Shown: positions 1-64,000 of the stretch, piece after piece
How positions within the stretch are numbered: the stretch's first letter is position 1
How the letters are laid out: each line of letters begins with the position of its first letter
Assembly (NCBI GenBank): GCA_018674305.1
Contig: JABHAL010000004.1
Span: 256,446-320,445 of the forward strand
Direction of reading: 5' to 3'
Length of the DNA: 64,000 nt
From: Candidatus Falkowbacteria bacterium
GTDB lineage: Bacteria; Patescibacteriota; Patescibacteriia; UBA11705; JABHMO01
Program-made: the position numbers and the translations under genes
The notes under the pieces: model-generated
What the model was told of the DNA's origin: nothing
Seen by the model: the letters and a program-made list of their open reading frames with translations, nothing else
Database searches by the model: none

Positions 1-136
1 ATAATTATAGAAGCCATTGTGCTGAATTATCCTTTTTTCATGTTCCTGAAAATGTAATTCGTCTGATAGTATATCGTGAATTTAAGTTAGTTAGGCGGGA
101 CCCAAATATCATATAGGATTTGGACGTTACAAACCA

Positions 137-172
137 AAGACTCTCCGATGAAACATCGGAGAGTCTTTTAAT
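137..172. terminator. Perfect GC-rich hairpin (aagactctccgatg / catcggagagtctt) followed by a T-run, just downstream of the rpsA stop
   Basis: Inverted repeat plus TTTT read directly from the sequence. Confidence 0.6.
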
Positions 173-179
173 ATAGAAT

Positions 180-1553
180 TTATTCAGTTTTTTCTTTTTT
201 TGAAGTATCTTTTGGATCTTCTTCAACCTTAGGTTCTTCTTTTGCTTCAGTAACTTCTTCGACTTTAGGTTCTTCTTTTGATTCAGTAACTTCTTCGACT
301 TTAGGTTCTTCTTTTGATTCAGTAACTTCTTCGACTTTAGATTCTTCTTTTGATTCAGTAACTTCTTCAACTTTAGATTCTTCTTTTGAATCTTCAACAA
401 CTTCTGCTTTATCTTCTTTTGCTTTTTTATCTTCTGATTTATCATCCTTGTCATCCATAGATTTGATACTTAAACCAAGTCTATGTTCATTTGGTTCAAT
501 TGAAACGATTTTGAAACTCATAGTGCTACCGGTCTTGGCAAAATCTTCAGTGTTCGTAATTTTTTTATTGGATAATTCAGAGATATGAGCAAGTCCGTGA
601 ATATCTTTATCCAGTTTAACAAATAAACCAAAAGGTGTTGATTTGATAATCTCACCTTCGACCACATCACCAACGGCATATTTTTCGTTAATGTTGTCCC
701 AAGGATCTCTTTGTAGTTTTTTGCTAGATAGGAAAATCTTTGAGCCTTCAACTTTTATGATTTCAGCTTTAACGCTGTCACCAACCTTGAATAAATCAGA
801 TGGGTTGTCAATTCTTTGCCAAGCTAATTCAGAAATATGAATTAAGCCTTCTAGGTTTTGACCAAATTCAACAAAAACACCAAAGTCAGTTACCGCTGTG
901 ATTTTACCATCAACTAGGTCTCCTGGCTTGTATTGACTTAAGGTGTCTTTTTGGTTTTCTTCCCAAGCAGCCTTTTCTGAGGCAATTAATTTTTCATTAT
1001 CAGGATCAATATCTAATACTTTTACTTTGAATTCTTGGCCGATATAGCTTTTTAATTTTTCGAGAATTTTATTTTTATCACCACCTTGAACACGGGGATA
1101 AAATTCTGGACTAAGTTGAGAAACAGGTAAAAATCCTGGAACCCTATTTACGGTAATTAGTAGCCCACCTTTGTTTGCGTCAGTAACTTTAGCTGGGATT
1201 GTTTCTCCGCTAGATTTGTATTCTTCCAGTACGGACCAGGTTTTTAGGTGACCTGCAAAGCGGAAAGATAATTCTAGCAATCCTTGTTCATTTTCAAGTT
1301 CCATTACTGTTGCTTCTGTTGTGTCTCCTACTTTTAGATTACCAAATTCGTCTGATTCATTGTAAAGTTCTTTTCCTCTAATAATACCAGTCATGACTCC
1401 ATTAATGTCAAGTAAAACTTCTTTTTTTGAGCCAGCGATTACTAGACCTTTAACAGTATCACCAACTTGAGGTAGTGATTGTACGTTTTTATCATCCTCA
1501 ATCAATTTGTTCATTGGTGAATTAAGGTCTACTTTGATTTGTTTTTTAGCCAT
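180..1553 (-). CDS. rpsA: 30S ribosomal protein S1 with four S1 domains. The acidic C-terminal tail consists of ~5 tandem 12-aa repeats (KVEEVTESKEEP)
   Basis: Repeated S1-domain signatures (GDxVxGxV, FGxFVxxxxxxxGLxHISE); SD upstream; 36-bp DNA repeats at 215-400. Confidence 0.85.
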   Translation of the reverse strand: MAKKQIKVDLNSPMNKLIEDDKNVQSLPQVGDTVKGLVIAGSKKEVLLDINGVMTGIIRGKELYNESDEFGNLKVGDTTEATVMELENEQGLLELSFRFAGHLKTWSVLEEYKSSGETIPAKVTDANKGGLLITVNRVPGFLPVSQLSPEFYPRVQGGDKNKILEKLKSYIGQEFKVKVLDIDPDNEKLIASEKAAWEENQKDTLSQYKPGDLVDGKITAVTDFGVFVEFGQNLEGLIHISELAWQRIDNPSDLFKVGDSVKAEIIKVEGSKIFLSSKKLQRDPWDNINEKYAVGDVVEGEIIKSTPFGLFVKLDKDIHGLAHISELSNKKITNTEDFAKTGSTMSFKIVSIEPNEHRLGLSIKSMDDKDDKSEDKKAKEDKAEVVEDSKEESKVEEVTESKEESKVEEVTESKEEPKVEEVTESKEEPKVEEVTEAKEEPKVEEDPKDTSKKEKTE

Positions 1554-1890
1554 TTTAGATGGTCTCGTTCCTATAATTTGATATAAAAAATTCCACCTTT
1601 GGTGGAGATTATAAAAAATTTAGTTTTCCAAGGGTTATGAATTAGATTAAAATTTAAAGATTTGTACAAGTTCTTTGATTAGTTTACCGTAAATATAGAT
1701 TTATGTCAAGGCGTTGAAAGAAGGTGTATAAAAAGGAGGGATTATCGGTTTACAAGTTCATTTAATTTTGCTAAAATGTAGGTACATAATATTTTATTAA
1801 ATAAGATACACTTAATGTATCGTTAGTTTTAAATTAGATTAATGTGACATAGATTAGTGTGCTTAAATATAATTTACAACATATAACATT

Positions 1891-2550
1891 ATGAATATAA
1901 CATGGTTAGGGCACTCTTGTTTCAAAATAGAGGGAAAAATCAAGGGTCAGCAAATTACAATATTAACAGATCCTTTTGATAAGAGTACCGGTTTGCGTTT
2001 ACCAAAAGTAAGGGCAGAAATTGTTACTGTAAGTCATTATCATGATGGTCATAGTAATGTTGCTGGGGTTACTCCTGTAGAAGACAAAGGTCTTGTAGTT
2101 ATTGATCGCCCAGGTGAATATGAAGTTGCTGATGTGTTTGTGTTTGGCATAGGTTCTTATCACGACAAAAAACAAGGTAAAGAGTTGGGTAAGTCAGTAA
2201 TGTTTAAATTTGATGTAGGTGGAATTAAAGTTTTACATTTGGGAGATATTGGGACAGTTTTATCTAATCTTCAATTAGAAAAGATTGACGATGTAGACGT
2301 TTTGTTAATTCCCATCGGTGGCAAATATACAGTAAATGCAAAGGAGGCAGCAGAAATTGTACGTCAGATTGAGCCGCGTATTGTTATCCCTATGCATTAT
2401 AAAATTCCAGGATTGGAAATTGACCTTGATGGCTTGGATAATTTTAAAAAAGAAATGGGCAATAAAGCGGAGACGGTAAGTAAATTAAAGATAGCGAAAA
2501 AAGACTTACCGGTCGATGATGTTAAATTAATTATTTTAGAAAAATCATAA
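1891..2550 (+). CDS. MBL-fold metal-dependent hydrolase (UPF0173-like)
   Basis: Histidine-rich motifs HYHDGH and IPMHY; 219 aa typical of the family. Confidence 0.65.
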   Translation: MNITWLGHSCFKIEGKIKGQQITILTDPFDKSTGLRLPKVRAEIVTVSHYHDGHSNVAGVTPVEDKGLVVIDRPGEYEVADVFVFGIGSYHDKKQGKELGKSVMFKFDVGGIKVLHLGDIGTVLSNLQLEKIDDVDVLLIPIGGKYTVNAKEAAEIVRQIEPRIVIPMHYKIPGLEIDLDGLDNFKKEMGNKAETVSKLKIAKKDLPVDDVKLIILEKS

Positions 2551-2635
2551 AAATGAGTACTGAAGAATATTGATATACTGATGTGAAGATATGAACTAAT
2601 CAGTAAATCAGTATGGTCAGTAATCAATTAAACAT

Positions 2636-2959
2636 ATGGAGGGTCATGAACCAGACACAAGATATTTAACCCTTTGGATTTGCGTTATTATTTCTGCCGT
2701 AATAATTTTTACTGGTTGGATTTTTGTGATGAAGTACAATTTTACCAAGATTAATGAGGAAATGGTCAATCAAGATGTAACAGTTGAAAAAGCAACTCAG
2801 GAGATGGGGGAGATGTTTGATGGTGTGAAGAAAATAATGGAAGAACAAGGAAGTCTTCTTGAGGAGGTGCTTGAAAAAGAGGCAGCAAAAGAAAAAGAGT
2901 TGGAAGTCTCAGGCGATAAGAAAATAAAAGAAGATGAGGTGATAACAGAAACAGAATAA
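2636..2959 (+). CDS. Small membrane protein with one TM helix and an acidic C-terminus; hypothetical
   Basis: ORF with SD (atggagggtcATG); hydrophobic N-terminal segment. Confidence 0.4.
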   Translation: MEGHEPDTRYLTLWICVIISAVIIFTGWIFVMKYNFTKINEEMVNQDVTVEKATQEMGEMFDGVKKIMEEQGSLLEEVLEKEAAKEKELEVSGDKKIKEDEVITETE

Positions 2960-3033
2960 TCAAAGTAATTATCAACAAGTCCTTAGCGTGCTACGGATGT
3001 AAATGTTTATATATTTTTTATTTTTAATAATTT

Positions 3034-5547
3034 ATGCCAAAGAAAAAACAAACTGAAAAAAAGCCCAACGAAGAGCAGGCTCCAATCAAGGCAGCAGTTC
3101 AGGATATTTCTATAATTGATGAAATGCAAAGTTCATACATTGATTATGCTATGAGTGTTATAGTTTCTCGAGCGTTGCCAGATGTCCGAGATGGGCTAAA
3201 GCCTGTTCATCGTCGAATTCTGTATGCTATGTGGAGCGTTGGACTTCGTTCTAGTTCTAAATTTCGTAAATCGGCTACGGTAGTCGGTGAGGTTTTAGGT
3301 AAATATCATCCGCATGGTGATCAAGCTGTTTATGATTCAATGGCTAGGATGGCTCAGGACTTTAACATGCGCTACATGTTGGTTAATGGTCAGGGAAACT
3401 TTGGTTCAATGGATGGTGATAGGCCAGCGGCGATGCGTTATACCGAAGCAAAATTAAGAGGCATTTCTGAAGAATTATTATTTGATTTAGAAAAAGATAC
3501 TGTTGATTTTAATCCCAACTATGACGGATCCCACAAAGAGCCCAGTGTTTTGCCAGCCAAGTTGCCACATTTACTTTTGAATGGTGGTGTGGGTATTGCA
3601 GTTGGTATGGCAACCAAGATACCTCCCCATAACCTGATGGAAGTTTGTGATGCGGTGTGTCATATGATTGATAATCCCGATTGTAATTCAGAAGATTTAA
3701 TGGAGCATGTCAAAGGCCCAGATTTCCCAACTGGCGGTATTATTTATGATCAAACTGAAATAAAAAGAGCTTACACTACGGGAAAAGGTAAGATTGTTAT
3801 GCGTGGTAAAACTGAGATTGTTGAAAGCAAGGCCGGTCAATTCAAAATAATTATTTCGGAAATTCCATATCAATTAAACAAAGCCAGTCTATTGGAAAAG
3901 ATTGCAGAGTTTGTAAAAACAAAAAGATTAGAAGGTATTAGGGATGTGAGAGATGAGTCTAATAAGGATGGTGTACGAATTGTGGTTGAGCTTAAGCGAG
4001 ATGCTTTCCCTAAAAAAGTTTTGAATCGGTTATTTAAATTAACCCAACTGCAATCAAATTTCGATGTTAATATGTTGGCTTTGACGGGTGATTATCAGCC
4101 AAAGGTTATGAACTTGTTTGATATTCTTAATTATTATCTTATTCATCGTCAGGAAGTTGTTGTTCGGCGAACAAAATATGAATTAAAAAAAGCAGAAGAT
4201 CGTGCACATATTTTGGAAGGTTTAAGCAAGGCCATTGATAAGATCGATGCAGTGATAAAAATCATTAGAAAATCAAAAGACAAGGAATTAGCAAAGCAAA
4301 ATTTAATTAAGCAATTTAAATTTACTGATATTCAAGCAGTTGCTATTTTGGAAATGCGATTACAGAACTTGGCGAATTTGGAGCGTTTAAAAATAGAAAA
4401 CGAATTAAAAGAAAAGAAAAAAATTATTGCCGCATTAAAAAAATTACTATCTTCTAAAAAAGGTATTTTGGGTGTAATTAAAGATGAGTTAACTGAAATT
4501 AAAGAAAAATATGGTGATGAACGAAAGACTAAGATCATTAAGTCGGCAGTAGGTGAGTTTTCTCAGGAAGACTTGGTCCCGAATGAGCCAGCCTTGGTAA
4601 TGGTCACAACGGATGGATATATTAAACGAATGCCACTAGAGACTTTCAAAACTCAACATCGAGGAGGTAAAGGGGTTATCGGTCTAACAACCAAGGAGGA
4701 AGATGTTGTTGATTTATTATTTACTACTTTGACACATAACGATTTGTTGTTTTTCACTTCAATGGGCAGAGTGTTTCAGCTAAAAGCTTATGATTTGCCA
4801 ATTGGTTCAAGAACCTCAAAGGGACAGGCCTTGGTCAATTTCCTTCAGCTCGGACCTGATGAAAAAGTAACAGAAATATTACCAATAAAAGATCAGACCG
4901 ATGCTAAGTTTTTATTCATGGTTACTGAGAAGGGAACGATTAAGAAAACTGCGATTGAAGATTTTGCTAATGTCCGTCGTTCTGGCTTGATTGCTATTCG
5001 TCTAAAGCCTGGGGACCGTTTACGTTGGGTTAAACCAACTAATGGAAAAAAGCAAATGATGTTAATTTCTGCTCGTGGTCAAGCAATCAGGTTTGCGGAA
5101 AAAGACGTACGAAGCATGGGGCGTACTGCGGCAGGTGTGCGTGGTATTAGACTGAAAGCCGATGATCAATTAGTAGGTGTCGGAATGATTGAACCGGACA
5201 AAGAAAAAGTTTTGCAAGTTTTGACCTTAGCAGAAAACGGCTTTGGTAAGCGTTCAAACCTATCAAACTACAAAGTCCAAAATCGTGGTGGTGGTGGTAT
5301 CAGAACCTTGAAGGTTTCCAGCAAAACCGGAAAAGTTGTGAAAGGGATGATTATTGATTCTGAGCAAAATAAAGATAATGATATTATGGTCATTTCTAGT
5401 AAAGGTCAAGTAATAAGAATGCCTTTCAAGACGATCAGCGAACTTGGGCGTGATACTCAGGGAGTTCGATTGATGCGCTTTAAAGAATCCAAGGATAAGG
5501 TAGTTACATTTTCAAAAATTGTAACTGACGTGAAAGATCGAGGATAA
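3034..5547 (+). CDS. gyrA: DNA gyrase subunit A
   Basis: N-terminal [27 protein letters not shown] motif and C-terminal beta-pinwheel repeats; 837 aa. Confidence 0.95.
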
Positions 5548-5571
5548 TAATTTGTAATATAGTTCAAATAA

Positions 5572-5606
5572 AAATCAGGCGCTTTTGAGTCGCCTGATTT
5601 TTTTAT
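5572..5606. terminator. Bidirectional intrinsic terminator between gyrA (+) and nrnA (-)
   Basis: Hairpin atcaggcg-cttttgagt-cgcctgat with a T-run on both strands. Confidence 0.7.
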
Positions 5607-5621
5607 ATATTTATCCTGATT

Positions 5622-6572
5622 TTATATTTTTACTACTGACCAGCCGGCTTCAATCTTTTCCAACTTGCCGGTGATAGAAAAGCCAGCTGCTTTTGCATGT
5701 CCGCCACCGCCGAATTTTTGTGCTAATCTGGACACGTCAATGTGGTCTTTTGTGGTGCGTAGACTACATTTAATAATGTTGTCATCGCTTTCTCTCATTA
5801 CTAAAATTATGTTTGCTTCGTATAAAGTTGTTAGGAAGTTTGCCATGCCTTCAAATACTTCTGGCAGAATGGCGTCTTGTTTGGTGATAACGGCAGTAAC
5901 AATCTTGTGTTTTTCGTTGAAATGTAATTGAGATAGAATTTTACCCCAAAGTTTTAATGCTTCAGGTGAATTATTTCTCCAGGTGTTCTGAATAATCTTT
6001 TTTATGTTAGCTTTGTTTCGCAAAAGTTCAGAGGCGATAGACATTGATTCTTTGGTGGTTCCAGCATTAGTAAAGTAAGTTGTATCAGTTATAATCCCAG
6101 TCAGGAGTAAGGTCCCAATTTCTTTTGTAATTGGAATGTGATGTTTTTTGAGGAAACGATAAATCAACTCCGTGGTAGCGCCAGCCGGTTGAACAACATT
6201 AATGTCAGCGTAATAAGGATTTGTTTGGTGATGATCAATATTAATTGTAGTGATCTTTCCTCGGACTTGTAAAAATTTTTCAGCAACACCAGTTTGAGTA
6301 GTGTCTCCGCAATCCACAGTAATTATTAAATCATAGTTGAAGAAGTTTAATTCCTCTGAATTTGTATAAAATTGGTTTATGTCAAAAAAATCCAGGTTTG
6401 TAGGAACTGGATCTATGTTTCCAATGGTAACTTTTTTGTCTGGTAGAGAATTAATGTAAAATGCCAAAGCACCTGCTGAGCCTAAAGTGTCTGCATCGGG
6501 TCCGCGGTGTGACAAAATGAGAATATTTTTACATTCTTTGATTAGGGAAAATATTTTATCTGAATCGAGCAT
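5622..6572 (-). CDS. nrnA: DHH/DHHA1 phosphoesterase, NrnA-like oligoribonuclease / pAp phosphatase. Start trimmed to MLDSDK to abut the rbfA stop
   Basis: DHH motif region (ILSHRGPDADTLGSA) and DHHA1 GGGH motif (FGGGGHAKAAG). Confidence 0.75.
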   Translation of the reverse strand: MLDSDKIFSLIKECKNILILSHRGPDADTLGSAGALAFYINSLPDKKVTIGNIDPVPTNLDFFDINQFYTNSEELNFFNYDLIITVDCGDTTQTGVAEKFLQVRGKITTINIDHHQTNPYYADINVVQPAGATTELIYRFLKKHHIPITKEIGTLLLTGIITDTTYFTNAGTTKESMSIASELLRNKANIKKIIQNTWRNNSPEALKLWGKILSQLHFNEKHKIVTAVITKQDAILPEVFEGMANFLTTLYEANIILVMRESDDNIIKCSLRTTKDHIDVSRLAQKFGGGGHAKAAGFSITGKLEKIEAGWSVVKI

Positions 6573-6579
6573 AATTGAA

Positions 6580-6915
6580 TTACTTTTCACTAATTTCATC
6601 AAGCTTGCTGTACATATCATCAGTAAATTGTTCTCGGTCATCAATTTTGAAAGTAAGTGTGGGTGTGAATTTTAAATGAATATGTTTGCCTAGTAAGCCG
6701 CGGATTTCGTGTCTATGGTTAATTAAAAATGCTAAACCTTCTTTTGATTTATCAAAAGGAAGGATACTCACAAAAGCAGAAGCAGTTTTTAGATCAGAGC
6801 CACACTTGACCAGTGATACAGTTATTAATAAATCAAAAGGGGTCTCTATTTTTTGCGAAATTATTTCGCCTAGAGCTTTTTGTAACATTGCATTAACTTG
6901 TAGCATTCTGTCCAT
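6580..6915 (-). CDS. rbfA: Ribosome-binding factor A
   Basis: 111 aa; conservation pattern of the RbfA KH-like fold; operon with nrnA. Confidence 0.7.
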   Translation of the reverse strand: MDRMLQVNAMLQKALGEIISQKIETPFDLLITVSLVKCGSDLKTASAFVSILPFDKSKEGLAFLINHRHEIRGLLGKHIHLKFTPTLTFKIDDREQFTDDMYSKLDEISEK

Positions 6916-7104
6916 AATATTTTTAAATCCTAACTCCTAAACTTTAAATTCTAAACAATTTTTAATTACAAATTTTTAAATTTTAATAATTTGAGTTTGT
7001 TTAGGGTTTATATATTAGGTTTTAGAACTTATCGTTCATTAAGAGTTAAGCTTATTCTATTATAGCAGATTTGTCAATCCTGTCATTCTATAAGATGGGG
7101 TATC

Positions 7105-7133
7105 TTGACATGGTCGAGTTATAGTGTTATACT
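7105..7133 (+). promoter_or_regulatory. Sigma70-like promoter: TTGACA-N17-TATACT
   Basis: Hexamers and spacing read directly; precedes the SD of the 7184 CDS. Confidence 0.55.
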
Positions 7134-7183
7134 CTGGTGAATGGTGTTTTGGTTCATTTTAGTTACTCAGCAAGGAGGAAAGC

Positions 7184-7684
7184 ATGAGTAGACTGAGAGT
7201 AGTTCTGGTTGGTCTTCTGTCTCTGGTAGTACTACTGGCTGGAACAACGAGTTCGCAGGCCAAGGATCGAAATGAAAAACTGAAGGATGCTGTTCCGGTG
7301 ATTGCCGTGGCCTGGGAAAACGCCCAGCCACAGTATGAGCATGAACTTCAGGTTGTGTTCATGTATTACAATGTGGAAATGACATTGGCTGAAGTTTTCA
7401 GTCATGCCAGATTCATGGTTCCTAACAGGACGAATGAACTGGGCTGTCTGGTCTATGAGGATTCAGGTTTTGTGCCTTTCAGTCGGGTTGTGGTTTGTCC
7501 AAAGGACAAGCGAGTGATTGTGCAGGATGATCTGAGTGCTGGAGCAAGTTTGAGCTTCGCTACCAAGTTGAGACCTTACTATCTGCCTCACCTTCTTGGC
7601 GCGTTGTATGACATCGACACAAGCAGGATTGTTGATTGCGAAGGCAACGCAGAAAAATGTTCTTCATTGATGAAGAGTGAATAA
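7184..7684 (+). CDS. Secreted hypothetical protein with a signal peptide, in a GC-rich island
   Basis: SD aaggagg; N-terminal signal sequence LVGLLSLVVLLAGTTSSQA; several Cys; local GC clearly above flanks. Confidence 0.55.
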   Translation: MSRLRVVLVGLLSLVVLLAGTTSSQAKDRNEKLKDAVPVIAVAWENAQPQYEHELQVVFMYYNVEMTLAEVFSHARFMVPNRTNELGCLVYEDSGFVPFSRVVVCPKDKRVIVQDDLSAGASLSFATKLRPYYLPHLLGALYDIDTSRIVDCEGNAEKCSSLMKSE

Positions 7685-7763
7685 GTAAACCTAAGAGTTA
7701 ATCAAATCATATTTGGTTGACTCTTTTTTTTTGTAAATTTAGCCAATGTCTGGCAAGGTTTAT

Positions 7764-7792
7764 TGACAAAATATAAAAAATGTGCTATAGTG
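7764..7792 (+). promoter_or_regulatory. Sigma70-like promoter: TTGACA-N17-TATAGT
   Basis: Read directly from the sequence. Confidence 0.5.
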
Positions 7793-7860
7793 TCTTTGTT
7801 ACGTGGCTCCAGCTTGGCTTACCCCCAAGTTGGTTGGTTCTTTCACACCGGAGGCGCAAG

Positions 7861-8373
7861 ATGCGTCGTGTCTCATTTTTGGTAATTGTAGTGATAGCAG
7901 TTTTGTTTAACGCTCAGGCAATGGCCTGGGAGAAGTTTGAAGATGAGCAGATCAACACTGAAGAGCAATTAATGCTCATGGTTGATTACTCCAAGCCGAT
8001 TCCTGCGCTGACCGTTCTCCAAGTCAAGGTTGAAAAACAAACCAAGACAATTAGAAAGGAGAATGGGGCAACCTGCGAGCAAGAGGTTTCTCGTAAGAAT
8101 GTGTATGGCCGTCGAGTCATGCCCGAACTTACGCCAGAAGGAGAGCAGATAGTAATTTATCTGCAGCCGATTCCTGAGTTGGACTGGATTGTAGTCAAGC
8201 CTCAGGAGCAGAAAGCAATGGCTGTAGTTTTACTACCTGGTTCTCGCACCGCCTACTATCCTTTCAAGTTAGTCAAAGAACTTAAGGATGGCAGCAAGCT
8301 TTATTCTTTGTCCATTGACACGGTTGTGCAATGCGACGCTGAAGGTAAGTGTCAAACCGAAGAAAAGAAATAG
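7861..8373 (+). CDS. Secreted hypothetical protein. Start placed at MRRVSFLV after SD ccggagg; GC-rich island
   Basis: Signal peptide VIVVIAVLFNAQAMA; the listed ORF begins earlier, but an SD plus signal peptide support the internal start. Confidence 0.5.
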   Translation: MRRVSFLVIVVIAVLFNAQAMAWEKFEDEQINTEEQLMLMVDYSKPIPALTVLQVKVEKQTKTIRKENGATCEQEVSRKNVYGRRVMPELTPEGEQIVIYLQPIPELDWIVVKPQEQKAMAVVLLPGSRTAYYPFKLVKELKDGSKLYSLSIDTVVQCDAEGKCQTEEKK

Positions 8374-8386
8374 AAAGGAGAAGGTT

Positions 8387-8608
8387 ATGATTCTTGATTC
8401 ATTTTGTGCAGCCGCGGTTTCGCTTTTGGCTTTGTTCTTGATTATGGTGGGTTGCCTGGCAACTGCCAGTGGTGCAGTGCAGGCGTTTGTAGCCCTGTTT
8501 GCCACCAAGGTAATTCTGGGCAAGGTAGCATTCTTTCTCGGGATGTCGATTCTGGGAGTTGCTGCCTTTGTAACAGGGCTCAAGCTGGATAACCTATCGG
8601 TAGATTAG
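8387..8608 (+). CDS. Small two-TM membrane protein; GC-rich island
   Basis: SD gaaaggagaagg; two hydrophobic helices. Confidence 0.45.
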   Translation: MILDSFCAAAVSLLALFLIMVGCLATASGAVQAFVALFATKVILGKVAFFLGMSILGVAAFVTGLKLDNLSVD

Positions 8609-8623
8609 TTTTTATCTCAACCA

Positions 8624-8662
8624 AAGAGCTGACTTCTCATACGAAGTCAGCTCTTTTCTTTT
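8624..8662 (+). terminator. Intrinsic terminator closing the GC-rich island
   Basis: 13-bp perfect stem aagagctgacttc / gaagtcagctctt followed by a T-run. Confidence 0.7.
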
Positions 8663-8704
8663 AAAAAGATTGAAAAATTATTAAATTAAGTGTATGTTTA
8701 GGAT

Positions 8705-10009
8705 ATGAAATCTTTAATTAAAAAATTTATTCCTAAAAACCTATTAAGTTGGTATCACAAAGGTCTGGCCCTGTTGTCAGCTTTAGTTTATGGTTATCCA
8801 AGTAATAAGATGACTGTGATTGGCGTAACTGGAACGAATGGCAAGTCGACTACTGTAGCTTTAATTTCCAAAGTGTTAGAAATTGGTGGTTTTAAAGTTG
8901 GTGCAACCTCAACTGTAGGTTTCAAAATTGCGGATAAGGAATGGTTGAATGATAAAAAAATGACCATGCTGGGTCGGTTCAAGTTACAAAGTCTTTTACA
9001 TGAAATGGTTAAAGCTGGCTGTCAGTATGCAGTGATTGAAGTTTCGTCTGAGGGAATTAAACAGTCCCGACATTTAGGGATTAATTTTGATTATGCGATA
9101 TTCACAAATTTAACTCCGGAACATTTAGAGTCGCATGGTGGATTTGAGAATTATAGGCGAGCTAAGGGCGAGCTTTTTGAACATTTGACACGCAAAAAAA
9201 GAAAAAAAGAAAAAAAGAAAAAAATATCAATTGTAAACCTTGATGATAAGCACGCAGAATTTTTTATGAAATTTAAGGCAGACAAAAAATTTGGTTTTTC
9301 AATAAAAAATAAAAATGCTGACTTGGTTGCTGAAAATATTCAGGTTACTACCAGTGGAACTTCGTTTCAAGTTAAGGATGTTCAAATCAATCTAAAATTA
9401 ATTGGCGCTTTTAATGTTGAAAACGCTCTGCCAGCTATTGCTATTGCTCAGCAAGAAGGTATTAAGTTAGAAAAAATAAAACAGGGATTAGAGTCTGTTC
9501 AGGTTGTTCCTGGTCGAATGGAATCAATTGACGAGGGACAAAACTTTTCAGTGATAGTTGATTATGCCCCAGAGCCTGCTTCAATGGGGAAGCTTTATAT
9601 AACGATTGACGTACTTCGGCAAGCTCAGCATGACAATCGTGTTATTCACGTGTTAGGATCTTGTGGGGGTGGTCGAGATAAAGCGCGTCGACCGATTCTT
9701 GGAAAGATGGCTGGGGAAAAAGCTGACATCGTAATTATTACAAACGAAGATCCTTATGATGATGATCCAATGCAGATTATTAACGATGTTGCAGTTGGTT
9801 CTATTGAAGCAGGAAAAATTATAGATAAAGATTTATTTAAAATATTAGATCGCAAACAAGCGATTGAAAAAGCTCTTTCTATGGCAAAAGAAAATGATCT
9901 GGTTTTAGTGACCGGTAAAGGTTCTGAACAGCGTATGGCAGTTGCAGGTGGGAAATATGTGGAGTGGGATGATCGTGCCGTGATACGTAAAATATTGCAT
10001 TCAAATTGA
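8705..10009 (+). CDS. murE: Mur ligase family protein, MurE-like. Carries a lysine-rich insertion encoded by a poly-A tract
   Basis: P-loop GVTGTNGKSTT, DYAPEP (DYAHxP-like) motif and C-terminal Mur ligase domain; poly-A tract 9186-9226. Confidence 0.7.
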   Translation: MKSLIKKFIPKNLLSWYHKGLALLSALVYGYPSNKMTVIGVTGTNGKSTTVALISKVLEIGGFKVGATSTVGFKIADKEWLNDKKMTMLGRFKLQSLLHEMVKAGCQYAVIEVSSEGIKQSRHLGINFDYAIFTNLTPEHLESHGGFENYRRAKGELFEHLTRKKRKKEKKKKISIVNLDDKHAEFFMKFKADKKFGFSIKNKNADLVAENIQVTTSGTSFQVKDVQINLKLIGAFNVENALPAIAIAQQEGIKLEKIKQGLESVQVVPGRMESIDEGQNFSVIVDYAPEPASMGKLYITIDVLRQAQHDNRVIHVLGSCGGGRDKARRPILGKMAGEKADIVIITNEDPYDDDPMQIINDVAVGSIEAGKIIDKDLFKILDRKQAIEKALSMAKENDLVLVTGKGSEQRMAVAGGKYVEWDDRAVIRKILHSN

Positions 10010-10042
10010 ATCTTACTATAGGTTCATTGAAAAGAGGATAGA

Positions 10043-10384
10043 ATGATTGAGTTAGACCCTACACTTATTAAGCCTAGATACGCTTGTCCATTTTTTGGTT
10101 TTGCCCGTAGTGGCGGTAGGTTGGTGGTTAAGCATGGTGATTGCTGTTGTTTGCAAAATGGGCGTGTTTGTACTTTGAAAATTACAGGGAGGAAGCCAGA
10201 TTGGGAAGATTGTGGATCTAATTGTAATGAAAATTTTGAGAAAGTGGCAAGTCTTGCTAGGTTCTGTCGAATTTTTCCAAGTGAGTTTGCTCCACAACAA
10301 GTGGATGATAGGAAAAACTGGACAGGGATTTCTCTGAAGGTGTGGGTTGAATATGTAATGGGTGAAAATGTACCAAGACCGTAA
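10043..10384 (+). CDS. Cys-rich small hypothetical protein (9 Cys including a CCC run)
   Basis: ORF with SD (aagaggatagaATG); followed by a hairpin and T-run near 10405-10440. Confidence 0.4.
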   Translation: MIELDPTLIKPRYACPFFGFARSGGRLVVKHGDCCCLQNGRVCTLKITGRKPDWEDCGSNCNENFEKVASLARFCRIFPSEFAPQQVDDRKNWTGISLKVWVEYVMGENVPRP

Positions 10385-10675
10385 CATGAATCATTCCAAA
10401 ATCTATCACAAAGGCTTCTGTTAAAACAGAGGCTTTTTTTATTTAATTTTACACAAAATGTTATCCACAAAAATGTTCTATTGACAGGTACATGATAATT
10501 TGATAGTCTATTTATAACTAATCTTCATTAACCCTCAGGAAGACTTAGTCTTGCGATTGGAGAGTCGGGGACTTTAGGTTTTCACTAAACTACATGCTAG
10601 AGGGCTTAGATTTCCACAATTTGATAAATTAATAACAATAATCCCCGTTCCGTCCCGGGAGGGGGAGTGTTTTTT

Positions 10676-13600
10676 ATGTCTAAAAATATTGAACCAAGAA
10701 AGTACTTTTCTGACTTTTACAAATTCGACTTACCGGATTTGATTGAAATTCAAAAAAATTCCTACGATTGGTTTATGCAACAAGGTCTACGTGAACTGTT
10801 GCATGAGCTTTCACCGATCATTGATATTTCAGATAAAGGCCTGCAATTATCATTTGATGACTATTATCTAGATGAGCCAAAGTTTGATGAAGTAACCTGC
10901 AAGGAAAAAAATGTTACTTATGAGGCACCACTTAGAGTTAAGGTTTCTTTGCATAATACAAAGACCAAGAAAAAGGATGCACAAGAAATATTTTTAGGTG
11001 ACTTCCCTCTAATGACAGATAGAGGAACTTTCATTGTAAATGGAATTGAAAGAGTGGTTGTTTCTCAGATTATCCGTTCTGCTGGTGTGTTTTTTACTTC
11101 AAATTTTGTTCGTGAGAAAAACCGAGTTTTTTATGGAGCTAAGATCATCCCAAATCGTGGAGCATGGTTGGAGTTTGAAACTGATGCTAATAATGTAGTT
11201 TGGGTAAAGATTGATCGTAAAAGAAAAGTTGCTGCCACTTCATTATTACGTGCTTTTGGTGTTGATACAGATGCTGAGATTCTTAGTTTATTCAAGGACG
11301 TAGAAACTCATCCAGATATTAAATATATTGAGGCAACTCTTGCCAAGGATGCATCAAAAACTCAGGATGAAGGTTTAATTGAAGTTTATAAAAGAATTCG
11401 TCCAGGTGATATGGCAACAGCTGAAAATGCTAAGTCACTTATTTTTGCGATGTTTTTCAATTTTGACAGATATGATTTTGCTAATGTAGGAAGATACAAA
11501 TTAAACCAAAGATTTAATACAGAATATCCTTTAACTGAAGAACACCGATTCCTTAAAATTGAGGACGTAGTAAATGTTATTAAAGAAATTGTTAGATTAA
11601 ATATTACCCAGGATCCAGCTGATGATATCGATCATTTAGGAAATAGAAGAATTCGAGCTATTGGCGAATTGATTCAGAACAAGTTTAGAGTTGGTCTTGC
11701 TCGAATGGAAAGAATTGTTAAGGATAGAATGAGTACAATGGATCCTACAACTTTGACATCTTCAAAGTTGATTAATGCTCGGCCTGTTATTGGAGTAGTT
11801 CGAGAGTTTTTTATGTCTTCTCAGTTGTCTCAGTTCATGGACCAAACTAATCCTTTGGCTGAATTGGAACATAAGCGTCGAATCTCTGCTATGGGACCAG
11901 GTGGTTTATCTCGTGAACGTGCTGGATTTGAAGTTCGTGATGTGCATACCACTCATTATGGTAGAATTTGTCCAATTGAAACGCCAGAAGGTCCAAATAT
12001 TGGGTTAGTTGGTCATTTAGCTTCACATGCCCGTGTTAATAATTATGGTTTTATTGAAACCCCATATTTAAAAGTTAAACATAAGGTAACTAAAGACTTA
12101 AAAGATCCAAAGACTGGTGATGTTTTATTCAAAAAGGGGCAGGATGTAACTGGTTTGTCTTTGGAGCAAAGTTCAATCCCAACCAATGAAATAAGAGATA
12201 ATGTTGAAACTCGATTAACTGATAAAGTTGAATATTTAAATGCATTAAAAGAAGAAAAAACAATTACTACTTCATTTACTTCTGCCGTCGATAAAAATGG
12301 TAGATTTGAGAATGAGAAACTTGACACTCGGCATTTTGGGAAGCCAACAATTGATTATACGTATAATATTGATTACATGGATGTGTCTTCTAATCAGATT
12401 GTGAGCGTAGCTACTTCTTTAATTCCCTTTTTAGAACATGATGATGCTGTACGTGCATTGATGGGATCAAACATGCAACGTCAAGCGGTTCCTTGTGTTA
12501 AACCTCAATCACCTATTGTCGGTACAGGTATGGAGAGTGTTGCTGCTCGTGATTCTGGTCATGTGGTTTTGGCCGAAGCTGATGGTGAGGTAACTGCAGT
12601 TCAGGGAGATAAGGTTGAGATGTTAACTAAGAAAGGCGAAGTAAAAGTATACAACTTGAATAAATTTGTATGTTCCAATGCCTCAACAAGTATAAATCAA
12701 CGACCGATTTGTGATGTTGGAGATAAAGTAAAAAAGGGCCAAGTTTTGGCGGATGGTCCAGCTATTCAGAATGGAGAATTAGCACTTGGGCAGAATGCAC
12801 TAGTTGCTTATATGGCATGGGGTGGCTATAACTATGAGGATGCGATCATTGTTTCAGAGAACATGGTACGTGATGATCGTTTTTCTTCAGTACATATTGA
12901 AAATTATACAATTGATGTCCGTGATACTAAACTAGGTTCAGAAATGGTCACTGCTGACATCCCAAATATTAGTGAAGAAAAATTAAAAAATCTTGACGCT
13001 GAAGGTGTTGTCCGGATTGGAGCAACTGTTAAGTCCGGTGATATTTTAGTAGGAAAAATTACACCTAAGGGAGAAACTGAACTTTCAGCAGAAGAAAAAT
13101 TATTAAAAGCTATCTTTGGTGAAAAGGCTAGAGATGTGCGTGACACTTCATTACGGTTAGAACATGGTGAACATGGTAAGGTTGTAGATATTAAAATTTT
13201 CTCTCAAGAAAATGGTGATAAATTATCACCAGGTATAATAAAGTCAATTCAGATTACAATTGCTAATTTGAGAAAGATTCAAGTAGGTGATAAATTGGCT
13301 GGTCGACATGGTAATAAAGGTGTTATATCAAAGATTGTGCCGCTTGAAGACCTACCTTTCATGGAAGATGGTACACCGGTAGATGTTATTTTGACTCCAC
13401 TTGGAATTGCGTCACGTATGAACTTGGGGCAAATTCTAGAGACACATTTAGGACTAGCTGCAGATAAACTTGGCTATAAAGCTGCTACTCCAGTTTTGAA
13501 TGGTATTCATGAAGATCAGATAAAAGAAGAATTGGTCAAAGCAGGATTTCCTGAAGATGGACAATTGACTTTATATAATGGTCAGACGGGAGAACAATTC

Positions 13601-14020
13601 GAAAATAAAGTAACTGTTGGTTATAACTATATTATAAAACTTAATCATATGGTTGAGGACAAGATCCATCAGCGGTCAATTGGTCCTTACTCATTGATTA
13701 CCCAACAGCCTCTTGGTGGTAAAGCTCAATTTGGTGGTCAACGTTTTGGAGAAATGGAAGTTTGGGCGTTGGAAGGTTATGGTTGTGCCCACACCTTGCA
13801 AGAGATTTTAACGATCAAATCGGATGATGTTTTGGGTCGTGCAAAAGCGTATGAGTCGATTATTAAGGGAGAGCCTATAAAAAGATTAAATGTCCCAGAG
13901 TCTTTCAATGTATTGGTTCGTGAACTGAAAGGTTTATGCTTAGATGTTGAACTGTTGAAAGATGGAAAAAGGATTAAAGTTGACGAAAAAGACTTTGAGG
14001 ATAAAAAAACTAAAAAATAA
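10676..14020 (+). CDS. rpoB: DNA-directed RNA polymerase subunit beta. Start moved to the second ATG (MSKNIEP) behind the strong SD gggaggggga
   Basis: Full-length RpoB conservation across ~1100 aa (e.g. GDKLAGRHGNKG, NMQRQAVP). Confidence 0.95.
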   Translation: MSKNIEPRKYFSDFYKFDLPDLIEIQKNSYDWFMQQGLRELLHELSPIIDISDKGLQLSFDDYYLDEPKFDEVTCKEKNVTYEAPLRVKVSLHNTKTKKKDAQEIFLGDFPLMTDRGTFIVNGIERVVVSQIIRSAGVFFTSNFVREKNRVFYGAKIIPNRGAWLEFETDANNVVWVKIDRKRKVAATSLLRAFGVDTDAEILSLFKDVETHPDIKYIEATLAKDASKTQDEGLIEVYKRIRPGDMATAENAKSLIFAMFFNFDRYDFANVGRYKLNQRFNTEYPLTEEHRFLKIEDVVNVIKEIVRLNITQDPADDIDHLGNRRIRAIGELIQNKFRVGLARMERIVKDRMSTMDPTTLTSSKLINARPVIGVVREFFMSSQLSQFMDQTNPLAELEHKRRISAMGPGGLSRERAGFEVRDVHTTHYGRICPIETPEGPNIGLVGHLASHARVNNYGFIETPYLKVKHKVTKDLKDPKTGDVLFKKGQDVTGLSLEQSSIPTNEIRDNVETRLTDKVEYLNALKEEKTITTSFTSAVDKNGRFENEKLDTRHFGKPTIDYTYNIDYMDVSSNQIVSVATSLIPFLEHDDAVRALMGSNMQRQAVPCVKPQSPIVGTGMESVAARDSGHVVLAEADGEVTAVQGDKVEMLTKKGEVKVYNLNKFVCSNASTSINQRPICDVGDKVKKGQVLADGPAIQNGELALGQNALVAYMAWGGYNYEDAIIVSENMVRDDRFSSVHIENYTIDVRDTKLGSEMVTADIPNISEEKLKNLDAEGVVRIGATVKSGDILVGKITPKGETELSAEEKLLKAIFGEKARDVRDTSLRLEHGEHGKVVDIKIFSQENGDKLSPGIIKSIQITIANLRKIQVGDKLAGRHGNKGVISKIVPLEDLPFMEDGTPVDVILTPLGIASRMNLGQILETHLGLAADKLGYKAATPVLNGIHEDQIKEELVKAGFPEDGQLTLYNGQTGEQFENKVTVGYNYIIKLNHMVEDKIHQRSIGPYSLITQQPLGGKAQFGGQRFGEMEVWALEGYGCAHTLQEILTIKSDDVLGRAKAYESIIKGEPIKRLNVPESFNVLVRELKGLCLDVELLKDGKRIKVDEKDFEDKKTKK

Positions 14021-14107
14021 TATACATATAACATGTAACATGTGACATGTAACATCAATTTTAGTGGTGATACATGATACATGATATATGATACATGATT
14101 ATAAAAT
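14021..14107. repeat. rpoB-rpoC spacer built from short tandem motifs: ACATGT x3 and ATACATGAT x4
   Basis: Read directly from the sequence. Confidence 0.6.
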
Positions 14108-17100
14108 ATGGGTTTAGAAAGCTTAAAGATAAATGACTTTGATGCAATCCGTCTTAAGTTGGCCTCACCAAGTGATATTCATGAATGGTCACACGGCGAA
14201 GTTGTTCGGCCAGAAACTATTAACTATCGTACTCAGAAGCCAGAAAAAGATGGTTTGTTTTGCGAGAAAATTTTTGGTCCGAGTAAGGATTGGGAATGTT
14301 ATTGTGGTAAATATAAAAAAATTCGATATAAGGGAATTGTTTGTGATAAATGTGGTGTTGAAGTGACTCGTGCAGTTGTGAGACGTCAGCGAATGGGCCA
14401 TATTGATTTGGCAGTGCCAGTTTCGCATATTTGGTTTTTAAGAGGAATCCCCTCAAAGATTGGTCTAATTTTAGATTTGTCGATACAAAGATTAGAAAAA
14501 GTTATTTATTTTGCCAATTTTATTGTCACTGATGTTGAAGAAAATCTAAGAAAAGAAGAGGTTGAAAAGGTAAAAAAGGAATTCATCTCAAAGCAAAAAT
14601 CTTATGCTGCTCAGTTAAATCAAAAAGTTGAATTGATCAAAGCTAATGATGAAATGAAGAGTGCTGACAAAAAACAAGCAATTAAACAATCAACGGAAGA
14701 AAATCAAGTTTTGTTAGAGGAACTACAAGAAGATTTTAGTGATGCAGAAAAGGAATTAAAAGAATTAAAACCATTGAAAATTATTTCTGAAATTGAGTAT
14801 CATGATTTGTCATTAAAATATGGACATGTGTTTGAGGCTGCGATTGGAGCTGAAGCTATTCGCAAGCTTTTGGAAAGAGTTGATTTGAAAAAGTTGGTTA
14901 CTGAATTAGATTCTGAGTTGAGCACAGATAAAAGTGCAGGAAAAAAGAAATTGATTAACAGGGCTAAGTTGCTTAAGAGTTTACTTCGTAATAAAATCAA
15001 GCCAGAACAAATGATTTTGACGGTTATACCCGTTATCCCTCCAGATCTAAGGCCGATGGTACCACTTGACGGTGGTCGTTATGCAACCTCAGATTTAAAT
15101 GATTTATATAGACGAGTAATTTCTAGAAATAATCGTTTACGTCGTTTGAAAGAATTGAATGCCCCAGAAGTTATTATTAGAAATGAAAAACGAATGCTAC
15201 AAGAAGCTGTTGATGCTCTAATTGATAATTCTGCGAGACAAAGTAAAACAACAACTGCTTCAACTGGTCAAAAAAGAAAATTGAAATCGATTGCTGATTA
15301 TTTAAAAGGTAAAAGAGGTCGGTTTAGACAAAATTTACTTGGTAAGCGTATTGATTATTCTGGGCGTAGTGTAATTGTTATTGGTCCTGATTTAAGATTA
15401 CATCAATGTGGCTTGCCAAAGAAGATGGCTTTGGAATTATTTAAACCTTTTGTTATTAGTGAATTGATTAAACGAGAATACGTACATAATATTCGAAGCG
15501 CTAATCGTTTTATTGAAGCTGACCGAGCAGAAGTTTGGGATATTTTAGAAAATATCATTAAAGATGCTCATGTCTTATTAAATCGTGCTCCAACCTTGCA
15601 TCGTTTAGGAATTCAAGCTTTTCAGCCAGTTTTAATTGAGGGAAGGGCTATTCAATTGCATCCATTAGTATGTTCAGCTTTTAATGCTGACTTTGATGGT
15701 GATCAAATGGCAGTACATGTACCTTTAACGGAAGAAGCAAAAACTGAGGCTCGTGAACGTATGTTGTCAAGTAAGAATTTGCTCAAACCGGCAACAGGTA
15801 ATTCAATTACCACTCCAACTATGGATATGGTTTGGGGCGCTTTTCATGTGACTTACATGACTAAGGAAGATGGGCCAATTAAAATGTTTTCCACTGTAGA
15901 AGAAGCCAAGATCGCCTATGATCTTCGCAAGATTACATTGAAACAACCAATTAAAATACAGGTAAATAAAAATGAATTAGGAAAGAAGATAAAGGAAGAA
16001 ACGTTTGAAACATGTTTGGGTCGAGTTTTGTTCAATAATTTACTGCCTGATAAAATTCCATTTTACAATGAAGTGATTGATAAAAAGAAGATGGCTGCTA
16101 TTGTTCAATTGTGTTTAGAGTTTTATGGATTTGATGAAACAGCTGAAGTTTTGGATGCAATTAAAGATTTTGGTTTCAAGCAATTAACTAAGTCTGGCTA
16201 TTCATGGGGAATGGGTGATTTACCTGAGGTTAAAGGCAAAGGAGAATTAGTTCAAAAAGGTCTTAAGTCCGTTGAAGAAGTTCAAGTTCAGTATGAAGAG
16301 GGTCTTTTGACTAATGATGAACGTTATAGCAAGATTATTGAGACTTGGACCAAGATCAAAGACGAGGTTACTGCACAAAGTCAAAATGTTTTACCAGACG
16401 GAGGTCCGGTTTTCACTATGATTAGTTCAGGTGCTCGTGGTTCTTGGGGACAGTTAACTCAGATGCTCGGAATGAAAGGGCTAGTAACTAATCCAGCTGG
16501 ACAAATTATTGAATTGCCAGTTAAGGCGAATTTTAAGGAAGGATTTACAGCTTTAGAATATTATATTTCAACTCATGGTACTCGAAAAGGTTTGTCTGAT
16601 ACTGCTCTTCGAACTGCTAATGCTGGATATTTAACCAGGCGTTTAGTTGATGTAGCTCAAGACGTAGTTGTACTGAAAGATGATTGTGGTGATGATGTTG
16701 GTCGAGTTATTACTCGTGAAAATAGTGATAAAATGAATTTGAATTTCATAGAGCGAATTACTGGTCGATATCTTATTGACCCAATTAGAAATGAAAAGAC
16801 TGGCCGAGTTGCAGTTAAAGCAGGCGAATTGATTACTCACGAGATTGCTAGAAAATTAGAAAAAATTCAATTTGAATCTGCGAAAATTCGTTCAATGCTT
16901 ACTTGCCGATTTGATAAAGGTGCTTGTCGAAAATGCTACGGCTATGACCTTGCTTATAATCAGCCAGTTGAATTGGGAACTGCTGTAGGTATTATTGCAG
17001 CGCAGAGTATTGGTGAGCCTGGAACTCAGCTAACAATGAGAACCTTCCATACTGGTGGTGTAGCTGGTGGTGATGATATTACTCAGGGGTTACCTCGAGT

Positions 17101-18025
17101 AGAAGAAATTTTTGAGTCTCGTCCGCCAAAGAAAAAAGCTTTAATCGCTGAAGTTGGTGGTTTGGTTTCAATTGAGGAACAGGCTAGAACTATAATGGGT
17201 CCAAAAGGTGAAATTATTGCTAAGACATCATTTGGTCAAAGAATTTTGAAAATTCGTTATGACGAAAAAGAAGAAGATGTTTACAAAATAAAAGAAGGCT
17301 TCACAATCAAGGTAAAAGAAGGTGCCTTGGTTAATGAAAAGGAAACCTTGTATATTGATGATAAGAAGAAAAAGATAAAGTCCAAGCGCCACGGCACAGC
17401 CAAGATTGAAGAAGGTGTTTTGAGAATTGTGACTGAGATTGATAGTGAAAAAGAATATATCATTCCACCAGGAACAGTCGTCTGGGTAAAAGATGGTGAT
17501 TTGATTGAAAAGGGAGCTCAGTTGACTGAGGGGAGTTTGGAATTAGCGCAGTTATATAAAATTAGTGGACGTAATGCTGTGCAAGATTATATTATTAAGG
17601 AAATTCAGTATATTTATTCTTCTCAGGGTCAAAAGTTAAATGATAAACATGTGGAATTAATTTGTCGACAGATGTTTTCTCGTGTTTATATAACTGATTC
17701 CGGTGATACTGATCTATTAGAAGGTGAGATTTCGGAAAAAGCAAGTTTTGTTAAAGCTAATGAAGCTTTGAAAAAAGGTGAGAAACCAGCAACAGCAGAT
17801 GAGATTTTCCTAGGAATTTCCAAGATTTCTCTATCTACTAGTAGCTTTTTGTCAGCTGCTTCTTTTCAGGAAACTGCCAAAGTTTTAATCAATGCTGCAG
17901 TCACTGGTAGAATTGATCATCTAGAGGGTCTAAAAGAAAATGTTATTATTGGTCGATTGATTCCAGCTGGTACAGGGTTTAAACATTATCATAAAGATAC
18001 AGAGAAAAAAGAAGTAAAGAAATGA
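14108..18025 (+). CDS. rpoC: DNA-directed RNA polymerase subunit beta'
   Basis: NADFDGDQMAVH catalytic motif, zinc-binding Cys clusters; 1305 aa. Confidence 0.95.
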   Translation: MGLESLKINDFDAIRLKLASPSDIHEWSHGEVVRPETINYRTQKPEKDGLFCEKIFGPSKDWECYCGKYKKIRYKGIVCDKCGVEVTRAVVRRQRMGHIDLAVPVSHIWFLRGIPSKIGLILDLSIQRLEKVIYFANFIVTDVEENLRKEEVEKVKKEFISKQKSYAAQLNQKVELIKANDEMKSADKKQAIKQSTEENQVLLEELQEDFSDAEKELKELKPLKIISEIEYHDLSLKYGHVFEAAIGAEAIRKLLERVDLKKLVTELDSELSTDKSAGKKKLINRAKLLKSLLRNKIKPEQMILTVIPVIPPDLRPMVPLDGGRYATSDLNDLYRRVISRNNRLRRLKELNAPEVIIRNEKRMLQEAVDALIDNSARQSKTTTASTGQKRKLKSIADYLKGKRGRFRQNLLGKRIDYSGRSVIVIGPDLRLHQCGLPKKMALELFKPFVISELIKREYVHNIRSANRFIEADRAEVWDILENIIKDAHVLLNRAPTLHRLGIQAFQPVLIEGRAIQLHPLVCSAFNADFDGDQMAVHVPLTEEAKTEARERMLSSKNLLKPATGNSITTPTMDMVWGAFHVTYMTKEDGPIKMFSTVEEAKIAYDLRKITLKQPIKIQVNKNELGKKIKEETFETCLGRVLFNNLLPDKIPFYNEVIDKKKMAAIVQLCLEFYGFDETAEVLDAIKDFGFKQLTKSGYSWGMGDLPEVKGKGELVQKGLKSVEEVQVQYEEGLLTNDERYSKIIETWTKIKDEVTAQSQNVLPDGGPVFTMISSGARGSWGQLTQMLGMKGLVTNPAGQIIELPVKANFKEGFTALEYYISTHGTRKGLSDTALRTANAGYLTRRLVDVAQDVVVLKDDCGDDVGRVITRENSDKMNLNFIERITGRYLIDPIRNEKTGRVAVKAGELITHEIARKLEKIQFESAKIRSMLTCRFDKGACRKCYGYDLAYNQPVELGTAVGIIAAQSIGEPGTQLTMRTFHTGGVAGGDDITQGLPRVEEIFESRPPKKKALIAEVGGLVSIEEQARTIMGPKGEIIAKTSFGQRILKIRYDEKEEDVYKIKEGFTIKVKEGALVNEKETLYIDDKKKKIKSKRHGTAKIEEGVLRIVTEIDSEKEYIIPPGTVVWVKDGDLIEKGAQLTEGSLELAQLYKISGRNAVQDYIIKEIQYIYSSQGQKLNDKHVELICRQMFSRVYITDSGDTDLLEGEISEKASFVKANEALKKGEKPATADEIFLGISKISLSTSSFLSAASFQETAKVLINAAVTGRIDHLEGLKENVIIGRLIPAGTGFKHYHKDTEKKEVKK

Positions 18026-18118
18026 TAATAATGTAGAGCGTAACATAATCACATACCAGGCATTGGCAATTACGTTGTTGCTATGTGATAAATGTTATGA
18101 GTTACGTATTTAGAAAGT

Positions 18119-20056
18119 ATGAACAAATACGGTATTATAAAAAATCTAGTTTTGTTTCTAATTGTATTCCTGTTTATTGCAAGTATTTTTAGTTTGTATA
18201 ATGTATCAGAAAAAGAGGTTGGTAAGATTGATATTCAGAAAATGGTACAGGAGATTAATGAAGAAAAAGTGCAAAAAATTGATGTTCAGGGAGACATGTT
18301 AAAGATAACCCTACTAGATGGTACAAATCAAGAATTAAAAAAAGAAACTTCTGAGTCATTGTCAGAGTTATTAAATAATTTTAGTATTTCGGAAGACAAG
18401 ATGAAGAAATTTGCCATTGAAGTTAAAGACGAAAGTGGTTTTAAATACTGGATGGGAGCTATTTTACCATTTTTAATTCCGCTTCTGTTTATCGGAGTGT
18501 TTCTTTGGTACATGCTACGTCAAGTTCAGGGTGCTAATAGTCGAGCCATGAGTTTTGGTCAGAGTCGAGCGCGAGAGGTTAAACAATCAGGTAAAGATAA
18601 AGTTACATTTAAGAATGTAGCAGGTGTTAAGGAAGCCAAAGAAGAACTTCAAGAGATTGTTGAATTTTTGAAATTCCCTAAAAAGTTTACCACCTTAGGT
18701 GCTAAAATTCCTAAAGGTGTTCTTTTAATGGGGTCACCTGGAACGGGTAAAACTCTTTTGGCAAAAGCGGTTGCGGGTGAGGCAGATGTGCCATTTTTTT
18801 CAATTTCAGGATCTGAATTTGTAGAAATGTTCGTCGGTGTTGGTGCTTCGCGTGTACGAGACTTATTCAAAAAGGCCAAAAAGAATTCACCATGTATAGT
18901 TTTTATTGATGAAATTGATGCGGTCGGTAGACAACGTGGTGCAGGACTAGGAGGTTCTCATGATGAGCGTGAGCAAACCTTGAATCAGATTTTAGTAGAA
19001 ATGGATGGCTTTGATCCACACGCTAATGTCATTGTCATGGCCGCAACGAATCGCCCAGATGTGCTTGATCCAGCTTTGCTTCGACCAGGAAGATTTGATC
19101 GGCGGGTGATATTAGAATTGCCAGATATAAATGATCGTGAAGAAATTCTAAAAGTACATTCTAAACAAAAACCTTTATCAAAAGATATAGACATGCGACG
19201 AGTTGCTGAGCGCACACCAGGTTTTTCTGGTGCAGACTTGGCAAACTTGTTTAACGAGGCTGCTATTTTAGCAGCACGCAGGGACAAGAAAAAGATTGAT
19301 CAAAAAGAATTGCTAGAGAGTATTGAAAAGGTTATGTTAGGTCCAGAGAGAAAAAGTCATATTTTGTCTGCTGCGGAAAAAAAGGTAACTGCAGTTCATG
19401 AAGCTGGTCATGCTCTAGTATCACATATTCTGCCTAATTCAGACCCTGTTCACAAAGTATCTATTATTTCTCGTGGTCGAGCAGCTGGCTATACAATGAA
19501 TTTACCTGAGAAAGATAAATATTTACATTCTAAATCAGAGTACATTGATAATTTAGCAGTGCTTTTGGCTGGTCATAAGGCAGAAAAACTTGAATTTGGT
19601 GAGGTTACAACTGGAGCTTCAAATGATCTTCAGCGAGCAACAGATTTAGCGCGCAGTTTAATTACCCAATATGGTATGAGTGATGATCTGGCTCCACGAA
19701 CCTATGGTGATAAAGACGAAATGATTTTCTTGGGTAGAGAAATTTCAGAAAAGAGAAATTATTCAGAAAAAGTAGCTGAACAAATAGATAGTGAAATAGA
19801 CAAGCTAGTTTTACAAGCAGCTCAAACAGCAGAGAAGGTAATTTCTGAAAACAAGGATAAAATGGAGAAAATAGTAAACGAATTATTAGAAAAGGAGAAA
19901 ATAGAAAAAGACGAATTCTTGTTTTTGGTTGATGGAATTAAACTTCCTGCCCCTAAAGATTCAAAAGATAAGAAGGACAAAGAAGATAAAGAAGCAACTT
20001 CTTCAGATGAATCCGAGGAAAAAAAGGAAATAAAAAAAGATAAAGAAAAAGCTTAA
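18119..20056 (+). CDS. ftsH: ATP-dependent zinc metalloprotease FtsH
   Basis: N-terminal TM segments, Walker A GSPGTGKT, second region of homology, HEAGHA zinc motif. Confidence 0.95.
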
Positions 20057-20153
20057 TGTTCCCGGGATGGATTCGTTAAGTTCAGTATAGAAAATAGGCA
20101 TTCTTGTGGGGAGGTGCCTATTTTTGTTTTATTATTTAAAAGTATTAGTATGC

Positions 20154-20182
20154 TTGACAATAGGATTAATTTTAGTTAATGT
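20154..20182 (+). promoter_or_regulatory. Promoter TTGACA-N17-TAATGT upstream of the Cys/His repeat protein gene
   Basis: Read directly; followed by SD aaaaggagga and a TTG start. Confidence 0.45.
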
Positions 20183-20218
20183 ATTTTGATGTTCATTTAA
20201 CTGAAAAGGAGGATATCT

Positions 20219-20725
20219 TTGGGAAATAAAAAATGTAATGAACCGGATTGTCAAAAGCAATCGCAAAATGGTTTTTTCGGTTATTGCGTGGCGCATGGTC
20301 GTGAACAGGGAATTACAAAAAAATCTAATCCTGAATGTAAAGAAATAGGTTGTAAAAAAGTAGCAGTTTTTGGATTTGAAAACTATTGCATCGCGCATGG
20401 TCGTGAATATGGGATTACAAAAAAATCTAATCCTGAATGCAAGGAAAAGGGCTGTCAGAAAAGAAAGAAAGGTGGTTTTAGTGGATATTGTATTGCTCAC
20501 GGACGAGAGTATGGAGTTACGAAAATAAGCAGCATCTTATGTAAAGAAGAGGGTTGTCAGAAAAGAAGGAAAAGTGGTTTTAATGGATATTGTGTTGCTC
20601 ACGGACGAGCGTATGGAATTACGAAAAGATCTACTGGTCCATGTAAAGAAAAGGGTTGTCAAAAAAGAAGGCAAAGTGGTTTTAATGGATATTGTATTGC
20701 GCATGGTCGTGAACATGATGTTTAA
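20219..20725 (+). CDS. Tandem-repeat Cys/His-rich protein. Five ~37-aa repeats of C-x4-C-x(~10)-GFxGYC-x-AHGRExG[IV]TK, a putative zinc-binding repeat of unknown function
   Basis: Five near-identical repeats at protein level and ~111-bp repeats at DNA level; TTG start after a good SD; terminator at 20731-20760. Confidence 0.55.
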   Translation: MGNKKCNEPDCQKQSQNGFFGYCVAHGREQGITKKSNPECKEIGCKKVAVFGFENYCIAHGREYGITKKSNPECKEKGCQKRKKGGFSGYCIAHGREYGVTKISSILCKEEGCQKRRKSGFNGYCVAHGRAYGITKRSTGPCKEKGCQKRRQSGFNGYCIAHGREHDV

Positions 20726-20730
20726 AAAAA

Positions 20731-20760
20731 TAAATCGGCAAAGCATTGCCGATTTTTTAT
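20731..20760 (+). terminator. Intrinsic terminator (aatcggcaa-agca-ttgccgatt + T-run)
   Basis: Perfect stem read directly. Confidence 0.7.
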
Positions 20761-20827
20761 TTGGATAAAATTTTGACATTAGTATGAAAGTGTAATAAAA
20801 TATCTTTAGTTAACGAAGGAGGCTCTC

Positions 20828-21136
20828 GTGAAAACTCAGGATATACTTTGGCGATTGAAAAACCTAGACGAATGGTTTAACGGAGACCAGTGGTGGAGGG
20901 AGCTTTTTAACACACACAAGAAGATAATTAAACAGGCTTGTTTAGATCTAGTAGATCGTTTAGAATTACTAGGATCTTTTTCAGATGCAATTTCTTCTAA
21001 ACAGTTTGCGGTTTTGTTTAATGGAGTTTTTCAGCCTGAACTGAGCATCCATCCTCATATGCAAGAGGAATTGATTGCTCTTTTGTTCAAGGATGATCAC
21101 AATTATCAAAAAGAGGTATGTGATTATTTACAATGA
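20828..21136 (+). CDS. Hypothetical protein (GTG start)
   Basis: ORF with SD acgaaggaggctctcGTG. Confidence 0.35.
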   Translation: MKTQDILWRLKNLDEWFNGDQWWRELFNTHKKIIKQACLDLVDRLELLGSFSDAISSKQFAVLFNGVFQPELSIHPHMQEELIALLFKDDHNYQKEVCDYLQ

Positions 21137-21426
21137 GATAGCAACAGCTCTGATCTAATCAGGGCTTTTTTTATTAAGGATTACGGATTTGTACGGATGT
21201 ACGGATTAATAAAGATGATTATTGTAGCTCTGTATATTCGTACAAATCAGTAATCCGTCCTTGTTGATAATTAGCCACACAATATTTTCAGTAAACGCAC
21301 AAAATGTGCTATAATATAAATGCAAAATTTTATTAATAATTTTGGGTTTTAATTTTGTAATTTAAAAAAGAGGTATAAAGGTATTAATATATCTCCTTTA
21401 TCCCCTTTATCCCTTTTTAATTTTAT

Positions 21427-22437
21427 ATGGAAAAATTTTATCGTTCAATTTTGACTAATGCTTGGAAAATAAACTTGAGAAACAAGTGGTTGTGGTTACT
21501 TGGTTTGTTTGCCGCTATAATTGGGAATGGCAGTGTTTATGAAGCTTTGCTTCGTGGGTTTAATAATATTTCAGAAGGTCGCTCAGTGTTTTTTACATTT
21601 CGTGAGTATGTGGAATCTGGAGTATTTGGCATGTTTTCTTGGGCCAAGTTGTCAGCCTTGTGGCAGACAGATCCTTCAGCTTTTGGCATGAGTATGTTCT
21701 ATATGATAGTAATGATTTGCTTGATAGCAATTCTAATCACTATTGGAGTGATTGGACAAGGTGCATTGATCGCTGGAGTTATTGGTATTGATCAAAATAA
21801 AAAAGTAAAGCTGAAAAATGCGTTTCATGTTGGTGTTGAAAAATTCTGGCCGATTCTTGAATTAAATGTGATCACTAAAGTGTTTTTATTAGGGATTCTG
21901 ATATTCTTGGCTTATTTAGCTTCGTTAATTGTGTTTGCATCTTCAGCGTTTAATATTTTCATTTATGTTTTGTCATTTATAGTTTTTGTGATTTTGGGAA
22001 TAATCATTTATTTCCTAACTATTTATGGTACAGCTTATATTATTTTGCGAAATCAGGGACCATGGGGAGGCCTTAAAAATGCTTGGAAATTATTTACTAG
22101 GAATGTAATGTTGAATTTGGAAATGGGATTCTTGCTATTTATTTTGAATATTGTTGTTGGAATTTTGTTTTTCATTGCCAACTTCATAGTTATTTCTCCA
22201 ATTTTTGTCATTTATGTTTTATTCCTGTTTACTGGCGCAAAAATTATACCTGCAGTTTTAATGATAGTTATGATTTTAGTTTTTATTGCTGTTATGTTGG
22301 TTGTGGGATCTTGGTGGAGTTCTTTCCAATTAGGAACTTGGGCCTTGTTGTTTGAAAAATTGGACTCTTCTAATGCAAAGTCCAAGATTCAACGCTGGTT
22401 TGAAAACGTTAAAGGCCGAAAGAAAAAACGAAAATAA
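21427..22437 (+). CDS. Polytopic integral membrane protein, hypothetical
   Basis: Multiple long hydrophobic segments; basic C-terminus. Confidence 0.5.
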   Translation: MEKFYRSILTNAWKINLRNKWLWLLGLFAAIIGNGSVYEALLRGFNNISEGRSVFFTFREYVESGVFGMFSWAKLSALWQTDPSAFGMSMFYMIVMICLIAILITIGVIGQGALIAGVIGIDQNKKVKLKNAFHVGVEKFWPILELNVITKVFLLGILIFLAYLASLIVFASSAFNIFIYVLSFIVFVILGIIIYFLTIYGTAYIILRNQGPWGGLKNAWKLFTRNVMLNLEMGFLLFILNIVVGILFFIANFIVISPIFVIYVLFLFTGAKIIPAVLMIVMILVFIAVMLVVGSWWSSFQLGTWALLFEKLDSSNAKSKIQRWFENVKGRKKKRK

Positions 22438-22586
22438 ACTTATGTTCATTTAGCCTCCACACTGGGAGGGGATCATAGGGAGCATTCTGTTCCCAAAAAC
22501 AAAAACAAAAAACAAGACTGCCGCAAAACAAGGGCAGTTTTGTTTTTTAAAACTAAAAAATTCCTGAAGGAATTCTTTTTAGTTGT

Positions 22587-23723
22587 TTATTTTTTTACAA
22601 TTTTATAAATGTTCCGAATTACCTGTTGTCCTGGTCGAGAATATTGCCATTGATTTTCAAGTACTAAGCCTTTTGGTAATATGTTTCCTAGATGTATCGG
22701 GTATTGATTTTTAAGCATTTGAAACATGGGGATGATTATAACTATTGTTCCATTTTTAACTAAAACTTTTTTTAACGAATTAAAAGTTTTTGCATATAGG
22801 TTAGTTAAATCTTCGACTATGCTTTGCATTTTTTCTGGTGATTCACCACCGCGGAGAGGTGGACCAAGATAGGGCTCAGTTACAACTGCCTGAATTGATT
22901 CAGGTTTAATTACTCTATCTAGGGTTACAACGTTTTCTTGTTTAATAGTAGCGGTGACAGTTTGTTCTATTTGATCGGCTAGCCAATCAAGATTTTCCTT
23001 GGAATCAGAAATAGCCTTTTTGCTGGCATCAGTACCCGTTACTTTCTGATAATCTGAAAGTAAAGCCTGCTGTAGAACCGTACCAGAGCCACAAAATGGG
23101 TCCAGTAAGGCTTCATCCTTGCCAATCTGGGATAGATTGATCATAATTTGCGCTAGCTTAGGAGGGATCATCCCTGATCGGTCGTCTCTTGCTGGGCGGC
23201 CATAGTCCAATTGAGAATAAAGTTCAAATGGTTGCACCGCCAGAGTTTGACCTAAATAAAAATGGTTTTTATGTTTGAGTAAAACAAGTTCAGTGCCTTG
23301 CTTGTTCAAAATATTTTTTTTCACAATGACTGAACTTAGTGGTTGTTCTTTCCCAGTTACAAAACGAACCTTATGACCGTCTTCTTTTAGTAGCCTTTTG
23401 ATTTGTATTCCAAGTTTATTTGGATCTAGGTTATTATTGTAAACGCTGATGCCAAAGTTTATTTTTTTATCATCAATTTCAATTTCCTTAACCAATGCTT
23501 GAGGGGTTGGTTGGCCGATCTGTTCGATAACTTTCCCAAGTTTAATTGTCCCACCAAGTTGATTGATAAATTCTATTCCATTTAAATCATGTTCAATTTC
23601 TAGAATCAAAAAAGTAGCTTCGCTAGCCGTTTGACTGTAGGAAATTTTTTGTTTTTCTAAAACACTTTGAATCTCAGATTTAGATAATTCTGGATGATTA
23701 CCCAGAATAAAAAAGTATTCCAT
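22587..23723 (-). CDS. THUMP-domain RNA (guanine-N2)-methyltransferase-like, SAM-dependent
   Basis: SAM-binding motif DPFCGSGT, downstream catalytic EPY/PP region and N-terminal THUMP-like region. Confidence 0.65.
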   Translation of the reverse strand: MEYFFILGNHPELSKSEIQSVLEKQKISYSQTASEATFLILEIEHDLNGIEFINQLGGTIKLGKVIEQIGQPTPQALVKEIEIDDKKINFGISVYNNNLDPNKLGIQIKRLLKEDGHKVRFVTGKEQPLSSVIVKKNILNKQGTELVLLKHKNHFYLGQTLAVQPFELYSQLDYGRPARDDRSGMIPPKLAQIMINLSQIGKDEALLDPFCGSGTVLQQALLSDYQKVTGTDASKKAISDSKENLDWLADQIEQTVTATIKQENVVTLDRVIKPESIQAVVTEPYLGPPLRGGESPEKMQSIVEDLTNLYAKTFNSLKKVLVKNGTIVIIIPMFQMLKNQYPIHLGNILPKGLVLENQWQYSRPGQQVIRNIYKIVKK

Positions 23724-24090
23724 GGTTTTTAGTTAAAAGTATAAAAGTAAAAGGTAAAAGTATTTGATAAGGCACTCATTACAATATAATAATACTGTAA
23801 ATTTTTACCTTTGGACTTTTACCTTCTTTGCATTATAACAAAAATAAAAGGCTGTGTCAGTTTGCTCTACTAATAATGAGGAGAGAGATTGTTACAAGTA
23901 GAGCTTATTCCACAACCCTTCCGCACATCTTAGTATATTTGTAAATATTTGTCAAGAGCTTGCTACAAGATGAAGTGAATTTTGTTTATAGATAGTAACA
24001 TTGACTATTTTTAGCAGATTTGCTAGAATGTAATTACATTTAGCCAATAATCCGCATTATCCGCGTTAGATTAGCGGAATCTGTGTTTAT

Positions 24091-26076
24091 ATGAATATTA
24101 CCGAGCTGGCCAGAAAATTAAAAGTCAATACTCAAGAACTCAGGGATAAATTACCAGAGATTGGTTTTGATATTGGTCAAAAGGCAATTAAGGTAGATGA
24201 TAAATTAGCATCTAGAATAATTCGATCTTGGCGTGAATTTCAGGACAGGGTAAGACAGAAAGATGCTTATGAGGCTATTACTAATAAAGATGAACAAGGC
24301 AAAGTAATATTAGACAAAAAAGTTGAAATTCCAGGTGTCTTAACAGTTAGAGATTTTGCTGAATTATTGAAATTACCAGTAACGATTGTTATTCAGGAAT
24401 TGATGAAAAATGGAGTAATGGCATCTTTGAATCAACGAATTGATTTTGATACAGCAGCAATTGTGGCAGCTGATTTAGGTTATGAATCATCAGAGATTAA
24501 TGCAGAAGAAAAAACTGAATTAGATAAAGCTCAGAAAGTTTCTGATAAATTAACAGCTGAAAAAGAAGAGGATCTAAAACATCGAGCACCAATTGTAGTT
24601 ATCATGGGGCATGTTGATCACGGTAAAACCAAATTATTGGATGCAATTCGATCAACTGACGTGGTTGCTGGTGAAGCTGGTGGGATTACTCAGCACATTG
24701 GTGCATATCAGGTTGAGAAAAAGGGTCGTATGATCACTTTTATAGATACTCCAGGACATGAAGCTTTTACTGCGATGCGTTCACGTGGTGCAAAGGTGGC
24801 AGATATTGCCGTTTTAGTTGTGGCTGCCAATGAGGGTGTTAAACCGCAAACAGTTGAAGCTCTAAAGATTGCTCAAGAAGCAAAAATTCCAATTTTGGTA
24901 GCTGTAAATAAAATTGATTTGCCTGATGCCAATCCAGATAAAGTAAAACAAGAATTAGGTAATTATAATCTAGTGGCAGAAGAATGGGGAGGTAAGACCG
25001 CCTTTATTGCAATTTCTGCAAAGTTTAATAAAAATATTGATGCTATTTTGGACCATTTGATTTTAATGGCGGACATGGAAGAAGCAACATTGCGTGCCAA
25101 TCCAGACGGTGATTTTGTTGGTAGTATCATTGAGTCGCATGTAAATCCAGGAGCAGGTCCTGTAGCTACGGTATTGGTTCGTAACGGCACATTGAAAGTA
25201 GGTGATCATCTAGTTATTGATGGTGTGTTGTATGGTAAGGTTAAAGTATTGAGAGATTATCATGGAAAAGAAATCGAAGATGCTAAGCTTTCCGTACCAG
25301 CTGAAATTTTAGGATTCAAGATTGCCCCAAAGGTTGGTGATGTCTTAGAAGTGACCGATGATCCAAAATCAGCAGCAAAAGCCAAGTCATATAAAATGCA
25401 AAAAGAAGAAACTTTCATTAAACATTCAGCTGAAGATACTGAAAGTAGTGATGATTCAAAAATTACACAAATAAACTTAATTCTTAGAGCCGATGTACTT
25501 GGATCACAGGAAGCAGTTATCGAATCATTAACTAAAATTCAAAATGCAGATATTAAAATTAAATTTGTTTCTAAGGGATTGGGAAATATAACAGAGAGTG
25601 ATGTTCAGAGTGCAGAAGCAACTGGCTCATTGATTTTAGGATTCAATGTTATGCCTTCAACAGCAGCTACTGATTTAGCAAAAGAAAGTAAGGTTGAAAT
25701 TGAAACCTTTAAAATAATTTATGAATTAATTGATGAGGTCAAAAAAAGACTGAAAGAATTAATCAAACCGGAAGTAGTTCGACGTGATTTAGGAAAATTA
25801 GAAGTAATAGAGATATTCAAGAAAGCTGATAAGATGCAGGTTGTTGGCGGAAAAGTTATTTCTGGAAAAGTTGAATCAAATTCAAAGGTTGCAGTTTTAC
25901 GTGGTGAGGAATTTATAACTTCAGGTAAGGTGACTCAATTGCAAGCTGGAAAACAAGAAGTTAAGGATTGTGTTAAGGGTCAAGAATGTGGCATTAGCTT
26001 TGAAGGTCAGCCTTTAATTGAAAAAGGTGATATTTTGGATATTTATCAAGAAGAAGAAGTTTTTAAATCGTTATAG
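24091..26076 (+). CDS. infB: Translation initiation factor IF-2
   Basis: G-domain motifs [17 protein letters not shown]; C-terminal IF-2 domains. Confidence 0.95.
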
Positions 26077-26106
26077 TAAATAGTAAATAGTAAACCCTAA
26101 CCAAGA

Positions 26107-26245
26107 GGTTTTTTTTGTTACTCCTGATTAATCACTCCCCTCCGTCATTCCGGGCCGTGACCCGGAATCTGTGTGATGATTCATGAGATCCCGGATCAAG
26201 TCCGGGACGACAAGTGAGGGCGCGGGTTTTTTTGTTACTCTTGAC
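26107..26245. repeat. GC-rich ~100-bp structured element in the infB/GGDEF intergenic region. It has two perfect hairpins and is flanked by a direct repeat TTTTTTTGTTACTCYTGA. Possible REP/MITE-like element or structured RNA
   Basis: Hairpins attccggg-ccgtga-cccggaat and cccgga-tcaag-tccggg; GC far above flanks; flanking direct repeats at 26107-26125 and 26226-26245. Confidence 0.5.
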
Positions 26246-26269
26246 AAAATTAAAGTGTTTTGGTAAAGT
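26241..26269 (+). promoter_or_regulatory. Promoter TTGACA-N17-TAAAGT for the GGDEF-like gene
   Basis: Read directly; SD gggagga precedes ATG 26315. Confidence 0.45.
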
Positions 26270-26314
26270 CTTTTATTGATAAGGACCTTTAAATGGACAC
26301 AGGGAGGATGTGAA

Positions 26315-27065
26315 ATGTCTAATCCTACAGATACAGGTACAATTAATTGGTATGAATTGTATCAGCAAACTGAAAGACTGATGAAAAAGACTAGTTCTAA
26401 GCTTAAAGAAGCTGATGACTTGATTGGCTCTATGAGAGTCAAGGAAGATGAATTACTGGCAGAAATTGAGCAATTGAAGGAGAAACTGGATGAGTTTCAA
26501 ACAGATCAGCTAACTGATTTGATGCCATCCAAATTGTTCAATAAAATTTTAGAGAAGTATTTCTTACAAGCGCAACGAAGTCTTCAAAGTGTAACCAATA
26601 GTTTGGGGAAAGCTCCGGGGAAGTCGTTAACAATTTTAGTTATTGATGTTGATCGATTCTCAATGATCAATGATCAATGATCAGTATGGAAGTGATTTTG
26701 GCGATCTGATTTTGCAATTCGTGGCAATGGTTATTAGTAAAAAGATTCGTGGATGTGACATTGTTACCAGAAAAGGTCAACAGTTCCGGGTAGCGCTGAT
26801 TGATTGTGATGCAAAAGCTGGTATTATGAAAGCGCAGGAAATTTCTAAGAGAATAAATCGTCAGGCTTTCGGTAGTGGGCAGGACGACGAGGTCAAAATT
26901 GCTGTTACCATCGGGATCGCTACTTATGATCATAATATGACTTTACCGCAACTGCGTGAAAAAGCATTTTGTGCAATGAAGCATGGCAAGGATGCAGGTT
27001 GTAGGAATTGTGTGTCTGTATATGGGAAGAGTGGAGACTATCAAATTGTCTTCAAGCCTAGCTAA
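26315..27065 (+). pseudogene. Degenerate GGDEF-domain (diguanylate cyclase-like, GQQF instead of GGEEF) protein with an N-terminal coiled coil. It is split into two ORFs by a frameshift at a (CAATGAT)x3 heptamer repeat; removing one unit restores a single in-frame protein
   Basis: ORF1 ends ...LVIDVDRFSMINDQ* and ORF2 begins MINDQYGSDFGDL..RKGQQFRVAL..IGIATYD (GGDEF fold); tandem heptamer at 26662-26684. Confidence 0.6.
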
Positions 27066-27076
27066 TTAAATGACCC

Positions 27077-27104
27077 AACCCGGAAAAATTTCCGGGTTTT
27101 TTAT
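27077..27104 (+). terminator. Intrinsic terminator (cccggaaa-aa-tttccggg + T-run)
   Basis: Perfect stem read directly. Confidence 0.7.
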
Positions 27105-27320
27105 TTCTCACAACTGTTCTTGACAAATAATTTTAAGATGATAAAATTGTATTACAATGTAATACACTGCCATGCGTGAAGGAATTACCAATAATCAATA
27201 ATCAAATCCTAAACAATTACCTAAATAAAAATAACCAAACTATAAATATTTTGAGAGTTGTGAATTGAATATTATAATTTGTTTATTATTTGGTGGTTGT
27301 GATTTGGTCATTATATAGTT

Positions 27321-27461
27321 ATGCGATGTGTTGTAACCATTTCTTTGCCAGAAGAGATGTGCAAAGAAGTAGCAAAACAAATGAAAAAACATAAGTTTGT
27401 GTCTAAAAGTGAATTCATGCGACATGTTCTTCGTTTTTGGTTAGAGAATAATGGTAAATAG
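27321..27461 (+). CDS. Ribbon-helix-helix (CopG/Arc-like) small DNA-binding protein, 46 aa; not in the ORF track
   Basis: MRCVVTISLPEEMCKEVAK...SKSEFMRHVLRFWLENNGK matches an RHH beta-strand plus two helices; possible regulator or antitoxin. Confidence 0.45.
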   Translation: MRCVVTISLPEEMCKEVAKQMKKHKFVSKSEFMRHVLRFWLENNGK

Positions 27462-27585
27462 GTACTGATAATACTAATTTACTGATGTGAAAAAATAGAG
27501 TTAAAAATTATTTTGTATTGATGTTGGTGATTACTATTTAAATTTATTTATCAGTATATCAGTAACAATCAGTAATCAATTTCAT

Positions 27586-27903
27586 ATGGAATTAAAAGAC
27601 AACAACTTTGAACAAGAAGTTCTTAAGTACGAAGAGGGGCCAGTGTTAGTAGATTTCCATGCACCTTGGTGTGGACCGTGTCAAATGCAAGGTCCAATCA
27701 TTGAAGAGCTATCCAAGGAAATGCAGGACACTAAAGCAAAGGTATTTAAATTAAATGTTGACGAGAGCAATCAAACCGCTCAAAAGTATGGCGTAATGAG
27801 TATTCCAACATTGATTATTTTTGTTAAAGGGGAACCGAAGGAAACCATGAATGGTTTACAAAATAAAGATGTTCTAAAAGAAAAATTACAAGCGTTAATG
27901 TAA
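27586..27903 (+). CDS. trxA: Thioredoxin
   Basis: WCGPC active site; 105 aa. Confidence 0.9.
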   Translation: MELKDNNFEQEVLKYEEGPVLVDFHAPWCGPCQMQGPIIEELSKEMQDTKAKVFKLNVDESNQTAQKYGVMSIPTLIIFVKGEPKETMNGLQNKDVLKEKLQALM

Positions 27904-28032
27904 TTTAAATCCTAATATCTAAATCCTAAATCCTAAACAAATTAAAATTTTCAAAATGCAAATATGGAGATGAATTTAGTGATTTTGAGTTTTGGGCCTT
28001 GTTTAGAGTTTAGCGATTAGAATTTAGAGTTT

Positions 28033-29001
28033 ATGAATAAATATGATGTCATTATAATCGGTGGTGCTTGTGCCGGATTGTCCGCGGCGGTTTACACCGC
28101 TCGACGTGAATTAAAAACTGTGGTTTTAACTAAAGATGTAGGTGGCCAGTTAGCTATTACTACTGAAGTTGAAAACTACCCAGGAACTTTGTCAATCAAA
28201 GGACCTGAATTAGCTATGAAATTCAAAGAACATGCTGAAAAGTCTGGAGCAGAAATTAAATTTGCTGAAGTTACAGAGATTCAAAAAAAGGAATCTGGCT
28301 ATGTTGTTAAAACCAAGGAGGAAGAGTATGAAGCCCCAGTGGTTATACTCGCTTTTGGCTTAAAACAGCGCCTGCTGGGTGTTCCAGGTGAAAAGGAATT
28401 AACTGGTAGAGGTGTGGCTTATTGTGCTACCTGTGATGGCCCGTTATTCAAAGGAAAAAGGGTTGCAGTTGCTGGTGGTGGTAATTCTGCTTTTGATGCA
28501 GCGGACTATTTAGCAGATTTGGCAGAAAAAGTTTATATGTTTATTCGCCGAGACGTGTATCGAGCTGAGGACACTTTAATTGAGGCAGTCAAAGCAAGAG
28601 ATAATGTTGAAATTATAGATTTTATAGAAGTTGAAGAATTTATTGGTGCTCATAAATTAGAAAAAGTGAAATTGATGAATAATGAAACCAAGGAAAAAAG
28701 CGAACTTGAACTGGAGGGTGTTTTTATTGAAATTGGCTGGGAAAGTCAAGTTAAACAAATTAAAGGACTATCTGAATTGGTTGAAGTTAGCGAACGTGGC
28801 TTTGTTGTTGTTGATAATGAAGGCAAAACAAAAGCTGACGGAATATTTGCTGCCGGAGATGTTACCGATACTCCATTCAAACAGGCTGTAATTTCAGCGG
28901 GTGACGGCGCCAAGGCAGCTATGGGCGCAGCAGTATACATTCAACGCTCAAGAGGGAGAGAGATTGGAGATGTTTTGAGTGATAGAGCTAAGCGAAAGTA
29001 A
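28033..29001 (+). CDS. trxB: Thioredoxin-disulfide reductase
   Basis: FAD motif GGACAGLSAA, redox CATCDG, NADPH motif GGGNSA. Confidence 0.9.
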   Translation: MNKYDVIIIGGACAGLSAAVYTARRELKTVVLTKDVGGQLAITTEVENYPGTLSIKGPELAMKFKEHAEKSGAEIKFAEVTEIQKKESGYVVKTKEEEYEAPVVILAFGLKQRLLGVPGEKELTGRGVAYCATCDGPLFKGKRVAVAGGGNSAFDAADYLADLAEKVYMFIRRDVYRAEDTLIEAVKARDNVEIIDFIEVEEFIGAHKLEKVKLMNNETKEKSELELEGVFIEIGWESQVKQIKGLSELVEVSERGFVVVDNEGKTKADGIFAAGDVTDTPFKQAVISAGDGAKAAMGAAVYIQRSRGREIGDVLSDRAKRK

Positions 29002-29011
29002 ATAATGAATT

Positions 29012-29596
29012 ATGCAAGAATCAATTAAACCACAAGAAAGCCTAAAACAAAGTTTACAAAAAATTTCCCAAACTTTTAAAGATGATTTACACCAGCTTGG
29101 TCTTGGTGAGGTTGAAGGTGAAGAGTCACGTGATTTTGATTTTGAAAATTACGGGTTAAAGTTCGAACAATCCGAAGTTGAACGAGGGGAATTTAAATTT
29201 GAATATGATTTAATGCAACTGCAAGAAATGATTAAAGAATTAGAAGTGACTTTAAAAGTTGGAGGAGAAGAAGCTTGGCAAATGACTTATCGAGAAGGTG
29301 GACGTTTTTTGGCTGCTTGTTTTGCAGGTTTGGAATATCTTGAAGATCCGAAAGAAGCTTTTGCTACCTTGGTTTTTCGTTTAACAAAAAATCATCCTTG
29401 TGAGGATGGCAATAAACGAATTAGTTCAGTGATGTTTGTTCTTGGCTTGCTAGAAAATGGTATGCAAATTGAAGAAATTAAACAAAATATTGACCTTGAA
29501 GAGTTCGGGATGGTTATGAGCCAAATTGAAAGTGAAAAAGGCGATGAAGTTCGTGAAAAAATAAACAAGTTTCTGGCAGGTTTAGGGTATAAATAA
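29012..29596 (+). CDS. Fic/Doc-family protein with an acidic N-terminal extension (Doc-like HPCEDGNKR motif)
   Basis: HxFx(D/E)GNKR signature of Doc/Fic near the C-terminal half; 10 bp after the trxB stop. Confidence 0.55.
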   Translation: MQESIKPQESLKQSLQKISQTFKDDLHQLGLGEVEGEESRDFDFENYGLKFEQSEVERGEFKFEYDLMQLQEMIKELEVTLKVGGEEAWQMTYREGGRFLAACFAGLEYLEDPKEAFATLVFRLTKNHPCEDGNKRISSVMFVLGLLENGMQIEEIKQNIDLEEFGMVMSQIESEKGDEVREKINKFLAGLGYK

Positions 29597-29597
29597 T

Positions 29598-29632
29598 AAA
29601 AGTCACTAATTGATAGTGACTTTGTATTTTGT
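29598..29632. terminator. Bidirectional terminator (aagtcacta / tagtgactt) between convergent genes
   Basis: Read directly. Confidence 0.6.
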
Positions 29633-30178
29633 TTAACTATAGACGTGAATTGAATCTCTATCCTCTCCCATATAAGCACCACAGATTGTACAGTGGAGAT
29701 TTGACCCGCTATGCCCTGAAAGTGGCATCTCTCCAATAGTGTTTTCGTAACGAGATTCTGGTGAGCCAGGAACAATACCACAAGTACTGCATTTATAAAA
29801 TGGGGGAGCAAAGATTGTGTGATTTGTTCCAGTTCTTTCTTGTAGCTTTCTAAGTGATTTTTCAACTGCAAGGTTTGCTTCTGTGTCGTCAGGTTTTTTA
29901 GACTGCATTATGGTGACCATTTGATGGGTCATAATGAGAATATCATGCAGTGCTTTTTTCCCCTTGGAAACATAGATTTCTTTTTCTGGTATAATTTCGT
30001 CGAGATAGTATTTGTTGTCTTGTTGAATAACTTCATGGTTGGGAAATGAGTGTTGCAAAAAGGCAAGGACAGTATCAAAAACTTTACCTTGATCCTTAAG
30101 TAGCCTCATTCTTTCATCATGAATTTGTGCATCAAGCACAGTTCGTTGGAGTTCTAATTCCTCTAATTTATTACCCAT
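29633..30178 (-). CDS. Hypothetical protein with an N-terminal coiled coil and a C-terminal CxxC...HCxxC zinc-ribbon
   Basis: ORF with SD (cggaggtttataATG); Cys pairs CSTCG and HCTICG. Confidence 0.45.
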   Translation of the reverse strand: MGNKLEELELQRTVLDAQIHDERMRLLKDQGKVFDTVLAFLQHSFPNHEVIQQDNKYYLDEIIPEKEIYVSKGKKALHDILIMTHQMVTIMQSKKPDDTEANLAVEKSLRKLQERTGTNHTIFAPPFYKCSTCGIVPGSPESRYENTIGEMPLSGHSGSNLHCTICGAYMGEDRDSIHVYS

Positions 30179-30243
30179 TATAAACCTCCGTGTTTCAAAG
30201 AAATAATGAACATTGTTAATAAAATTATCATATTTTAAAATTT

Positions 30244-31524
30244 ATGTCAACACCATTTGAAAATGCAATTAAACAATTAGAAAAAGCTGCTCAAGTAATT
30301 AATCTTGATAATAAAGTTTTTCAATTGCTAAAAACTCCAGATCGAATTTTGCAAGTTAAAGTGCCAGTAAAAATGGACGATGATAGTTTGAAAATATTTG
30401 AAGGATACCGAGTTCAACATAATAATTGGGCTGGGCCATACAAAGGGGGTCTTCGTTATTATCCGACAGTTGATCTGGACGAAGTTAAAGCCTTAGCGTT
30501 TTGGATGACAATTAAATGTGCAGTGGCCGGGATTCCTATGGGTGGAGGAAAGGGTGGAGTTACCGTTAACCCAAAAGAGTTGAGTGAAGGTGAATTAGAA
30601 AGACTCAGTCGTGAGTTTGGTAAAGCTTTAGCTCCTAACATCGGACCGAAAGTGGACGTGCCAGCTCCAGACGTTTATACCAATTCAAAGATTATGAGTT
30701 GGGTGAAGGAATCATTTGTTGAATATCAAAAAAATATAATTAAAGAAAACGGTTTTGAATTGACTGAAAAACAAGAAAAAGAGTTTGATGCAGTTATTAC
30801 CGGTAAAGCAATTGATGAAGGTGGTAGTCTGGGCCGTGATCGTGCCACAGCAATGGGCGGATTTTACATCTTACAACAAATGGTTGAGACGCGATTAATC
30901 TCGTCTTTACAACCAACCATCGCCATTCAAGGTTTTGGTAATGCGGGTATGACCATGGCAGAGCTTTGCGCGGAAGCTGGTTATAAAGTTGTGGCCGTAT
31001 CTGACTCCAAGGGGGCTATTTATAATTCGGAAGGATTAGATATTAAAAAGGTGGTTGAACAAAAGAAATCCACAGGGCAAATTCAGGAGATTGAGGGTGG
31101 AAAGGAGATAACTAACAGTGAATTGCTGGAGTTAGAGGTGCACGTTTTGGTCCCAGCTGCCTTAGAAAATGTTATTACCAAGGACAATGCAGATAATGTT
31201 AAAGCCAAGTTTATTATTGAATTGGCCAATGGGCCGGTAACTCCAGAAGCAGATGAAATTTTAGCTAAAAATAGCATAAAATCAGTGCCTGATGTATTGG
31301 CTAATGCTGGTGGCGTAACTGTCAGTTATTTTGAATGGCAACAGAATTTAGATAATAGCTCCTGGACAGAAGAGGAGGTTCTTGCTAAGCTAAAGGAGGT
31401 TATTATTCCTGCCTGGAAAGAAACTTTGCAAATTCACCAAGAAAAGCAAATTGACTTAAGAACAGCTGCTTTTGTCCGAGCACTGGAAAGATTGAAAAGA
31501 CTTTGCTATACTATAAATACATAA
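30244..31524 (+). CDS. gdhA: Glutamate dehydrogenase (Glu/Leu/Phe/Val dehydrogenase family)
   Basis: Catalytic K-region GGGKGG, NAD(P) Rossmann GFGNAG. Confidence 0.9.
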   Translation: MSTPFENAIKQLEKAAQVINLDNKVFQLLKTPDRILQVKVPVKMDDDSLKIFEGYRVQHNNWAGPYKGGLRYYPTVDLDEVKALAFWMTIKCAVAGIPMGGGKGGVTVNPKELSEGELERLSREFGKALAPNIGPKVDVPAPDVYTNSKIMSWVKESFVEYQKNIIKENGFELTEKQEKEFDAVITGKAIDEGGSLGRDRATAMGGFYILQQMVETRLISSLQPTIAIQGFGNAGMTMAELCAEAGYKVVAVSDSKGAIYNSEGLDIKKVVEQKKSTGQIQEIEGGKEITNSELLELEVHVLVPAALENVITKDNADNVKAKFIIELANGPVTPEADEILAKNSIKSVPDVLANAGGVTVSYFEWQQNLDNSSWTEEEVLAKLKEVIIPAWKETLQIHQEKQIDLRTAAFVRALERLKRLCYTINT

Positions 31525-31548
31525 GAAAACTAATAATTTTCAAACACT

Positions 31549-31806
31549 ATGGCAAGAAAATTGAATCCAGCATTAATGAAACCATTAACACTTACTGCTG
31601 AATTAGAAGCTGTTGTTGGTAAAGGGCCAATGCCACGTTTCGAAGTTGTAAAAAAGATTTGGGTTTACATCAAGAAGAATGATCTTCAAAACCCAGAAAA
31701 CAAAAGAAACATTATTGCTGATGACAAGCTAAAACCACTTTTCGGTGGTAAAAAAGAAGTAAACATGTTTGAAATGACAAAACTTGTTTCAAAGCACATG
31801 AGCTAA
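31549..31806 (+). CDS. SWIB/MDM2-domain protein
   Basis: 85 aa matching the bacterial SWIB pattern (LSxELxAVVG...RxEVVKKIWxYIKxNxLQxPxNKRxI..DxKLKxxFG..xVxMFEMxKLxSKH). Confidence 0.65.
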   Translation: MARKLNPALMKPLTLTAELEAVVGKGPMPRFEVVKKIWVYIKKNDLQNPENKRNIIADDKLKPLFGGKKEVNMFEMTKLVSKHMS

Positions 31807-31816
31807 ATGATATTAT

Positions 31817-31852
31817 AAAGACCCGAGGTTTTATCTCGGGTCTTTTGTTTTA
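31817..31852 (+). terminator. Intrinsic terminator (aagacccgag...ctcgggtctt + T-run)
   Basis: Read directly. Confidence 0.7.
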
Positions 31853-31859
31853 AATTAAA

Positions 31860-32507
31860 ATGATGTACCGTAATGATATGGACTATTCTTACGAACAAAA
31901 TTTAATTGATCAAGGCTACCAGTATATTTGTGGAATTGATGAAGCTGGTAGAGGCCCTTGGGCCGGACCATTGGTGGCTGGCGCGGTTATTCTTGATTCA
32001 AACAAGGATGATTATTTTCCTTTACTCAATGATTCTAAACAGTTGACTGCTAAGAGACGAGAGGAGGCTTTGTTTGAAATAATGGACAAGGCTAAAGCTT
32101 GGGCAGTCGGTCTGGTTCGTCATGGTGAAATTGATCAGCATGGTTTAGGCTTGGCTAATAAGATTGCGATGAAAAGAGCCTGGAGACATTTACCTATCAA
32201 ACCTGATTTTATTGCTTGTGATCATATGCATGGTTTGGCTTTTGAAACGCCAAGTGAAATTGTGAAAAAGGGAGATGCAACTATTATATCAATCGCGGCA
32301 GCTTCTATTGTAGCAAAAGTTTTTCGTGATCGGATGATGGAAGCTTTTTCCAGGAAATATCCGGAATATGAGTTTGAAAAACATAAAGGTTATGGAACTA
32401 AGCTTCATTTAGAAAATATGGAGAAATATGGAGTTTGTCCTATTCATCGACGTTGTTTTAAACCAGTGGCTAGAATAGAATTATTTGGTAAGAAAACTAA
32501 ACAGTAG
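31860..32507 (+). CDS. rnhB: Ribonuclease HII
   Basis: GIDEAGRGPWAGPLV active-site motif. Confidence 0.9.
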   Translation: MMYRNDMDYSYEQNLIDQGYQYICGIDEAGRGPWAGPLVAGAVILDSNKDDYFPLLNDSKQLTAKRREEALFEIMDKAKAWAVGLVRHGEIDQHGLGLANKIAMKRAWRHLPIKPDFIACDHMHGLAFETPSEIVKKGDATIISIAAASIVAKVFRDRMMEAFSRKYPEYEFEKHKGYGTKLHLENMEKYGVCPIHRRCFKPVARIELFGKKTKQ

Positions 32508-32662
32508 GTAGATTATCAGTTTTAAATAGCGAAAATTTTTCGAGTGAATTTGATAGTCACTGGAGACAGTATGCTATTGACAAAAAATTCAGCTTAATGT
32601 AATATAGGATGAATAACTTGAATTATTTGATTTAAGTAAACTAACCCTTTTGGAGGTGGGCC

Positions 32663-32959
32663 ATGGCTAGAAATGGAAAGCCAGGTTACTTTATTCTTCT
32701 TGACGACATTGAACATACTCTGCTGAAGGCACAACAGCATTTTGCAGAGGGGAGATTGGCCGAAAAAAATGAGTGTTTTAACGTATTTAGTGCTTTTTGC
32801 GCAACTCTAGAAAGATTCGATGATATTCCCCCTGACAAAAATCAACAGATTCTAGAAAAGTTACGTCAAATGCAATCAAGTTTGGAAAATGAATCCGAAT
32901 TTGAGGATTTTTCTGGAAAATTGCGATCCTTAGCCAGTGCTCTAGGAAGTAACCAATAG
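32663..32959 (+). CDS. Hypothetical protein
   Basis: SD ttggaggtgggccATG; hairpin + T-run terminator at ~32968-33000. Confidence 0.4.
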   Translation: MARNGKPGYFILLDDIEHTLLKAQQHFAEGRLAEKNECFNVFSAFCATLERFDDIPPDKNQQILEKLRQMQSSLENESEFEDFSGKLRSLASALGSNQ

Positions 32960-33016
32960 AAATTCAATCACCCCTTTTTAACAGAAAGGGGTTTTTTATT
33001 TAATTTTACCTAATAC

Positions 33017-33045
33017 TTGACATAATCGAGACATTGTGCTATATT
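33017..33045 (+). promoter_or_regulatory. Promoter TTGACA-N17-TATATT
   Basis: Read directly. Confidence 0.5.
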
Positions 33046-33123
33046 ACTATGATAATTGAACTTTGAAATGATCCTAAAGTACTTCGATGTTACATCAAAG
33101 ACTTTAGGGCAAGGGGCTAAATA

Positions 33124-34506
33124 ATGCAGAGAAACCATGTGATTATTGGTTTGATCCTACTAGGAGTAATTTTCCTAGCGATTTCTTTACCACTCGGACT
33201 GTTTTGGGTGGCGAAGAGCGCAACCCAAGATGAATGGAATTCCAAGGTTAGTGGTCGTCGGACACCAGCTGAGATTAAGGGAATTATGGACGCTATGGTT
33301 AGGTATAACCAAGAGCCACCAAACTTTCTTCCGCAGTCTGGATTAGATGATCACCTTTGTGCAGCAACAGTAATCAACGCAATGAATTTCATTGTCGGTG
33401 AAGACCTGTTGCAATCTGTACCAGCTTGGTTTTTTCAAAAAACCAATCAGGACAAATTGACTTTGGTGTTTGATCGATCTGATGACTTTACTGTTGAAGG
33501 CAGTTCAGTTGTTGAAAAAAAAGATCGTGGCTTTTGGTTAAGTAAGATTTTACCAGATCCTAATGGTATGTACGTTCTTGGGTATTTGTACCGAGATAGT
33601 GTAGCCATGGGAACTTTGGCAAAAAAGGAACTAGGCGCAACGTTGAATTCACATTTGATGCTACTTTTACCAAAGGTTGGTGAGCATCGTTGGGGATTTC
33701 ACTTGTTCCACGCGCCCGGCAAAGAGCACCTTAATCCGGTCTTGATTGAAAGGCTGGATGACAGGATGGCCAAGGATTTCGACCTGATCTACATTTGGCA
33801 GATCAAAGGAATTGAGTTGCCAGAAAAAGGTGAGGACATGTTCGTGGTGAATGATTCTTTACCTTATGAAAAGGTTCATTCGCATTTGAACAATGGTCCG
33901 GAGTTTTTGGAATATTACTTAGATACAATTGCTGTGTGGTGGCTGAATTTTGGTCGCTACGAGCAGTTTCCCGATGTTGTTAAACTCCATGACGGAGTGG
34001 TTAAAGTACCGCTTAACGGTAAAGTGTTTCATGGAAAAGTTTTGGGCTTTTACAAAAAAGTCCCGATCTACTATCATGGACACGAAACCCAAGCTCGAAG
34101 CAACTTTGGTCAAACCTGGCAGTGCGTTGAATATGCAAACAGGTTTTTGGTTAAAGCTTGCGAGCATCGCAATCTAGAAAGGACTGGTCATGCAGACAGT
34201 TATTTCTGGAAAGCGAAGGCTAAGGGGTTGGAATCATATCTGAATGGTAGCTTGACCGCACCACAGCCAGATGATTTGCTCATATTTGATAAGTCAGATT
34301 CAGATGGTAAGGTCGGTCACATAGCAGTTATCACTAGCGTTGATAAAGATAAAGTTTGTTTCGTGCAACAGAACTTTGGCAAGCGATGGTATGACTGTTT
34401 GCCAGTTGTGGTTTCTGATCATAATTGGTACATTGAAGCAGGAAAACCTTATCCAGCACTTGTTGCTGGTTGGGTTAGAGCTAAGAATAATGCAGTAAAC
34501 TTATAG
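33124..34506 (+). CDS. Membrane-anchored CHAP-domain protein (putative peptidoglycan amidase/peptidase); GC-elevated
   Basis: N-terminal TM; C-terminal CHAP catalytic Cys (QCVEYANRF) and His (GHIAVITSV). Confidence 0.55.
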   Translation: MQRNHVIIGLILLGVIFLAISLPLGLFWVAKSATQDEWNSKVSGRRTPAEIKGIMDAMVRYNQEPPNFLPQSGLDDHLCAATVINAMNFIVGEDLLQSVPAWFFQKTNQDKLTLVFDRSDDFTVEGSSVVEKKDRGFWLSKILPDPNGMYVLGYLYRDSVAMGTLAKKELGATLNSHLMLLLPKVGEHRWGFHLFHAPGKEHLNPVLIERLDDRMAKDFDLIYIWQIKGIELPEKGEDMFVVNDSLPYEKVHSHLNNGPEFLEYYLDTIAVWWLNFGRYEQFPDVVKLHDGVVKVPLNGKVFHGKVLGFYKKVPIYYHGHETQARSNFGQTWQCVEYANRFLVKACEHRNLERTGHADSYFWKAKAKGLESYLNGSLTAPQPDDLLIFDKSDSDGKVGHIAVITSVDKDKVCFVQQNFGKRWYDCLPVVVSDHNWYIEAGKPYPALVAGWVRAKNNAVNL

Positions 34507-34520
34507 AGCAAGGAGAAAGA

Positions 34521-35048
34521 ATGAAAGGGACTAAGAAACTTTGTTGTATGATTGCTCTGGCTATGTTGTCACTATTGCTCATGGGCGGTGGTGGACCTGA
34601 TTACAATGGTTGTGATTGTGACTGGGATAGCGATAGTTCTTCATATGAAGCATCTGAGCCAGATCCATGCCAAATTGCTAAGCGAGCTGCCTTTGAAAAA
34701 GGCCAAAAGGCTGGGAGGAATCAGGCTGAAAGTGTTGCCGAGAAAAATCGCATGGAATTGCATCAGGAGATTGATCTTAAGCAAGCTACTATCGATAAGT
34801 TGAAGGCTGAAATGAAGGCGATTCAGGAAGTTGCCAAAATTGAGGCTGAACAAAAACCCGAGGATCTCCAAACTCAGCTGATAAAGATTATTACTGTGAA
34901 GAAGGGATACTGGGTGAAGAAGCATGTGGATGAGGTAGAAGGTTCGGATATTCGAGCCACCTACATTTGCAATTCCTGGGAATGGGGAAAAGCGAATCCA
35001 ACGGTGTTTCCGGGGGATAAACTCAAAGTCTGCAAGTTTTCTGAATGA
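34521..35048 (+). CDS. Secreted/lipoprotein-like coiled-coil protein; hypothetical
   Basis: Signal peptide with LMGGGG; SD aaggagaaagaATG. Confidence 0.45.
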   Translation: MKGTKKLCCMIALAMLSLLLMGGGGPDYNGCDCDWDSDSSSYEASEPDPCQIAKRAAFEKGQKAGRNQAESVAEKNRMELHQEIDLKQATIDKLKAEMKAIQEVAKIEAEQKPEDLQTQLIKIITVKKGYWVKKHVDEVEGSDIRATYICNSWEWGKANPTVFPGDKLKVCKFSE

Positions 35049-35165
35049 ATGTAAACACAAAGAAGTCTTACGTCACACGTGAGGCTTCTTTTTATCCTTG
35101 AAAAGTTAGTTAAATTAGGGTAGAATATTAATGTTGTTACAAATTCTACAAATATTAGTAATCTT

Positions 35166-37991
35166 ATGAAGTACGATCACAAAAAAATTGAAAAAAGGTG
35201 GCAGAAATTTTGGCAAGAAAATGAAGTTTATAAAACTCAGGATGATAAAGAAAAACCAAAGTATTATATTTTGGATATGTTCCCTTACCCTTCAGGTGCA
35301 GGTTTGCATGTGGGACATCCAAAGGGTTACATTGCCACTGATATAATTGCTCGTATGAAAATGATGCAGGGCCATAATGTTCTTCATCCTATGGGGTGGG
35401 ACGCTTTTGGTTTGCCGGCAGAAAATTATGCAATTAAAAATAAAGTTCATCCACGCGATGCAGTAGCCAAAAATGTTAAAGTTTTCAAGGAACAGTTGAA
35501 TAAAATTGGATTTACTTATGACTGGAGTCGCGAGATTAATACCACAGATCAAGATTATTATAAGTGGACTCAGTGGACGTTTTTGAAAATGTTTGAAAAA
35601 GGTTTGGCTTATGAATCTGAAGAACCGATTATTTGGTGTCCAAGTTGTCAGACTGGCTTAGCAATGGAAGACTTGGAGGATGGCAGGTGTGAACGTTGTA
35701 ATAGTGAGATTGAACGGAAACCAATGCGCCAGTGGGTTTTGAAAATTACTGATTATGCTGAGCGTTTATTGAATGATTTAGATAAGTTAGATAAGTGGCC
35801 AGATTCTATTCGAGAGATGCAGAAGCATTGGATTGGTAGATCAGAGGGAGCTGAGGTAAAATTTGAAATCCGAAATTCGAAATTCGAAATTACCGTTTTT
35901 ACTACTCGTGCTGACACTTTGTTTGGGGCGACATTTATGGTGTTAGCGCCTGAACATCCGTTAGTTCAAGAAATCACAACTGAAGAAAATAAAAAACAAG
36001 TTGAAAAATATATTAAAAAAGCTTCAGCTAAATCAGATCTTGAACGAGCAGAATTACAAAAAGATAAATCTGGGGTTTTTAGTGGAGCGTATGCCATAAA
36101 TCCTGTTAATAATGAAGAAATACCAATTTGGATTGCTGATTATGTTTTGATGAACTATGGCACCGGTGCAATTATGGCTGTTCCAGCGCATGATCAACGT
36201 GATTTTGAGTTTGCAAAGAAATACGATATTCCGATCGTGCCAGTTGTAATGCCATTTATCAAGGCTCAGGATAATGATTTGCCAAAAAAGAACAAAAAAA
36301 CAGAAAAGAGAAATAATGTGATTGTAGTTGTTAAACATTGGGCAGAGGATAAATATTTTTGCTTGGATTGGAAGAATTTCGGTTGGACTTCTTTTGTTGT
36401 CGGTGGAATTGAGGATGGCGAAAGTTCCGAAGATGCAGCTTTGCGAGAAATGAGAGAAGAGTCGGGTTATCAAAATGTTAAGTCAATTAAAAAATTAGGT
36501 GGACCGATAGCTACAAATTTTTTTGCTAAACACAAGGATATTAATCGTGAAACGGTTATTGAAGGCTTTTATGTTGAATTAACTGATGGTGAATATGTTG
36601 AACCATTAGATAAGGATGTTGAGCATCATGTTGGACAGTGGGTTGATAAGGATAAAGTGTCTTCATTTATTAATTTGGAAAATCATTCCTGGTTTTTTGA
36701 TATATCAACGAATGGAGAATCAGTTTATTCTGGTAAAGGAATAAGTATTAATTCTGAGGAATTCAATGGACAAACTACATTAGAAGCTATGGAGGGAATT
36801 GTTAAAAAAGCTGGAGCAATCAAAAAAATAAATTATAAACTTCAAGACTGGGTTTTTTCTCGTCAGCGATATTGGGGTGAGCCAATTCCAATAATTCATT
36901 GTGAAAAGTGTGGCCCCGTAGCAGTTCCAGAAAAAGATTTACCAGTTAAACTACCGGAAGTTGAGAGTTACGAACCAACTGGAACAGGTGAGTCACCTTT
37001 GGCAGGTATTGATGAATGGGTGAATGTTGAATGTCCGAAGTGCGGTGGTCTAGGAAAAAGAGAAACTAATACCATGCCTCAGTGGGCAGGTTCCAATTGG
37101 TATTATCTTCGTTATATTGATCCAGCTAATGATAAAGCTTTAGTCGACAAAGAAAAAGAAAAATATTGGTCTCCAGTTGATTTTTATGTCGGCGGTGCAG
37201 AGCATGCTACTCGGCATTTAATTTATTCCCGGTTTTGGCATAAGTTTTTATTTGATATCGGAGCAGTTAGTTATGATGAACCATTTACTCGACTTCAGCA
37301 TGTAGGTTTAATCATGGCCGAAGATGGCCGAAAAATGAGTAAGCGCTGGGGGAATGTTATCAATCCAGATGATATTATAAAAGAGTACGGCGCTGATGCC
37401 CTGCGTGCTTACGAAATGTTCATGGGTCCATTTGATCAGGCTAGTGTTTGGGATACTAATGGGTTGCGAGGAGTCAAAAAGTTTTTGGATAAGGCACACG
37501 ATTTAGGAGGTAAAGGGGACAAAGGAGATAATAAAGAAATTGTTACTCTGTTGCATAAAACGATAAAAAAAGTCACCAAAGACATTGAAACTATGGATTT
37601 CAATACTGCTATTTCACAGATGATGATTTTTGTAAATAAAATTCAATCAACTGGCTGTAGTCAACAGACACGTAAAATGTTTTTACAAGTATTGAGTCCG
37701 TTCGCACCACATTTGTGTGAAGAATTATGGAGTCAGCTCGGGGAAAAGCAAAGTATTTTCTTGTCTGAGTGGCCAAAGCATGATGAGAAGTTAATTATTG
37801 AGGAGACAGTTGAAATTCCAGTCCAAATAAATGGCAAAGTACGAGTTAAGCTTCAGGTTGAACCTAATATTTTAGAAGAAAAATTGAAAGAATTGGTTTT
37901 TGCTGATGACCAAGTGCAACGATACGTTGAAGACAAAGAAGTAAAGAAATTCATTTATGTTAAGGGCAGGTTAGTAAGTTTAGTGGTTTAA
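35166..37991 (+). CDS. leuS: Leucyl-tRNA synthetase carrying an in-frame ~160-aa Nudix hydrolase domain insertion (approx nt 36250-36735)
   Basis: HVGHPKGY (HIGH), TTRADT editing motif, AHDQRDFEFA and KMSKR (KMSKS). A perfect Nudix box GGIEDGESSEDAALREMREESGY (GX5EX7REUXEEXGU) lies between the editing domain and the SEEFNG motif. Confidence 0.9.
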   Translation: MKYDHKKIEKRWQKFWQENEVYKTQDDKEKPKYYILDMFPYPSGAGLHVGHPKGYIATDIIARMKMMQGHNVLHPMGWDAFGLPAENYAIKNKVHPRDAVAKNVKVFKEQLNKIGFTYDWSREINTTDQDYYKWTQWTFLKMFEKGLAYESEEPIIWCPSCQTGLAMEDLEDGRCERCNSEIERKPMRQWVLKITDYAERLLNDLDKLDKWPDSIREMQKHWIGRSEGAEVKFEIRNSKFEITVFTTRADTLFGATFMVLAPEHPLVQEITTEENKKQVEKYIKKASAKSDLERAELQKDKSGVFSGAYAINPVNNEEIPIWIADYVLMNYGTGAIMAVPAHDQRDFEFAKKYDIPIVPVVMPFIKAQDNDLPKKNKKTEKRNNVIVVVKHWAEDKYFCLDWKNFGWTSFVVGGIEDGESSEDAALREMREESGYQNVKSIKKLGGPIATNFFAKHKDINRETVIEGFYVELTDGEYVEPLDKDVEHHVGQWVDKDKVSSFINLENHSWFFDISTNGESVYSGKGISINSEEFNGQTTLEAMEGIVKKAGAIKKINYKLQDWVFSRQRYWGEPIPIIHCEKCGPVAVPEKDLPVKLPEVESYEPTGTGESPLAGIDEWVNVECPKCGGLGKRETNTMPQWAGSNWYYLRYIDPANDKALVDKEKEKYWSPVDFYVGGAEHATRHLIYSRFWHKFLFDIGAVSYDEPFTRLQHVGLIMAEDGRKMSKRWGNVINPDDIIKEYGADALRAYEMFMGPFDQASVWDTNGLRGVKKFLDKAHDLGGKGDKGDNKEIVTLLHKTIKKVTKDIETMDFNTAISQMMIFVNKIQSTGCSQQTRKMFLQVLSPFAPHLCEELWSQLGEKQSIFLSEWPKHDEKLIIEETVEIPVQINGKVRVKLQVEPNILEEKLKELVFADDQVQRYVEDKEVKKFIYVKGRLVSLVV

Positions 37992-38008
37992 TATATTGGA
38001 AAATAATA

Positions 38009-38048
38009 AAAGAGCTCAGTCATGTTGCATGACTGAGCTTTGTTTTTC
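38009..38048 (+). terminator. Intrinsic terminator after leuS (agctcagtcatg-ttgc-atgactgagct + T-run)
   Basis: Perfect 12-bp stem. Confidence 0.75.
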
Positions 38049-38105
38049 ATTCATTGAATGCTTTACACAGATATTCATTCTTGTCTTCCAATCATTCCAA
38101 TTCAA

Positions 38106-38312
38106 TTAAGCTGCATCAAGGTACCTTTCAACTTTTTCTTTCATTTTTGGTTTGGGTGCTCCGGGAAAGAGGATTAAATCGTCGGGTCCACTTCTGGAAC
38201 TGCAACCACCAGGACCAGCTTCCATTTTCTCCTTTTCATCGTCCTCAGGACACTTGAAGTTTAACAACTCGTTAATAAGAACACTTTGCAATGGTTGGCG
38301 TAGAGTTTTCAT
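38106..38312 (-). CDS. Small GC-rich hypothetical protein (68 aa; start at MKTLRQP after SD ggaggttaaaATG)
   Basis: ORF plus SD; composition unlike neighbours. Confidence 0.3.
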   Translation of the reverse strand: MKTLRQPLQSVLINELLNFKCPEDDEKEKMEAGPGGCSSRSGPDDLILFPGAPKPKMKEKVERYLDAA

Positions 38313-38654
38313 TTTAACCTCCATTTCACGCCTATTGAATATGCTCAGCAGTCCCTTACTGCCGAACAAACACACCTTCTCTATTTATATTGTATGACAT
38401 CAAAATACTAATGAACATAGTTTTTGTGGACAAGATTTGTCTGTTTTTGTCAATCTATAATTAATTATTTTTATAAAAAGAAGATTTACATTTTAGAAAT
38501 TATTTACATTGTTAACATAAAGTATGAAAATTTAGAACAAAAAGAATGTTATAAATCAGTAACAATAGTGTCGGATTTGTGGATAACTACTTTGAAATGT
38601 TGTCAGAACCTGCTAACATTTAAGTAGAGGGGTTTGACGACTAAAAATTGAAAT

Positions 38655-39407
38655 ATGGCACTAGCACAGGAATTATTAGCAATTGGTTTAAGTGATAAGG
38701 AGGCAGATGTTTATTTAGCTGCATTGCAGCTTGGTTATTCTTCTGTTCAAGAAATATCACAGAAAGCTAATATTAATCGCACAACAGCATACACCCACAT
38801 TAAAAATTTAATCAGTCGGGGACTTTTGAATGCAACCGAAAAAAATGGTAAAATTTTTTATGTCGCTGAACGACCAGAAAAATTGGAATATATTTATGAA
38901 CAGCAGGAAAATGAAATCAAGCGCAGGCGACAGATGTTAGATCAAATCATGCCCAAGTTAGAATCTCTTTATAATGTAGCGAAAGATAAGCCTTCAGTTC
39001 GCTATTATAACTATAACAGCCCAGAAGATTTAAAGGTTGTTAGACAAGAAATTGCTCAACGGCGATCCAATATAATGTATAATATTTTTAATTATGAATT
39101 GTATAAAGATTATGTCTCTCGTCGTCATGTACAAAACATTTTAGATTCAGTCCAGACTTTTAAAACTATATATATAGCGAATCATAAAATTGTTGATAGC
39201 CGTTTACGACCACTCTTAAAAAACGATAAATTTTTCATTAAATTTCTCACAGAAGCAAAGTTTGGATTTTTGTGTGAAGTTCTAATATCTGATGATAATG
39301 TTTATATTGCTGGCAAAGGAGATTGGTTAATCATTCGCGATGAACTTTTTTCGCAAACCCTTGGTTTGTTATTTGAAGCTTTGTGGGGCATTGCTGAGGA
39401 ATTTTAA
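38655..39407 (+). CDS. TrmB-family HTH transcriptional regulator (paralog 1)
   Basis: N-terminal winged-HTH GLSDKEADVYLAALQLGYSSVQEIS...NRTTAY; ~250 aa with C-terminal effector domain. Confidence 0.65.
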   Translation: MALAQELLAIGLSDKEADVYLAALQLGYSSVQEISQKANINRTTAYTHIKNLISRGLLNATEKNGKIFYVAERPEKLEYIYEQQENEIKRRRQMLDQIMPKLESLYNVAKDKPSVRYYNYNSPEDLKVVRQEIAQRRSNIMYNIFNYELYKDYVSRRHVQNILDSVQTFKTIYIANHKIVDSRLRPLLKNDKFFIKFLTEAKFGFLCEVLISDDNVYIAGKGDWLIIRDELFSQTLGLLFEALWGIAEEF

Positions 39408-39428
39408 ATAAACACAAAATAAAAAAGT

Positions 39429-40172
39429 ATGTTAATTAAAGAGTTACAAGAATTTGGTTTAAGTGATAAAGAATCTAGAGTTTATTTGGCTGCTCTTGAA
39501 CTAGGAACATCCACGATTCAGGAACTTTCACAGAAATCAAATGTTAATCGAGCAACTACCTATATTCAGGTGGAGACATTGTTAAAAAGAGGATTGCTCA
39601 GTACAGTAGATAAAAATAAAAAAAGTGTTTTTATTGCTGAGCGACCTGACCGATTGTTGTCGATCCTGGATGAACAAAAGCAAAAGATTGAGAATAAACA
39701 TGACAAGATAAAAAAACTTATACCTGATTTTGAAGCTTTATATAATGTGATTGGCGATCGGCCAAGAGTTAGATTTTTTGAAGGAAGTGTAGGTGTGGAT
39801 GCTTGGAGGCAGGATGTTTATAAGTTTGGCCCAAGTCAGCTAGATATGATTTTACCGTTAGTAGAGGATTTTGATGAAAAGAGTCAAGATACAAGTTTTC
39901 TAGAGAAAATTTTAACGCGTGTTCAAGCGGTGAGATTATTAGTCCCGGAAGAAAAAAGACAATTCATGAATAAGATTTTAACATCAGAAAATTTGCTTGT
40001 GAAATATCACAAGTTAGTTGATTTTAGAGCTGAAATGATAATATATAGTAATAAGGTTTATATTAGCAAGGCTCTAGGCGCTGCTAATATGGCTGTGTTG
40101 ATGGAGGACAAAATGTTTTATAAGAGTTTTTTGGCGATATATGATGTTTTGTGGGATGTTGCAGAAGAGTAA
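39429..40172 (+). CDS. TrmB-family HTH transcriptional regulator (paralog 2)
   Basis: GLSDKESRVYLAALELGTSTIQELS...NRATTY. Confidence 0.65.
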   Translation: MLIKELQEFGLSDKESRVYLAALELGTSTIQELSQKSNVNRATTYIQVETLLKRGLLSTVDKNKKSVFIAERPDRLLSILDEQKQKIENKHDKIKKLIPDFEALYNVIGDRPRVRFFEGSVGVDAWRQDVYKFGPSQLDMILPLVEDFDEKSQDTSFLEKILTRVQAVRLLVPEEKRQFMNKILTSENLLVKYHKLVDFRAEMIIYSNKVYISKALGAANMAVLMEDKMFYKSFLAIYDVLWDVAEE

Positions 40173-40186
40173 ACTTTTTAAAAATG

Positions 40187-40225
40187 AAAACACCATCAGA
40201 TTTGTACTGATGGTGTTGTTTTTAA
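40187..40225 (+). terminator. Intrinsic terminator (aacaccatcag-atttgta-ctgatggtgtt + T-run)
   Basis: Perfect stem. Confidence 0.75.
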
Positions 40226-40265
40226 ACACAGGAAAGTCAGTATTATTTATTACCTCGGGGGGCGA

Positions 40266-40484
40266 CTAGCGCAACACTCCCGCAGTAGGAAAACGCGTTA
40301 TTTTCGGAAGACCATTTTCAGTTTTACTTATCGATGAAAAACCAGTTCCACCACCAAGTCCAGACATCTTTACTTCACGAACGTGTAAAACATTTGAGTT
40401 ACTCACTCTCGGTGTCAACTGTGTGCAGCAATTTGCAGCAGTGTGTAATCTGCTTCTCGTAAAAGGATAAAATTTTGCCCGCAT
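40266..40484 (-). CDS. Small GC-rich hypothetical protein (72 aa) with its own strong promoter and SD
   Basis: Minus-strand TTGACA-N17-TATACT (40543-40572) followed by aaggagg-N6-ATG. Confidence 0.4.
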   Translation of the reverse strand: MRAKFYPFTRSRLHTAANCCTQLTPRVSNSNVLHVREVKMSGLGGGTGFSSISKTENGLPKITRFPTAGVLR

Positions 40485-40539
40485 ACTTTTCCTCCTTGAA
40501 AAGTGTTAACTATTCCCGTTTGGGTTGAATAATTAACTG

Positions 40540-40575
40540 TTTAGTATAGCAAATAACAAAAAGTTTGTCAAGGGC
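40540..40575 (-). promoter_or_regulatory. Minus-strand promoter TTGACA-N17-TATACT (...tttgcTATACT)
   Basis: Read directly on the reverse complement. Confidence 0.5.
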
Positions 40576-40676
40576 AAGGTGATATTATATATTTCAAATG
40601 TTAGCAATTATTACCATTCGTGAAATGTGTAAATTTAGACAACTTTAGTGAGTGTTTGAATTAATTGTTAGATAGT

Positions 40677-40705
40677 ATTGACAAAATCATAATAATTTGC
40701 TATAC
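40677..40705 (+). promoter_or_regulatory. Plus-strand promoter TTGACA-N17-TATACT (...tttgcTATACT), near-identical in architecture to the divergent one
   Basis: Read directly. Confidence 0.5.
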
Positions 40706-40830
40706 TCCAATGTTGAGTATTTGGCTATAATGCTTGTATAGCTAAAGACTTGGAAGATATAATTGTTTTTCCATAGCAGCTCTAATAGTATGTTGGAGCT
40801 GTCATTGGGCAGATAAACAGGAGGTGTCAT

Positions 40831-41007
40831 ATGTCCAGACATAGTAAGAGGCATAAGTCTCGAAAAGTGAAAGAGTATGATCCTCACCGTGTCATGCGAG
40901 AAATTGCTAGGACGTTGATTGGCTCAAAACCCAGACAGGTCCATTCGGGTAAAAAGGGCCAAAAGGGTTATGATCGCAAACGTGAAAGAGCAATTCCCAA
41001 CTATTAA
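40831..41007 (+). CDS. Small, very basic protein (58 aa, MSRHSKRHKSRKVKEY...)
   Basis: Strong SD acaggaggtgtcatATG; not in the ORF track (<60 aa); preferred over the antisense ORFs. Confidence 0.45.
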   Translation: MSRHSKRHKSRKVKEYDPHRVMREIARTLIGSKPRQVHSGKKGQKGYDRKRERAIPNY

Positions 41008-41017
41008 GGAGGTCGTC

Positions 41018-41074
41018 ATGAAAACGATGAATACATTTCGAGAGTTTTCTATAAGAAAACTCTCATCAACTTGA
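41018..41074 (+). CDS. 18-aa micro-ORF (MKTMNTFREFSIRKLSST) with a strong SD; possible leader or regulatory peptide
   Basis: aaggaggtcgtcATG. Confidence 0.2.
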   Translation: MKTMNTFREFSIRKLSST

Positions 41075-41123
41075 GCGAATAATTTATTTGTTAATTCACG
41101 TTGATTAATAGAGGAGGTATAGC

Positions 41124-41252
41124 ATGACTCCCCGTAAAATCGTTTGTCTCCACTGTGGTGGGACGCATGGGTCTGAGAAACAGATCCGTACCTGTAAGAA
41201 ATTGCAGGACCGCCAAAGTGGTAAAAAGAAAGGCAAGAAAAAAAAGAAGTGA
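41124..41252 (+). CDS. 42-aa basic Cys-containing (CxxC...C) protein with a poly-Lys tail
   Basis: SD agaggaggtatagcATG; terminator immediately downstream. Confidence 0.4.
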   Translation: MTPRKIVCLHCGGTHGSEKQIRTCKKLQDRQSGKKKGKKKKK

Positions 41253-41258
41253 CAAAAA

Positions 41259-41292
41259 AAGAACGCGGATTCATGATCCGCGTTCTTTTCAT
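41259..41292. terminator. Bidirectional terminator (aagaacgcggat-catg-atccgcgttctt)
   Basis: Perfect 12-bp stem with T-runs on both strands. Confidence 0.75.
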
Positions 41293-41309
41293 TTATTTTT
41301 GAGGTTTAT

Positions 41310-43271
41310 TTACTGTTGAACTATGCCGTCAGTTTCCGCATGTTGATCCAGTTCCAGCGCTGAGGTTAAAATATTTTTGGTCTTAATAATTGTGTCTTCT
41401 GAAACACTGTCTTTTGCTGACAACGTAGTATTTCCAGTGAGTTTGATAATTTTGCCAGCATCTTCAAGTTCTGGGGTTATAACTATTGCAAAGTTGGCAT
41501 GTGCCTCTTTTACGGTTTCTGGTAATCTATTTATTTCCCAAGTAATTTTATTTGTGTTGCTATTGTAATTAATTTCCCCAGTACTGACGTAACTTTCATC
41601 TGGCCATTCAGCATATTCTGGTAATGAAGCGTTCACGGTTATGTTTTCTATTTCGTGAATATCGTTAGATAGATCCCAGAAGACTTTGATTGTAGTTTTT
41701 TTGCCAACCTCGAAGGGTAGAGGGCCACTGCCAATCGGCGTACCGTCTTCAAAGTAATACAAAGCTTTAGTTCCTAAGTCAAGGTCAGAATTGATAGTTA
41801 AAATAACGTGACTGCTTGTGACTGGTTCAGTTTTAACTCCTAAGTGTTCAGACAAATCAAGGCTGGAAAACACATCAAGTGAGGCTTTGCCAAGTGAATT
41901 AATACTGTCCAGGTCGGCAAAAGTATTCAAAGGTAGAGAAAAGTCTAAACTGAATTCCTGACCTGTAGCTAAAGTAGCTAATTCTGGAATTTGAGTTTTA
42001 TCCCAGGTGATTTGCTTGCCTGTCTCAGTTTTTTCTATTTTTCCATAGTAGTCATCTTCAATTTTATTCCAATTCAAAAGATCTACAGGCTGACTATTGA
42101 TAGTAGTTGTTAAAATTAAATTATTGTAATCTTGTTCCCCAGTATTTTTACTGATAATGGTGAAGTCCAAGTCTTGGCCTAGTTCAATGTTTTTGTTTTC
42201 TGTTGTACCATTGACAATAGTGTAGGTGTTGATGGCTTGGTCAATAATTTTGATGGATAGTTCTTCTTCGTGAACTTTGAAATACTGTTCCTCATTGCCA
42301 AGTAGTAGGAGCTCAAGCAAAAATGTTTTTGTTCGATCGTTATCAGAAAGGATGTTCATGTCAGCATCAAAGAAACCTTCAACTAATATTTCCTTACTCT
42401 GAGATGATTGATTTAAGTCAGCAATAATCCATTGATTATCGTCTTCGTAGGTAGTCGGATTGGCTGATTGAAAAGTGAATTTATCTGGGTAGGTGATTTG
42501 CAGTTTGGCATTATAAAAGTCAAGTTTAGCTTCGTTTTTAATTTTTGTTTTTAAATTGATCTTTTGACCAGGAGTTATATTAGAAGGGTAATTGGTTATG
42601 AATTCAAGTTCGGGTGCTTGTGTTATTAAGCTGAAGGTTGCTTCTTTGGTGAATTCTGAATTAAAGTTGCTTGGTTGAAAGGTCAATTTAACAATGATCT
42701 TTTGTTCTTCTTCAATCTCGTCAATAATACTGCCAGATATGGTTATTTGGCCATTGTCACCAATTTCCAGTTCACCCAACTGCCAAGCGTGATTAACTGG
42801 CTCAGGCTCTAGTTTCTCAATAAGTAAACCGTGTGGATATTGAACATGCAATCTGGAGTCAAGAAGACTAACTTCTCCTAAGTTTTGATAATTAATAATG
42901 AAGTCAAACTGTTCTCCAATTTTTATTTTTTCAGGACCTTCAATTGTTAGCTCGAGGCTTTGTTTTTCAAAGGTTTTGTTGGAGGAAAAATACAAAAAGC
43001 CGGCTAAAGCTGAGCCCGCTAGTAATAGTAATACAATTAAAGAAAAGATAATAAATCTTTTTTTTCTTTTTTTGCGATCTTTATTAATTAAAGTCCTTAG
43101 ACTTAAATCCTGCTCTGAGTCACTGACTGAGTCGAGTCCTTGATGTTGGTCATCAATATCCTGTTCTTCATATAGCTCAATTAATTCTTTAATGGGATTT
43201 TCTTCTGGATATTCGATCTTTTTTCTTTTAAAAACTAAAGTTTTATTTTTGTTTTTTTTATTTTTACTCAT
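41310..43271 (-). CDS. Membrane-anchored large extracellular protein (N-terminal basic region, single TM, beta-rich repeats)
   Basis: 653 aa; TM FIIFSLIVLLLLAGSALAGFLYF; operon with upstream 891-aa protein. Confidence 0.55.
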   Translation of the reverse strand: MSKNKKNKNKTLVFKRKKIEYPEENPIKELIELYEEQDIDDQHQGLDSVSDSEQDLSLRTLINKDRKKRKKRFIIFSLIVLLLLAGSALAGFLYFSSNKTFEKQSLELTIEGPEKIKIGEQFDFIINYQNLGEVSLLDSRLHVQYPHGLLIEKLEPEPVNHAWQLGELEIGDNGQITISGSIIDEIEEEQKIIVKLTFQPSNFNSEFTKEATFSLITQAPELEFITNYPSNITPGQKINLKTKIKNEAKLDFYNAKLQITYPDKFTFQSANPTTYEDDNQWIIADLNQSSQSKEILVEGFFDADMNILSDNDRTKTFLLELLLLGNEEQYFKVHEEELSIKIIDQAINTYTIVNGTTENKNIELGQDLDFTIISKNTGEQDYNNLILTTTINSQPVDLLNWNKIEDDYYGKIEKTETGKQITWDKTQIPELATLATGQEFSLDFSLPLNTFADLDSINSLGKASLDVFSSLDLSEHLGVKTEPVTSSHVILTINSDLDLGTKALYYFEDGTPIGSGPLPFEVGKKTTIKVFWDLSNDIHEIENITVNASLPEYAEWPDESYVSTGEINYNSNTNKITWEINRLPETVKEAHANFAIVITPELEDAGKIIKLTGNTTLSAKDSVSEDTIIKTKNILTSALELDQHAETDGIVQQ

Positions 43272-43277
43272 AATGGT

Positions 43278-45953
43278 TTAATCCAAGATAAAAGCAAACA
43301 TTTCATCAGCTCTAGATTGAGATTCAATCACAAAGCTATTTTTGTCGTTTTTTAGTTCCGGTGGGTATGTCCAGCCAGAGTTTATTGCATAAGGTAAATT
43401 GAACTTCAAGTTATAAGTTGTATTTTGTTGTCCCGCTTGTTTTTGCCAGAATAAAGAATGAAAGCCAGATTGTGATTTACTGTCAAATAAAGAAAATCGA
43501 TCTTCAGTGGTAGTTAAATTGAGCGTGATTGGGAGACGATATTTGAATATGAAAGTTTTTGTTTCTCCAGGATCGACTTGTTCCCAATTGCCAAAGACAG
43601 TTTTGTTGAATTCATTGTTTATGAAGGTTCCAGTGTTTGGATCTACCCAAACCTCACCCTGTATATTTTGTAGATGTTCATCTGTTTGCCAATGTTCTTC
43701 AGGTTCTTCAAACGCTTCAGGCGGGACTTCTTCAAAATTCTGAGCTGAAATTAGTTGACTACCAAAAGGGACATAAATTCTAACATAATTTAGATTTGAG
43801 GTTTTTCCGAAAAAATTATTTAAGTCACCGTTATGTGTGCGAGTAATTTCCAAAGTATTAATAATCTCACCATTGTTGTAAACATCAGTTGTTAAGTTCA
43901 AGGTCTGATCAATGTAAGCATCAGTTTTGCCTCCACCAATGTTGGTATTGATTACAGCCAAATAATCCTTGGAAGAATCTAATAGTTCACCGGTCCAACC
44001 ATATTCAGAAAATTTATCCTGAACTTGAGTTTCCTTGAAATAGAGTTGAATCTCTTTTTGTTCCAGATTAGTTTTGATTGTTTTTGCTAATGAAATTAAT
44101 TGTTCGCCCTGGAGGTCAAATAAGCTGTTAATAAGCTCTGGTGCCAGGTACGATAAAATCTTTTTTGGCTGATTTTCTTGAACATTGTCATAATCAATTT
44201 CAATTGCTTTTTGCAATTCTAGTACTATGTTGTCATTATTAAAAGTTTTATTATATTCAGGTAAATAAATAGGCCCTGAAACTTTCATCAGTTCAGGTAA
44301 GAATGAAACATTAATAGCAACCACGCCGTCAACTGTTGGCCCACCAGAGTGTTCATAGAACCACATAATTTTTTCAGCAGAAGTAGGAAAATCAGCAAAC
44401 CAGTTGGAGTCTTGCAGTTGCCAAAGAGGATTAACCACGTGTAATTGATAAGGTGAAATTAATTTTTTATGTAATTGACCTTGTACGTCATAGGTTCCCC
44501 CGCCAGGGATTTCAATATTGGTAATTTGACCGCGATCAACATCAACTAAAGCCATACTTCCCATGAAGCCGCCAGTTGGTCGAAGTTCATTATTGTTTTG
44601 AAAGACGAATAAGTAGCGTTTTTTGTGTTTTTGCCCGAGAATAGAATTAAGTGTGCCAGTAAAGGTGTGGAATTCTTGTATGTCACTATTCAAAAGACCT
44701 AGATATTCTTGGATGGTTCCATATATTTCTTTTTTATCATCTGGTACTGCTTCGGGTCTGATTTGTTGAAGATCATAATTTAGGCGGTCAAGTTTTGGTG
44801 AAATTGAGCTTAGTTCAGTTTGTAATGTGCTGATATGATCTGTTAAATATCCACCGGTTTGGCTTTTGAAATTAGTGAAAAGATTGGTTATTGATTGGCC
44901 CAAGCCAGAAACCTGCTCACCAGCGTCAAGTAAATGTTCTGCATCTGCTAGGTTAGGGCTGTTGATTGGAATGAGGTTAAGAATTGTCTTTAACGAGGTG
45001 CTCATGCTATTTAGTTTTTCTCCAGCTTCTACAAAGTTTTGATTTGCTGTTGAAAAACTGGTTTGTGCCATTTGCGGGTTGTCGTTAGCTAATTGAGTGC
45101 TTGCCACTTTTAAGTCTTCATAAGCTGTGGTTGCATAATTTACAATTTGCTCTTGTGATTTTCTGATTTCATTATATTGACCAAAAACTTTGATTGGTAA
45201 AATAATAATTATACATATAGCAATATAGGCGGCCAGTGGACGGTACCAAAATAAAGGTAAATTGAAATTATAGTGCCAAGGTTTTATTGTGAATTGTTTT
45301 TGCCAAGATTTTGATTTATGCTTTTTGTTTTTGTGAGAAGGTGCTGTTACTTGAATTGGGTCTTCGTGCTGAGCAATAACAACTTTTTCTTTGGATTCAA
45401 GTTTTTCTGTTATAACCACAGTTTGTTTTTTTGTTTTAGTTGTAACTTTAAGGGTTTGCGTTGGTTTTTCCCTGTGCTTCTTGGTAACGCTATGAAATCT
45501 AGATAAAACAGTACGTTTTTTTGCTTCTTTTTCTCGCTTTTTCTCTATCATTGCCGATAAGTCCAAAACAAAAGGTGAGTGTACCTGCTTGGTTGTGGTA
45601 CTATTAACTGTAATTTGAGAGGGATCTTTTTTGTTGGCTGAAATTGCTTCTTTCTCTGGTAAAAGTTTAGCTAATGCCTTGACGAGATTTTGTTCAATTG
45701 TTTTCTCAGCATTTTTTAGGTTTTGATTATCAAGAATTTCGTCAATTTCATGTTGAAGTAAACCCAAAGTCAAAGTTTCTTTTTGAGAAACTTTTTTTAC
45801 TCTCTTGGCGGAAGCTTTTTTTACAGGCTTGGCTTTTGGTTTGTTTGCTTTCGCTTTTGCTTTTTTGCGTAACGGTTTTTTGGGTTTCTTGACCGTCGAA
45901 GTTTTGGTGGAGACGGTTTTCTTTTTTTGTTTTGCAGTTGCTTTACGCGCCAT
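43278..45953 (-). CDS. Large membrane-anchored surface protein (Lys-rich N-terminus, single TM, ~650-aa extracellular region)
   Basis: 891 aa; TM PLAAYIAICIIIILPIKVF; 6-bp gap to downstream gene. Confidence 0.6.
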   Translation of the reverse strand: MARKATAKQKKKTVSTKTSTVKKPKKPLRKKAKAKANKPKAKPVKKASAKRVKKVSQKETLTLGLLQHEIDEILDNQNLKNAEKTIEQNLVKALAKLLPEKEAISANKKDPSQITVNSTTTKQVHSPFVLDLSAMIEKKREKEAKKRTVLSRFHSVTKKHREKPTQTLKVTTKTKKQTVVITEKLESKEKVVIAQHEDPIQVTAPSHKNKKHKSKSWQKQFTIKPWHYNFNLPLFWYRPLAAYIAICIIIILPIKVFGQYNEIRKSQEQIVNYATTAYEDLKVASTQLANDNPQMAQTSFSTANQNFVEAGEKLNSMSTSLKTILNLIPINSPNLADAEHLLDAGEQVSGLGQSITNLFTNFKSQTGGYLTDHISTLQTELSSISPKLDRLNYDLQQIRPEAVPDDKKEIYGTIQEYLGLLNSDIQEFHTFTGTLNSILGQKHKKRYLFVFQNNNELRPTGGFMGSMALVDVDRGQITNIEIPGGGTYDVQGQLHKKLISPYQLHVVNPLWQLQDSNWFADFPTSAEKIMWFYEHSGGPTVDGVVAINVSFLPELMKVSGPIYLPEYNKTFNNDNIVLELQKAIEIDYDNVQENQPKKILSYLAPELINSLFDLQGEQLISLAKTIKTNLEQKEIQLYFKETQVQDKFSEYGWTGELLDSSKDYLAVINTNIGGGKTDAYIDQTLNLTTDVYNNGEIINTLEITRTHNGDLNNFFGKTSNLNYVRIYVPFGSQLISAQNFEEVPPEAFEEPEEHWQTDEHLQNIQGEVWVDPNTGTFINNEFNKTVFGNWEQVDPGETKTFIFKYRLPITLNLTTTEDRFSLFDSKSQSGFHSLFWQKQAGQQNTTYNLKFNLPYAINSGWTYPPELKNDKNSFVIESQSRADEMFAFILD

Positions 45954-45963
45954 ATTATAGTAT

Positions 45964-47109
45964 TTATTTTAAATTTTTATATATTTGTAAAGTTTGTTCA
46001 GCGCATTTTCTCCAGTGAAATCTTTCAACATTATATTTTGCCTTATCAATTAATTCTTGGTTTGTTTTTTTATCAGTTAAGACCAGATTAATTTGTTTGG
46101 CCATTTCCTCAATATTTTTTGGGTCAAAGAATAGGGCAGACTCTCCAAGTGTTTCCGGCATGGATGAGGTGTTGGTTGAGACAACGGGACAGCCACAGTT
46201 TTGAGCTTCTATTCCGATTAAACCAAAGCCTTCAATAAAGGATGGAACAACAAAGGCGGAAGCTCCATTGTAAATCGCCGGTAATTCATCATCTTCAATA
46301 AAGCCTGTGGCAATAATGTCGTGCTTAAAAGGGGATCTATTAATTTCGTCCTGAACCTTTGTATAATGTAAATCCTCTCGACCACCAAGTACTAATTGGA
46401 TATCCAAATTATGCTTTTTCTTTAGTAAATTAAAAGCTTGGATTAATCCTTCAATGTTCTTGTGGGAACGCCAGACACTAACGAAAAATATATACGGTTT
46501 CGTGATACCGAATTTTTCTTTAACTGTACTAATTATACCACTATTTTCAATAATTTTAAAACGTTCGTCCACACCATGATGGATAACTTCAATTTTTTCG
46601 GAATTAATATTGAAATGTCTAACTATATCACGCTTGGTGCTATTGGAAACTGCAATAATTTTACGTGATTTGTGCATTGTTGACTTAAAGACCGTGCGAT
46701 AGGCCCACTGTCTGAATCCGGATTTTGCTTTGTGGCCAGGATAGTAAAAGGGAGTTATGTCATGAATGGTGCAAATTGATTTTTTGCGATATAAAATTGG
46801 TGAATTGAAGTGGGGGTAGTGGATTAGGTCAAATTTATGCTTCATTAATTCCAAAATGAAACTTGTTTGTTCTGTCAAAGTGTAATGTTGAACTTTGGTT
46901 AGCACTTTTGTAACCCGTTCGTTCGGTGGATTGAATCTCGAAAACTCAGGTTCACGCAAGAACAAGATATATTCATTAGTTTTATCCAACATGAAAAGTT
47001 CATCAGTTAATTTCTGAATGTAAGTTCCGATTCCACTGAATTGTGAGGCGCCATACATGCGCGCGTCGATTGCTATTATCATATTCTTAGTTATTGTTCC
47101 TGAATTCAT
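45964..47109 (-). CDS. Glycosyltransferase family 4
   Basis: GT4 signature EGFGLIGIEAQNCGCPVVSTNTSSMPE. Confidence 0.85.
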   Translation of the reverse strand: MNSGTITKNMIIAIDARMYGASQFSGIGTYIQKLTDELFMLDKTNEYILFLREPEFSRFNPPNERVTKVLTKVQHYTLTEQTSFILELMKHKFDLIHYPHFNSPILYRKKSICTIHDITPFYYPGHKAKSGFRQWAYRTVFKSTMHKSRKIIAVSNSTKRDIVRHFNINSEKIEVIHHGVDERFKIIENSGIISTVKEKFGITKPYIFFVSVWRSHKNIEGLIQAFNLLKKKHNLDIQLVLGGREDLHYTKVQDEINRSPFKHDIIATGFIEDDELPAIYNGASAFVVPSFIEGFGLIGIEAQNCGCPVVSTNTSSMPETLGESALFFDPKNIEEMAKQINLVLTDKKTNQELIDKAKYNVERFHWRKCAEQTLQIYKNLK

Positions 47110-47235
47110 TCGGGGTAGCTCCTTTGGCTATTTTCATATTTTTAGTTATTGTTCCTGAATTTATTCGGGGTAGCTCCTTTGGCGATTTTCATATCCTCAG
47201 TTATTATCCCTGAATTCATTCAGGGTACCTCCTTT
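47075..47235. repeat. Three tandem ~55-bp REP-like units, each holding a small hairpin (cctgaat-tc-attcRgg) plus the SD and first ~13 codons of the GT4 gene. The third unit supplies the C-terminus of the transposase-like ORF
   Basis: Direct alignment of units at 47075-47129, 47130-47184 and 47185-47235. Confidence 0.7.
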
Positions 47236-47769
47236 ACACAAAGTTTCAAGAAACATGTTTTCATCTTCATGTTTTTTTATTTTCAAAATAGACATTATTC
47301 TTAGTTCCAGTTCTTCTTGGTCAAATTCTTTACACAGTTCCTGAAAATTACAATATTTATATTTTTTCAATTCATTAAATGAGTGGATAATACCATGGCG
47401 GAGAGGGTTTCCTAGGATATATGCTGAAATGTTAGCATAAGCAAGTTCATCAAATATTGCCCAAGCGTAATATTTTTTCCAAAGTTGTCCTTCTCTGTTA
47501 GTTTGAATGTTAATTAATCGTGCTGATGCTCCCGCTAGATCTTTAAGGAATTTTTTACGTTGTTTTTGTTCTTCACAGTCAATAATTAAATGTAAATGGT
47601 TATTTAGTATGGCGAAATATTCAATATTAACATTATTATTTTTAGCTGCTTTATTAAATTGGTTTAAAATAATTTCTTTCAAAGGGTCGTCGAATTTTAC
47701 AATAATCTGATCAGTGAGTGAATAGGTGATGAAATATTTGCGTTCGGGGTAGAATTGGTATTTGAGCAT
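47197..47769 (-). mobile_element. HuH-Y1 (IS200/IS605-TnpA or RAYT-like) transposase, 190 aa
   Basis: HuH motif NHLHLII and catalytic Tyr region AYILGNP; flanked on both sides by REP-like hairpin repeats. Confidence 0.6.
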
Positions 47770-47774
47770 ATTAA

Positions 47775-47870
47775 TTATTTGGTAGGCCCAAATGAATTTG
47801 GGGGTAATTGTTTAGGATAATCCCAAATTGTTCTGAATTGTACATGCGACGGTCTATAGCGATTTTTACA
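47775..47870 (-). pseudogene. Decayed duplicate of the GT4 N-terminus (..VKIAIDRRMYNSEQFGII..)
   Basis: Translation of the minus strand resembles MIIAIDARMYGASQFSGIGTY of the intact GT4; preceded by two more REP-like units at 47862-47950. Confidence 0.35.
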
Positions 47871-47950
47871 TTCTTAGCAATTATACCTGAATTCATTCGG
47901 GACATTATTTTCAGTTATTATCCCTGAATTTATTCGGGGTACCTCCTTCA
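47862..47950. repeat. Two further REP-like units homologous to 47075-47235
   Basis: Sequence similarity (attttcagttattatccctgaatttattcggggtacctcc). Confidence 0.55.
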
Positions 47951-48011
47951 TACAAGGTTTCTAAAAATATCTTTAAGCATTTCCAAATTACTAATTACAG
48001 ATTACTAATTA

Positions 48012-48743
48012 CTATTCTAAATTGTTCCAAACTAAATCCCATATTGATTTCATGGTCTGAGCAATTGCTTGATCTTCAATTATAACAGCTGTATAAGGTT
48101 TTTTAAAGGATATGAGCGAAACTTTACTTTGGTAAATGTTGATTTCGGTTTCAAAGTTAATATCTTTAACTAGTTTTGTTTGGCGTAGTTGTTCTTTGTC
48201 TTTCGATTTCATTAATTTCCCCTTCGGACCATTTTTTGCAATGCAGTAAAAATGAGTATTGTTTTTTTTGCGTGCTTCAGGTCCAGCTGACCAGAGAAAA
48301 TCTGCTGGCAGGGTTTCGAACATCTTTTCATAGTCAGTAAATCCGAATATTTCACCATCTTGAACCGCGTAGTCAGCATAAGCTGTTTTAAGTCCTTCAA
48401 GTCCTTGGTGGAATTTAACTTTTGGTTTATTTGCGGGAGCATTGAAGATACTTAAGAATTCAGGAAGGTTGTTTCGTGCTTGCTCAATCCTTTTTTCAGC
48501 TTTGCTTATTACGGTTTTGGGGTTTTCTGCGACAAGGAGAAGTTTGCTACCTTTTTTTATTTCACTAACTAGTCCAAGGTTCTTCAAATCTTCAAGAAAG
48601 TTGTATATACTGGTTCTCTTCACATTGGATTCTTCAGCAAGTTCTTGAACAGTGGCTGAGCCTAGCTCAAGACAGGCAAGGTACACTTTGGCCTGCTTTT
48701 TTTGTATACCTAAACTTGTAAGAGAATCGAGTAAGTATTGCAT
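48012..48743 (-). CDS. TrmB-family HTH transcriptional regulator (paralog 3)
   Basis: QKKQAKVYLACLELGSATVQELAEESNVKRTSIY. Confidence 0.65.
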   Translation of the reverse strand: MQYLLDSLTSLGIQKKQAKVYLACLELGSATVQELAEESNVKRTSIYNFLEDLKNLGLVSEIKKGSKLLLVAENPKTVISKAEKRIEQARNNLPEFLSIFNAPANKPKVKFHQGLEGLKTAYADYAVQDGEIFGFTDYEKMFETLPADFLWSAGPEARKKNNTHFYCIAKNGPKGKLMKSKDKEQLRQTKLVKDINFETEINIYQSKVSLISFKKPYTAVIIEDQAIAQTMKSIWDLVWNNLE

Positions 48744-48921
48744 ATTTGTCTAACTTGTAGACATTGTATATAAAATAGTGAACTTTGTCAATTTTCACTA
48801 AAATTAGCCTTTGATTTAGTGCTCTTAATTTTTTATTCAAAATTCTTGTCTTAATTCTTGACGATTTCTTTTTAAACTAATATAATATATTGTTCTGTTC
48901 ATTAAAACTAGGGAGATTGTA

Positions 48922-49329
48922 ATGTGGCAATCATTTATTTTGTGTACGATTTTGGTATGTGTTTATTTTGCTTCGGCAATACATTCTTCTGTTGAATCAA
49001 ATTTTAATGAGCCAAGTTGGCTACGAACTGTTGGAAACGTTTTGGGCACTATATTTGTTCTTCTGTTAGGGGTCGTTGGTATTGCAATGATGAGCTATAT
49101 TAATCTGGAAGTCTTTAATTATCGAGAAAAAGTCATTCAATTGGTTTATGCCGGCGATTTGTTTGAATATTATATTGATAATGGGGCTCAAATTGTACGG
49201 AAATTCTCGTATAGTCCAGAGGTTCTTTGGATATGGAATTCTGGCATGTCGTTGCTTCTTATGGGTGTTATTAAGGTGATATCATTGTTGGTTAAGTTTT
49301 TTGACCCACTGCCTTTGAAGGGTTATTGA
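48922..49329 (+). CDS. Hypothetical membrane protein
   Basis: SD gggagattgtaATG; several TM segments. Confidence 0.4.
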   Translation: MWQSFILCTILVCVYFASAIHSSVESNFNEPSWLRTVGNVLGTIFVLLLGVVGIAMMSYINLEVFNYREKVIQLVYAGDLFEYYIDNGAQIVRKFSYSPEVLWIWNSGMSLLLMGVIKVISLLVKFFDPLPLKGY

Positions 49330-49383
49330 TATTTAGTTTGTCGTTTTTAAGAGAAGTGGATATTCATTAACAAGGAGGAGCAA

Positions 49384-50187
49384 ATGAAAGTACTAAAAAA
49401 GGCTGAGTGGTCTTGGAATATGTCAGGTACGTGGTTGGGGTTGAAAGATGTTGGTGATTTTTGGATAAATCGAGTTGGAAGGATTTGGGAAGGATTTTTC
49501 TTCTGTGGGTTTATCTCTATTTGGGGAATAATTGCTTTTGGCGGCAGTATTGTTGGTCTCGCGAATCTTTTCCATGATGGTCACGCTGAGGTCATGTGTT
49601 CATTTTGGGAAGTTTGGGGTTACGTTTTGTTTGTGTATTTTTTTCTAATTAGTGTGGTAGTATTTTTGAAATTTATTAAAAAATATATTGTTAAAGAAGT
49701 TACTGACTCTGAGTTGCTCGGTACATTTTTTAGGAAACGATATTCAAAGTTTTTTGAAAAACATTTAGGTCAAAAGAGTCAATATTTTCAACTACTCACA
49801 AAATGCAAGGATGTTAAAAAGCAAATTGAAAAACAGTTGCGAATACTTGATGGACAACCCGATGATTCTGATCTTTTGGAAAAGGGCAGGGAGAGATTAA
49901 AAAAGTCTCTTGCTGGGTTGGATCTGGATCTACAAAAATTAAAAAAATTTCGGGAAGGCATGAAAGCGCCGTTGGATAAACTTTTGGGAATGATTGAGTC
50001 TTCTCAGTTTAAAAGCTTCCTGAAACAATTGGATGCGATAACTCATTCCAATCGTTTAGGAAATTGTGTTCAGGATGTGAGAGCTGGGTATTTGCACGAG
50101 TTGGAACTGTTTTTAGTAAAGTTTCAATCAATGGAAAAAGAAGTACGAATAATCAAATTTCCTACATTAAAAATGAAACTGAAGTAA
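49384..50187 (+). CDS. Hypothetical membrane / coiled-coil protein
   Basis: SD aaggaggagcaaATG; terminator at 50200-50238. Confidence 0.45.
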   Translation: MKVLKKAEWSWNMSGTWLGLKDVGDFWINRVGRIWEGFFFCGFISIWGIIAFGGSIVGLANLFHDGHAEVMCSFWEVWGYVLFVYFFLISVVVFLKFIKKYIVKEVTDSELLGTFFRKRYSKFFEKHLGQKSQYFQLLTKCKDVKKQIEKQLRILDGQPDDSDLLEKGRERLKKSLAGLDLDLQKLKKFREGMKAPLDKLLGMIESSQFKSFLKQLDAITHSNRLGNCVQDVRAGYLHELELFLVKFQSMEKEVRIIKFPTLKMKLK

Positions 50188-50199
50188 ACGTATGTAACA

Positions 50200-50238
50200 A
50201 AAGCCCCACTATTTGTAAATAGTGGGGTATTTTTTTAT
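50200..50238. terminator. Bidirectional terminator (ccccactatttgtaaatagtgggg)
   Basis: Perfect stem with T-run. Confidence 0.7.
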
Positions 50239-50531
50239 GCACATTGGGCACTTAAAATTTCTACTGAATGAATCACCAACGGACCGAATAATTTTTCCAA
50301 GGCAGGTAGAGTTGAGGTCTGGGTTTGCTCTAGATTATTCAAGGTTGTAGCTTCTTTCTGTTTTTCGATCAAATACCAGCCATCAATCCAAAGTTCTAGC
50401 CACTTGCCAGTTTGAACATGTTGCAAAATGTGAGGTTGTTTTTCATCTTCCATGTATTTCTCCACAGTTAAAGGTCGATATTGTAATTTAGCATGATAAT
50501 GCGAGTGTGTCAACCCTTGTGATTGGTTCAA
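50235..50531 (-). CDS. Hypothetical protein
   Basis: ORF only. Confidence 0.3.
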   Translation of the reverse strand: MNQSQGLTHSHYHAKLQYRPLTVEKYMEDEKQPHILQHVQTGKWLELWIDGWYLIEKQKEATTLNNLEQTQTSTLPALEKLFGPLVIHSVEILSAQCA

Positions 50532-50597
50532 TTGACAAAATTATACTGCTTTGCTAATATAGCTAATCAATAGTTCATTCAACCGAGGAGGTTCATT

Positions 50598-50960
50598 ATG
50601 CCGACAGGAAGAGAATTAGTTTTTGGTATGGGAATAATGTACGGTATTCCAATATTAATTCTTTTAGCCGTAATTTTTGGTGTTGGATATTGGATTGGTG
50701 GAAACTCAGGTGCTGATTCTGCTCAAGGTTCCCCGGCTGAAGTGACACTGGGGAGTCATGAGCTTGTACAAGCATTTTGTAAATATGATCAAGCTATTAT
50801 TGTAGATGAAGATGGTGAAAACAAGTTTGTCAGTTTGCCAGACGTTTGTCGGTCCAGATGTCCAGAGTCGATTGATTCAACCAAGCCGACCTTTGTAACT
50901 ATTTTTGAAAAAACTGATCAAATTGAATGTGATTGGGTCACGAAACTAAGGACAGAATAA
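50598..50960 (+). CDS. Membrane-anchored hypothetical protein
   Basis: SD ccgaggaggttcattATG; N-terminal TM; terminator 50966-50992. Confidence 0.4.
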   Translation: MPTGRELVFGMGIMYGIPILILLAVIFGVGYWIGGNSGADSAQGSPAEVTLGSHELVQAFCKYDQAIIVDEDGENKFVSLPDVCRSRCPESIDSTKPTFVTIFEKTDQIECDWVTKLRTE

Positions 50961-51050
50961 ATATCATGCTCCGCAATGCGGAGCTTTTTTATCTGACAAT
51001 TTCAGTATAATTATATATAATAAAGAGAGGTGATAACTGAGAGGTGAAAA

Positions 51051-51446
51051 ATGAACTGTCTTGAATTTCGAGCAGTAATTGGAAGAATTGAAGAAATAGC
51101 TCCACGGGGTAAAGATTTCCTTCAATTGCAATTACATGTAAATGGTGAGACTGTGTGTGTTGTTTGCCGACAATTTGCTTTGGCCAGTTTATACCGATTG
51201 AAAGAAGAGGTTGGAGAGGAGTGTCCCGCAGTTGAGCGTCTTAATTTGATCATTTACTATCCGCCGACTTTGATTGATCAATCGATTGAACAACAAAGGG
51301 CTTTTGTGGCTGACAAGTTAGGTGAATTAACACCAGAACAAAGAAGAATCGTTTACAACGAAATTTTAAAAGAAGATTTTAGAGACGGTGATGAACATTT
51401 ACCCTGGCATGACATTGTCAAACGCTTTGTAGCAAAACATACATAG
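51051..51446 (+). CDS. Hypothetical protein
   Basis: SD gagaggtgaaaaATG; followed by two hairpin terminators (51446-51476, 51489-51527). Confidence 0.4.
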   Translation: MNCLEFRAVIGRIEEIAPRGKDFLQLQLHVNGETVCVVCRQFALASLYRLKEEVGEECPAVERLNLIIYYPPTLIDQSIEQQRAFVADKLGELTPEQRRIVYNEILKEDFRDGDEHLPWHDIVKRFVAKHT

Positions 51447-51488
51447 GCTTCGGAACACTTCCGGAGCTTTTTTTGTTTAATAAAAAAT

Positions 51489-51527
51489 AAAGAGGCAATC
51501 TTATTAAGATTGCCTCTTGTGTTTTTC
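51489..51527. terminator. Bidirectional terminator (agaggcaatcttattaagattgcctct)
   Basis: Perfect 11-bp stem; T-runs on both strands. Confidence 0.7.
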
Positions 51528-51530
51528 ACT

Positions 51531-51725
51531 TTAGTTGCTCATTTCGAACAACTCTCGGTCGACCTGTTTGCGAACAGCCTGCTTGCTGTTGCGTCGCACC
51601 AGTCGCCGTGCCAATCGTTTCATGTTCCGCGGGTGACAGCCGTACGGGTTGCAACAGGTGCAACGCCAACCTCCAGGACCCGCTTGCAACTTACCCTTTC
51701 CGAAGTACTCCTTGGCCAAACTCAT
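51531..51725 (-). CDS. Small basic Cys-rich protein (CTCCNPYGCH) in a ~58% GC islet
   Basis: SD gggaagg-N5-ATG; strong compositional contrast; the opposite-strand ORF looks non-coding. Confidence 0.35.
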   Translation of the reverse strand: MSLAKEYFGKGKLQAGPGGWRCTCCNPYGCHPRNMKRLARRLVRRNSKQAVRKQVDRELFEMSN

Positions 51726-51883
51726 TTGCACCTTCCCGGTTATTAAAGCTCTTTATTGAGCTATAATGAAACCGGGGTATGTGCTTCGATGTGTTGAAGT
51801 TCATGTTATCCTCCATGAATTGAATTGAACAAAGAACATAAGATGATATCATACACATTTGGTTTTGTCAAGTATAACTGGTT

Positions 51884-51920
51884 GAATAAAAAACTGCAAC
51901 CCGGGTGGGAGTTGCAGTCT
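51884..51920 (-). terminator. Minus-strand terminator (ctgcaac-ccgggtgggag-gttgcag + T-run) for the lipoprotein gene
   Basis: Read directly. Confidence 0.6.
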
Positions 51921-51946
51921 GTTGTTCTCTAAGGGTTGAGTGCAGA

Positions 51947-52132
51947 CTATTTTTCCATTTCTTTGATTGCAGAACCTATTCCACTTCCTTCTTTTCTGTA
52001 ATCTTCGAGCGTTTTATCGCTGCCGGTTTTCGGAGGTGGCTTCTTCACAACCGGAACGCTGGACGGGTGAGTATGGCCGGTACAGCCAGCGAGAAAACAA
52101 AGGCACATTACGGTAAGTAGCAATCTCTTCAT
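51947..52132 (-). CDS. Small lipoprotein (lipobox LAGC)
   Basis: MKRLLLTVMCLCFLAGC signal/lipobox; SD taggagg; GC-rich. Confidence 0.5.
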   Translation of the reverse strand: MKRLLLTVMCLCFLAGCTGHTHPSSVPVVKKPPPKTGSDKTLEDYRKEGSGIGSAIKEMEK

Positions 52133-52271
52133 CGCAGCCTCCTAATGATCCGTTGGGGGTTAAAGAACAGCTATATATTTTGTTAATTAATTTTGAGGTT
52201 TTTGTCAATAGCTGTAATAGTGATACGGAGGAGACATGTTAAGAAAAAAGTGAAGGCATGACAGCTTTCAC

Positions 52272-52643
52272 TTATTGACTAAAGGTTTTGGAAAAGCCGA
52301 AAATTAGTAAAAGTTGATTTTGTTTAAGCATCTCATTCGGCTGAATATTCGGAGGTAGAGTTATGGAGTTCTGTTGTTTAATGTTTTGCCAGCGAACATA
52401 TTCACCTAAAAAAAGTTTTCTCGTGATTTGTTCCTCTTCAATTGAATAAAGCGTATCTCCAATTTGAGTTTCTACCAGAAAAGTAATGGCGTGAAAATAA
52501 ACTGTTCGAGTTTTGGCTTCGATTTTCCCTAATTTTTTCACTAACGGAAAATATTCAGCTGCTTGAACAGTACCTGAACAAGTAAATAGCAAAATAACAA
52601 TTATAAAGGCAAAAGCTTTAGCAAAACCTTTAAATACTTTCAT
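52272..52643 (-). CDS. Secreted hypothetical protein
   Basis: Signal peptide ...TCSGTVQA; SD gaggagggaaagATG. Confidence 0.45.
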   Translation of the reverse strand: MKVFKGFAKAFAFIIVILLFTCSGTVQAAEYFPLVKKLGKIEAKTRTVYFHAITFLVETQIGDTLYSIEEEQITRKLFLGEYVRWQNIKQQNSITLPPNIQPNEMLKQNQLLLIFGFSKTFSQ

Positions 52644-52812
52644 CTTTCCCTCCTCAATGGATTGACAAGAGTAGGTTAATTAGATGGTAGCTTGACTAAT
52701 TTGAGTTGTCAACAGGTTTGATTTGACAAAGGCTTTGGTCGTGATAAAGTAGGTGTAAGAATTTGAGCAGCTTCTGATCGATCCCATGCTTGTCGTGTGT
52801 GAAGTTCTTCGC

Positions 52813-53955
52813 TTAAGATTTAGCGGAGAACTTTTTTATTTCCTGCAAATAATCTTGAGCAGTTTGATACCAGTGAATATCCTTTGATTTTTGTAAACCT
52901 GCGGCTATATATTGTTTGGCTAGCTTTGAATTAGTCATTTGCTTCATGGCACTGTAGAGATCGTTTGTGTCAGTTGGATTAATTAAAAGGGCAGCTTGTT
53001 GGCAAATTTCTGACATGGATGAATTGTTTGAGGTAATGACGGGACAGCCACAGGCCATTGCTTCAATTGGGGGAAATCCAAACCCCTCATAAAATGAAGG
53101 ATACACAAACATAGAAGCTAAATTGTAAAAATATCGTTTCTCAGAATCTTTGATGTATTTAGTGAAGATAATATTTTTTGACTGTTGTTTGATGATTTTT
53201 TTATAATGCCAACCTGGTTTACCGGCGATTACTAAACTATATTCAGGATGTTCCTGATGAAATAAGTTAAAAGCCTTAATTAGTGAAGTGAGGTTTTTTC
53301 TTGGCTCAATCGTGCCGAGAAACAAAATGAATTTCTCTGGTAGTTTGTATTTATTTTTTATTTTTTTAAATTTAGGATCTTTCGGATTTAAAATTCTATA
53401 ATTCTGAGAAATGCCGGAGTATATAGTTTGAATTTTCTTTGGAGCAATTTTGTAAATGTCGATTAAATCTTGCTTGGTGTTTTTTGAAACAGAAATAACT
53501 TGATCTGCTTGCTGAAAAAGTTTATTAGGATTTACAAACCAATGCCATAGTTTACGTTTGAAAGATAGAAATTCAGGAAAAATTTCAAAACTGAGATCAT
53601 GAGCGGTGATAATGTAGGGACAGTTTGTTTTGAAAAATGAAATATTAGGAAATAAGAATAAATCGATTTTCGAAGATTTGTATTTGTGAATAATTATTTG
53701 ATCAAGTTTTGGGTGAGAAAATATCTTTAACGTTAAGTTGAGTACCTTGTTGGACATTTTGAACTCACAATAATGTACATTGTCTTTGGGAAACTTAGGA
53801 ATATATTTGTTAACCTTTTGTCTGGAATTATAAAAAAGATAGTACTGGTTGGTACTATCTACTTCAAATAAATGTTTTAGGAGATAAAAAGTGTATTCGC
53901 CAACGCCAGTCAGTTCGCGTTCCATTAAGCAACGGATGTCGATACCTATATTCAT
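52813..53955 (-). CDS. Glycosyltransferase family 4
   Basis: EGFGFPPIEAMACGCPVITSNNSSMSE. Confidence 0.85.
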   Translation of the reverse strand: MNIGIDIRCLMERELTGVGEYTFYLLKHLFEVDSTNQYYLFYNSRQKVNKYIPKFPKDNVHYCEFKMSNKVLNLTLKIFSHPKLDQIIIHKYKSSKIDLFLFPNISFFKTNCPYIITAHDLSFEIFPEFLSFKRKLWHWFVNPNKLFQQADQVISVSKNTKQDLIDIYKIAPKKIQTIYSGISQNYRILNPKDPKFKKIKNKYKLPEKFILFLGTIEPRKNLTSLIKAFNLFHQEHPEYSLVIAGKPGWHYKKIIKQQSKNIIFTKYIKDSEKRYFYNLASMFVYPSFYEGFGFPPIEAMACGCPVITSNNSSMSEICQQAALLINPTDTNDLYSAMKQMTNSKLAKQYIAAGLQKSKDIHWYQTAQDYLQEIKKFSAKS

Positions 53956-54074
53956 AAACTCTAAATTCTAATAAATAAACTCTAAACAATTTTTCAAATA
54001 CAAATTTATAAATATCAAAACGTTAATTTGGGTTTTAAATTTTTAATAATTATAATTTGTTCAGGATTTAGAAA

Positions 54075-55169
54075 TTAGGGATTGGGATTTAATTTGTTGA
54101 CTATAAATTCTTTTATTTTTTGTTTAAAAATATTTACATCAAACTGTAAAGCATGTTCTCTAATTGTTTGAGGATTGTAATCTTCAATCTTAAAGCTTAA
54201 AACTTTATCGGCAAGATCTTCCCAGATTTGTTCCTCGAAAAGAGTACCTGTCTTGCCTTCGATTACAGTTTCTGTTGCTCCGCCTGCTCGATAGGCAATT
54301 ACTGGGCGACCACTGGCCATGGCTTCGACAGCAGTGATACCAAAATCTTCAAGTTGTGGATTAAGGAAGGCTTTGCATTTGCTATAAAGAGCAATCTTTT
54401 TTTGTTCCGGCACCTTACCCAAGAATTCAATATTGTTTTTAGCTATTTTTTTTAAATTTTTCAATTGTGGACCATCACCAAATATTTTCAGAGGTAGATT
54501 TAATCGGTTAAAAGCTTGAACAATAAGATCAAACCGTTTATAGCCGACCAGACGACCACCAGCTAGAAAATAATCTTCGACTTTATCAGTAACCTTGAAT
54601 TTGTGAGTGTCCACTGGTGGATAAATTACAGTACTTTCCTTGTTGTAGTATTTTTTTATTCGTTTTTGAACTTCTTTTGAGTTGGCGATAAAGTGATCGA
54701 CTCGGTCAGCTGCGATTTTGTCCCACTGGCGAAGTTTAGTTAACGATATTGGTAACATCTTTTTGATTAAAAAATTCTGATTCAAATCTTTCAGATAGCC
54801 GTGAGTATTAGTCCACAAGAATCGTGGTGGAGTATGACAATAGCAGATGTGTGTTGAGGTTGGTCCAGGTATTACGCCCTTTGAAAAGATTGAAGAGCTG
54901 GATAATATCAACTTGTATTTTGTAACTGGATGGTGCTCAGTTGCAGCTGGCATAAAATTCAAATACCATTGGTACTTGGAAACACCAAAAGGAAAGTTTT
55001 GTAAAAATGAAGTATGTATCTTTTTTTTGGCAAAATCCTGGGCAACATTTTTCTTATCATAAACCAGCGTGTACATTGAGCTTTTAGGAAAAATATCCAT
55101 AAAGGCTTTGGCTACACGCTCAGCGCCTCCGTCCTGCGTTAGGTGGTCATGAACTAGAGCTACATTCAT
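54075..55169 (-). CDS. Glycosyltransferase family 4
   Basis: FGITAVEAMASGRPVIAYRAGGATETV. Confidence 0.85.
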   Translation of the reverse strand: MNVALVHDHLTQDGGAERVAKAFMDIFPKSSMYTLVYDKKNVAQDFAKKKIHTSFLQNFPFGVSKYQWYLNFMPAATEHHPVTKYKLILSSSSIFSKGVIPGPTSTHICYCHTPPRFLWTNTHGYLKDLNQNFLIKKMLPISLTKLRQWDKIAADRVDHFIANSKEVQKRIKKYYNKESTVIYPPVDTHKFKVTDKVEDYFLAGGRLVGYKRFDLIVQAFNRLNLPLKIFGDGPQLKNLKKIAKNNIEFLGKVPEQKKIALYSKCKAFLNPQLEDFGITAVEAMASGRPVIAYRAGGATETVIEGKTGTLFEEQIWEDLADKVLSFKIEDYNPQTIREHALQFDVNIFKQKIKEFIVNKLNPNP

Positions 55170-55395
55170 ATTTACTGAAACATTAAAATATTAAAGCATA
55201 AAAGCATTTACAGTAGATGTTTTCATACTCCAGTGTTCTCTTATTTTCTTGTGTAAGTATCTTAGCAAAATATGTGAAAAAAACCAAGAGTAAACAAAAA
55301 AACTCATTACTGGCATGCTGAACTTGTCCGCCTCGTCCGACTGACGTCGAACAGTCGAGACGGGTTTCAGTATCTAGTAAGGAGTTTGGTTATAG

Positions 55396-56829
55396 TTAAA
55401 CTCGTGATTTTCTTATGAGTACAACAAAGGGTGTCTTTAGCATTACCCAGAAATCAAGTTTTAGTGACCAGTTTTCTATATAGTAGGTGTCAATTTTAAC
55501 TTCTTCGTCAAAGTCCAAATCGCTACGACCAGAAATTTGCGCTACCCCAGTAATGCCTGGTTTAATATCCAAAACTCGTTTGTGATGTTTTTTGTATTTA
55601 GCAACCTCTCTTGGTTGATGTGGTCGTGGTCCAACTAAACTCATGTTTCCAATCCAGACGTTAAATAATTGAGGCAGTTCATCGAGTGAAGACTTTTCCA
55701 TGAACCTACCAATTTTAGTTCGACGTGGATCTTTCAGGATTTTGTAAACTGGCCCATGTCTTTCAGATTGTTTTTCTGCTAGTTTCTTTTCATATTCCAA
55801 GACTTCTTTTTGATTAGTGTATTTTTCAAATTGCTTGCCAGTACAGTACTTGGTGTACATTGATCTGAATTTAAAAACATTGAAAGTTCCTTTGCTATGA
55901 ACACGTTCATTTTTGTAAATTGCTGGACCATTATCTTCTAATCTAATAATAATAGTTAGAAGTATCATTATAGGGCTAAATACAATAATTAGAAAAGTAC
56001 TTAGAATAAAATCTATTAACCTTTTTATAATTTTCCCCCAGCCATCTAGTTTAGTTTTTCGAATTTCAATTAGTGGTACACCCGCAATCATGTGTACTTC
56101 TACGTTGGTTGTTCGTGCTTCGAATTGACCAGCTGCATATTTAAAAATAATGTTATGTTCTGCACAAAAATCTGCTAGATCGATTGAAACCTTTCGGGAT
56201 AAACTCGAATCGGTTTGAACGATTTCATCAATACCTTTTCGCTTTAGTAGCTTGAGCAGATCTTCCTTGTCATTGGGGTCAAATTCTTGAATCCTGGCAA
56301 TTATTTTATAGCCCAATTCAGGTTGTCCCTTGAAGGTATCAATAATTTCTTCTGTGTTTTTGTTTTTTCCAACAATAACAATATTATGGACACCCCAGCC
56401 AGACTTTAGAGTATGGCGATGAATTTTTCGTACAATCACACGAACAAGCATTATTAGAAAAATACTTAACACCCAGGCTGTCAGGACAATGAATCGGGAG
56501 GAGAAATATTCGCGAACAAAAAACATGTAAATAATGATGGCAGTCATGCCAGTGGAACAGGCCAAGACAATTTTAGCTAACTCGTCAGTTACTTTGCGAC
56601 GGTGGAATGAATATAAGCCAGCCGCTGCAAAGAATAATAGCCAGACTGCTGAAACAGATAAAACAAAAATAAAATACCGCTCAAACGGTAAGTCAAAAAT
56701 TACAGGTCTGATTTCCTGAACAGACTCTTCGTAACGAATTACATAAGCCAAGAGCCCAGCTGCCACCAAGGTTATGTAATCAATTGGAATTTTTAGAAAG
56801 GTGAAAAATAATTCAGCATTCTTTTTCAT
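55396..56829 (-). CDS. Polyprenyl-phosphate sugar phosphotransferase (WbaP/WcaJ-like bacterial sugar transferase)
   Basis: N-terminal TM helices plus C-terminal sugar transferase domain (PGITGVAQISGRSDLDFDEEVKIDTYYIENWSL). Confidence 0.85.
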   Translation of the reverse strand: MKKNAELFFTFLKIPIDYITLVAAGLLAYVIRYEESVQEIRPVIFDLPFERYFIFVLSVSAVWLLFFAAAGLYSFHRRKVTDELAKIVLACSTGMTAIIIYMFFVREYFSSRFIVLTAWVLSIFLIMLVRVIVRKIHRHTLKSGWGVHNIVIVGKNKNTEEIIDTFKGQPELGYKIIARIQEFDPNDKEDLLKLLKRKGIDEIVQTDSSLSRKVSIDLADFCAEHNIIFKYAAGQFEARTTNVEVHMIAGVPLIEIRKTKLDGWGKIIKRLIDFILSTFLIIVFSPIMILLTIIIRLEDNGPAIYKNERVHSKGTFNVFKFRSMYTKYCTGKQFEKYTNQKEVLEYEKKLAEKQSERHGPVYKILKDPRRTKIGRFMEKSSLDELPQLFNVWIGNMSLVGPRPHQPREVAKYKKHHKRVLDIKPGITGVAQISGRSDLDFDEEVKIDTYYIENWSLKLDFWVMLKTPFVVLIRKSRV

Positions 56830-56955
56830 ATGATAATAAGATAAAGAAGGCTATAGAAGATCAGTTAGATTTAACTAGCCAAAAGTATTTTGCTTTTGTT
56901 ATCTTCTTCATCCCCTTGCTCTTTTTAATCTTCTTCTAGTGTATCAAATAAAAGA

Positions 56956-57412
56956 GCCATAAACAAGCGAGTAAGCCGGATTCTGTTTTAGCTGTCATCT
57001 ATCTGGGCCAAAGATTACTCTTTGGCTCACGCGGGCTACCAAAACTTGCCCTTGCACTCAGGTAAGGATTTAGCCGTTTCACCCTTGATGTTTCCATCAA
57101 GACTAACCCCGAAGGGTTCCGGGAAATCACTTTCCACGGCGTCCCGATGTTGCTTTCGCAATTCGGGACACCTTGACTCTTGCGAGTCTCGGCGTCTCTG
57201 CTCGCACCTCTATCTCACGATCGACAGGAATTACCTGTTACCCGTGTCAATTAAATAACCGAGTGTCCGGACTTTCCTCCCTTCTTCGCTCTTCACTCCG
57301 TTCAGAGCTACGTAGGGCAAGCCAGTCTCATAAGTTGATTAGGACTAGCCTGCCCTTCGAAGCTCTCGCGAAGCAGAGGGCGAAGAAGGGCGACAGTTCT
57401 GCTTGTTTATGG
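56956..57412 (-). ncRNA. rnpB: RNase P RNA (bacterial type). The 13-bp P1 helix GCCAUAAACAAGC / GCUUGUUUAUGGC defines the ends within about 10 nt
   Basis: Minus-strand P4 signature GGGAGGAAAGUCCGGAC (rc of 57265-57281), 3' P4 strand ACAGAAUCCGGCUUAC (rc of ~56970-56985) and AAGGGUGAAACGG. GC-rich block with no credible ORF; a TTGACA-N17-TATATT promoter starts transcription at the P1 5' end. Confidence 0.75.
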
Positions 57413-57418
57413 CTACAT

Positions 57419-57452
57419 AAAATATAGCAAATTTTATTGAGTTTGTCAAGTT
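57419..57452 (-). promoter_or_regulatory. rnpB promoter TTGACA-N17-TATATT (minus strand)
   Basis: Read directly; the -10 lies ~7 nt upstream of the P1 5' strand. Confidence 0.55.
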
Positions 57453-57504
57453 TTTTGTCTAAATTTATTGCTAATTTAGGTAAAATATATTAATGTTTTT
57501 TTTA

Positions 57505-57533
57505 TTGACAAAATGTATTTATTTTGTTAATAT
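57505..57533 (+). promoter_or_regulatory. Promoter TTGACA-N17-TAATAT for the 57566 operon
   Basis: Read directly. Confidence 0.5.
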
Positions 57534-57565
57534 GAAATATCTTTGCTCATTGACAGGAGGCAGTT

Positions 57566-57985
57566 ATGACTCAGGTTAAAATCACCAGAGGCCCATTATT
57601 TCCCGAAGATTCGTTCGGCATGGTTGTCAATTGGTATAGATTAAAAATCAACCGAGTGGAAGAAATTTGTCGGGGTACTGTTTATGATCAATCATTTGCT
57701 AAAATCATAGAACATTTGAAATATTTGCATGATAATCCACCTGCAAGAGCAACTTATTTTGCAGGGATGACAGCTTCAGGTTTGATTTTTCAGGATGTTC
57801 AAATTGACTGGAAAGCTAGCCGTATTGTTAAACGTAACGGTCAGGATGTCGCTTTGCTAAAGACTAAGGGTTTGACTGATCGTATTCTTGTTTGGGCTGG
57901 GAAAAGCGTATTAGCACAAGGTTTTGAGATTACAGAAAGTGAATTTAGAATAGTTGTTTGTTTAATTGTTGCAGTGGAGGTTTAA
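57566..57985 (+). CDS. Hypothetical protein
   Basis: SD gacaggaggcagttATG; stop overlaps the next start (TAAATG). Confidence 0.4.
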   Translation: MTQVKITRGPLFPEDSFGMVVNWYRLKINRVEEICRGTVYDQSFAKIIEHLKYLHDNPPARATYFAGMTASGLIFQDVQIDWKASRIVKRNGQDVALLKTKGLTDRILVWAGKSVLAQGFEITESEFRIVVCLIVAVEV

Positions 57986-58402
57986 ATGCCAAGAGAAAGT
58001 TCTATTACTCAGGAAATGACGAGATTTTTGAAACAGGCAGGTTTGCCAATTTCAATTCAAGAACTGTTTAACACGGTTTTGGCTTACAAAGGTACACCGA
58101 ATAAAGATGGTGATGATGAGGAAGTTGAATATGGATTTGCAATTGTAAAAGACTTTGAGTTCAAGACACAAGATGGTGTTTTGCAAATCATCTTGTGGTG
58201 TTGTGATCCAGATGAAATGGCGTCTGGAGTTGAGCCAGATGAAGACGGAGAAAGAACCTATACTGAATTTGTTTACAATTATGAATTTGATGATGAAGGG
58301 ACGTGGTATTGTGAAGAAGAAAATTGGGATGTGTTGCTGGAAGTAACTCGCTTGTTTGATCCTGCCAAAAGAAAACGGGCAAGGCCCGAGCCGGCGTCTT
58401 AA
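57986..58402 (+). CDS. Acidic hypothetical protein, translationally coupled to the 57566 gene
   Basis: ORF; terminator at 58414-58446. Confidence 0.4.
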   Translation: MPRESSITQEMTRFLKQAGLPISIQELFNTVLAYKGTPNKDGDDEEVEYGFAIVKDFEFKTQDGVLQIILWCCDPDEMASGVEPDEDGERTYTEFVYNYEFDDEGTWYCEEENWDVLLEVTRLFDPAKRKRARPEPAS

Positions 58403-58413
58403 TAAACCAATCA

Positions 58414-58446
58414 AAAAAGTCCGATCAGAGATCGGACTTTTTTTAA
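58414..58446. terminator. Terminator (aagtccgatc-agag-atcggactt + T-run)
   Basis: Perfect stem. Confidence 0.7.
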
Positions 58447-58937
58447 TTATTCCGGTCATGATGCCAACGTTCAGGATTTGTTCGGATATACCAACGGGAA
58501 TGGTCTAATTCGGATTGATTACGCAAAACGCGGTCGTAATATGATTTTTGCCAACGGAATTCCGATAAACCATTTTGATGAATAAATTTTGATGATGTGG
58601 TTTTGAATGCGCCGATGATTCCGGGGATGGGTTTTGTTTTTCGTGGTAGGGACCGGTCGCGACCGGTCCCTACATCATCGACGATACGAATAATCACATG
58701 AACGTGATTCGGCATAATAATCCATTCATCCAAATTTACATGTTCGTATTGTTTTGTTAACCAAAATAATTGTTGACGTGTAATTACCCCCGATTCATTC
58801 AACACCATTTTATCATTTACGACATTCCCAAACCATTCAATCCGATTATTTGTGCAAATTGTTAAATAATAAAAACCCGCCAATGAATAGTCAATGAATT
58901 TTGCCCGGTTTAATTTTCGATCTGGTCCTGTATACAT
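58443..58937 (-). mobile_element. Second HuH-Y1 (IS200/RAYT-like) transposase, 164 aa, with a perfect 28-bp GC-rich palindrome (58646-58673) embedded in-frame
   Basis: HuH NHVHVII and Tyr motif WYIRTNP; the palindrome gtagggaccggtcgcgaccggtccctac encodes ..VGTGRDRSLP.. Confidence 0.6.
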
Positions 58938-59007
58938 ATATTGCTATTGTTACAGGTATAATATTAATCCCCAAGTAAAATGTTGTCCACGTTCGTCAAG
59001 AGTTTGA

Positions 59008-59045
59008 AAAACAAAAAATCCTCCTTGGTGTTTGGAGGATTTTCT
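59008..59045 (-). terminator. Terminator for trpS (atcctcc-ttggtgtttgg-aggat + T-run on the minus strand)
   Basis: Read directly. Confidence 0.55.
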
Positions 59046-59065
59046 TGACGAGTATATTTGACAGT

Positions 59066-60043
59066 TTACAATCCAATAACTTTCCTAACCTGTTCCATTT
59101 TCTTTTCAGCTAATTTCTTCGCTCGCTGGGCACCATCTGCTAATATAGAATCAATTTCTTTGTCCGAAATAGAATTAAATTTTTTCTGAATTGGTTCAAC
59201 AAACTCAACTACTCTTTCCGCCAATTCAGATTTGAAATCGCCATAACCTTTACCCTTGAATTCCTTTTCAATTTCAGGGGCCTCTTTGCCAGTGACTAAA
59301 TGATAAATGGTCATTAAATTGGCAAGAGCTGGACGTTTATTGGGATCGAATTTGATATCTGTACCAGAATCAGTTACAGCTTTTTTTATTTTTTTGCGAA
59401 TCAGGTCAGAGTCATCACTCAAGGCAATGTAATTATTTTCAGAAGTTGCTGATTTGCTCATCTTTTTTTCTGGATTATCTAAACCTTTAAGTCGTGCAGA
59501 AACCTTATTGATTTTTCCTTCTGGTAAAATAAATACGTCACCATAAAGATTGTTGAATTTTTTGGCAATTGTTCGTGCCAGTTCTACGTGTTGTAATTGA
59601 TCTTCACCAACTGGAACCACGTTCGTATCGTAAAGTAGAATGTCGGCTGCCATTAGACATGGATAGGTGAATAAGCCGGAATTTACATTTTGTTTGTGCT
59701 GTTCGGATTTGTCTTTGTATTGTGTCATGCGTTCCAATTCCGCAATTGGGGTTACGCAATTCAAAAACCAACCTAGTTCAACATGCTCCTTTACATCTGA
59801 CTGTCTGAATACAATATTTTTTTTGGGATCCAGGCCGGAAGCAATGTAAATTTTTGCCAAGTCGTAAATATTTCTATTTAATTTTTTTGGATCTTGATGA
59901 ACTGTTAGCGCATGCAGATCTACAATTGAGAAAATAGAGTCATATTCCTTTTGTAATTCTAGCCAATTATAAATAGCCCCGAAATAATTTCCTAGGTGAA
60001 TAATACCTGTTGGTTGGATACCGCTGAAGATTCGTTTAGACAT
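59066..60043 (-). CDS. trpS: Tryptophanyl-tRNA synthetase
   Basis: N-terminal GIQPTGIIHLGNYFGA (HIGH-like) and KMSKS. Confidence 0.9.
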   Translation of the reverse strand: MSKRIFSGIQPTGIIHLGNYFGAIYNWLELQKEYDSIFSIVDLHALTVHQDPKKLNRNIYDLAKIYIASGLDPKKNIVFRQSDVKEHVELGWFLNCVTPIAELERMTQYKDKSEQHKQNVNSGLFTYPCLMAADILLYDTNVVPVGEDQLQHVELARTIAKKFNNLYGDVFILPEGKINKVSARLKGLDNPEKKMSKSATSENNYIALSDDSDLIRKKIKKAVTDSGTDIKFDPNKRPALANLMTIYHLVTGKEAPEIEKEFKGKGYGDFKSELAERVVEFVEPIQKKFNSISDKEIDSILADGAQRAKKLAEKKMEQVRKVIGL

Positions 60044-60176
60044 AAGTGAGTACTGATTATACTGATATACTGATAAATCATGTAGATCAGCATTAAATGA
60101 CGTAAATCATGTATTGATTATATGCTATATAAAAACTTTACTACAATTTGTATTATAGCAAAACTCATGATTTAAA

Positions 60177-60218
60177 TCAAAAACCCCACCTCGGTAAAAC
60201 CTGGGTGGGGGTTTTTTA
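60177..60218. terminator. Terminator downstream of rnj (aaccccacc...ggtgggggtt + T-run)
   Basis: Read directly. Confidence 0.65.
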
Positions 60219-60361
60219 TTTGAATTTTCAATTATTCAATTACCAATTTACAATAAATTTTCAGTTACAGAATTTTCAATTGTCTATCCGTTGAGTTTGA
60301 AAATTGAAAATTGGTGATTTAATGAAAATTGTAAAATTGTAAATCGTAAATTTTTTCGAGT

Positions 60362-62161
60362 CTAAACTTCTATAACCACTGGAATAACCATTGGTCGGCG
60401 TTTGGTTTTTTTCCAGAGTAGGTCGCCAACATGATCGCGCAATTTGTTTTTCAGTAACATTGGATCAAAGTTTTTGTTTTTAGTTTTGCCAACTGTTTTG
60501 CGTACCAGATTACGAGCATCTTCAATAAGTTGCCGGCTTTCTTTCATGTAGACAAAGCCACGTGAAATTATATCAGGACTACCTACCAATTCGCCAGTTT
60601 TGCGTTTTGCTGTAACAATAACTACAAACATACCATCTTCAGACATCATCCTTCTGTCGCGAAGAACTATGGATGAAACATCACCTACTCCGAGGCCGTC
60701 AACCATTACGTATTCAGTTGGTACTTTCTCGGCAGTTAATTTACCGCTGGCTTCTTTCTGATGTGGACCCTTCATAAATTCCATAACCTGACCATTGGAA
60801 GCAATAAAAATGTTATCTTTCGGGGTTCCAATATTTTCAGCAATTTCTCCGTGAATCCGAAGCATGAAATGATTGCCTTCAATTGGAATGAAATATTTAG
60901 GGTTAAGCAATTTAATGATTAAGCGTAAATCTTCAGCTTTGGCATGACCACCAGCATGGATGTCCATGTTTTGATAATGAAAAACTTTTCCGCCATTGCG
61001 GTAGATTGTATCTTTCAAGCTTTGAATTGTTCGTTCATTTCCAGGAATAACTGAAGATGAGAAAACTACACTGTCACCCTCCTTAATTTTAAGAAATTTA
61101 TGGTCTGAATTAGCAATTCTCATTAATACAGCATTTTCTTCTCCTTGCGCGCCAGTGCCCATTACCATTACCTTATTATCAGGTAAGCGCTTGAATTCTT
61201 TTTCTTCAATGATTGTTCCTTTCTTGATTTTTATAATCTGAAGACTTCGAGCAATATCCAGATTGGTGTTCATGCTTCTTCCTTCAACCAGAACTTTTCG
61301 ATTATATTTCTCGGCCAATTCTAATAACTGTTGCATTCGATTAATCATCGAAGCAAATGTGCCGACAATTATTCTGCCATGGGCTTGTAAAAATATTTTT
61401 TCTAGATCGCCAGTAATTTCAGTTTCTGATAACTGATATCCAGAGTGTGGTGCGTCGGTACTGTCGGATAGAAGTGCAAGAACACCGCGGGCTCCAATCT
61501 GAGCAACTCGGCTCAAGTCCATTGGTTTGTCATTTACTGGGTTAAAGTCAATTTTGAAATCGCCAGTGTGGACGACTGTTCCTACTGGGGTGTTTACAAC
61601 AACACCAAAACTATCAGGGATGCTGTGAGTAACTCTAAAAAATTCAACACTAAATTTACCTAGCTGAATTTTGTCTTTGTCTGGCGCAATTTTTTGAATC
61701 ACAAGAGGAGTCGTTTTGTATTCTTCGTGTCGACGCTTTACTAGTTCTGCTGTAAGTGGGGCAGTGTAAATTGTTGGATTGCCTAACTTTGGACATAAGT
61801 GGGATATTGCGCCAATATGATCATAATGTCCATGTGTAATGACAACACCGCGAATGTTTTTTGCTCTAGTTTCCAAATAGGTAATATCTGGAATGATATA
61901 ATCTATTCCTGGCATGTTTTCTTCAGGAAATTGTAATCCCATATCAATGATGACAATATCATCACCATATTCTAGGACTGTCATGTTTCGACCAACCTCT
62001 TCTAGTCCACCCATAACCATAATTCTTAGTTTTGGTTGGATTTTGTTTTGTGTGATTGGTCTATGTTTGTTTGCACCGTGCCTTTTGGTAGGCCGGTTTC
62101 TGTGTTTGCTTTGGTTCCCGGGCACTCTAGGTGGCCGAGGACTGGTTTTTGTATTAACCAT
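60362..62161 (-). CDS. rnj: Ribonuclease J (MBL/beta-CASP)
   Basis: HGHYDHIGA MBL motif, beta-CASP region and C-terminal domain; basic N-terminal extension. Confidence 0.9.
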   Translation of the reverse strand: MVNTKTSPRPPRVPGNQSKHRNRPTKRHGANKHRPITQNKIQPKLRIMVMGGLEEVGRNMTVLEYGDDIVIIDMGLQFPEENMPGIDYIIPDITYLETRAKNIRGVVITHGHYDHIGAISHLCPKLGNPTIYTAPLTAELVKRRHEEYKTTPLVIQKIAPDKDKIQLGKFSVEFFRVTHSIPDSFGVVVNTPVGTVVHTGDFKIDFNPVNDKPMDLSRVAQIGARGVLALLSDSTDAPHSGYQLSETEITGDLEKIFLQAHGRIIVGTFASMINRMQQLLELAEKYNRKVLVEGRSMNTNLDIARSLQIIKIKKGTIIEEKEFKRLPDNKVMVMGTGAQGEENAVLMRIANSDHKFLKIKEGDSVVFSSSVIPGNERTIQSLKDTIYRNGGKVFHYQNMDIHAGGHAKAEDLRLIIKLLNPKYFIPIEGNHFMLRIHGEIAENIGTPKDNIFIASNGQVMEFMKGPHQKEASGKLTAEKVPTEYVMVDGLGVGDVSSIVLRDRRMMSEDGMFVVIVTAKRKTGELVGSPDIISRGFVYMKESRQLIEDARNLVRKTVGKTKNKNFDPMLLKNKLRDHVGDLLWKKTKRRPMVIPVVIEV

Positions 62162-62405
62162 AAATTAGTTTCGGGCAGAACCATTAGTAACTATAAGGAA
62201 GTTCCGTATCAGTTAATTTTTTTCTGCACGATGAAGTTTTAATTATTGTTTTTAATTAACAAAATAAGCAGCGTTTGAAACGCGTAAGCTTTGGTTTGAT
62301 TTTTTATATAGAAGTGTTTTTGATTCGTTTAAATTATACTATAGGTTCTCCGAAGTTACAAGATTTTTCTTTGCTGCTAGGCCAACTGATCTTGTAATTT
62401 TGTAG

Positions 62406-64000
62406 CTATTTACCCCACTTTCGGTCAGTTTTAATGTACCATTCATTTATCAAGGAGAAGCGATTGGCTGGAATAATAATATTAGAAGTATTAAAGCCTT
62501 TAATTTTTTTGTTTTGCGGGTAAGTATAGGTCGGGTTGAAAAGGAAAATAGCAGGAACGGTTTCCGCAATGATTGTTTGGAACTGTTTGTACTTTTCCGC
62601 TCGTTGTTTGTCATCACTGGTTTTCCGCGCACTTTCTAATAGGGTATCGACATCAGGATGATTGAGTGAAGTTAAGTTTAACCCAGGGTAAGATCGTTGA
62701 CTTGAGTGCCAAAACGGGTATGGGTCAGGATCATGTCCTAATATTTGACCATACAGAAGGGCCTGATAGCTGCGATCTTTAATAGTTTCCTGTATTTTGT
62801 TTGGTTCAATGATTATTAAGTCGATTTTAGCACCGATTTGTTGCCATTCTTTTTGTAATTCTTTAACAATTTTGACATTTTCTGGTTGGTTGACAGTTGT
62901 TAGCTCAAACTCAAAATAGCGGTCGCCCTTTTTTCGGACAGGGTAGGCGTAAGCTTCTTTGGCGGATACACCTTCTTCATTGATTGTTTCATCACTTTCG
63001 CCTTCAGCTTTTGGTTCCTCATAATCTGCTAATTTCCAGCCTGCTTTTTCGAGTTCTGTTCGTGCGTGTTGTACGTTGAAAGGATATTTAACAATATCGG
63101 GATTGTACCCCAGAGTGTTAGGCAAAATGCAAGCGTCAATAATTTGGGCTTCTGCGTTTAGAATTTCATTAACAATTTTTTCTTTATTAACTGAGTGAGT
63201 TAGAATTTTTCGAATACCTAAATCTTTTAAAACTGGATTTTGGTCATAGTTAAAGAAAACACTGGTGTATTGAGGCAAGTGAAGTAAGTTGAAATTTAAG
63301 TTTCGATTATTTATGATTCTGGCTCGAATCTCTTTTGGTAGGTAGCTGATCCCGTCAACTTTTTTGTTATTTAGAGCTTCAACTGCTTGTTCAAAGTTTT
63401 CGTAAAATTTAAGATCTATTTTTTCGATGAAGGGTGTATTTATATAATAATTTTCATTGGCAACAAGTTCAAAGTTTTTGATTTGGCCATTTTTGTTTTT
63501 CAGTAGGGAATTAAATTCAAACGGGCCACTGCCGATTGGCTTTAGATTATATTCAGCCAGCATCATGTTTTCTGGGACAATATTTTTCCAAATGTGTTCA
63601 GGTAAAATACCAGTGGTTAAACTTTCCAGAAATGGAGCAAAGGGTTTTTCTAGGGAAAAGCGTACAGTGAACTCGTCGATTTGGTCTATGATAATTCCTT
63701 GAAAATTGTAATATAAAGGAGTTTTAGTTTGAGTGTTTTTAATTCGGTCGAATGTGAATATCACATCTTCCGCGTTTAGATTTTCTCCATCGTGCCATTT
63801 GATGTCTTGTCGTAAATTGAAAGTATAGACCAGCTGATCGTTGCTGAGTTGATAACTATCTAATAGGTCTTTGGTTAATCCTTGGTCGGTATATTTGAAT
63901 AATCCTGAATAAACCAAAGTTGAGATATCAAGGTCTACATCACTGGCTCGAGAAAACAGGGGATTGATATAGCGAGGTGAGCCAACTAATCCTTCGGTAT
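62406..64000 (-). CDS. ABC transporter substrate-binding protein, family 5 (OppA/DppA-like). N-terminus lies beyond the window end
   Basis: SBP_bac_5 conservation; the reading frame continues upstream of the listed Met to position 64000. Confidence 0.7.
   Translation of the reverse strand, partial: TEGLVGSPRYINPLFSRASDVDLDISTLVYSGLFKYTDQGLTKDLLDSYQLSNDQLVYTFNLRQDIKWHDGENLNAEDVIFTFDRIKNTQTKTPLYYNFQGIIIDQIDEFTVRFSLEKPFAPFLESLTTGILPEHIWKNIVPENMMLAEYNLKPIGSGPFEFNSLLKNKNGQIKNFELVANENYYINTPFIEKIDLKFYENFEQAVEALNNKKVDGISYLPKEIRARIINNRNLNFNLLHLPQYTSVFFNYDQNPVLKDLGIRKILTHSVNKEKIVNEILNAEAQIIDACILPNTLGYNPDIVKYPFNVQHARTELEKAGWKLADYEEPKAEGESDETINEEGVSAKEAYAYPVRKKGDRYFEFELTTVNQPENVKIVKELQKEWQQIGAKIDLIIIEPNKIQETIKDRSYQALLYGQILGHDPDPYPFWHSSQRSYPGLNLTSLNHPDVDTLLESARKTSDDKQRAEKYKQFQTIIAETVPAIFLFNPTYTYPQNKKIKGFNTSNIIIPANRFSLINEWYIKTDRKWGK

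Follow-up and report, generated by a model that had tools for sequence, protein, structure and literature searches.

Between rbfA/nrnA (minus strand) and murE (plus strand) of an uncultured, very small bacterium (Ca. Falkowbacteria, CPR/Patescibacteria) lies a GC-rich block of three small genes, here called P1, P2 and P3, and the question raised by this locus is whether the block is foreign DNA or a resident part of the lineage, and what its products might do. A preliminary description of the 64-kb stretch of DNA analysed here (the window) had read it as a horizontally acquired secreted effector/toxin-immunity or surface module; the position given for the block was borne out by Pfam. The reading that we favour from the sequence comparisons, with a probability of about 0.55 for the reading as a whole, is that the rbfA/murE junction is a variable slot holding a lineage-restricted cassette, whose genes would encode vertically inherited, fast-diverging exported proteins.

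The contrast in base composition is real. The GC content of the block from 7100 to 8662 is 44.6% and that of the immediate flanks 27-36%; the earlier figure of about 50% was slightly generous. The three open reading frames have 46.5% (P1), 45.0% (P2) and 49.1% (P3). For the segment 7084-8665 the value is 45%, compared with a window mean of 36.1% (sd 3.5), and 500-nt windows within the cassette reach a maximum of 47.6%. The GC3 values of P1, P2 and P3 (0.47, 0.49 and 0.51) rank 1-3 among the 54 ORFs of the window, the other 51 having 0.30 ± 0.05, and the fit of their codons to window usage is correspondingly poor (z = -3.8, -3.9 and -5.6), so that the calculation of GC and codon usage proposed in the preliminary description marks the cassette as clearly atypical. 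In pooled third-position counts C/(C+T) rises from 0.25 to 0.41 and G/(A+G) from 0.31 to 0.59. A strand-asymmetric A-to-G third-position bias was considered as the source of the GC excess and dropped, since C3 was raised as well in these counts. GC3 and GC4 are elevated in the cassette genes of both the window species and a sister lineage.

The features of the locus, in window positions, are the following.

7034-7078, minus strand: left boundary, conserved rbfA promoter/leader block (GTTCATTAAGAGTTAAGCTTATTCTATTATAGCAGATTTGTCAAT); one base differs from the sister lineage; recognisable in the reference genomes L006 and L007.
7105-7133, plus strand: P1 promoter TTGACA-N17-(TG)TATACT; 11/12 match, with upstream TG.
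7162-7183, plus strand: P1 ribosome-binding block GTTACTCAGCAAGGAGGAAAG; 100% identity with the sister lineage.
7184-7684, plus strand: P1, 166-aa precursor, mature protein of ~140 aa; identified by ORF, hydropathy and the sister orthologue P0027.
7693-7735, plus strand: intrinsic terminator of P1 with an AT-rich stem of 15 bp and U9; detected at 7693-7725, -14.9 kcal/mol, z = -3.9 against shuffles.
7763-7791, plus strand: P2-P3 promoter TTGACA-N17-(TG)TATAGT; 11/12 match with TG; 12/12 in the sister lineage, where the spacer is also near-identical.
7806-7849, plus strand: P2 leader element, hairpin CCAGCTTGG-CTTACCC-CCAAGTTGG (7809-7833) plus UUGGUUCUUUCACACC; 44 nt, 100% identical in all sister-lineage contigs.
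7861-8373, plus strand: P2, 170-aa precursor, mature protein of ~148 aa; identified by ORF, hydropathy and the sister orthologue P0028.
8387-8608, plus strand: P3, 73-aa hydrophobic membrane protein by ORF and hydropathy, with its own AAGGAGAAGG Shine-Dalgarno sequence.
8623-8656, plus strand: cassette-closing terminator, perfect 14-bp stem plus U-tract; -22.8 kcal/mol, z = -7.6 against shuffles.
8666-8704, plus strand: right boundary, murE promoter block (TTGAAA-N17-TATGTT); near-identical in the sister lineage and recognisable in L006.

The cassette consists of two transcription units made of native-type signals, one for P1 and one for P2-P3. The first runs from a strong extended -10 promoter to the P1 terminator, and the second from another strong promoter through the leader, P2 and P3 to a strong terminator. 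Each of the two genes proposed to be secreted has its own host-style promoter (TTGACA-N17-TATAnT), as had been described, and this type is common in the genome: 17 near-consensus sites were found in the window, 16 of them intergenic, and they precede core and accessory genes alike. In the sister lineage both hexamers of the P1 promoter are kept (TTGACA-17-TATGAT plus TG) and the spacer has diverged. The P1 terminator of the sister differs, being a tandem hairpin plus U7 (-29.4 kcal/mol, z = -5.0), and the strong terminator that closes the block, the existence of which we confirmed, is retained there, with an altered loop and a single stem change that is compatible with G.U pairing. The conserved rbfA block on the left includes the minus-strand -10 TATAAT of a promoter-like site (7086-7059).

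P1, P2 and P3 are real coding genes, given that full-length in-frame ORFs with their conserved blocks and cysteines are kept, that GC1 exceeds GC2, and that Shine-Dalgarno sites and signal-peptide hydropathy are present. All three reading frames (7184-7684, 7861-8373 and 8387-8608) had been correctly delimited. For P2 the start at 7861 matches that of the sister gene; the alternative start at 7780 preferred by some gene callers (P0006) falls inside the -10 region. P3 starts 13 nt past the P2 stop codon.

Signal peptides and transmembrane segments were assigned by hydropathy (Kyte-Doolittle, 19-residue) and inspection. The Kyte-Doolittle maxima of P1 and P2 (2.2-2.3) lie at the N-terminus only, and both proteins appear to fit the Sec type I pattern of a charged n-region, a hydrophobic h-region and a cleavage motif (SQA/K and AMA/W, respectively) with no further transmembrane segment, in agreement with the two signal peptides reported before; this character is retained in the sister orthologues. 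The predicted signal peptide of P1 reads MSRLR + VVLVGLLSLVVLLAG + TTSSQA/KD, with cleavage at about A26/K27, and that of P2 reads MRR + VSFLVIVVIAVLF + NAQAMA/WE, with cleavage at about A22/W23. P3 is hydrophobic at residues 6-40 and 47-65 with K41 and K46 between, so the two transmembrane segments previously proposed are the likeliest arrangement by hydropathy, and three are also possible. No lipobox or sortase signal was seen: no Cys was found at the cleavage region of P1 (LLAG-T) or P2 that could form a lipobox, the IMVGC of P3 has no charged n-region before it and its hydrophobic stretch runs on past the Cys, and the C-termini of P1 (...CSSLMKSE) and P2 (...CQTEEKK) carry neither an LPXTG-like motif for sortase nor a hydrophobic segment. 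Thus the view of the products as exported or membrane proteins holds at the level of hydropathy, but the anchoring implied by a surface module was not supported, P1 and P2 being without LPXTG, lipobox or C-terminal transmembrane segment, and neither was a toxin-immunity assignment.

The mature proteins are acidic (P1, 15.9 kDa, pI 5.2; P2, 17.0 kDa, pI 5.2). The only conserved cysteines of P1 are a C-terminal pair, C152/C159, and those of P2 are C72 and a C158-x5-C164 loop. Structure prediction, which had been suggested for both secreted proteins, gave for P2 an all-beta AlphaFold2 model of ten strands (pLDDT 72.6, pTM 0.61), in which the Cys pair closes the hairpin formed by strands 154-158 and 164-168, but for P1 only a poor model (pLDDT 52). 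Paralogy of P1 and P2 is not claimed, since the C-terminal loop alone aligns (BLASTP E = 0.13; hhalign probability 1%).

The same three genes were found at the rbfA/murE junction of the sister lineage (L086-L091), as orthologues of 162, 172 and 71 aa. Synteny of the three genes in a related lineage was the finding that the preliminary description had itself named as refuting its interpretation. Amino acid identity between window and sister is 96% for gyrA, 95% for rbfA, 95% for rpoB, 87% for nrnA and 80-83% for murE, compared with 45-47% for P1 (P0027, in frame over the full length), 36% for P2 (P0028, with the conserved blocks retained) and 65-69% for P3, which shares a block of 19 consecutive identical residues with the 71-aa ORF of the sister. 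The dN values of P1, P2 and P3 are 0.43, 0.58 and 0.25, as opposed to 0.02-0.11 in the flanking genes, and at non-synonymous sites the exported proteins have changed 4-30 times as fast as the neighbouring core genes. Fourfold-site distances are 1.97, 1.08 and 0.72 with about 30 sites for each gene, compared with 0.42-0.91 in the flanks, and dN/d4 is about 0.2-0.5 in the cassette and at most about 0.12 in the flanks. The nucleotide identity of the ORFs is 52-68%, their lengths are similar and the indels comprise whole codons; conservation is lowest within the ORFs and highest in the UTRs, and promoters, the ribosome-binding block, the leader and terminators are preserved while the proteins diverge fast. 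Within the species the cassette genes are near-monomorphic, with single-residue variants only, and consequently give no sign of diversifying selection in the population. With dN/dS < 1 and two lineages only, positive selection and relaxed constraint are not separable in these values.

In the nearest reference genome, L006, the slot is empty: the rbfA-murE gap is 114 bp, the two promoter blocks lie about 23 nt apart, and relative to this genome the cassette is a clean 1.58-kb indel. A synteny comparison of this kind had been put forward as a check on the proposed insertion, and its outcome is mixed, since rbfA stands directly against murE in L006 but the cassette is in place in the closer sister lineage. 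Other relatives carry other content in the slot (L009, L011 and L012, with a 138-aa protein in L011), and in relatives further removed murE is usually preceded by a ruvA-like gene. In L007 the slot holds one 165-aa orphan with a signal peptide and cysteines, arranged in the same layout of promoter, hairpin, Shine-Dalgarno site and terminator, and its GC3 is 0.69 compared with 0.41-0.44 for the L007 locus. This protein was considered as a homologue of P1 or P2, but the similarity is not significant and the sole match lies between the signal peptides.

Searches for relatives gave very little. Across 5.8 billion clusters and 1.84 billion representatives no homologues of P1-P3 came up outside the lineage, the only matches being their own clusters and the one sister lineage; word-indexed searches with P1, P2 and the L007 junction protein returned their own clusters only, and an exhaustive phmmer search with a concatenation of P1, P2 and P3 brought a single distant relative for P1, likewise one for P2, and no addition for P3. 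There was no match for P1, P2, P3 or h113 in Pfam, NCBIfam, PHROGs or PADLOC, and there were no cassette relatives among IMG/VR viral contigs. Sequence-profile searches of the PDB were empty. So were metagenome scans with the P3 alignment and the leader pattern, which are uninformative, since the collection fails to return even the species of the window itself. Foldseek comparison of the P2 model with the PDB and BFVD, and of the low-confidence P1 model with the PDB, gave no match at E <= 0.001 and TM-scores of 0.34 or lower, and the names of Hcp/tail-tube, SSB and lipocalin-like folds that appeared at this level were regarded as noise. In the literature the cassette was found to be without precedent.

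The orthologues in the slot of the sister lineage indicate that the cassette was present in the common ancestor of the species and its sister and was inherited in place. The alternative is that it is a foreign islet from a GC-richer donor which has kept the composition of that donor. In its favour are a composition and codon usage that are the strongest outliers of the window, the clean indel relative to L006 and the patchy presence among relatives, and a simple decay model with d4 of about 0.7-2 would still permit an ancestral GC4 of about 0.66-0.93, so that a transfer before the lineages split could be accommodated. A recent acquisition is contradicted by the block being shared in place by the sister lineage, and the earlier notion of a horizontally acquired insert was not sustained: neither integrase, tRNA nor att-like or inverted repeats were found (the 64 kb contain no tRNA, the borders only chance AT-rich repeats, and the neighbours are core genes), there is no homologue in other taxa or viral contigs that would point to a donor, a phage or a plasmid, and promoters, ribosome-binding sites and terminators are of native type and better conserved than the genes. 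The orphan at the equivalent position in L007 likewise stands out by its GC3; this suggests something characteristic of the slot, or of the gene class, rather than of one donor. What stands of the description of the block as inserted is thus the clean indel and the atypical composition, but not a recent transfer; an old transfer from a GC-richer source before the lineage split, or local turnover, is possible, and we regard the donor account as unlikely. An argument from saturation against a donor relic was set aside, because d4 values of 0.7-2.0 from about 30 sites for each gene do not suffice to reject a descent by decay from an ancestor of very high GC content.

For the function of an inherited cassette of exported proteins, we infer from the sequence features the following scheme. 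P1 and P2 would be set free beyond the cytoplasmic membrane, would gain stability from the C-terminal disulfide, and would act on, or be seen by, a partner such as a host-cell surface, a phage or a competitor. This partner is probably co-evolving with them, and the fast divergence around a conserved core would follow from that. P3 might be the membrane-resident partner of P2, serving as tether, export helper or self-protection, and the leader hairpin might gate or stabilise the P2-P3 transcript, acting as attenuator or offering a binding site to a sequence-specific factor. The scheme could be extended further. The slot would then be a site of gene turnover at which each lineage of this Falkowbacteria clade has its own GC-rich orphan for a disulfide-stapled exported protein (P1, P2, the 165-aa protein of L007 and the 138-aa protein of L011), these being one very fast family beyond recognition; the beta fold of P2 would be one absent from the PDB, the GC content would be actively kept by a local process, either selection acting on the mRNA or biased gene conversion in a slot that recombines, and the leader would be a new cis-regulatory RNA tied to host contact. 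This extended version as a whole, the maintenance of GC included, we consider quite unlikely.

Other functions have to be weighed against this scheme. The toxin-immunity module of the preliminary description would make P2, and perhaps P1, an exported antibacterial and P3 its membrane immunity protein. The P2-P3 operon with its 13-nt gap has the right form, since in class II bacteriocin loci the gene for the exported protein is usually followed directly by one for a small polytopic membrane protein that confers immunity. Antagonistic modules typically diverge fast, and a CHAP hydrolase encoded at 33124-34506 makes extracellular attack plausible. Yet searches of Pfam, NCBIfam and PADLOC matched neither a toxin nor a bacteriocin or immunity family, PHROGs gave no match at all, the mature proteins are acidic and of 16-17 kDa rather than small cationic peptides, a double-glycine leader is absent, as are a dedicated ABC exporter and modification genes in the vicinity, P1 lacks a partner gene, and P3 is far more conserved than P2, though toxin/immunity pairs usually co-diverge; the assignment is improbable. 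Distinctly improbable is a role as envelope housekeeping accessory, in which the proteins would be lineage-specific factors tied to murE and fast-evolving through weak constraint. The cassette lies directly upstream of murE in both lineages, a conserved core goes with a dN/dS below 1, its genes are near-monomorphic within the species and the dN of P3 (0.25) does not lie far from that of murE (0.11). However, its own promoters and the strong terminator ahead of a separate murE promoter indicate that it is not co-transcribed with murE, L006 lacks it at the same rbfA/murE junction, distant relatives usually have the ruvA-like gene there, and no similarity to a divisome or wall family was seen. 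That the block could be one or two structured RNAs, with ORFs arising by chance, is barely credible. In AT-rich genomes an intergenic island of high GC often proves to be an RNA, as does one in this window (RNase P RNA), and each unit of the cassette starts at a promoter and ends at a terminator of its own; but conservation in the cassette follows reading frames, with three in-frame ORFs kept at similar lengths at 52-68% nucleotide identity, GC1 above GC2, Shine-Dalgarno sites, a conserved signal-peptide character, the lowest nucleotide conservation in the ORFs and the highest in the UTRs, and no Rfam match over 7000-8700 even at E <= 1.

The hairpin of the P2 leader (7809-7833) has 9 pairs, 5 of them GC, followed by TTGGTTCTTT, and a terminator scan flags it in both lineages; it is the sole centroid structure of the 79-nt UTR, the fold energy of the whole UTR being no better than that of shuffles (z = -0.27). 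Since the leader is identical in both lineages, covariation can lend its structure no support. The sequence is unique in the 64-kb window and among 91 loci, and no alternative antiterminator pairing, leader peptide, known riboswitch fold or Rfam match was found for it. Based on the GC-rich hairpin and the U-tract it is a putative intrinsic terminator/attenuator. It resembles leader attenuators in having a 9-bp GC-rich hairpin and a U-rich tract between promoter and start codon and in being more conserved than P2, but neither the loop nor the 3' tail has changed, a constancy that would not be needed in a plain terminator.

The cassette was also compared with known systems. Like the fast-evolving secreted effector-like orphans of symbionts and pathogens, its genes are short, have signal peptides, occur in a narrow lineage and diverge strongly beside core genes in a variable slot; they differ in being markedly GC-richer than the genome and in a dN/dS below 1. 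Daubin and Ochman are said to have found in 2004 that bacterial ORFans are generally AT-richer than the host genome. With class II bacteriocin operons the cassette shares a transcription unit in which the gene of an exported protein, P2, precedes that of a small hydrophobic one, P3, at a distance of 13 nt, whereas mature P1 and P2 have about 140-150 aa, are acidic and come without double-glycine leader, transporter or accessory gene, and P3, the putative immunity protein, varies far less than P2, the putative toxin. Horizontally acquired genomic islets have the atypical composition, the sharp boundaries and the absence from the nearest reference genome in common with it, but here mobility genes, tRNA/att repeats and a donor are missing, the signals are native, the sister shares the block, and the composition is equally high in both lineages after long divergence. 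Type IV pilins have a C-terminal disulfide loop (D-region), and this bacterial group relies on type IV pili. The short Cys-x(5-6)-Cys loop near the C-terminus of P1 and P2, in small exported proteins that would be beta-rich, recalls that region; both have ordinary predicted Sec signal peptides, however, without the class III prepilin leader (G/FxxxE) or hydrophobic N-terminal helix, and no pilin match was found in family or fold. A diversity-generating retroelement or repeat-driven variation is not indicated either, as the 64-kb window contains no second copy of any cassette segment, and the 'hypervariable gene' of Gracilibacteria, which is repeat-driven within one gene, is not comparable to the cassette (PMC6851277).

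CPR/Patescibacteria probably live as cells attached to other microbes, and few of the proteins responsible have been recognised; most proteins that they export are unannotated orphans. All cultivated members of the group to which this organism belongs are described as episymbionts (PMC12206443). The cassette would be a reasonable candidate for an interface with host, phage or competitor, and a well-defined object for metatranscriptomic, proteomic and structural studies. It also calls for caution in island-calling, given that atypical GC and a clean indel here do not reflect recent transfer, and the equal GC excess in long-diverged lineages raises the question of what keeps GC-rich orphans in an AT-rich reduced genome.

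The other GC-rich islets that had been described as recurring along the window do exist, but they are weaker (42.5-46.5% GC) and heterogeneous; the CHAP gene, which encodes a peptidoglycan hydrolase, is itself GC-elevated. A stronger islet that had been overlooked, with 49% GC at 56.8-57.5 kb, corresponds to the RNase P RNA.

The three genes P1, P2 and P3, each recorded in the databases as 'hypothetical protein', are flanked on the left by gyrA (+), nrnA (DHH/DHHA1, -) and rbfA (-) and on the right by murE (+), then rpoB/rpoC (Pfam assignments), and the cassette that they form therefore lies within the divergent rbfA-murE intergenic region. Its features are as follows.

7105-7133 (+): P1 promoter, TTGACA-17-TATACT, 11/12 plus upstream TG
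7184-7684 (+): P1
7693-7725 (+): P1 terminator, fold versus shuffles z = -3.9
7763-7791 (+): P2-P3 promoter, TTGACA-17-TATAGT, 11/12 plus upstream TG
7861-8373 (+): P2
8387-8608 (+): P3
8623-8656 (+): final cassette terminator, fold versus shuffles z = -7.6

The open reading frames, promoters, closing terminator and signal peptides named in a preliminary description of this DNA were all recovered by scanning, hydropathy analysis and folding against shuffles. P2 starts at 7861; the ATG at 7780 chosen by some gene callers falls inside the -10 region. The GC content of 7100-8662 was 44.6% compared with 36.1% for the window (sd 3.5%, 500-nt windows), so the contrast first described held, although its figure of about 50% was slightly too high. 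The open reading frames have GC contents of 46.5% (P1), 45.0% (P2) and 49.1% (P3), and the 300-nt flanks on each side go down to 27-31%. The excess is concentrated at third codon positions, where GC (GC3) is 0.47, 0.49 and 0.51 for P1, P2 and P3, respectively, against 0.30 +/- 0.05 for the 51 other open reading frames. These values rank 1-3 of 54 and bear out the claim of atypical composition. Measured by a CAI-like index against the codon usage of the window itself, the fit was z = -3.8 (P1), -3.9 (P2) and -5.6 (P3), with CTG at 35% in the cassette vs 7% in the window, TTA at 6% vs 36% and AAG at 78% vs 26%.

In all three frames GC1 exceeds GC2, a Shine-Dalgarno site precedes each start, an Rfam search of the region gave no match, E <= 1 included, and, above all, orthologous frames of near-equal length are full-length and in frame in a sister lineage at 52-68% nucleotide identity. 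This indicated that P1-P3 are real protein-coding genes and not structured RNA. P1 and P2 carry textbook n-h-c signal peptides (ending SQA/K and AMA/W, respectively) with a hydropathy peak at the N-terminus only, in agreement with the exported nature proposed earlier. P3 is nearly all hydrophobic, with K41/K46 separating two segments in the hydropathy profile.

None of the three proteins had a match in Pfam, NCBIfam, PHROGs or PADLOC, a word-indexed search of 5.8 billion clusters with P1 and P2 returned only their own clusters, and IMG/VR held no relative of the cassette proteins. An exhaustive phmmer search of 1.84 billion representatives with concatenated P1, P2 and P3 as query gave exactly one new relative of P1 (P0027, 48% identity in the matched stretch), exactly one of P2 (P0028, 36%) and none of P3. 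From two-sequence alignments, AlphaFold2 produced a usable model of P2 (all-beta, ten strands, pLDDT 72.6, pTM 0.61, residues 40-170 at ~80-87), in which the final hairpin has its loop between C158 and C164, and a poor one of P1 (pLDDT 52). Foldseek comparison of the P2 model with PDB and BFVD, and of the P1 model with PDB, found nothing at E <= 0.001 (TM-scores <= 0.34), and sequence-profile searches of PDB were also negative. Paralogy of P1 and P2 could not be demonstrated by pairwise or profile comparison.

P0027 and P0028 are encoded side by side on short sister-lineage contigs (L086-L091), where nrnA-rbfA is followed by frames of 162, 172 and 71 aa and then by murE-h113-rpoB (h113 being a 113-aa protein); both the slot and the gene order match those of the window.

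Divergence between the window and the sister lineage (amino-acid identity; dN; fourfold-site distance, d4, which for P1-P3 comes from ~30 sites per gene)
gyrA: 96%; dN 0.019; d4 0.42
rbfA: 95%; dN 0.031; d4 0.62
rpoB: 95%; d4 0.46
nrnA: 87%; dN 0.067; d4 0.74
murE: 80-83%; dN 0.112; d4 0.91
P1: 45-47%; dN 0.43; d4 1.97
P2: 36%; dN 0.58; d4 1.08
P3: 65-69%; dN 0.25; d4 0.72

Silent divergence of the cassette is thus, at ~30 sites per gene, similar to or somewhat above that of the flanks, and amino-acid change is 4-30 times faster. The dN/d4 ratio is raised (~0.2-0.5 as compared with <= ~0.12 in the flanks) yet below 1, and with only two sequences relaxed constraint and episodic positive selection are inseparable. 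Conservation is patchy, not absent: in P1 the pair C152/C159 is retained and C88 and C105 are not, P2 retained C72, C158 and C164 together with the blocks VDYSxPxPxLTV, IYLQPxPxxDWIVV and YYPFK, and P3 has a run of 19 consecutive identical residues. Within the species the cassette genes are nearly monomorphic.

Intergenic alignment and an identical scanner run on the sister contig revealed that both promoters are kept (TTGACA-17-TGnTATGAT for P1; TTGACA-17-TATAAT, 12/12, for P2), as is the 21-nt P1 ribosome-binding block, which is identical. The P1 terminator has been swapped for a different tandem hairpin with U7 in the same place (z = -5.0), and the final hairpin is retained with loop changes and one stem position still pairing as G.U. 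The P2 leader at 7806-7849 is 100% identical over 44 nt, and consists of a hairpin, CCAGCTTGG-CTTACCC-CCAAGTTGG, followed by UUGGUUCUUUCACACC. This element, of which no other copy was found in the window or in the 91 fetched loci, is the sole stable one of the UTR and scores terminator-like in both lineages. Given that loop and tail are invariant too, we infer that it may be an attenuator or the site of a sequence-specific binder; its identity in both lineages leaves no covariation by which to test the structure. On these alignments the regulatory DNA is better conserved than the cassette proteins. The window holds 17 near-consensus promoters (16/17 intergenic), ahead of rbfA, RNase P RNA, a CHAP-domain gene and others, and those of the cassette are of the type used throughout this genome.

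L006 (murE 78%, gyrA 78%), the nearest reference at species level, has an rbfA-murE gap of 114 bp, and there the rbfA-promoter and murE-promoter blocks that bracket the cassette in the window are both recognisable ~23 nt apart, which makes the cassette a sharp 1.58-kb indel (7084-8665), as had been supposed. No integrase, att-like repeat or inverted repeat marks it, and the 64-kb window contains neither a tRNA gene (ARAGORN) nor a second copy of any cassette segment. The slot is variable. In L007 (murE 74%) its sole occupant is a 165-aa orphan that has a signal peptide and Cys pairs near the C-terminus, arranged like the cassette (TTGACA-17-TGnTATGCT, small UTR hairpin, AAGGAGG, terminator) and with a GC3 of 0.69 vs 0.41-0.44 for its locus; a homologue search found no relatives. 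A 138-aa signal-peptide/Cys frame stands among other genes in L011, and L009 and L012 have unrelated genes. A small exported Cys protein thus occupies the slot in 3/6 lineages with the rbfA/murE junction, which is itself a sub-clade feature since a ruvA-like gene usually lies upstream of murE in more distant relatives. Profile comparisons of the L007 protein with P1 and P2 were non-significant; at the observed divergence rate common ancestry of the slot orphans would be past detection. Further junctions of these core genes vary as well: the gyrA-nrnA gap is 2.8 kb in L007 (5132-7917) and the murE-rpoB gap 1.7 kb in L006 (11309-13063). At rbfA/murE itself, inserts reach 3.6-3.7 kb in L009 (1580-5279) and L011 (6423-10000). 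Several turnover slots seem to lie between the core genes here.

The preliminary description proposed a horizontally acquired module and itself named synteny of the same three genes in related lineages as counting against it; that synteny is seen in the sister lineage. Horizontal acquisition is unproven, and in any case not recent. Third-position composition (A/C/G/T) of the cassette is almost equal in the two lineages (0.21/0.18/0.30/0.31 vs 0.19/0.20/0.31/0.31), that of the flanks is 0.32/0.11/0.16/0.40 in both, and conserved residues have a fourfold-site GC (GC4) of 0.37-0.54 in the cassette and 0.15-0.34 in the flanks. The GC excess shared by both lineages fits a maintained state. The data also allow a relic of an old transfer, for which simple exponential decay over 0.35-1 substitutions per site per lineage gives a donor GC4 of ~0.66-0.93. 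Ordinary translational selection was ruled out as the source, since the highly expressed core genes rpoB and rpoC have a GC3 of only 0.24.

Nothing specific speaks for a toxin-immunity module, given the lack of toxin or immunity family matches, the acidic mature proteins of 16-17 kDa, the missing double-glycine leader and the far stronger conservation of P3 than of P2, or for a surface module, given the lack of a lipobox, LPXTG or C-terminal anchor. The cassette is a real, lineage-restricted and compositionally atypical unit that encodes a small membrane protein besides the two exported by Sec. Two sister species have inherited it at the same position, with very fast protein evolution and conserved native regulation. 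Its most likely role would be on the outside of the cell, facing a partner that co-evolves with it. The cassette adds a case to a familiar type, secreted orphan genes that evolve fast and occupy a variable slot; its lasting GC-richness and invariant leader deserve follow-up.

Fast change was also seen in h113 (10043-10384, +), wedged between murE and rpoB, which lacks a signal peptide, contains 8 Cys, a CCC run among them, and matched nothing in Pfam, NCBIfam, PHROGs or PADLOC. It is 42% identical to its sister counterpart (dN 0.63), though the adjoining rpoB is 95% identical, and D, G and A all occur at its position 53 within the species. The sister murE is called at 456 aa (L087, 2780-4150) and 498 aa (L090, 1121-2617) vs 434 aa in the window, the extra length coming from insertions inside a protein that is elsewhere 80% identical. 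A murE from the window's own species, in L004, is split into frames of 176 and 247 aa by a frameshift or assembly error.

Similar islets were said to recur in the window. Small GC-rich units are indeed present, but they are heterogeneous in content and not alike.

33124-35048 (+): CHAP islet, 460-aa protein with N-terminal hydrophobic segment and C-terminal CHAP domain (Pfam E = 2.7e-11), then a 175-aa orphan
38106-38312 (-): small frame with good Shine-Dalgarno, 68 aa
40266-40484 (-) and 40831-41007 (+): divergent pair of small frames, 72 aa (good Shine-Dalgarno) and 58 aa (very basic)
51531-51731 (-): small frame with good Shine-Dalgarno, ~64 aa
51947-52132 (-): candidate lipoprotein, 61 aa, textbook signal MKRLLLTVMCLCFLAG/C, GGAGG Shine-Dalgarno, GC 46%
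56956-57333 (-): RNase P RNA class A (bacterial), full model, 85.9 bits (below the Rfam gathering score of 100), E = 1.4e-24

CHAP domains are peptidoglycan amidases/peptidases, and the 460-aa protein is possibly an exported cell-wall-attacking enzyme; it and the 175-aa orphan, both with raised GC3 (0.40 and 0.43), share a promoter, TTGACA-17-TATATT plus TG, at 33017. A K-x-x-AGPGG motif is common to the frames at 38106 and 51531 (z = 4.3 vs shuffles for the local alignment), neither of which had a family match; in the latter (GC3 0.66) a Cys-rich WRCTCCNPYGC follows it. Both frames could encode small peptide precursors. The candidate lipoprotein frame is absent, with these ends, from the protein collection. 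The strongest islet of the window (56.8-57.5 kb, 49% GC), which the preliminary description had passed over, is accounted for by the RNase P RNA, with TTGACA-17-TATATT plus TG upstream (57449-57421). GC-rich islets lie behind 7 of the 10 near-consensus promoters with an extended -10 TG: P1, P2, the CHAP gene, RNase P RNA and the frames at 40266, 40831 and 51531. The GC-rich units of this genome tend to form transcription units of their own, each with a strong promoter. The divergent pair has strong Shine-Dalgarno sites and TTGACA-17-TATACT plus TG promoters (40571-40543 and 40678-40706), the second of which is 83% identical to the P2 promoter region over 29 nt.

What the first reader, a model, noticed from the sequence alone, without database searches (positions are those of the whole stretch)
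20154..20760. Five-fold tandem Cys/His repeat protein (C-x4-C ... GFxGYC-x-AHGRE) with its own promoter and terminator
A 168-aa protein is built almost entirely from five ~37-aa repeats, each carrying a C-x4-C pair and a downstream YC-x2-H triad. C-x4-C plus C-x2-H is the geometry of a C2CH zinc knuckle / treble-clef. The repeats are conserved at the DNA level as ~111-bp units, implying recent amplification or concerted evolution. The motif (CxxxGCxKxxxxGFxGYCxAHGRxxGxT) does not correspond to any bacterial zinc finger I can name. It loosely recalls uncharacterised C..GC..(x)GxC..HGG repeats of some eukaryotic/viral proteins. It could be a multivalent nucleic-acid-binding or metal-binding protein.
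Basis: partly seen in the sequence, partly recalled or inferred. Interest (0 to 1): 0.7.

Follow-up and report, generated by a model that had tools for sequence, protein, structure and literature searches.

The report
Zinc-finger repeat protein in a CPR bacterium
A small, very basic protein of a Candidatus Falkowbacteria bacterium is built from five tandem Cys3-His zinc-finger modules of a family otherwise seen mainly in algae, oomycetes, giant viruses and phage nucleases. It sits in the genome as a movable single-gene cassette, and it probably binds DNA, although that is an inference.

Summary
The gene is real: 20219-20725 (+), TTG start, 168 aa. The same protein was assembled in many independent metagenomes.

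It contains five in-phase C-x4-C-x11-C-x2-H units.

The repeat is not an orphan. It passes Pfam's threshold for PF24906 Zf_WRKY19 (55 bits against a cut-off of 27). Its closest orthologue also passes PF19114 EsV-1-7. Profile comparison links it to giant-virus EsV-1-7 repeats and to the N-terminal repeats of a phage HNH endonuclease.

An AlphaFold model of two repeats (pLDDT 81.5) most resembles A20-type treble-clef zinc fingers. This match is consistent across hits but statistically weak.

An exhaustive search of 1.84 billion proteins gave only 92 relatives. The few bacterial ones I could place are Falkowbacteria or Falkowbacteria-like.

Three related genomes carry the gene at three different sites in otherwise collinear backbones. 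One copy lies beside a transposase-like ORF. Repeat number varies (2, 4, 5, 7).

Best reading: an accessory array that binds five zinc ions and acts as a multivalent DNA binder. The family assignment is solid. The function is inferred.

It is a new, unusual member of a known but biochemically uncharacterised family.

The parts
20090..20130 (+). Terminator hairpin and U-run of the upstream ftsH gene. It isolates the zinc-finger (ZF) gene from the rpoB-rpoC-ftsH transcription unit.
   Evidence: RNA fold -15.2 kcal/mol, z = -3.6. The loop is too long for the consensus scan, so it was not listed.
20154..20182 (+). Putative sigma-70-type promoter: -35 TTGACA (20154-20159), 17-nt spacer, -10 TAATGT (20177-20182).
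   Evidence: Read from the sequence. It was not called by the scan because the -10 matches only 3 of 6 positions. The same layout, a terminator T-run running into TTGACA, precedes the orthologous genes in L005.
20206..20212 (+). Ribosome-binding site AAGGAGG, 6 nt before the TTG start.
   Evidence: Sequence.
20219..20725 (+). Coding sequence of the 168-aa protein with five zinc-finger modules (stop codon included).
   Evidence: ORF list. Pfam PF24906 at 55.1 bits against a cut-off of 27. The identical protein was called in many independent assemblies. pI 9.45 and net charge +19.
20231..20332 (+). Repeat 1 (residues 5-38): KCNEPDCQKQSQNGFFGYCVAHGREQGITKKSNP.
   Evidence: Its closest relatives are repeats of the L005 orthologues.
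20333..20434 (+). Repeat 2 (residues 39-72).
20435..20536 (+). Repeat 3 (residues 73-106).
   Evidence: Repeats 3-5 are each other's closest relatives, at 67-75% aa and 79-81% nt identity.
20537..20638 (+). Repeat 4 (residues 107-140).
20639..20722 (+). Repeat 5 (residues 141-168), truncated after the HGRE motif.
20571..20593 (+). A 23-nt segment identical to 20673-20695 in repeat 5. It is the junction of the clean 102-bp deletion that gives a four-repeat, 134-aa allele in another sample.
   Evidence: L017 aligns to the window with zero mismatches apart from the loss of 20571-20672. Three other contigs end at 20590, 20596 and 20690.
20732..20762 (+). Intrinsic terminator: 10-bp stem, 4-nt loop, T-run.
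   Evidence: Scan. Fold -12.7 kcal/mol, z = -3.2.
20057..21426 (.). A 1.37-kb segment holding the ZF gene and a 102-aa ORF (20828-21136, with its own promoter at 20773-20801 and terminator at 21146-21166). It is absent from the collinear backbone of another Falkowbacteria genome.
   Evidence: In L026, ftsH is followed after 120 bp by the homologue of window 21427-22437, while the rest of 16.8-32.5 kb is collinear.

Best explanation
The gene encodes a small cytoplasmic protein that is a string of five one-zinc Cys3-His modules.

Module structure. In each module, the C-x4-C knuckle and the C-x2-H at the start of a short helix hold one Zn2+. The modules belong to the Zf_WRKY19 / EsV-1-7 superfamily and probably adopt an A20-like treble-clef fold. 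They are joined at a fixed 34-residue pitch by a conserved basic linker (HGRExGITKKS).

Proposed function. With a net charge of about +19, the array most likely works as a multivalent nucleic-acid binder, probably of DNA. Each finger would contribute a few contacts, and the number of fingers would set affinity or footprint. This is the role the same module appears to play when it is fused in front of HNH or other nuclease domains in phages and giant viruses.

Genomic status. In Falkowbacteria it is an accessory, horizontally mobile, single-gene cassette with its own promoter and terminator. Repeat number changes by unequal recombination between units.

Shown: the gene, the repeat architecture, family membership, rarity, mobility, and variation in repeat number.
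Inferred: zinc binding, the fold, DNA as the ligand, and any cellular role (nucleoid-associated protein, regulator, or remnant or partner of a selfish element).

The confidence given (0.45) is for the whole statement including DNA binding. The family assignment and zinc-finger nature alone I put at about 0.9.
For: Family:
- Pfam Zf_WRKY19 at 55.1 bits against a cut-off of 27, with five stretches.
- The seven-repeat orthologue in L005 scores 109 bits on Zf_WRKY19 and 38 bits on EsV_1_7_cys (cut-off 25).
- Of 93 homologues, 45 match EsV_1_7_cys and 27 match Zf_WRKY19.
- hhalign of the 34-aa repeat profile gives 95% probability against phage HNH repeats and 94.7% against giant-virus EsV-1-7 repeats.

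Zinc ligands:
- C, C, C and H are the only invariant or near-invariant positions across all homologues.
- His is replaced by Cys at ligand 4 in several repeats of P0002.

Fold:
- The AlphaFold model of two repeats has pLDDT 81.5.
- 13 of the top 16 Foldseek PDB hits are A20-type zinc fingers, with rmsd 0.8-0.9 A over 25-29 residues in the best of them.
- The profile against PDB sequences hits A20 ZnF7 at E = 0.012, with identical C-x4-C-x11-C-x2-C spacing.

DNA binding:
- pI 9.45 and net charge +19.
- P0081 carries four such repeats, an HNH domain and an HNH_3 domain, all above Pfam cut-offs, on a phage-like contig.
- HNH domains occur in 3 of the 93 homologues.
- Giant-virus proteins join EsV-1-7 repeats to a C-terminal region with a nuclease-like motif.

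Accessory and mobile status:
- The gene sits at three different insertion sites in collinear or related Falkowbacteria backbones. One copy is next to a Transposase_20-matching ORF.
- Paralogues are present in L005 and L025.
- Repeat counts of 2, 4, 5 and 7 are seen.

Purifying selection: dN/dS is below 1 between units wherever dS could be estimated.
Against: - All Foldseek and PDB-sequence matches have weak E-values, between 0.004 and 3.
- The nearest structural analogues, A20-type fingers, bind ubiquitin rather than DNA.
- Nuclease fusions are a small minority of homologues (3 of 93). The nuclease nature of the giant-virus C-terminal domain is only my reading of a motif, and Pfam is silent on it.
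- No conserved gene neighbourhood points to a pathway.
- The full-length AlphaFold model was uninformative, with pLDDT 32.
Confidence: 0.45

Rival explanations
1. It is a protein-binding adaptor. Each finger is an A20-like module that recognises a protein surface, as A20 ZnF4, A20 ZnF7 and the Rabex-5 finger recognise ubiquitin. The array would scaffold or sequester a partner, possibly a ubiquitin-like or host-cell protein.
For: - The only structural analogues found are A20-type fingers, all solved in complex with or known to bind ubiquitin.
- Pfam also reports PF18091, from the zinc-finger-bearing C-terminal domain of the HOIP ubiquitin ligase, at 34.8 bits against a cut-off of 23.
- The HOIP catalytic core also appears among the Foldseek hits.
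Against: - Pfam's A20 model itself does not match, even at E <= 10.
- The positions just after the second Cys are Gln/Lys here. In A20 and Rabex-5 fingers they carry the aromatic pair that contacts ubiquitin (this point is from my own knowledge of those structures).
- The extreme positive charge (+19) fits a polyanion ligand better.
- No ubiquitin-like or E1/E2 genes were seen next to any of the four bacterial loci.
- The fold matches are statistically weak.
Confidence: 0.15
2. It is a domesticated or decaying DNA-targeting domain of a selfish nuclease element, of the homing-endonuclease type. It persists and moves as a free-standing cassette and has no cellular function of its own. Alternatively, it works together with the unannotated ORF that travels with it.
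For: - It is a free-standing gene with its own promoter and terminator, inserted between conserved genes at different sites in related genomes. This is the typical layout of free-standing homing-endonuclease genes (established knowledge of phage homing endonucleases).
- The same module precedes an HNH domain in a phage protein.
- One copy lies beside an IS110-like ORF.
- Each insertion carries an extra orphan ORF: 102 aa in the window and 190 aa in L005.
Against: - No nuclease domain is detectable in the protein or in the co-inserted ORFs.
- The 102-aa and 190-aa ORFs are not detectably related.
- The identical sequence is kept in many samples, and dN/dS is below 1 between units. Its GC and GC3 match the host. 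These facts argue for a maintained function rather than decay.
Confidence: 0.15
3. It is a metal-buffering or storage protein, of the metallothionein or metallochaperone type. In this reading the Cys/His sites serve to hold or deliver Zn (or Cd or Cu) and do not build a binding surface.
For: 15 Cys and 6 His in 168 residues, arranged in regular sites.
Against: - Cys makes up only 9% of residues, and each site is a classical structural CCCH set with conserved Gly and aromatic core residues (GFxGYC).
- The linker and basic residues are conserved across genomes, which a metal sponge would not need.
- The relatives are fused to nucleases, not to metal-handling domains.
- No metal-homeostasis genes lie nearby.
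Confidence: 0.05
4. It is not a real gene or not a real repeat: either a collapsed or expanded assembly artefact, or a chance ORF in a DNA repeat.
For: - One short contig carries a four-repeat version.
- Three contigs break inside the array.
- ORFs also exist on the opposite strand.
Against: - The identical five-repeat gene was recovered on contigs of up to hundreds of kilobases by different assemblers and projects.
- Units share at most 23 identical nucleotides, too little to confuse modern assemblers.
- A ribosome-binding site, terminators, a Pfam match and cross-genome conservation of Cys/His in this frame only all support a real gene.
Confidence: 0.01

Closest known systems
Pfam PF24906 Zf_WRKY19 (the 'C-x4-C ... 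C-x2-H-G-G-G-R-R-C' repeats of Arabidopsis WRKY19, oomycetes and diatoms)
   Same: The ligand pattern is the same: C-x4-C-x(9-11)-C-x2-H with G before Cys2, K after it, and G-aromatic before Cys3. The HMM score is twice the gathering cut-off. Both occur in tandem arrays.
   Different: Typical eukaryotic arrays are packed at 24-25 aa with an HGGGRRC junction (L006 and L008). Here the pitch is 34 aa with an HGRExGITKKS linker. That 34-aa subtype also exists in Phytophthora (P0007) and other eukaryote-like proteins. The host here is a CPR bacterium and the protein is nothing but the array.
EsV-1-7 cysteine-rich repeat family (Pfam PF19114). Members include Ectocarpus virus EsV-1-7 and the brown-alga developmental regulator IMMEDIATE UPRIGHT.
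   Same: It has the same Cys3-His logic in tandem repeats of similar length. The L005 orthologue passes the Pfam threshold. hhalign gives 94.7% probability. Function is likewise unknown, and the literature describes the motif as a possible new class of zinc finger with a patchy, virus-linked distribution (bioRxiv 10.1101/2024.02.19.579948; PMC7457493).
   Different: The loop between Cys2 and Cys3 is about 4-5 residues longer in the EsV-1-7 repeats. The window protein itself scores only 12.9 bits against a cut-off of 25. The papers I read discuss the family only in eukaryotes and Nucleocytoviricota.
A20-type zinc finger (TNFAIP3 ZnF4 and ZnF7, Rabex-5)
   Same: Identical spacing, C-x4-C-x11-C-x2-(C/H), and a shared G-aromatic-Cys3 motif. 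These are the best structural matches to the predicted module, at rmsd 0.8-0.9 A for the best hits.
   Different: The fourth ligand is His. There is no match to Pfam's A20 model. The similarity is statistically weak. A20 fingers bind ubiquitin and occur singly or spaced apart, not as a tight 34-aa array.
N-terminal Cys3-His repeats of actinophage-type HNH endonucleases (example P0081)
   Same: Homologous module: Zf_WRKY19 at 30.6 bits and hhalign at 95% probability. It is tandemly repeated and found in the prokaryotic world.
   Different: The pitch is about 45 aa with an HYRR(L/M) helix, and the repeats are fused to an HNH nuclease. The window protein has no catalytic domain.
Tandem C2H2 zinc-finger arrays (GLI, TFIIIA)
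   Same: The design principle is shared: many one-zinc modules at a fixed pitch with a conserved linker. The repeat profile even hits GLI weakly, at E = 0.004.
   Different: The fold and ligand set differ (C2H2 beta-beta-alpha against Cys3-His knuckle plus helix N-terminus). No homology is claimed.

Membership tests
Pfam PF24906 Zf_WRKY19 | Whole-protein HMM score at or above the curated gathering cut-off (27 bits) | tested here: met
   55.1 bits, E = 6.6e-15, five stretches. The L005 orthologue scores 109.3 bits.
Pfam PF24906 Zf_WRKY19 | Cys-Cys-Cys-His ligand pattern C-x4-C-x(9-11)-C-x2-H in every unit | tested here: met
   Five of five units have C-x4-C-x11-C-x2-H.
Pfam PF24906 Zf_WRKY19 | Tight 24-25-aa tandem packing with an HGGG(R/K)RC junction, as in typical eukaryotic members | tested here: not met
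   The period is 34 aa and the junction is HGRExGITKKSNPxC. Compare L006 and L008. This describes the common eukaryotic arrangement rather than the domain model.
Pfam PF24906 Zf_WRKY19 | One zinc ion bound per unit | not testable with these tools
   Indirect support only: invariant ligands and His/Cys exchange at ligand 4.
EsV-1-7 repeat family (PF19114) | HMM score at or above the gathering cut-off (25 bits) | tested here: not met
   The window protein scores 12.9 bits, E = 0.1. Its seven-repeat orthologue does pass, at 38 bits, and hhalign against giant-virus repeats gives 94.7%. The window protein is therefore a superfamily relative, not a direct member.
EsV-1-7 repeat family (PF19114) | Longer Cys2-Cys3 loop (about 15-16 residues) and a repeat of about 38 aa | tested here: not met
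   The loop is 11 residues and the repeat is 34 aa. The giant-virus repeats in L013 need a 4-residue insertion in the alignment.
A20-type zinc finger (PF01754) | Match to the family HMM | tested here: not met
   Not among the Pfam hits even at E <= 10.
A20-type zinc finger (PF01754) | Spacing C-x(2-4)-C-x11-C-x2-C with four Cys ligands | tested here: inconclusive
   The spacing is identical, but ligand 4 is His in the window protein. It is Cys in several repeats of the Falkowbacteria homologue P0002.
A20-type zinc finger (PF01754) | A20 fold | tested here: inconclusive
HNH homing endonuclease with zinc-finger targeting repeats | Presence of an HNH (or other) nuclease domain | tested here: not met
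   No nuclease domain was found in the protein or in the adjacent 102-aa ORF.
Metallothionein-like metal-storage proteins | Very high Cys content in clustered Cys-x-Cys / Cys-Cys motifs, and few aromatic residues | tested here: not met
   Cys is 9% of residues. The sites are regular CCCH sets, and 15 aromatic residues are conserved in the GFxGYC motif.

The most novel reading that the evidence does not exclude
The EsV-1-7 / WRKY19-type finger is a cross-domain mobile DNA-recognition module shared by giant viruses, their algal and oomycete hosts, phages and ultra-small CPR bacteria. The Falkowbacteria proteins would be its minimal, array-only form, acquired by horizontal transfer or ancestral to the eukaryotic and viral expansions. 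They would work as programmable multi-finger DNA binders, for example silencers of foreign DNA or regulators carried on mobile cassettes. Because the bacterial proteins are tiny and contain only the repeats, they would give the first tractable system for working out what this enigmatic family does. That family includes the brown-alga developmental regulator IMM.
Probability: 0.15. Interest if true: 0.7.

Novelty: new member of a known kind. Interest (0 to 1): 0.45.

Why it matters
The EsV-1-7 / Zf_WRKY19 repeats form very large gene families in brown algae and are common in oomycetes, diatoms and giant viruses. One member controls early development in Ectocarpus. No biochemical activity has been shown for any of them.

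Finding the module as a 168-residue, repeat-only protein in a bacterium offers a minimal model for structure, zinc stoichiometry and ligand determination. It also extends a family described as eukaryotic and viral into the Candidate Phyla Radiation (CPR) and into phage nucleases.

For CPR biology, it is an example of a rare accessory gene that hops between sites in a very small genome and changes its repeat number. It sits in a genome that also carries a eukaryote-type SWIB domain gene.

The finding is not a new kind of system. Its value lies in the unexpected host range and in making the family experimentally approachable.

Tried and rejected
1. Sequence search of the PDB with the whole protein gave no hit at E <= 10. 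NCBIfam gave only noise. PADLOC defence models gave nothing. PHROGs gave only weak hits to families of unknown function. tblastn against 50,697 phage records gave nothing.

2. The word-indexed protein search was almost blind to this family.
- It returned 1 hit for the window protein.
- It returned 0 hits for a profile built from pairs of repeats, although the same profile scores known relatives at 100-340 bits locally.
- It returned 2 hits for the L005 orthologue.
- Only the exhaustive HMMER scan was informative.

The accepted scans found one bacterial genome locus, only eukaryote-like loci in JGI metagenomes, and one giant-virus contig.

5. I considered a functional link to the SWIB gene next to the Falkowbacteria homologue P0002. 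I rejected it. The window has the same SWIB gene directly followed by rnhB, so the adjacency results from an insertion.

6. I considered that the co-inserted ORFs (102 aa in the window, 190 aa in L005) are homologous partners. BLASTP gives E = 1.6 and neither has a family hit.

7. I looked for direct or inverted repeats that would mark the ends of the 1.37-kb insertion. None was convincing.

8. No Rfam family lies within the gene on either strand. I treat the minus-strand ORFs (20132-20500 and 20537-20779) as mirror images of the repeat. The ribosome-binding site and the conserved Cys/His pattern are features of the plus-strand frame.

9. The original paper on the EsV-1-7 family (Macaisne et al. 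2017) is not in the library. Statements about it are taken from papers that cite it.
Full report
**1. What is in the sequence**

The region holds one clean ORF on the plus strand, 20219-20725. It has a TTG start and encodes 168 aa. An AAGGAGG ribosome-binding site lies six bases upstream.

The protein contains five copies of C-x4-C-x11-C-x2-H, starting at residues 6, 40, 74, 108 and 142. The copies are therefore exactly 34 residues (102 bp) apart. All 15 cysteines of the protein lie in these motifs.

Tandem Repeats Finder reports one array, 20291-20717, with period 102, 4.2 copies, 76% matches and score 421. Everything else in the description holds.

The gene is bracketed by hairpin-plus-U-run terminators.
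- One follows ftsH: -15.2 kcal/mol, z = -3.6.
- One follows the gene itself at 20732-20755: -12.7 kcal/mol, z = -3.2.

A perfect -35 hexamer, TTGACA, sits at 20154-20159. The best -10 at 17-nt spacing is TAATGT, which the consensus scan did not accept. The promoter is therefore plausible but not demonstrated. The orthologous genes in another genome show the same layout, with a terminator T-run running into TTGACA.

No Rfam family lies in the gene on either strand. The minus-strand ORFs listed are mirror images of the repeat.

**2. It is not an artefact, and whose genome it is**

The identical 168-aa product is on record in 52 blocks of the gene index. In the 23 contigs that were read it has the same neighbours: rpoC, ftsH, the gene, a 102-aa ORF, a 336-aa membrane protein and a methyltransferase. 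These contigs come from NCBI (GCA_018703365.1), Logan, ENA and JGI assemblies.

The neighbouring RpoC, FtsH and 102-aa proteins are named Candidatus Falkowbacteria bacterium in NCBI. That places the organism in the Candidate Phyla Radiation. The window has 36% GC. The gene's GC (36.9%) and third-position GC (20.7%) match those of rpoC and infB.

**3. The repeats are old and under selection**

Units are 58-81% identical in DNA. Synonymous divergence between them runs from 0.36 to saturation. dN/dS is below 1 wherever dS could be estimated. This argues against 'recent amplification or concerted evolution' for the array as a whole.

Repeats 3-5 are each other's closest relatives, at 67-75% aa identity. 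Repeats 1 and 2 are closest to repeats of the orthologues in another genome. The likely history is an ancestral short array extended by internal duplication.

**4. Repeat number varies**

A related genome (L005) carries two adjacent paralogues, each with its own terminator. One has two repeats (70 aa) and the other has seven (241 aa, 63% identical to the window protein).

In one marine sample the window locus itself occurs with a clean 102-bp deletion, giving four repeats and 134 aa. There are no other differences. The junction lies in the only long identity between repeats 4 and 5, which is 23 nt.

Three further contigs end at exactly that identity. This suggests, but does not prove, that both alleles coexist.

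**5. What family it belongs to**

The protein passes Pfam's curated threshold for PF24906 Zf_WRKY19: 55.1 bits against 27, E = 6.6e-15. The seven-repeat orthologue scores 109 bits on that model and also passes PF19114 EsV_1_7_cys, at 38 bits against 25.

An exhaustive HMMER scan of 1.84 billion representative proteins found only 92 relatives at E <= 0.001. Of these relatives plus the query, 45 match EsV_1_7_cys and 27 match Zf_WRKY19.

Named or placeable relatives are:
- Phytophthora cinnamomi KAJ8579122.1, with the same 34-aa pitch.
- Eukaryote-like metagenome contigs with the classical 24-25-aa 'HGGGRRC' packing.
- A giant-virus contig that also carries a D5-type primase-helicase and an RNA polymerase subunit.
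- A phage-like contig whose protein P0081 joins four such repeats (Zf_WRKY19 at 30.6 bits) to HNH and HNH_3 domains.

Profile-profile comparison of the 34-aa repeat gives 95% probability against the phage repeats and 94.7% against the giant-virus repeats.

The statement that the motif matches nothing known was not.

The literature describes the EsV-1-7 motif as a possible new class of zinc finger. It is expanded to hundreds of genes in brown algae, present in phaeoviruses, and patchy elsewhere. One genetically characterised member exists (IMMEDIATE UPRIGHT), and no biochemical function is known (bioRxiv 10.1101/2024.02.19.579948; PMC7457493; PMC12993054; bioRxiv 10.64898/2026.04.27.720984). 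I found no paper that mentions Falkowbacteria together with zinc fingers.

**6. Fold**

AlphaFold on the whole protein with two sequences failed, with pLDDT 32. With a 58-row alignment of two-repeat segments from the homologues, residues 39-106 gave pLDDT 81.5. In that model the only helix in each unit begins right after the third Cys, so C-x2-H sits at the helix N-terminus. That is the treble-clef arrangement (my own knowledge of zinc-finger fold classes).

Independently, the sequence profile hits A20 ZnF7 (E = 0.012), A20 ZnF4 (0.1) and Rabex-5 (0.2). The spacing is the same, C-x4-C-x11-C-x2-C, and the G-aromatic-Cys motif is shared.

In the Falkowbacteria homologue P0002, several repeats have Cys instead of His at the fourth ligand position. 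That exchange is expected of a metal ligand.

I regard an 'A20-like treble-clef Cys3-His module, one zinc each' as likely. It is not proven, and Pfam's own A20 model does not match.

**7. Genomic behaviour**

A groundwater Falkowbacteria contig (L026, also GCA_003518055.1) is collinear with window 16.8-32.5 kb. The shared order is rpoC, ftsH, a membrane protein, a methyltransferase, infB, thioredoxin, thioredoxin reductase, glutamate dehydrogenase, SWIB and rnhB.

The zinc-finger gene sits at a different place in each genome.
- In L026, the zinc-finger gene (P0002: 359 aa, 41% identical, E = 7e-37) lies between SWIB and rnhB. With it are 1.8 kb of repeat-containing non-coding DNA and an ORF matching Transposase_20. 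Only 120 bp separate ftsH from the membrane-protein gene there.
- In the window the reverse holds. SWIB (31549-31809) abuts rnhB. The zinc-finger gene and a 102-aa orphan ORF fill 1.37 kb after ftsH.
- In L005 the two paralogues and a 190-aa orphan ORF sit between a sugar transferase and a glycosyltransferase. The homologues of those two genes are adjacent in the window at 54.1-56.8 kb.
- A fourth contig (L025) has three tandem paralogues beside a bacterial-type phosphoglucose isomerase.

The gene is therefore an accessory cassette that has been inserted or moved repeatedly. I found no terminal repeats marking the window insertion.

**8. How it most likely works**

Shown:
- A repeat-only protein of five Cys3-His modules.
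- A fixed pitch and a conserved basic linker.
- pI 9.45 and net charge +19.
- No signal peptide evident in the N-terminus (read from the sequence).

Inferred: each module binds one zinc, and the array binds a polyanion, most probably DNA. The main support is the charge and the use of the same module in front of an HNH nuclease in a phage. By my reading of an RPDF...ExDExQH motif that Pfam does not recognise, it also precedes a nuclease-like domain in giant viruses.

I give the family assignment and zinc-finger nature about 0.9. I give the DNA-binding mechanism about 0.45.

Rivals:
- A protein-binding adaptor on the A20 model (0.15).
- A targeting domain left over from, or partnering with, a selfish nuclease element (0.15). 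This overlaps with DNA binding.
- A metal buffer (0.05).
- An artefact (0.01).

**9. Novelty and verdict**

This is a new and unusual member of a known domain family, not a new kind of system.

The unexpected points are the host (a CPR bacterium, for a family discussed only in eukaryotes and giant viruses), its rarity (92 relatives in 1.84 billion proteins), its mobility in a tiny genome, and its minimal repeat-only form. That minimal form makes the family experimentally approachable.

Interest is 0.45.

Noticed in passing
window 31549-31809 (+): An 86-aa SWIB/MDM2-domain gene, a eukaryote-type chromatin-associated domain, lies between glutamate dehydrogenase and rnhB. It is 77% identical to the Falkowbacteria protein HCC23366.1, which scores 113 bits on Pfam SWIB.
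   Followed up: partly
window 20773-21166 (+): A 102-aa Trp-rich orphan ORF (20828-21136) has a near-consensus promoter (TTGACA-17-TAAAAT, 20773-20801) and its own terminator (21146-21166). It has no family hit. It is absent from the collinear L026 genome, so it was apparently inserted together with the zinc-finger gene.
   Followed up: partly
window 21178-21256: A long imperfect hairpin (28-nt arms, 86% complementary, 23-nt loop) lies in the 290-bp spacer before the membrane-protein gene. It gives only sub-threshold microRNA-like Rfam matches.
   Followed up: no
L017 155-559; contig ends of L018, L024 and L022 at window 20590, 20596 and 20690: A four-repeat (134-aa) allele arises from a clean 102-bp deletion between the 23-nt identities of repeats 4 and 5. 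Three other assemblies break at exactly these identities. This may reflect real copy-number polymorphism in the population.
   Followed up: partly
L014 7080-8865 (= L026 14334-16119): A 1.8-kb stretch without a called gene lies between the Falkowbacteria zinc-finger gene and an IS110-like ORF. It holds at least four copies of a repeat that reads LPETxLNLKWWG in a reverse frame. It could be a repetitive non-coding element or a decayed gene.
   Followed up: no
L025 1433-2905: Three zinc-finger-repeat ORFs lie in tandem (147 aa, 145 aa, and one cut by the contig end) next to a bacterial-type phosphoglucose isomerase. This is a local expansion of the family in another bacterium.
   Followed up: partly
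L013 4800-6257 (giant-virus contig) and protein P0092: Five or more EsV-1-7 repeats are followed by a C-terminal domain with an RPDF...(I/L)xExDExQH motif. By eye this resembles a PD-(D/E)xK nuclease core. Pfam finds nothing there.
   Followed up: partly
L005 (CAYPSS010000004.1): The record is titled 'uncultured Gammaproteobacteria bacterium'. Its genes are 60-66% identical in protein to genes of this Falkowbacteria window at 54.1-62.0 kb and partly syntenic with them. The taxonomic label looks wrong.
   Followed up: partly
window 20219-20722 (protein): Pfam PF18091 (C-terminal domain of the HOIP ubiquitin ligase) scores above its cut-off, at 34.8 bits against 23, across the five repeats. This is probably because that model contains a similar small zinc finger. 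The HOIP catalytic core also appears among the weak Foldseek hits.
   Followed up: partly

Follow-up and report, generated by a model that had tools for sequence, protein, structure and literature searches.

CGTC-tagged REPs were described by Di Nocera, De Gregorio and Rocco (2013, BMC Genomics 14:522) as a class of repeats that includes the dRS3 of Neisseria and the RPE-4 and RPE-6 of Rickettsia. Each unit is a stem-loop with an unpaired head, CGTC or alternatively TGTC or CCTC, at its 5' end. The stem comprises 8-9 bp with A-T pairs at the first and second positions, the loop has 4-5 nt, and a short unpaired 3' tail follows that has the consensus CCA. The units are arranged mostly as inverted dimers that contain a spacer and can be folded as one large stem-loop. 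They are found mainly 3' of genes and reach tens to thousands of copies per genome. No tyrosine-transposase gene flanked by CGTC units was reported in that study.

The protein partner of the family has been known only since 2025: it is the GIY-YIG ssDNA nuclease Ssn. In the study of Chenal et al. (2025, Nat Commun 16:2388), the NTS is given as CGTCATTCCCGCGMAVGCGGGAATCYRG and generalised to the Ssn-related motifs (SRM), which flank homologues of ssnA (single-domain GIY-YIG, cd10448-like) across phyla. SsnA binds the hairpin as ssDNA only, cuts a few nucleotides 5' of the head and is inactive on dsDNA and on RNA. For the enzyme of N. meningitidis, the critical determinants are the three bases (GTC) that precede the palindrome and the C that follows it. 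The NTS-ssnA-NTS arrangement resembles an insertion sequence, and the multiplication of the units is presumably linked to such an IS-like unit-ssn-unit cassette.

REPIN/RAYT systems (Bertels & Rainey; Nunvar et al.; Ton-Hoang et al.) share with the CGTC family the inverted doublet with a spacer and the long-hairpin fold. In addition, the units of both systems are presumably processed as ssDNA by a small dedicated nuclease, whose gene is flanked by the units. The two systems differ in the head, which is GTAG in the former and CGTC in the latter, and in the enzyme, a Y1 HUH protein as opposed to a GIY-YIG protein. A relevant RNA is FtrB of Francisella tularensis, a small RNA of 115 nt that was verified by Northern blot and RACE (Postic et al. 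2010).

The window, that is, the whole stretch of DNA analysed here, comprises 64,000 nt (64 kb) of Candidatus Falkowbacteria sequence. Between infB and a GGDEF-domain gene, it carries an insert of 96 bp (Table 1) that is an inverted, heads-outward pair of CGTC-tagged REP units of the dRS3/NTS/Ssn-related motif family. The element is a further, slightly decayed copy of this known hairpin family. The earlier note had described a stretch of about 100 bp with ~60% GC in an AT-rich intergenic region, with two perfect hairpins, a bracketing direct repeat and a GGDEF promoter located directly after the element. All of these features were recovered at the positions given. The GC content of the insert is 59%, 23 points above the 36% of the window and the genome; both hairpins are perfect; the repeat spans 21 nt with 19/21 identical positions; and the promoter-like site has the form TTGACA-17-TAAAGT. 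The overall explanation that we regard as likely is that a CGTC-REP A+B dimer was inserted with a 21-bp duplication and now has a mainly structural role, as a terminator or 3'-end stabiliser of infB.

Table 1. Features of the infB-GGDEF intergenic region and RAYT-like genes of the window (positions in the window).
Feature	Position	Strand	Description
infB	24091-26076	+	IF-2, 661 aa; gene upstream of the element; Pfam
Native hairpin	26092-26111		Weak hairpin before the first T-run
Direct repeat copy 1	26107-26127		GGTTTTTTTTGTTACTCCTGA; T-run after the weak native hairpin
Insert	26128-26223		96 bp
Left flank of insert	26128-26142	+	TTAATCACTCCCCTC, pyrimidine-rich; base-paired to the right flank when the insert folds as one long hairpin
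Long hairpin	26130-26226		Fold of the dimer with its flanks
Unit A	26143-26171	+	Head CGTC 26143-26146; stem ATTCCGGG 26147-26154; loop CCGTGA 26155-26160; stem CCCGGAAT 26161-26168; tail CTG 26169-26171
Hairpin 1	26147-26154 and 26161-26168 (arms)		ATTCCGGG-CCGTGA-CCCGGAAT
Spacer between units A and B	26172-26184		TGTGATGATTCAT, 13 nt tail to tail
Unit B	26185-26212	-	Head TGTC 26212-26209; stem GTCCCGGA; loop CTTGA; stem TCCGGGAT; tail CTC
Hairpin 2	26188-26208		ATCCCGGA-TCAAG-TCCGGGAC
Right flank of insert	26213-26223	+	AGTGAGGGCGC, partly complementary to the left flank
Direct repeat copy 2	26224-26244		GGGTTTTTTTGTTACTCTTGA; T7 directly after the long hairpin; 3' end overlaps the -35 box
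T7 run	26227-26233		Follows the long hairpin
Promoter-like site	26241-26269	+	TTGACA-17-TAAAGT; sigma-70-like, TG-extended, 10/12 matches; predicted GGDEF promoter
RBS of the GGDEF gene	26302-26307		GGGAGG; ATG at 26315
GGDEF-domain gene	26315-27065	+	Gene downstream of the element; Pfam
Heptamer repeat in the GGDEF gene	26663-26683		(ATGATCA)x3
RAYT1	47197-47769	-	Y1_Tnp/REP-tyrosine-transposase-like
RAYT2	58443-58937	-	Y1_Tnp/REP-tyrosine-transposase-like

Units A and B are inverted copies of each other, and the element constitutes a palindromic dimer with the heads directed outward. The stem of unit A is a perfect helix of 8 bp, and that of unit B has 8 bp with a G.T pair at position 1. The latter results from an A to G exchange at the first stem base with respect to the canonical TGTC-ATCCCGGA-CTTGA-TCCGGGAT, which is found with A at this position in L031, L128, L130 and L134-L136 of the loci fetched from other genomes. 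The calculated folding energies of the individual hairpins are -12.5 kcal/mol for unit A and -12.7 kcal/mol for unit B (z = -2.4 and -2.8 with respect to shuffles, almost all of which fold less well). Owing to the inverted relation of the two hairpins, the whole insert has a single long imperfect hairpin as its fold of lowest energy, with -42.4 kcal/mol on the + strand (z = -2.6 against shuffles) and -46.6 kcal/mol on the - strand (z = -4.8). The 64-kb window contains this single dimer, and no second copy of the element was found in it.

A comparison of the element with the published CGTC-REPs reveals the same architecture. The head is CGTC in unit A (+ strand) and TGTC in unit B (- strand), the 8-bp stems start with A-T and T-A pairs apart from the G.T pair of unit B, and the inverted dimer is foldable as one hairpin. 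The loop of unit B is CTTGA, and both tails begin with C. The position of the element is 3' of a coding region, with no tyrosine transposase nearby. The differences lie in the loop of unit A, which has 6 nt (CCGTGA) instead of 4-5, and in the tails, with CTG in unit A and CTC in unit B instead of CCA. Moreover, the Patescibacteria host is outside the five phyla given for CGTC repeats in 2013, the element is apparently present as a single copy in 64 kb as opposed to tens to thousands of copies per genome, and it is enclosed by the 21-nt direct repeat.

The variation within the family was evaluated in the fetched loci, where units were counted as GTC followed by a perfect 8-bp stem starting with AT (n = 278). 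A stem other than the one searched for was found in 94 of the 278 units; the number of different stems, each with perfect complementarity, is 32 altogether, as opposed to 0 in the reversed-sequence controls. GTC is preceded by T or C in 252/277 units (T in 139, C in 113). The loop of unit B, CTTGA, is the commonest 5-nt loop of the sample (42 units of 278), and the 6-nt loop of unit A is common to 15 other units of the fetched loci. The tails CTG (7/278) and CTC (23/278) represent minority variants with respect to CCA (174/278). The head, the stem starting with AT, the loop and the CCA tail measured in this way match the CGTC-REP definition of Di Nocera et al. (2013).

The architecture is also that of the NTS/SRM, and both units of the window have kept the GTC that precedes the palindrome and the C that follows it. 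The published SRM string, HGTCWYN(0-2)YYVSBRHN(0-5)WNVSBRGN(0-2)RNCYNB, used as a regular expression, recognises the NTS as well as the canonical B unit but neither of the two units in the window, owing to the 6-nt loop of unit A and to the G that takes the place of W after GTC in unit B. The window dimer looks like an old copy by its sequence: the two copies of the repeat have diverged at 2 of 21 positions, the A to G exchange is present in unit B, both tails deviate from the CCA consensus, and four assemblies are identical at the locus, which together would be in agreement with an old, fixed element.

Copies of the units are widespread in other genomes. A scan with the pattern TCATTCCGGG-N6-CCCGGAATC for unit A, with one genome per species, returned the exact pattern in at least 120 contig stretches of species-representative genomes from many phyla. 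Among the matches listed, the Patescibacteria are represented by Saccharibacteria, Moran-, Collier-, Komeili- and Gracilibacteria and by Parcubacteria. The listed matches also include Prevotella and other Bacteroidota, Pirellulaceae (Planctomycetota), Fibrobacter (Fibrobacterota) and Treponema (Spirochaetota), as well as Thiosymbion, Proteobacteria, Chloroflexota, Elusimicrobiota, Zixibacteria, Clostridia and others. The contigs with an exact unit A have, among the matches listed, a GC content of 31-75%; the genome of the window is not among these matches. A very frequent arrangement elsewhere is (C/T)GTCATTCC-stem-loop-stem-GGAATC-CAG ... CTG-GATNCC-stem-loop-stem-GGNATGAC, which corresponds to heads-outward inverted dimers, and CCTCC-like left and GGAGG-like right flanks recur around other copies.

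The fetched loci contain 72 distinct heads-outward dimers, and the spacer between the units varies among the copies elsewhere. A second scan, with the A unit, a spacer and CCGGATCAAGTCCGG, revealed the same A+B heterodimer in 13 metagenome loci, in addition to L031, a metagenome-assembled genome of Patescibacteria. The whole window dimer aligns to those of L136 and L031 with 80-85% identity over ~70 nt (E = 1e-11 to 1e-12). The dimer of L031 was considered as an orthologous locus and rejected, as it is positioned after a pseudouridine synthase gene and not after infB. One partial match was found in the plasmid collection and no match to the element in the phage collection. The REP/MITE-type insertion proposed in the earlier note is right in kind, since the element belongs to a large palindromic repeat family with many copies elsewhere.

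When the ORFs around the units in the fetched loci were clustered, little was recurrent except ABC ATPases, small proteins of the GIY-YIG type and a few blocks of synteny. Five single-domain GIY-YIG (PF01541) ORFs of 79-111 aa were found, and CGTC units directly adjoin 5/5 of them, which, as these loci were fetched through the motif, shows an association and not a frequency. The units are located on both sides of the ORF in four loci (L053, L058, L088 and L132); in the fifth, L102, the locus is truncated at its start, so that only the downstream side of the ORF is visible. Units with the ATTCCGGG stem adjoin the GIY-YIG ORFs in L053, L088, L102 and L132. In L088, a + unit (5373-5394) and a - unit (5706-5727) enclose the gene (5426-5689). 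Units with a 6-nt loop flank the GIY-YIG genes in L088 and L102, and L058 is a Patescibacteria locus with a unit-flanked GIY-YIG gene. As with the NTS/SRM, the small GIY-YIG genes of the fetched loci, including that of L058, are flanked by units with the stems ATTCCGGG, ATCCCGGC and ATGGCGGC. This association agrees with the work of Chenal et al. (2025), in which the Ssn partner is already published. By contrast with the NTS/SRM, the window has no ssn gene: a tblastn search of the 64 kb with five Ssn-like proteins detected no GIY-YIG/Ssn homologue, and nothing below E = 0.4.

Four assemblies that come from different samples do not differ at a single base of the locus, and the MAGs that contain it include GCA_018665965.1 and GCA_018703365.1. 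The nearest other IF-2 proteins have only 69-75% identity, and the loci of these relatives keep the synteny of a methyltransferase gene, infB and then a GGDEF or thioredoxin gene. The relatives L143 and L145 have retained the CTTGACA box at the corresponding position, ahead of the downstream gene. The intergenic regions downstream of infB contain other, unrelated hairpins in the relatives and are not alignable with that of the window, and the CGTC dimer is absent from the intergenic regions of these nearest relatives. The GGDEF gene of the window is broken into two ORFs by the heptamer repeat given in Table 1.

The two copies of the flanking direct repeat are 90% identical and have a spacing of 117 nt. 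In the controls, only 5 of 216 random pairs of 50-nt flanks displayed a repeat of at least 14 nt. Among the 72 other dimers, no flanking direct repeats beyond these controls were found except inside tandem arrays, and the 21-nt repeat thus sets this locus apart. The MITE criterion, by which each copy has a target-site duplication of fixed length around it, was considered as a property of the family and is rejected by the same 72 dimers. The downstream copy, for which the earlier note had suggested a target-site-like duplication, overlaps the -35 box of the GGDEF promoter. The boundaries of the repeat lie 16 and 12 nt outside the heads and do not coincide with the cut position of the Neisseria Ssn, which is a few nucleotides from the head.

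A target duplication upon insertion of the 96-bp piece would be the simplest reading of this arrangement, to judge from the two copies. One A+B heterodimer would have entered the interval that separates the 3' end of infB from the -35 box of the GGDEF gene, and 21 bp of the target (T-run and GTTACTCYTGA), reaching from the T-run into the beginning of the -35 box, would have been duplicated in the process. Of the two copies, the left one would then have lost the -35 sequence (CCTGAT) and the right one would have kept it (CTTGACA), which would have preserved the GGDEF promoter. Slippage or a template switch at the palindrome is equally possible as the origin of the repeat. An insertion with duplication is without precedent, given that a flanking repeat is not a property of the family. 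The predicted empty site, consisting of the left flank, one copy of the repeat and the right flank, is CCCTAACCAAGAGG-T(7-8)-GTTACTCYTGACAAAATTAAAG; this pattern had no match in the metagenome contigs, which did not return the filled locus either. That the 21-bp duplication is the footprint left by the entry of a CGTC-REP/SRM dimer, for example through repair of a widely staggered break or template switching at a terminator, and that such footprints normally decay and this one was kept by chance, is a tentative idea and rather unlikely. If true, it would be the first structural clue to the mobility mechanism of the CGTC-REP/SRM family, and it would imply that the element reached the ultra-small genome of a Patescibacteria host that possibly lacks an Ssn of its own, that is, a spread between phyla.

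The upstream copy of the repeat had been proposed to be the native terminator of infB. The hairpin before the first T-run has a folding energy of only -3.7 kcal/mol, no better than that of shuffles, which does not bear out this assignment. The long hairpin, with -42.4 kcal/mol, is followed by T7. A scan with a consensus terminator model reported none; the long structure exceeds the loop and stem limits of that scan. Because the hairpin of the dimer is strong, T7 lies directly after it and the native hairpin is weak, we infer a terminator-like role: the insert with the duplicated T-run would most likely constitute a strong intrinsic terminator or a 3'-end stabiliser for infB, upstream of the GGDEF promoter. 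The present effect of the element would thus be structural, in that the dimer would provide infB with a strong terminator where the native hairpin is weak.

A terminator might also have evolved locally, as an idiosyncratic structure with no relation to a repeat family, and the direct repeat might have arisen by local slippage or tandem duplication. The single copy in the window, the presence of a hairpin with a T-run and the unrelated hairpins that the relatives carry at the same place would agree with such an origin. It is nevertheless very improbable, as many unrelated genomes contain both units, and also the whole dimer, in exact or near-exact form and the GC content exceeds that of the genome by 23 points; for the hairpins themselves, an idiosyncratic origin is refuted by the copies elsewhere. 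For the 21-nt repeat alone, slippage is a possible origin. We consider it similarly doubtful, to the point of being very unlikely, that the element is a REPIN, that is, a pair of GTAG-type REPs mobilised by a RAYT (Y1 HUH) transposase of the window. The link to RAYT genes made in the earlier note is correct insofar as two RAYT-like genes are present in the window, and the inverted REP doublet with its long-hairpin fold is arranged as in REPINs. The heads, however, are CGTC and TGTC and not GTAG, and the RAYT genes have different hairpins of their own, neither of which resembles the CGTC units: RAYT1 is flanked by four copies of the unrelated AT-rich hairpin CCTGAATTYATTCRGGGTASCTCC, and RAYT2 contains a perfect internal GTAG...CTAC palindrome. 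A phmmer search with both RAYT proteins against all ORFs of the ~135 fetched loci revealed no RAYT homologue near CGTC units. The absence of tyrosine-transposase genes with flanking CGTC units in the study of Di Nocera et al. (2013), and the connection of the CGTC class to the GIY-YIG protein Ssn (Chenal et al. 2025), also argue against a REPIN.

The readings at the RNA level have in common that the hairpins would have been selected as a transcript. A small structured RNA gene similar to FtrB, or a stable fragment of the infB 3'-UTR that acts in trans, is improbable on balance. The scan of the whole window against Rfam detected no family at the gathering threshold, and the relaxed scan gave matches at chance level only, except for a weak one to FtrB (RF02748). 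This alignment is full-length, with 23.1 bits and E = 0.17, and falls far under the threshold of 66 bits. FtrB and the window element are alike in their length of ~115 nt and in the two hairpins, the first of the form GTCATTCC-stem-loop-stem-GGAATC and the second with a UCAAG loop; they differ in their stems. FtrB, a verified sRNA, contains GTCATTCCCGCGTAGGCGGGAATC, the same kind of unit as a CGTC-REP, and the weak resemblance is due to this CGTC-type unit. The position of the element 3' of a highly expressed gene, in sense orientation, would also suit an RNA. On the other hand, the scanned region has no promoter-like site ahead of the element, the first pair of unit B becomes an A.C mismatch on the infB-sense strand, and a reader at the DNA level explains the conservation of the family, SsnA binding ssDNA and not RNA. 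A cis-regulatory leader of the GGDEF gene, either an attenuator or a riboswitch, is extremely improbable, even if the element is highly structured and lies directly upstream of that gene. The best promoter-like site is downstream of the element, which renders the attenuator envisaged in the earlier note unlikely, and CTTGACA is kept at the same place in relatives without the element. In addition, no riboswitch family was matched, and the same element adjoins unrelated genes elsewhere.

The identity of the element is settled as a copy of the CGTC-REP/dRS3/NTS/SRM family, and neither as a new RNA nor as a RAYT-driven REPIN. The 21-nt flanking duplication is its only unusual feature and could bear on how these elements move. 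With respect to annotation, such GC-rich islands in the AT-rich genomes of the CPR are to be regarded as SRM/CGTC-REP dimers and not as novel ncRNAs; such units also appear to be the building blocks of at least one sRNA known from experiments, FtrB. The unit with the ATTCCGGG stem is conserved to the base in genomes of 31-75% GC and in many more phyla than the five of 2013, including several lineages of Patescibacteria. The class with the 6-nt loop is found beside GIY-YIG genes and is missed by the published SRM string.

Compared with positions 26124-26236 of the window, the Francisella sRNA FtrB (Rfam RF02748) seems to combine a CGTC-type unit, GTCATTCCCGCGTAGGCGGGAATC, as read from the probe sequence in the FtrB paper (Postic et al. 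2010), with a further hairpin whose loop is UCAAG. Judged from sequence, this composition suggests that FtrB is a transcribed dimer of the SRM (Ssn-related motif)/CGTC-REP type. Many dimers with exactly the unit A of the window element, including an identical CCGTGA loop, were found in the MAG 'bacterium isolate nzgw370' (loci L019, L032, L043, L066, L069 and L111), and their 55-nt spacers hold a terminator-like hairpin, AAAAAGCCAAACG...CGTTTGGCTTTTTT. At five other loci, CGTC units tightly flank small GIY-YIG (Ssn-like) genes. Those units that have 6-nt loops, ATTCCGGG-N6-CCCGGAAT, escape the degenerate string published for SRM searches in 2025, which therefore under-counts this class.

Features of the window and of fetched loci from other genomes
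Feature	Location	Strand	Remark
Triple heptamer ATGATCA x3	window 26663-26683		within GGDEF gene
AT-rich hairpin repeat CCTGAATTYATTCRGGGTASCTCC	window 47099-47232 and 47923-47946		around RAYT-like gene 47197-47769(-)
GC-rich stretch (up to 62%)	window 51520-52130		long gap between annotated-size ORFs
RNase P RNA, bacterial class A	window 56956-57409	minus	109.2 bits vs gathering score 100; E = 1.7e-33
Perfect 28-nt GC-rich palindrome GTAGGGACCGGTCGCGACCGGTCCCTAC	window 58646-58673		within RAYT-like ORF 58443-58937(-)
infB-downstream hairpins of relatives	L143 4530-4580; L145 4510-4600; L141 4500-4570
Small GIY-YIG (Ssn-like) genes with CGTC units	L088 5373-5727; L102 472-805; L053 3174-3970; L132 204-624; L058 2330-2771

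Small palindromic inserts seem to have landed repeatedly in the spacer downstream of infB. The hairpins of the three relatives are unrelated to the window element and occupy the same intergenic position after infB; in L143, a CTTGAC direct repeat brackets a GC-rich hairpin and adjoins a conserved CTTGACA box. The GGDEF gene beyond the spacer consists of two overlapping ORFs (26315-26680 and 26670-27065) with the break at the triple heptamer, and it is split identically in the gene calls of other assemblies. The intact orthologue in L143 comprises 247 aa, and removal of one heptamer from the window gene would give a single frame like that of L143. The split could reflect slippage-prone frameshifting or a pseudogene.

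Four copies of the AT-rich hairpin CCTGAATTYATTCRGGGTASCTCC surround the first RAYT-like gene (chance expectation 0). Three form a 55-nt tandem on one side, the fourth lies on the opposite side, and all have the same orientation. The copies overlap both the beginning of gene 45964-47109 and the RAYT ORF at its end. The hairpin is possibly the REP belonging to this gene. The palindrome in the second RAYT-like gene lies in frame, has GTAG/CTAC ends, and looks like a GTAG-type REP that was either inserted into the transposase gene or is carried by it.

The RNase P RNA match came from a scan restricted to 51400-57500. When the whole window was scanned at the gathering threshold, this match did not appear, presumably because the speed filters had removed it. 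The composition of the GC-rich stretch suggests a foreign origin, and its minus strand contains a short ORF rich in cysteine and arginine.

Follow-up and report, generated by a model that had tools for sequence, protein, structure and literature searches.

Two adjacent open reading frames lie on the forward strand of the window, by which we mean the whole 64,000 nt stretch of DNA that was analysed. They are the frames reported in a preliminary description made from the sequence, and both were found at 26315-26680 and 26670-27065. The features of the locus are as follows.

26241..26269, + strand: promoter-like site, TTGACA-17 nt-TAAAGT with TG before the second hexamer; putative, from a consensus scan, and kept in the sister-species locus (L005)
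26302..26308, + strand: Shine-Dalgarno sequence GGGAGGA, 6 nt 5' of the ATG at 26315, by direct reading; the same sequence stands in L005
26315..26680, + strand: ORF1, 121 aa, with the conserved N-terminal segment, the long coiled-coil helix, alpha0 and beta1 (IDVDRF), ending at a TGA within repeat unit 3
26660..26683, + strand: perfect heptamer tandem repeat (CAATGAT)x3 with partial flanks, 3.4 copies, from TRF, shuffles and the ortholog alignment
26670..27065, + strand: ORF2, 131 aa, the GGDEF remainder from helix alpha1 on, without beta1 and without a Shine-Dalgarno sequence of its own (Pfam GGDEF, 51.6 bits)
26748..26759, + strand: R-G-C-D codons, the RxxD I-site motif five residues upstream of the signature, from family alignments
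26769..26786, + strand: R-K-G-Q-Q-F codons, the degenerate counterpart of RYGGEEF, from alignments to solved diguanylate cyclases and to the family; the same in the sister species
27077..27106, + strand: intrinsic-terminator-like hairpin AACCCGGAAA/TTTCCGGGTT followed by a T run, also present in L005

The ATG of ORF2 is placed 8 nt before the ORF1 stop, and the two frames overlap by 11 nt. An in-frame TTG at 26276 is an alternative start of ORF1 besides the ATG at 26315, and ORF1 is called as a separate gene in NCBI, JGI, ENA and Logan records. The promoter-like site, the Shine-Dalgarno sequence and the terminator are all intact and conserved relative to L005. No Rfam matches were obtained in the 64-kb window at gathering thresholds.

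At the break between the frames a perfect three-unit heptamer had been described. The repeat was found as claimed, while its coordinates (26662-26684) were off by one or two bases; by direct reading the CAATGAT units lie at 26661-26667, 26668-26674 and 26675-26681, and TRF returned a period-7 array with 100% matches at 26660-26683. None of 100 dinucleotide-preserving shuffles contained a perfect heptamer of at least three copies, as against three in the real window. Deletion of one unit joins the frames as ...DVDRFSMINDQYGSDFGDL... (also given as ...IDVDRFSMINDQYGSDFGDL...) and leaves an open product of 247 aa, in agreement with the earlier claim that the loss of 7 bp fuses them cleanly. Read in the frame of ORF1, the third unit is CAA-TGA and brings a stop into any array of three or more units; the frame is open at exactly two units only, as all longer arrays run into this TGA. 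In the two-unit form the codons for S-M-I-N-D-Q constitute a perfect 2.4-copy heptamer repeat, tCAATGAT-CAATGAT-CA. A genetic code in which TGA is recoded was dismissed, as TAA and TAG stops also follow downstream in the ORF1 frame.

The fused protein scored 75.1 bits (E 6.9e-21) against the Pfam GGDEF profile (PF00990, curated cut-off 23.8 bits) and covered profile positions 3-158 of 161. ORF1 alone gave 20.2 bits, which is under the cut-off, and the match of ORF2 alone was confined to profile positions 46-158. Among solved GGDEF proteins the fused protein was matched by sequence to 5euh (E 3.6e-13) and to DosC 4zve. An AlphaFold2 model built with a 67-sequence alignment reached pLDDT 94.1 and pTM 0.84, and superseded a run with a two-sequence alignment (pLDDT 52). 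When this model was compared to the PDB with Foldseek, the top 50 matches were all GGDEF domains. Superposition on solved GGDEF domains gave TM 0.85-0.90, as with DosC 4zvh_A (TM 0.90, rmsd 2.6 A) and GcbC 5euh_A (TM 0.88). The GGDEF fold of the fused translation was thus recovered by sequence, profile and structure comparison, and the proposed N-terminal coiled coil corresponds to a long helix at residues 12-59 of the model. This helix is followed by alpha0 (72-95), beta1 (105-112) and helices from residue 115. ORF1 ends at residue 121, just after beta1, and everything beyond this strand is cut from its product. In the model beta1 is the central strand and carries the invariant Asp of the D-x-D segment, and it is missing from ORF2.

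The signature RKGQQF, described before as degenerate, indeed aligns with RYGGEEF with both signature acidic residues being Gln. Behind beta1 the F-K pair has become F-S, its Lys being replaced by Ser. According to the alignments the guanine-contacting N119 and D128 are kept in the fused protein, as is the RxxD I-site (R143-G-C-D146), which does not vary in the alignment of the family and hardly varies among 67 GGDEF proteins. As the signature acidic residues are lost and the I-site is kept, the fused protein is predicted to have no diguanylate cyclase activity and may bind nucleotide. Judged from these residues, the ancestral protein would most likely have served as a receptor or adaptor that binds nucleotide, and not as a diguanylate cyclase. 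No GGDEF paralog was found elsewhere in the 64-kb window; the neighbouring genes hold no domains related to c-di-GMP, and the vicinity is free of diguanylate cyclases, phosphodiesterases and exopolysaccharide operons.

PelD and PopA are c-di-GMP receptors in which a degenerate GGDEF domain has an intact I-site. For degenerate GGDEF proteins in which RxxD is retained, a role as c-di-GMP receptor has commonly been proposed or demonstrated (PMC4125290). PssE/Lmo0531, a predicted receptor (PMC4125290), resembles the fused protein in that the catalytic acidic residues are gone and the RxxD five residues upstream is kept, and our gene has in common with the degenerate receptor class that the degeneracy is conserved under purifying selection. 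It differs from receptors of the PssE/Lmo0531 type in that the domain partner is just a coiled coil, the gene is broken and ligand binding is only predicted. The combination of a coiled coil and a GGDEF domain is also found in Caulobacter DgcB (PDB 6ttr; Foldseek E 1.6e-13, TM 0.79 over the target), which however is an active cyclase with a canonical motif and is only about 24% identical.

A search of a collection of 5.8 billion clusters yielded P0001 as the sole close homolog, at 78% identity; the same search also missed the window's own ORF1 and ORF2 representatives. The P0001 gene belongs to the sister-species locus L005, is syntenic (between infB and the RHH, thioredoxin and thioredoxin-reductase genes) and is uninterrupted. 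A comparison of repeat copy number with orthologs had been suggested, and the intact gene of this sole close ortholog has two imperfect units (CAATGAT-CAACGAT) in the context TTC-TCAATGAT-CAACGAT-AAG, with a 7-nt gap relative to the window. It is a synonymous C in the Asn codon that makes the repeat of the sister species imperfect. From this intact, syntenic ortholog it follows that two units is the ancestral state and that the window lineage gained one 7-bp unit.

An exhaustive search of representatives added a small set of full-length proteins of the same architecture (P0007-P0011, 236-262 aa), the other family members altogether being about 235-262 aa long. The motifs of P0007-P0010 are also degenerate (KGQRF, YTGKRF, YKESKI and YDGQRF), the more distant P0011, P0027 and P0030 have a canonical GGDEF or GGEEF, and P0019 has a near-canonical GGEEL. 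Neither R143 nor D146 varies anywhere in the family, the members with canonical motifs included, and all family members other than the window gene are one uninterrupted protein. Searches of the GTDB species representatives with N-terminal patterns gave no confirmed relatives, and those with domain patterns gave distant GGDEF proteins only (27-44% identity) and no more close orthologs.

The N-terminal segment 'DTGTI-Y--LY' is conserved across the family, which indicates that translation starts upstream of Met23. At L005 5935-6000, the counterpart of window positions 26315-26380, the ortholog has ATA where the window has the ATG start. This locus, a single contig at 6x coverage, is without a canonical in-frame start upstream of Met23, yet the 22 codons that precede this Met show coding conservation (dN/dS 0.15). 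Either the ortholog initiates at the non-canonical ATA, or the N-terminal segment was lost in that copy.

Further we looked at the repeat in the available records of the species, as the preliminary description had proposed searching strain variants for two- and three-unit alleles. Only three-unit alleles were seen: exactly three units stand in 13 of 13 distinct records, which in a nearly clonal population, where several samples may share one site, are to be counted as separate assemblies and not as independent evolutionary replicates, each assembly showing the majority allele only. The records came from JGI (five samples), ENA (six), NCBI (two MAGs) and Logan (one), 13 being counted as distinct. 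They are 99.92-100% identical to the window and, except for L020, 100.000% identical over up to 12.4 kb. L020 differs by two SNPs, one of them a synonymous change in ORF2, and as it still has three units the lesion should be older than that divergence. In the assembly collection 72 blocks list the exact ORF2 product, which was seen on 33 contigs, and ORF1 products are found on 18, 17 and 12 contigs; the NCBI source name for these contigs is Candidatus Falkowbacteria bacterium, a CPR lineage. The fused protein, read from three in-frame starts (247, 260 and 225 aa), had no exact match among about 15 billion proteins, a look-up in which all three split products, used as positive controls, were found. 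A DNA scan of metagenome contigs for the two-unit allele gave no hits and was given no weight, since a length-tolerant control pattern, which does match the window and the loci L001-L005, gave none either. Longer heptamer arrays nearby (4-5 units) are likewise invariant within the species. One ENA scaffold (L018, HAWL17-1_SAMN05224527_METAG-scaffold_20797) joins a gene for a ZIP-type metal transporter to the locus in its positions 1-721; the junction lies 30 nt before the infB stop, the ZIP-type gene has no match in the window, and the scaffold is most likely chimeric.

That the third unit is an error of sequencing or assembly, the true genome having two, is scarcely credible to us. Short tandem repeats can mis-assemble and some of the contigs have a coverage of only about 3-4x. 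Against this, the identical three-unit sequence was delivered from different samples by several pipelines (JGI, MEGAHIT-style k141, SPAdes NODE, NCBI MAGs and Logan), and as the 24-nt repeat lies far inside a single read, assembly cannot inflate it.

The broken arrangement, being the consensus in all assemblies, with both frames still open and the ORF2 ATG overlapping the ORF1 stop region by 11 nt, could also be read as a working design. ORF2 might then be translated by coupling or re-initiation, with the two pieces coming together again afterwards, or ribosomes might shift by +1 in a programmed manner at CAA-UGA and make one full-length protein with two extra residues. We regard this as highly unlikely, since there is no Shine-Dalgarno sequence before ORF2 and ORF2 is without beta1 and its invariant D-x-D Asp. 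For recoding there is neither a slippery sequence nor an upstream Shine-Dalgarno-like stimulator of the prfB type. By the reasoning used for +1 frameshifting of that type, the tRNA-Gln on CAA would re-pair poorly on AAU. Moreover, the gene is uninterrupted in the sister species and in all other family members, and a split design would have to be brand new.

To date the break relative to the species split we compared the two halves of the gene to the ortholog, as whole-gene pairwise dS was saturated at synonymous sites, and added a relative-rate count. The ORF1 (N-terminal) part gave a dN/dS of 0.073, and for the ORF2 (C-terminal) part dN was 0.098 with dS saturated; the neighbours infB, trx and trxB have dN/dS of 0.04-0.06. 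With P0007-P0010 as outgroups, 13 derived amino-acid changes fall on the window lineage and 14 on the intact ortholog. Neither frame holds secondary stops or indels, though 4.8% of the possible point substitutions would make a stop. There is thus no sign of relaxed selection or further decay in the form of rate acceleration, extra lesions or damaged expression signals. The low dN/dS, the equal relative rate and the lack of secondary lesions together show that the frameshift is recent, the gene having been under purifying selection for nearly all the time since the species split. The lack of further decay is also the main reason why reversibility has to be taken seriously.

The preliminary description had left two options, a recent pseudogene or an ON/OFF contingency locus. 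In the latter the tract would switch back and forth, ON at two units and OFF at three, and the gene would be kept as a reversible option. This has some appeal, as the unit of 7 nt is not a multiple of three and lies inside an ORF, where a change in unit number shifts the frame, and as the loss of one unit restores a protein that was under purifying selection until recently and whose expression signals are intact. Three units is also the lowest, deliberately permissive, threshold for heptamers in a Haemophilus survey (PMC2651432), and short three-unit repeats are known hotspots of gain and loss (PMC12606429). The population data do not support it, however. There is zero copy-number polymorphism in the 13 distinct records, no ON allele appears in a collection that contains the OFF products, and the nearby arrays of 4-5 units are invariant within the species as well. 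The tract has one ON length only, with the TGA in unit 3 closing all longer arrays, while proven heptamer switches are long and highly polymorphic. In neuO the heptamer tract varies from 3 to 53 units among genomes, and one culture held cells with 20, 21 and 22 units (PMC13001214). The neuO gene of E. coli K1 shares with ours a heptanucleotide repeat in the coding sequence whose unit number sets the frame; it differs in being ON at every multiple of three, whereas here the units are three and invariant and the sole ON length is two. The product is in addition a cytoplasmic signalling-type protein with no surface or restriction-modification function. On balance we consider a phase-variation switch unlikely.

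A narrower form would be a minimal reversible switch, in which almost all of the population is OFF and rare two-unit revertants re-express a receptor-only GGDEF protein with an I-site. We find this distinctly improbable. If true, an episymbiont that has no cyclase of its own could use the revertant protein to perceive a nucleotide signal coming from its host.

We suggest instead that the locus is most likely a young frameshift pseudogene of a degenerate GGDEF gene, fixed at the consensus level; the intact two-unit ortholog, the three units in all 13 records and the absence of the fused protein support this option of the earlier description, and by the refuting condition which that description set they favour a simple pseudogene. 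The ancestral gene encoded some 247 aa, in which a coiled coil at the N-terminus was joined to a GGDEF domain whose signature (RKGQQF) is catalytically degenerate while its RxxD I-site is intact, and the codons S-M-I-N-D-Q by chance made up the perfect 2.4-copy repeat. Slipped-strand mispairing in replication on this repeat would have added one 7-bp unit, and the +7 shifts the frame so that the CAA-TGA of unit 3 halts translation just after beta1. What follows is a remnant, ORF2, in the +1 frame. As ORF2 is without a ribosome-binding site and without the central beta-strand of the fold, no functional protein is to be expected from it. Slippage as the mechanism, the loss of function of the fragments and the ancestral role as a receptor are points that we infer.

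With respect to slippage, intergenic arrays differ between the window and the sister species by whole 7-nt units, the window's array behind trx being longer by one unit and that behind infB shorter by two, which shows that 7-bp slippage is recurrent in the lineage. A classic parallel is the (CTGG)3 of lacI, a hotspot at which one unit is gained or lost (Farabaugh et al. 1978, summarised in PMC12606429). Both are short, perfect three-unit coding repeats in which slippage by one unit leads to a frameshift that in principle can revert. The present repeat differs from that of lacI in that the unit is 7 nt and not 4, in that the ancestral state is two units and the observed form is the product of a gain, and in that it is seen in natural populations and not in a mutation screen. 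It should be noted, as a counterpoint to the pseudogene reading, that the loss of a single unit would fully restore the gene, that the lesion is in principle reversible, and that a minority of two-unit revertant cells may be hidden behind the majority allele of the assemblies.

Read as a pseudogene, the locus calls for a correction of annotation. Public records list the halves as separate genes ('hypothetical protein' and 'diguanylate cyclase'), when they are probably the halves of a single gene that broke recently and that would not have encoded a cyclase in any case. The locus would then document gene loss in progress in a CPR lineage with a reduced genome, in which 7-bp slippage is recurrent. 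Events of this kind are well known, and the locus adds one more instance, ordinary in itself and useful as a clean worked example. The small subfamily that combines a coiled coil and a degenerate GGDEF domain with a conserved I-site may merit biochemical study.

Upstream of the gene, a perfect (ATAGTAA)x3 array at 26073-26094 starts at the infB stop, and the version in the sister species is degenerate and 14 nt (two units) longer. Between the infB terminator and the promoter of the GGDEF gene lies a GC-rich insert of about 117 bp (26128-26244), flanked by 21-nt direct repeats (26107-26127 and 26224-26244, 90% identical). It is missing from the sister locus and single-copy in the window, and it folds to a long imperfect hairpin (-42.9 kcal/mol, z -2.0). 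For this insert no Rfam family was found, only sub-threshold matches at chance level. A small mobile or palindromic element that duplicated its target is one possible reading.

Several other repeats were observed in the window. Paired inverted heptamer arrays of about 4.6 units are situated in the intergenic spacers at 27906-28035 (+), 53955-54080 (-), 6923-7025 (+) and 14024-14099 (+). These pair into long hairpins with a bulge at every seventh nucleotide, and their RNA folds range from -19 to -29 kcal/mol (z -2.2 to -3.5). One hairpin family has three copies in the window. Its left arm (TAAATCC-type) comes after the upstream stop codon, and its right arm, GTTTAGA GTTTAGn nATTAGA ATTTAGA GTTTATG, runs into the start codon of the following gene, where a Shine-Dalgarno sequence is lacking. 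The spacer of an rpoB-rpoC-like pair has an equal hairpin design made of other units (ACATGTA / TGATACA). The spacer arrays resemble the intergenic TAACTGA heptamers found upstream of start codons in Beggiatoaceae (PMC4679880); they differ from these in their units and in that the arrays pair into hairpins. Such heptamer-periodic intergenic hairpins may be of more interest than the GGDEF locus.

On the reverse strand at 47072-47235 there are three tandem 55-nt units, 88% alike, with related copies near 47870-47960. Each unit has an AAGGAG ribosome-binding site, a CCCCGAATGAATTCAGG palindrome and a mini-ORF of 16 codons (MKIAKGATPNEFRNNN, then a stop). The units lie immediately 5' of the start of the gene ending at 45967, and resemble a 5' leader duplicated in tandem. 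At 20201-20722 (+), finally, an ORF of 174 codons contains about 4.2 copies of a Cys/His-rich repeat of 34 aa (GYCIAHGREYGITKKSNPECKEKGCQKRKKSGFN), with a period of 102 nt in the DNA; this repeat may be a zinc-binding module.
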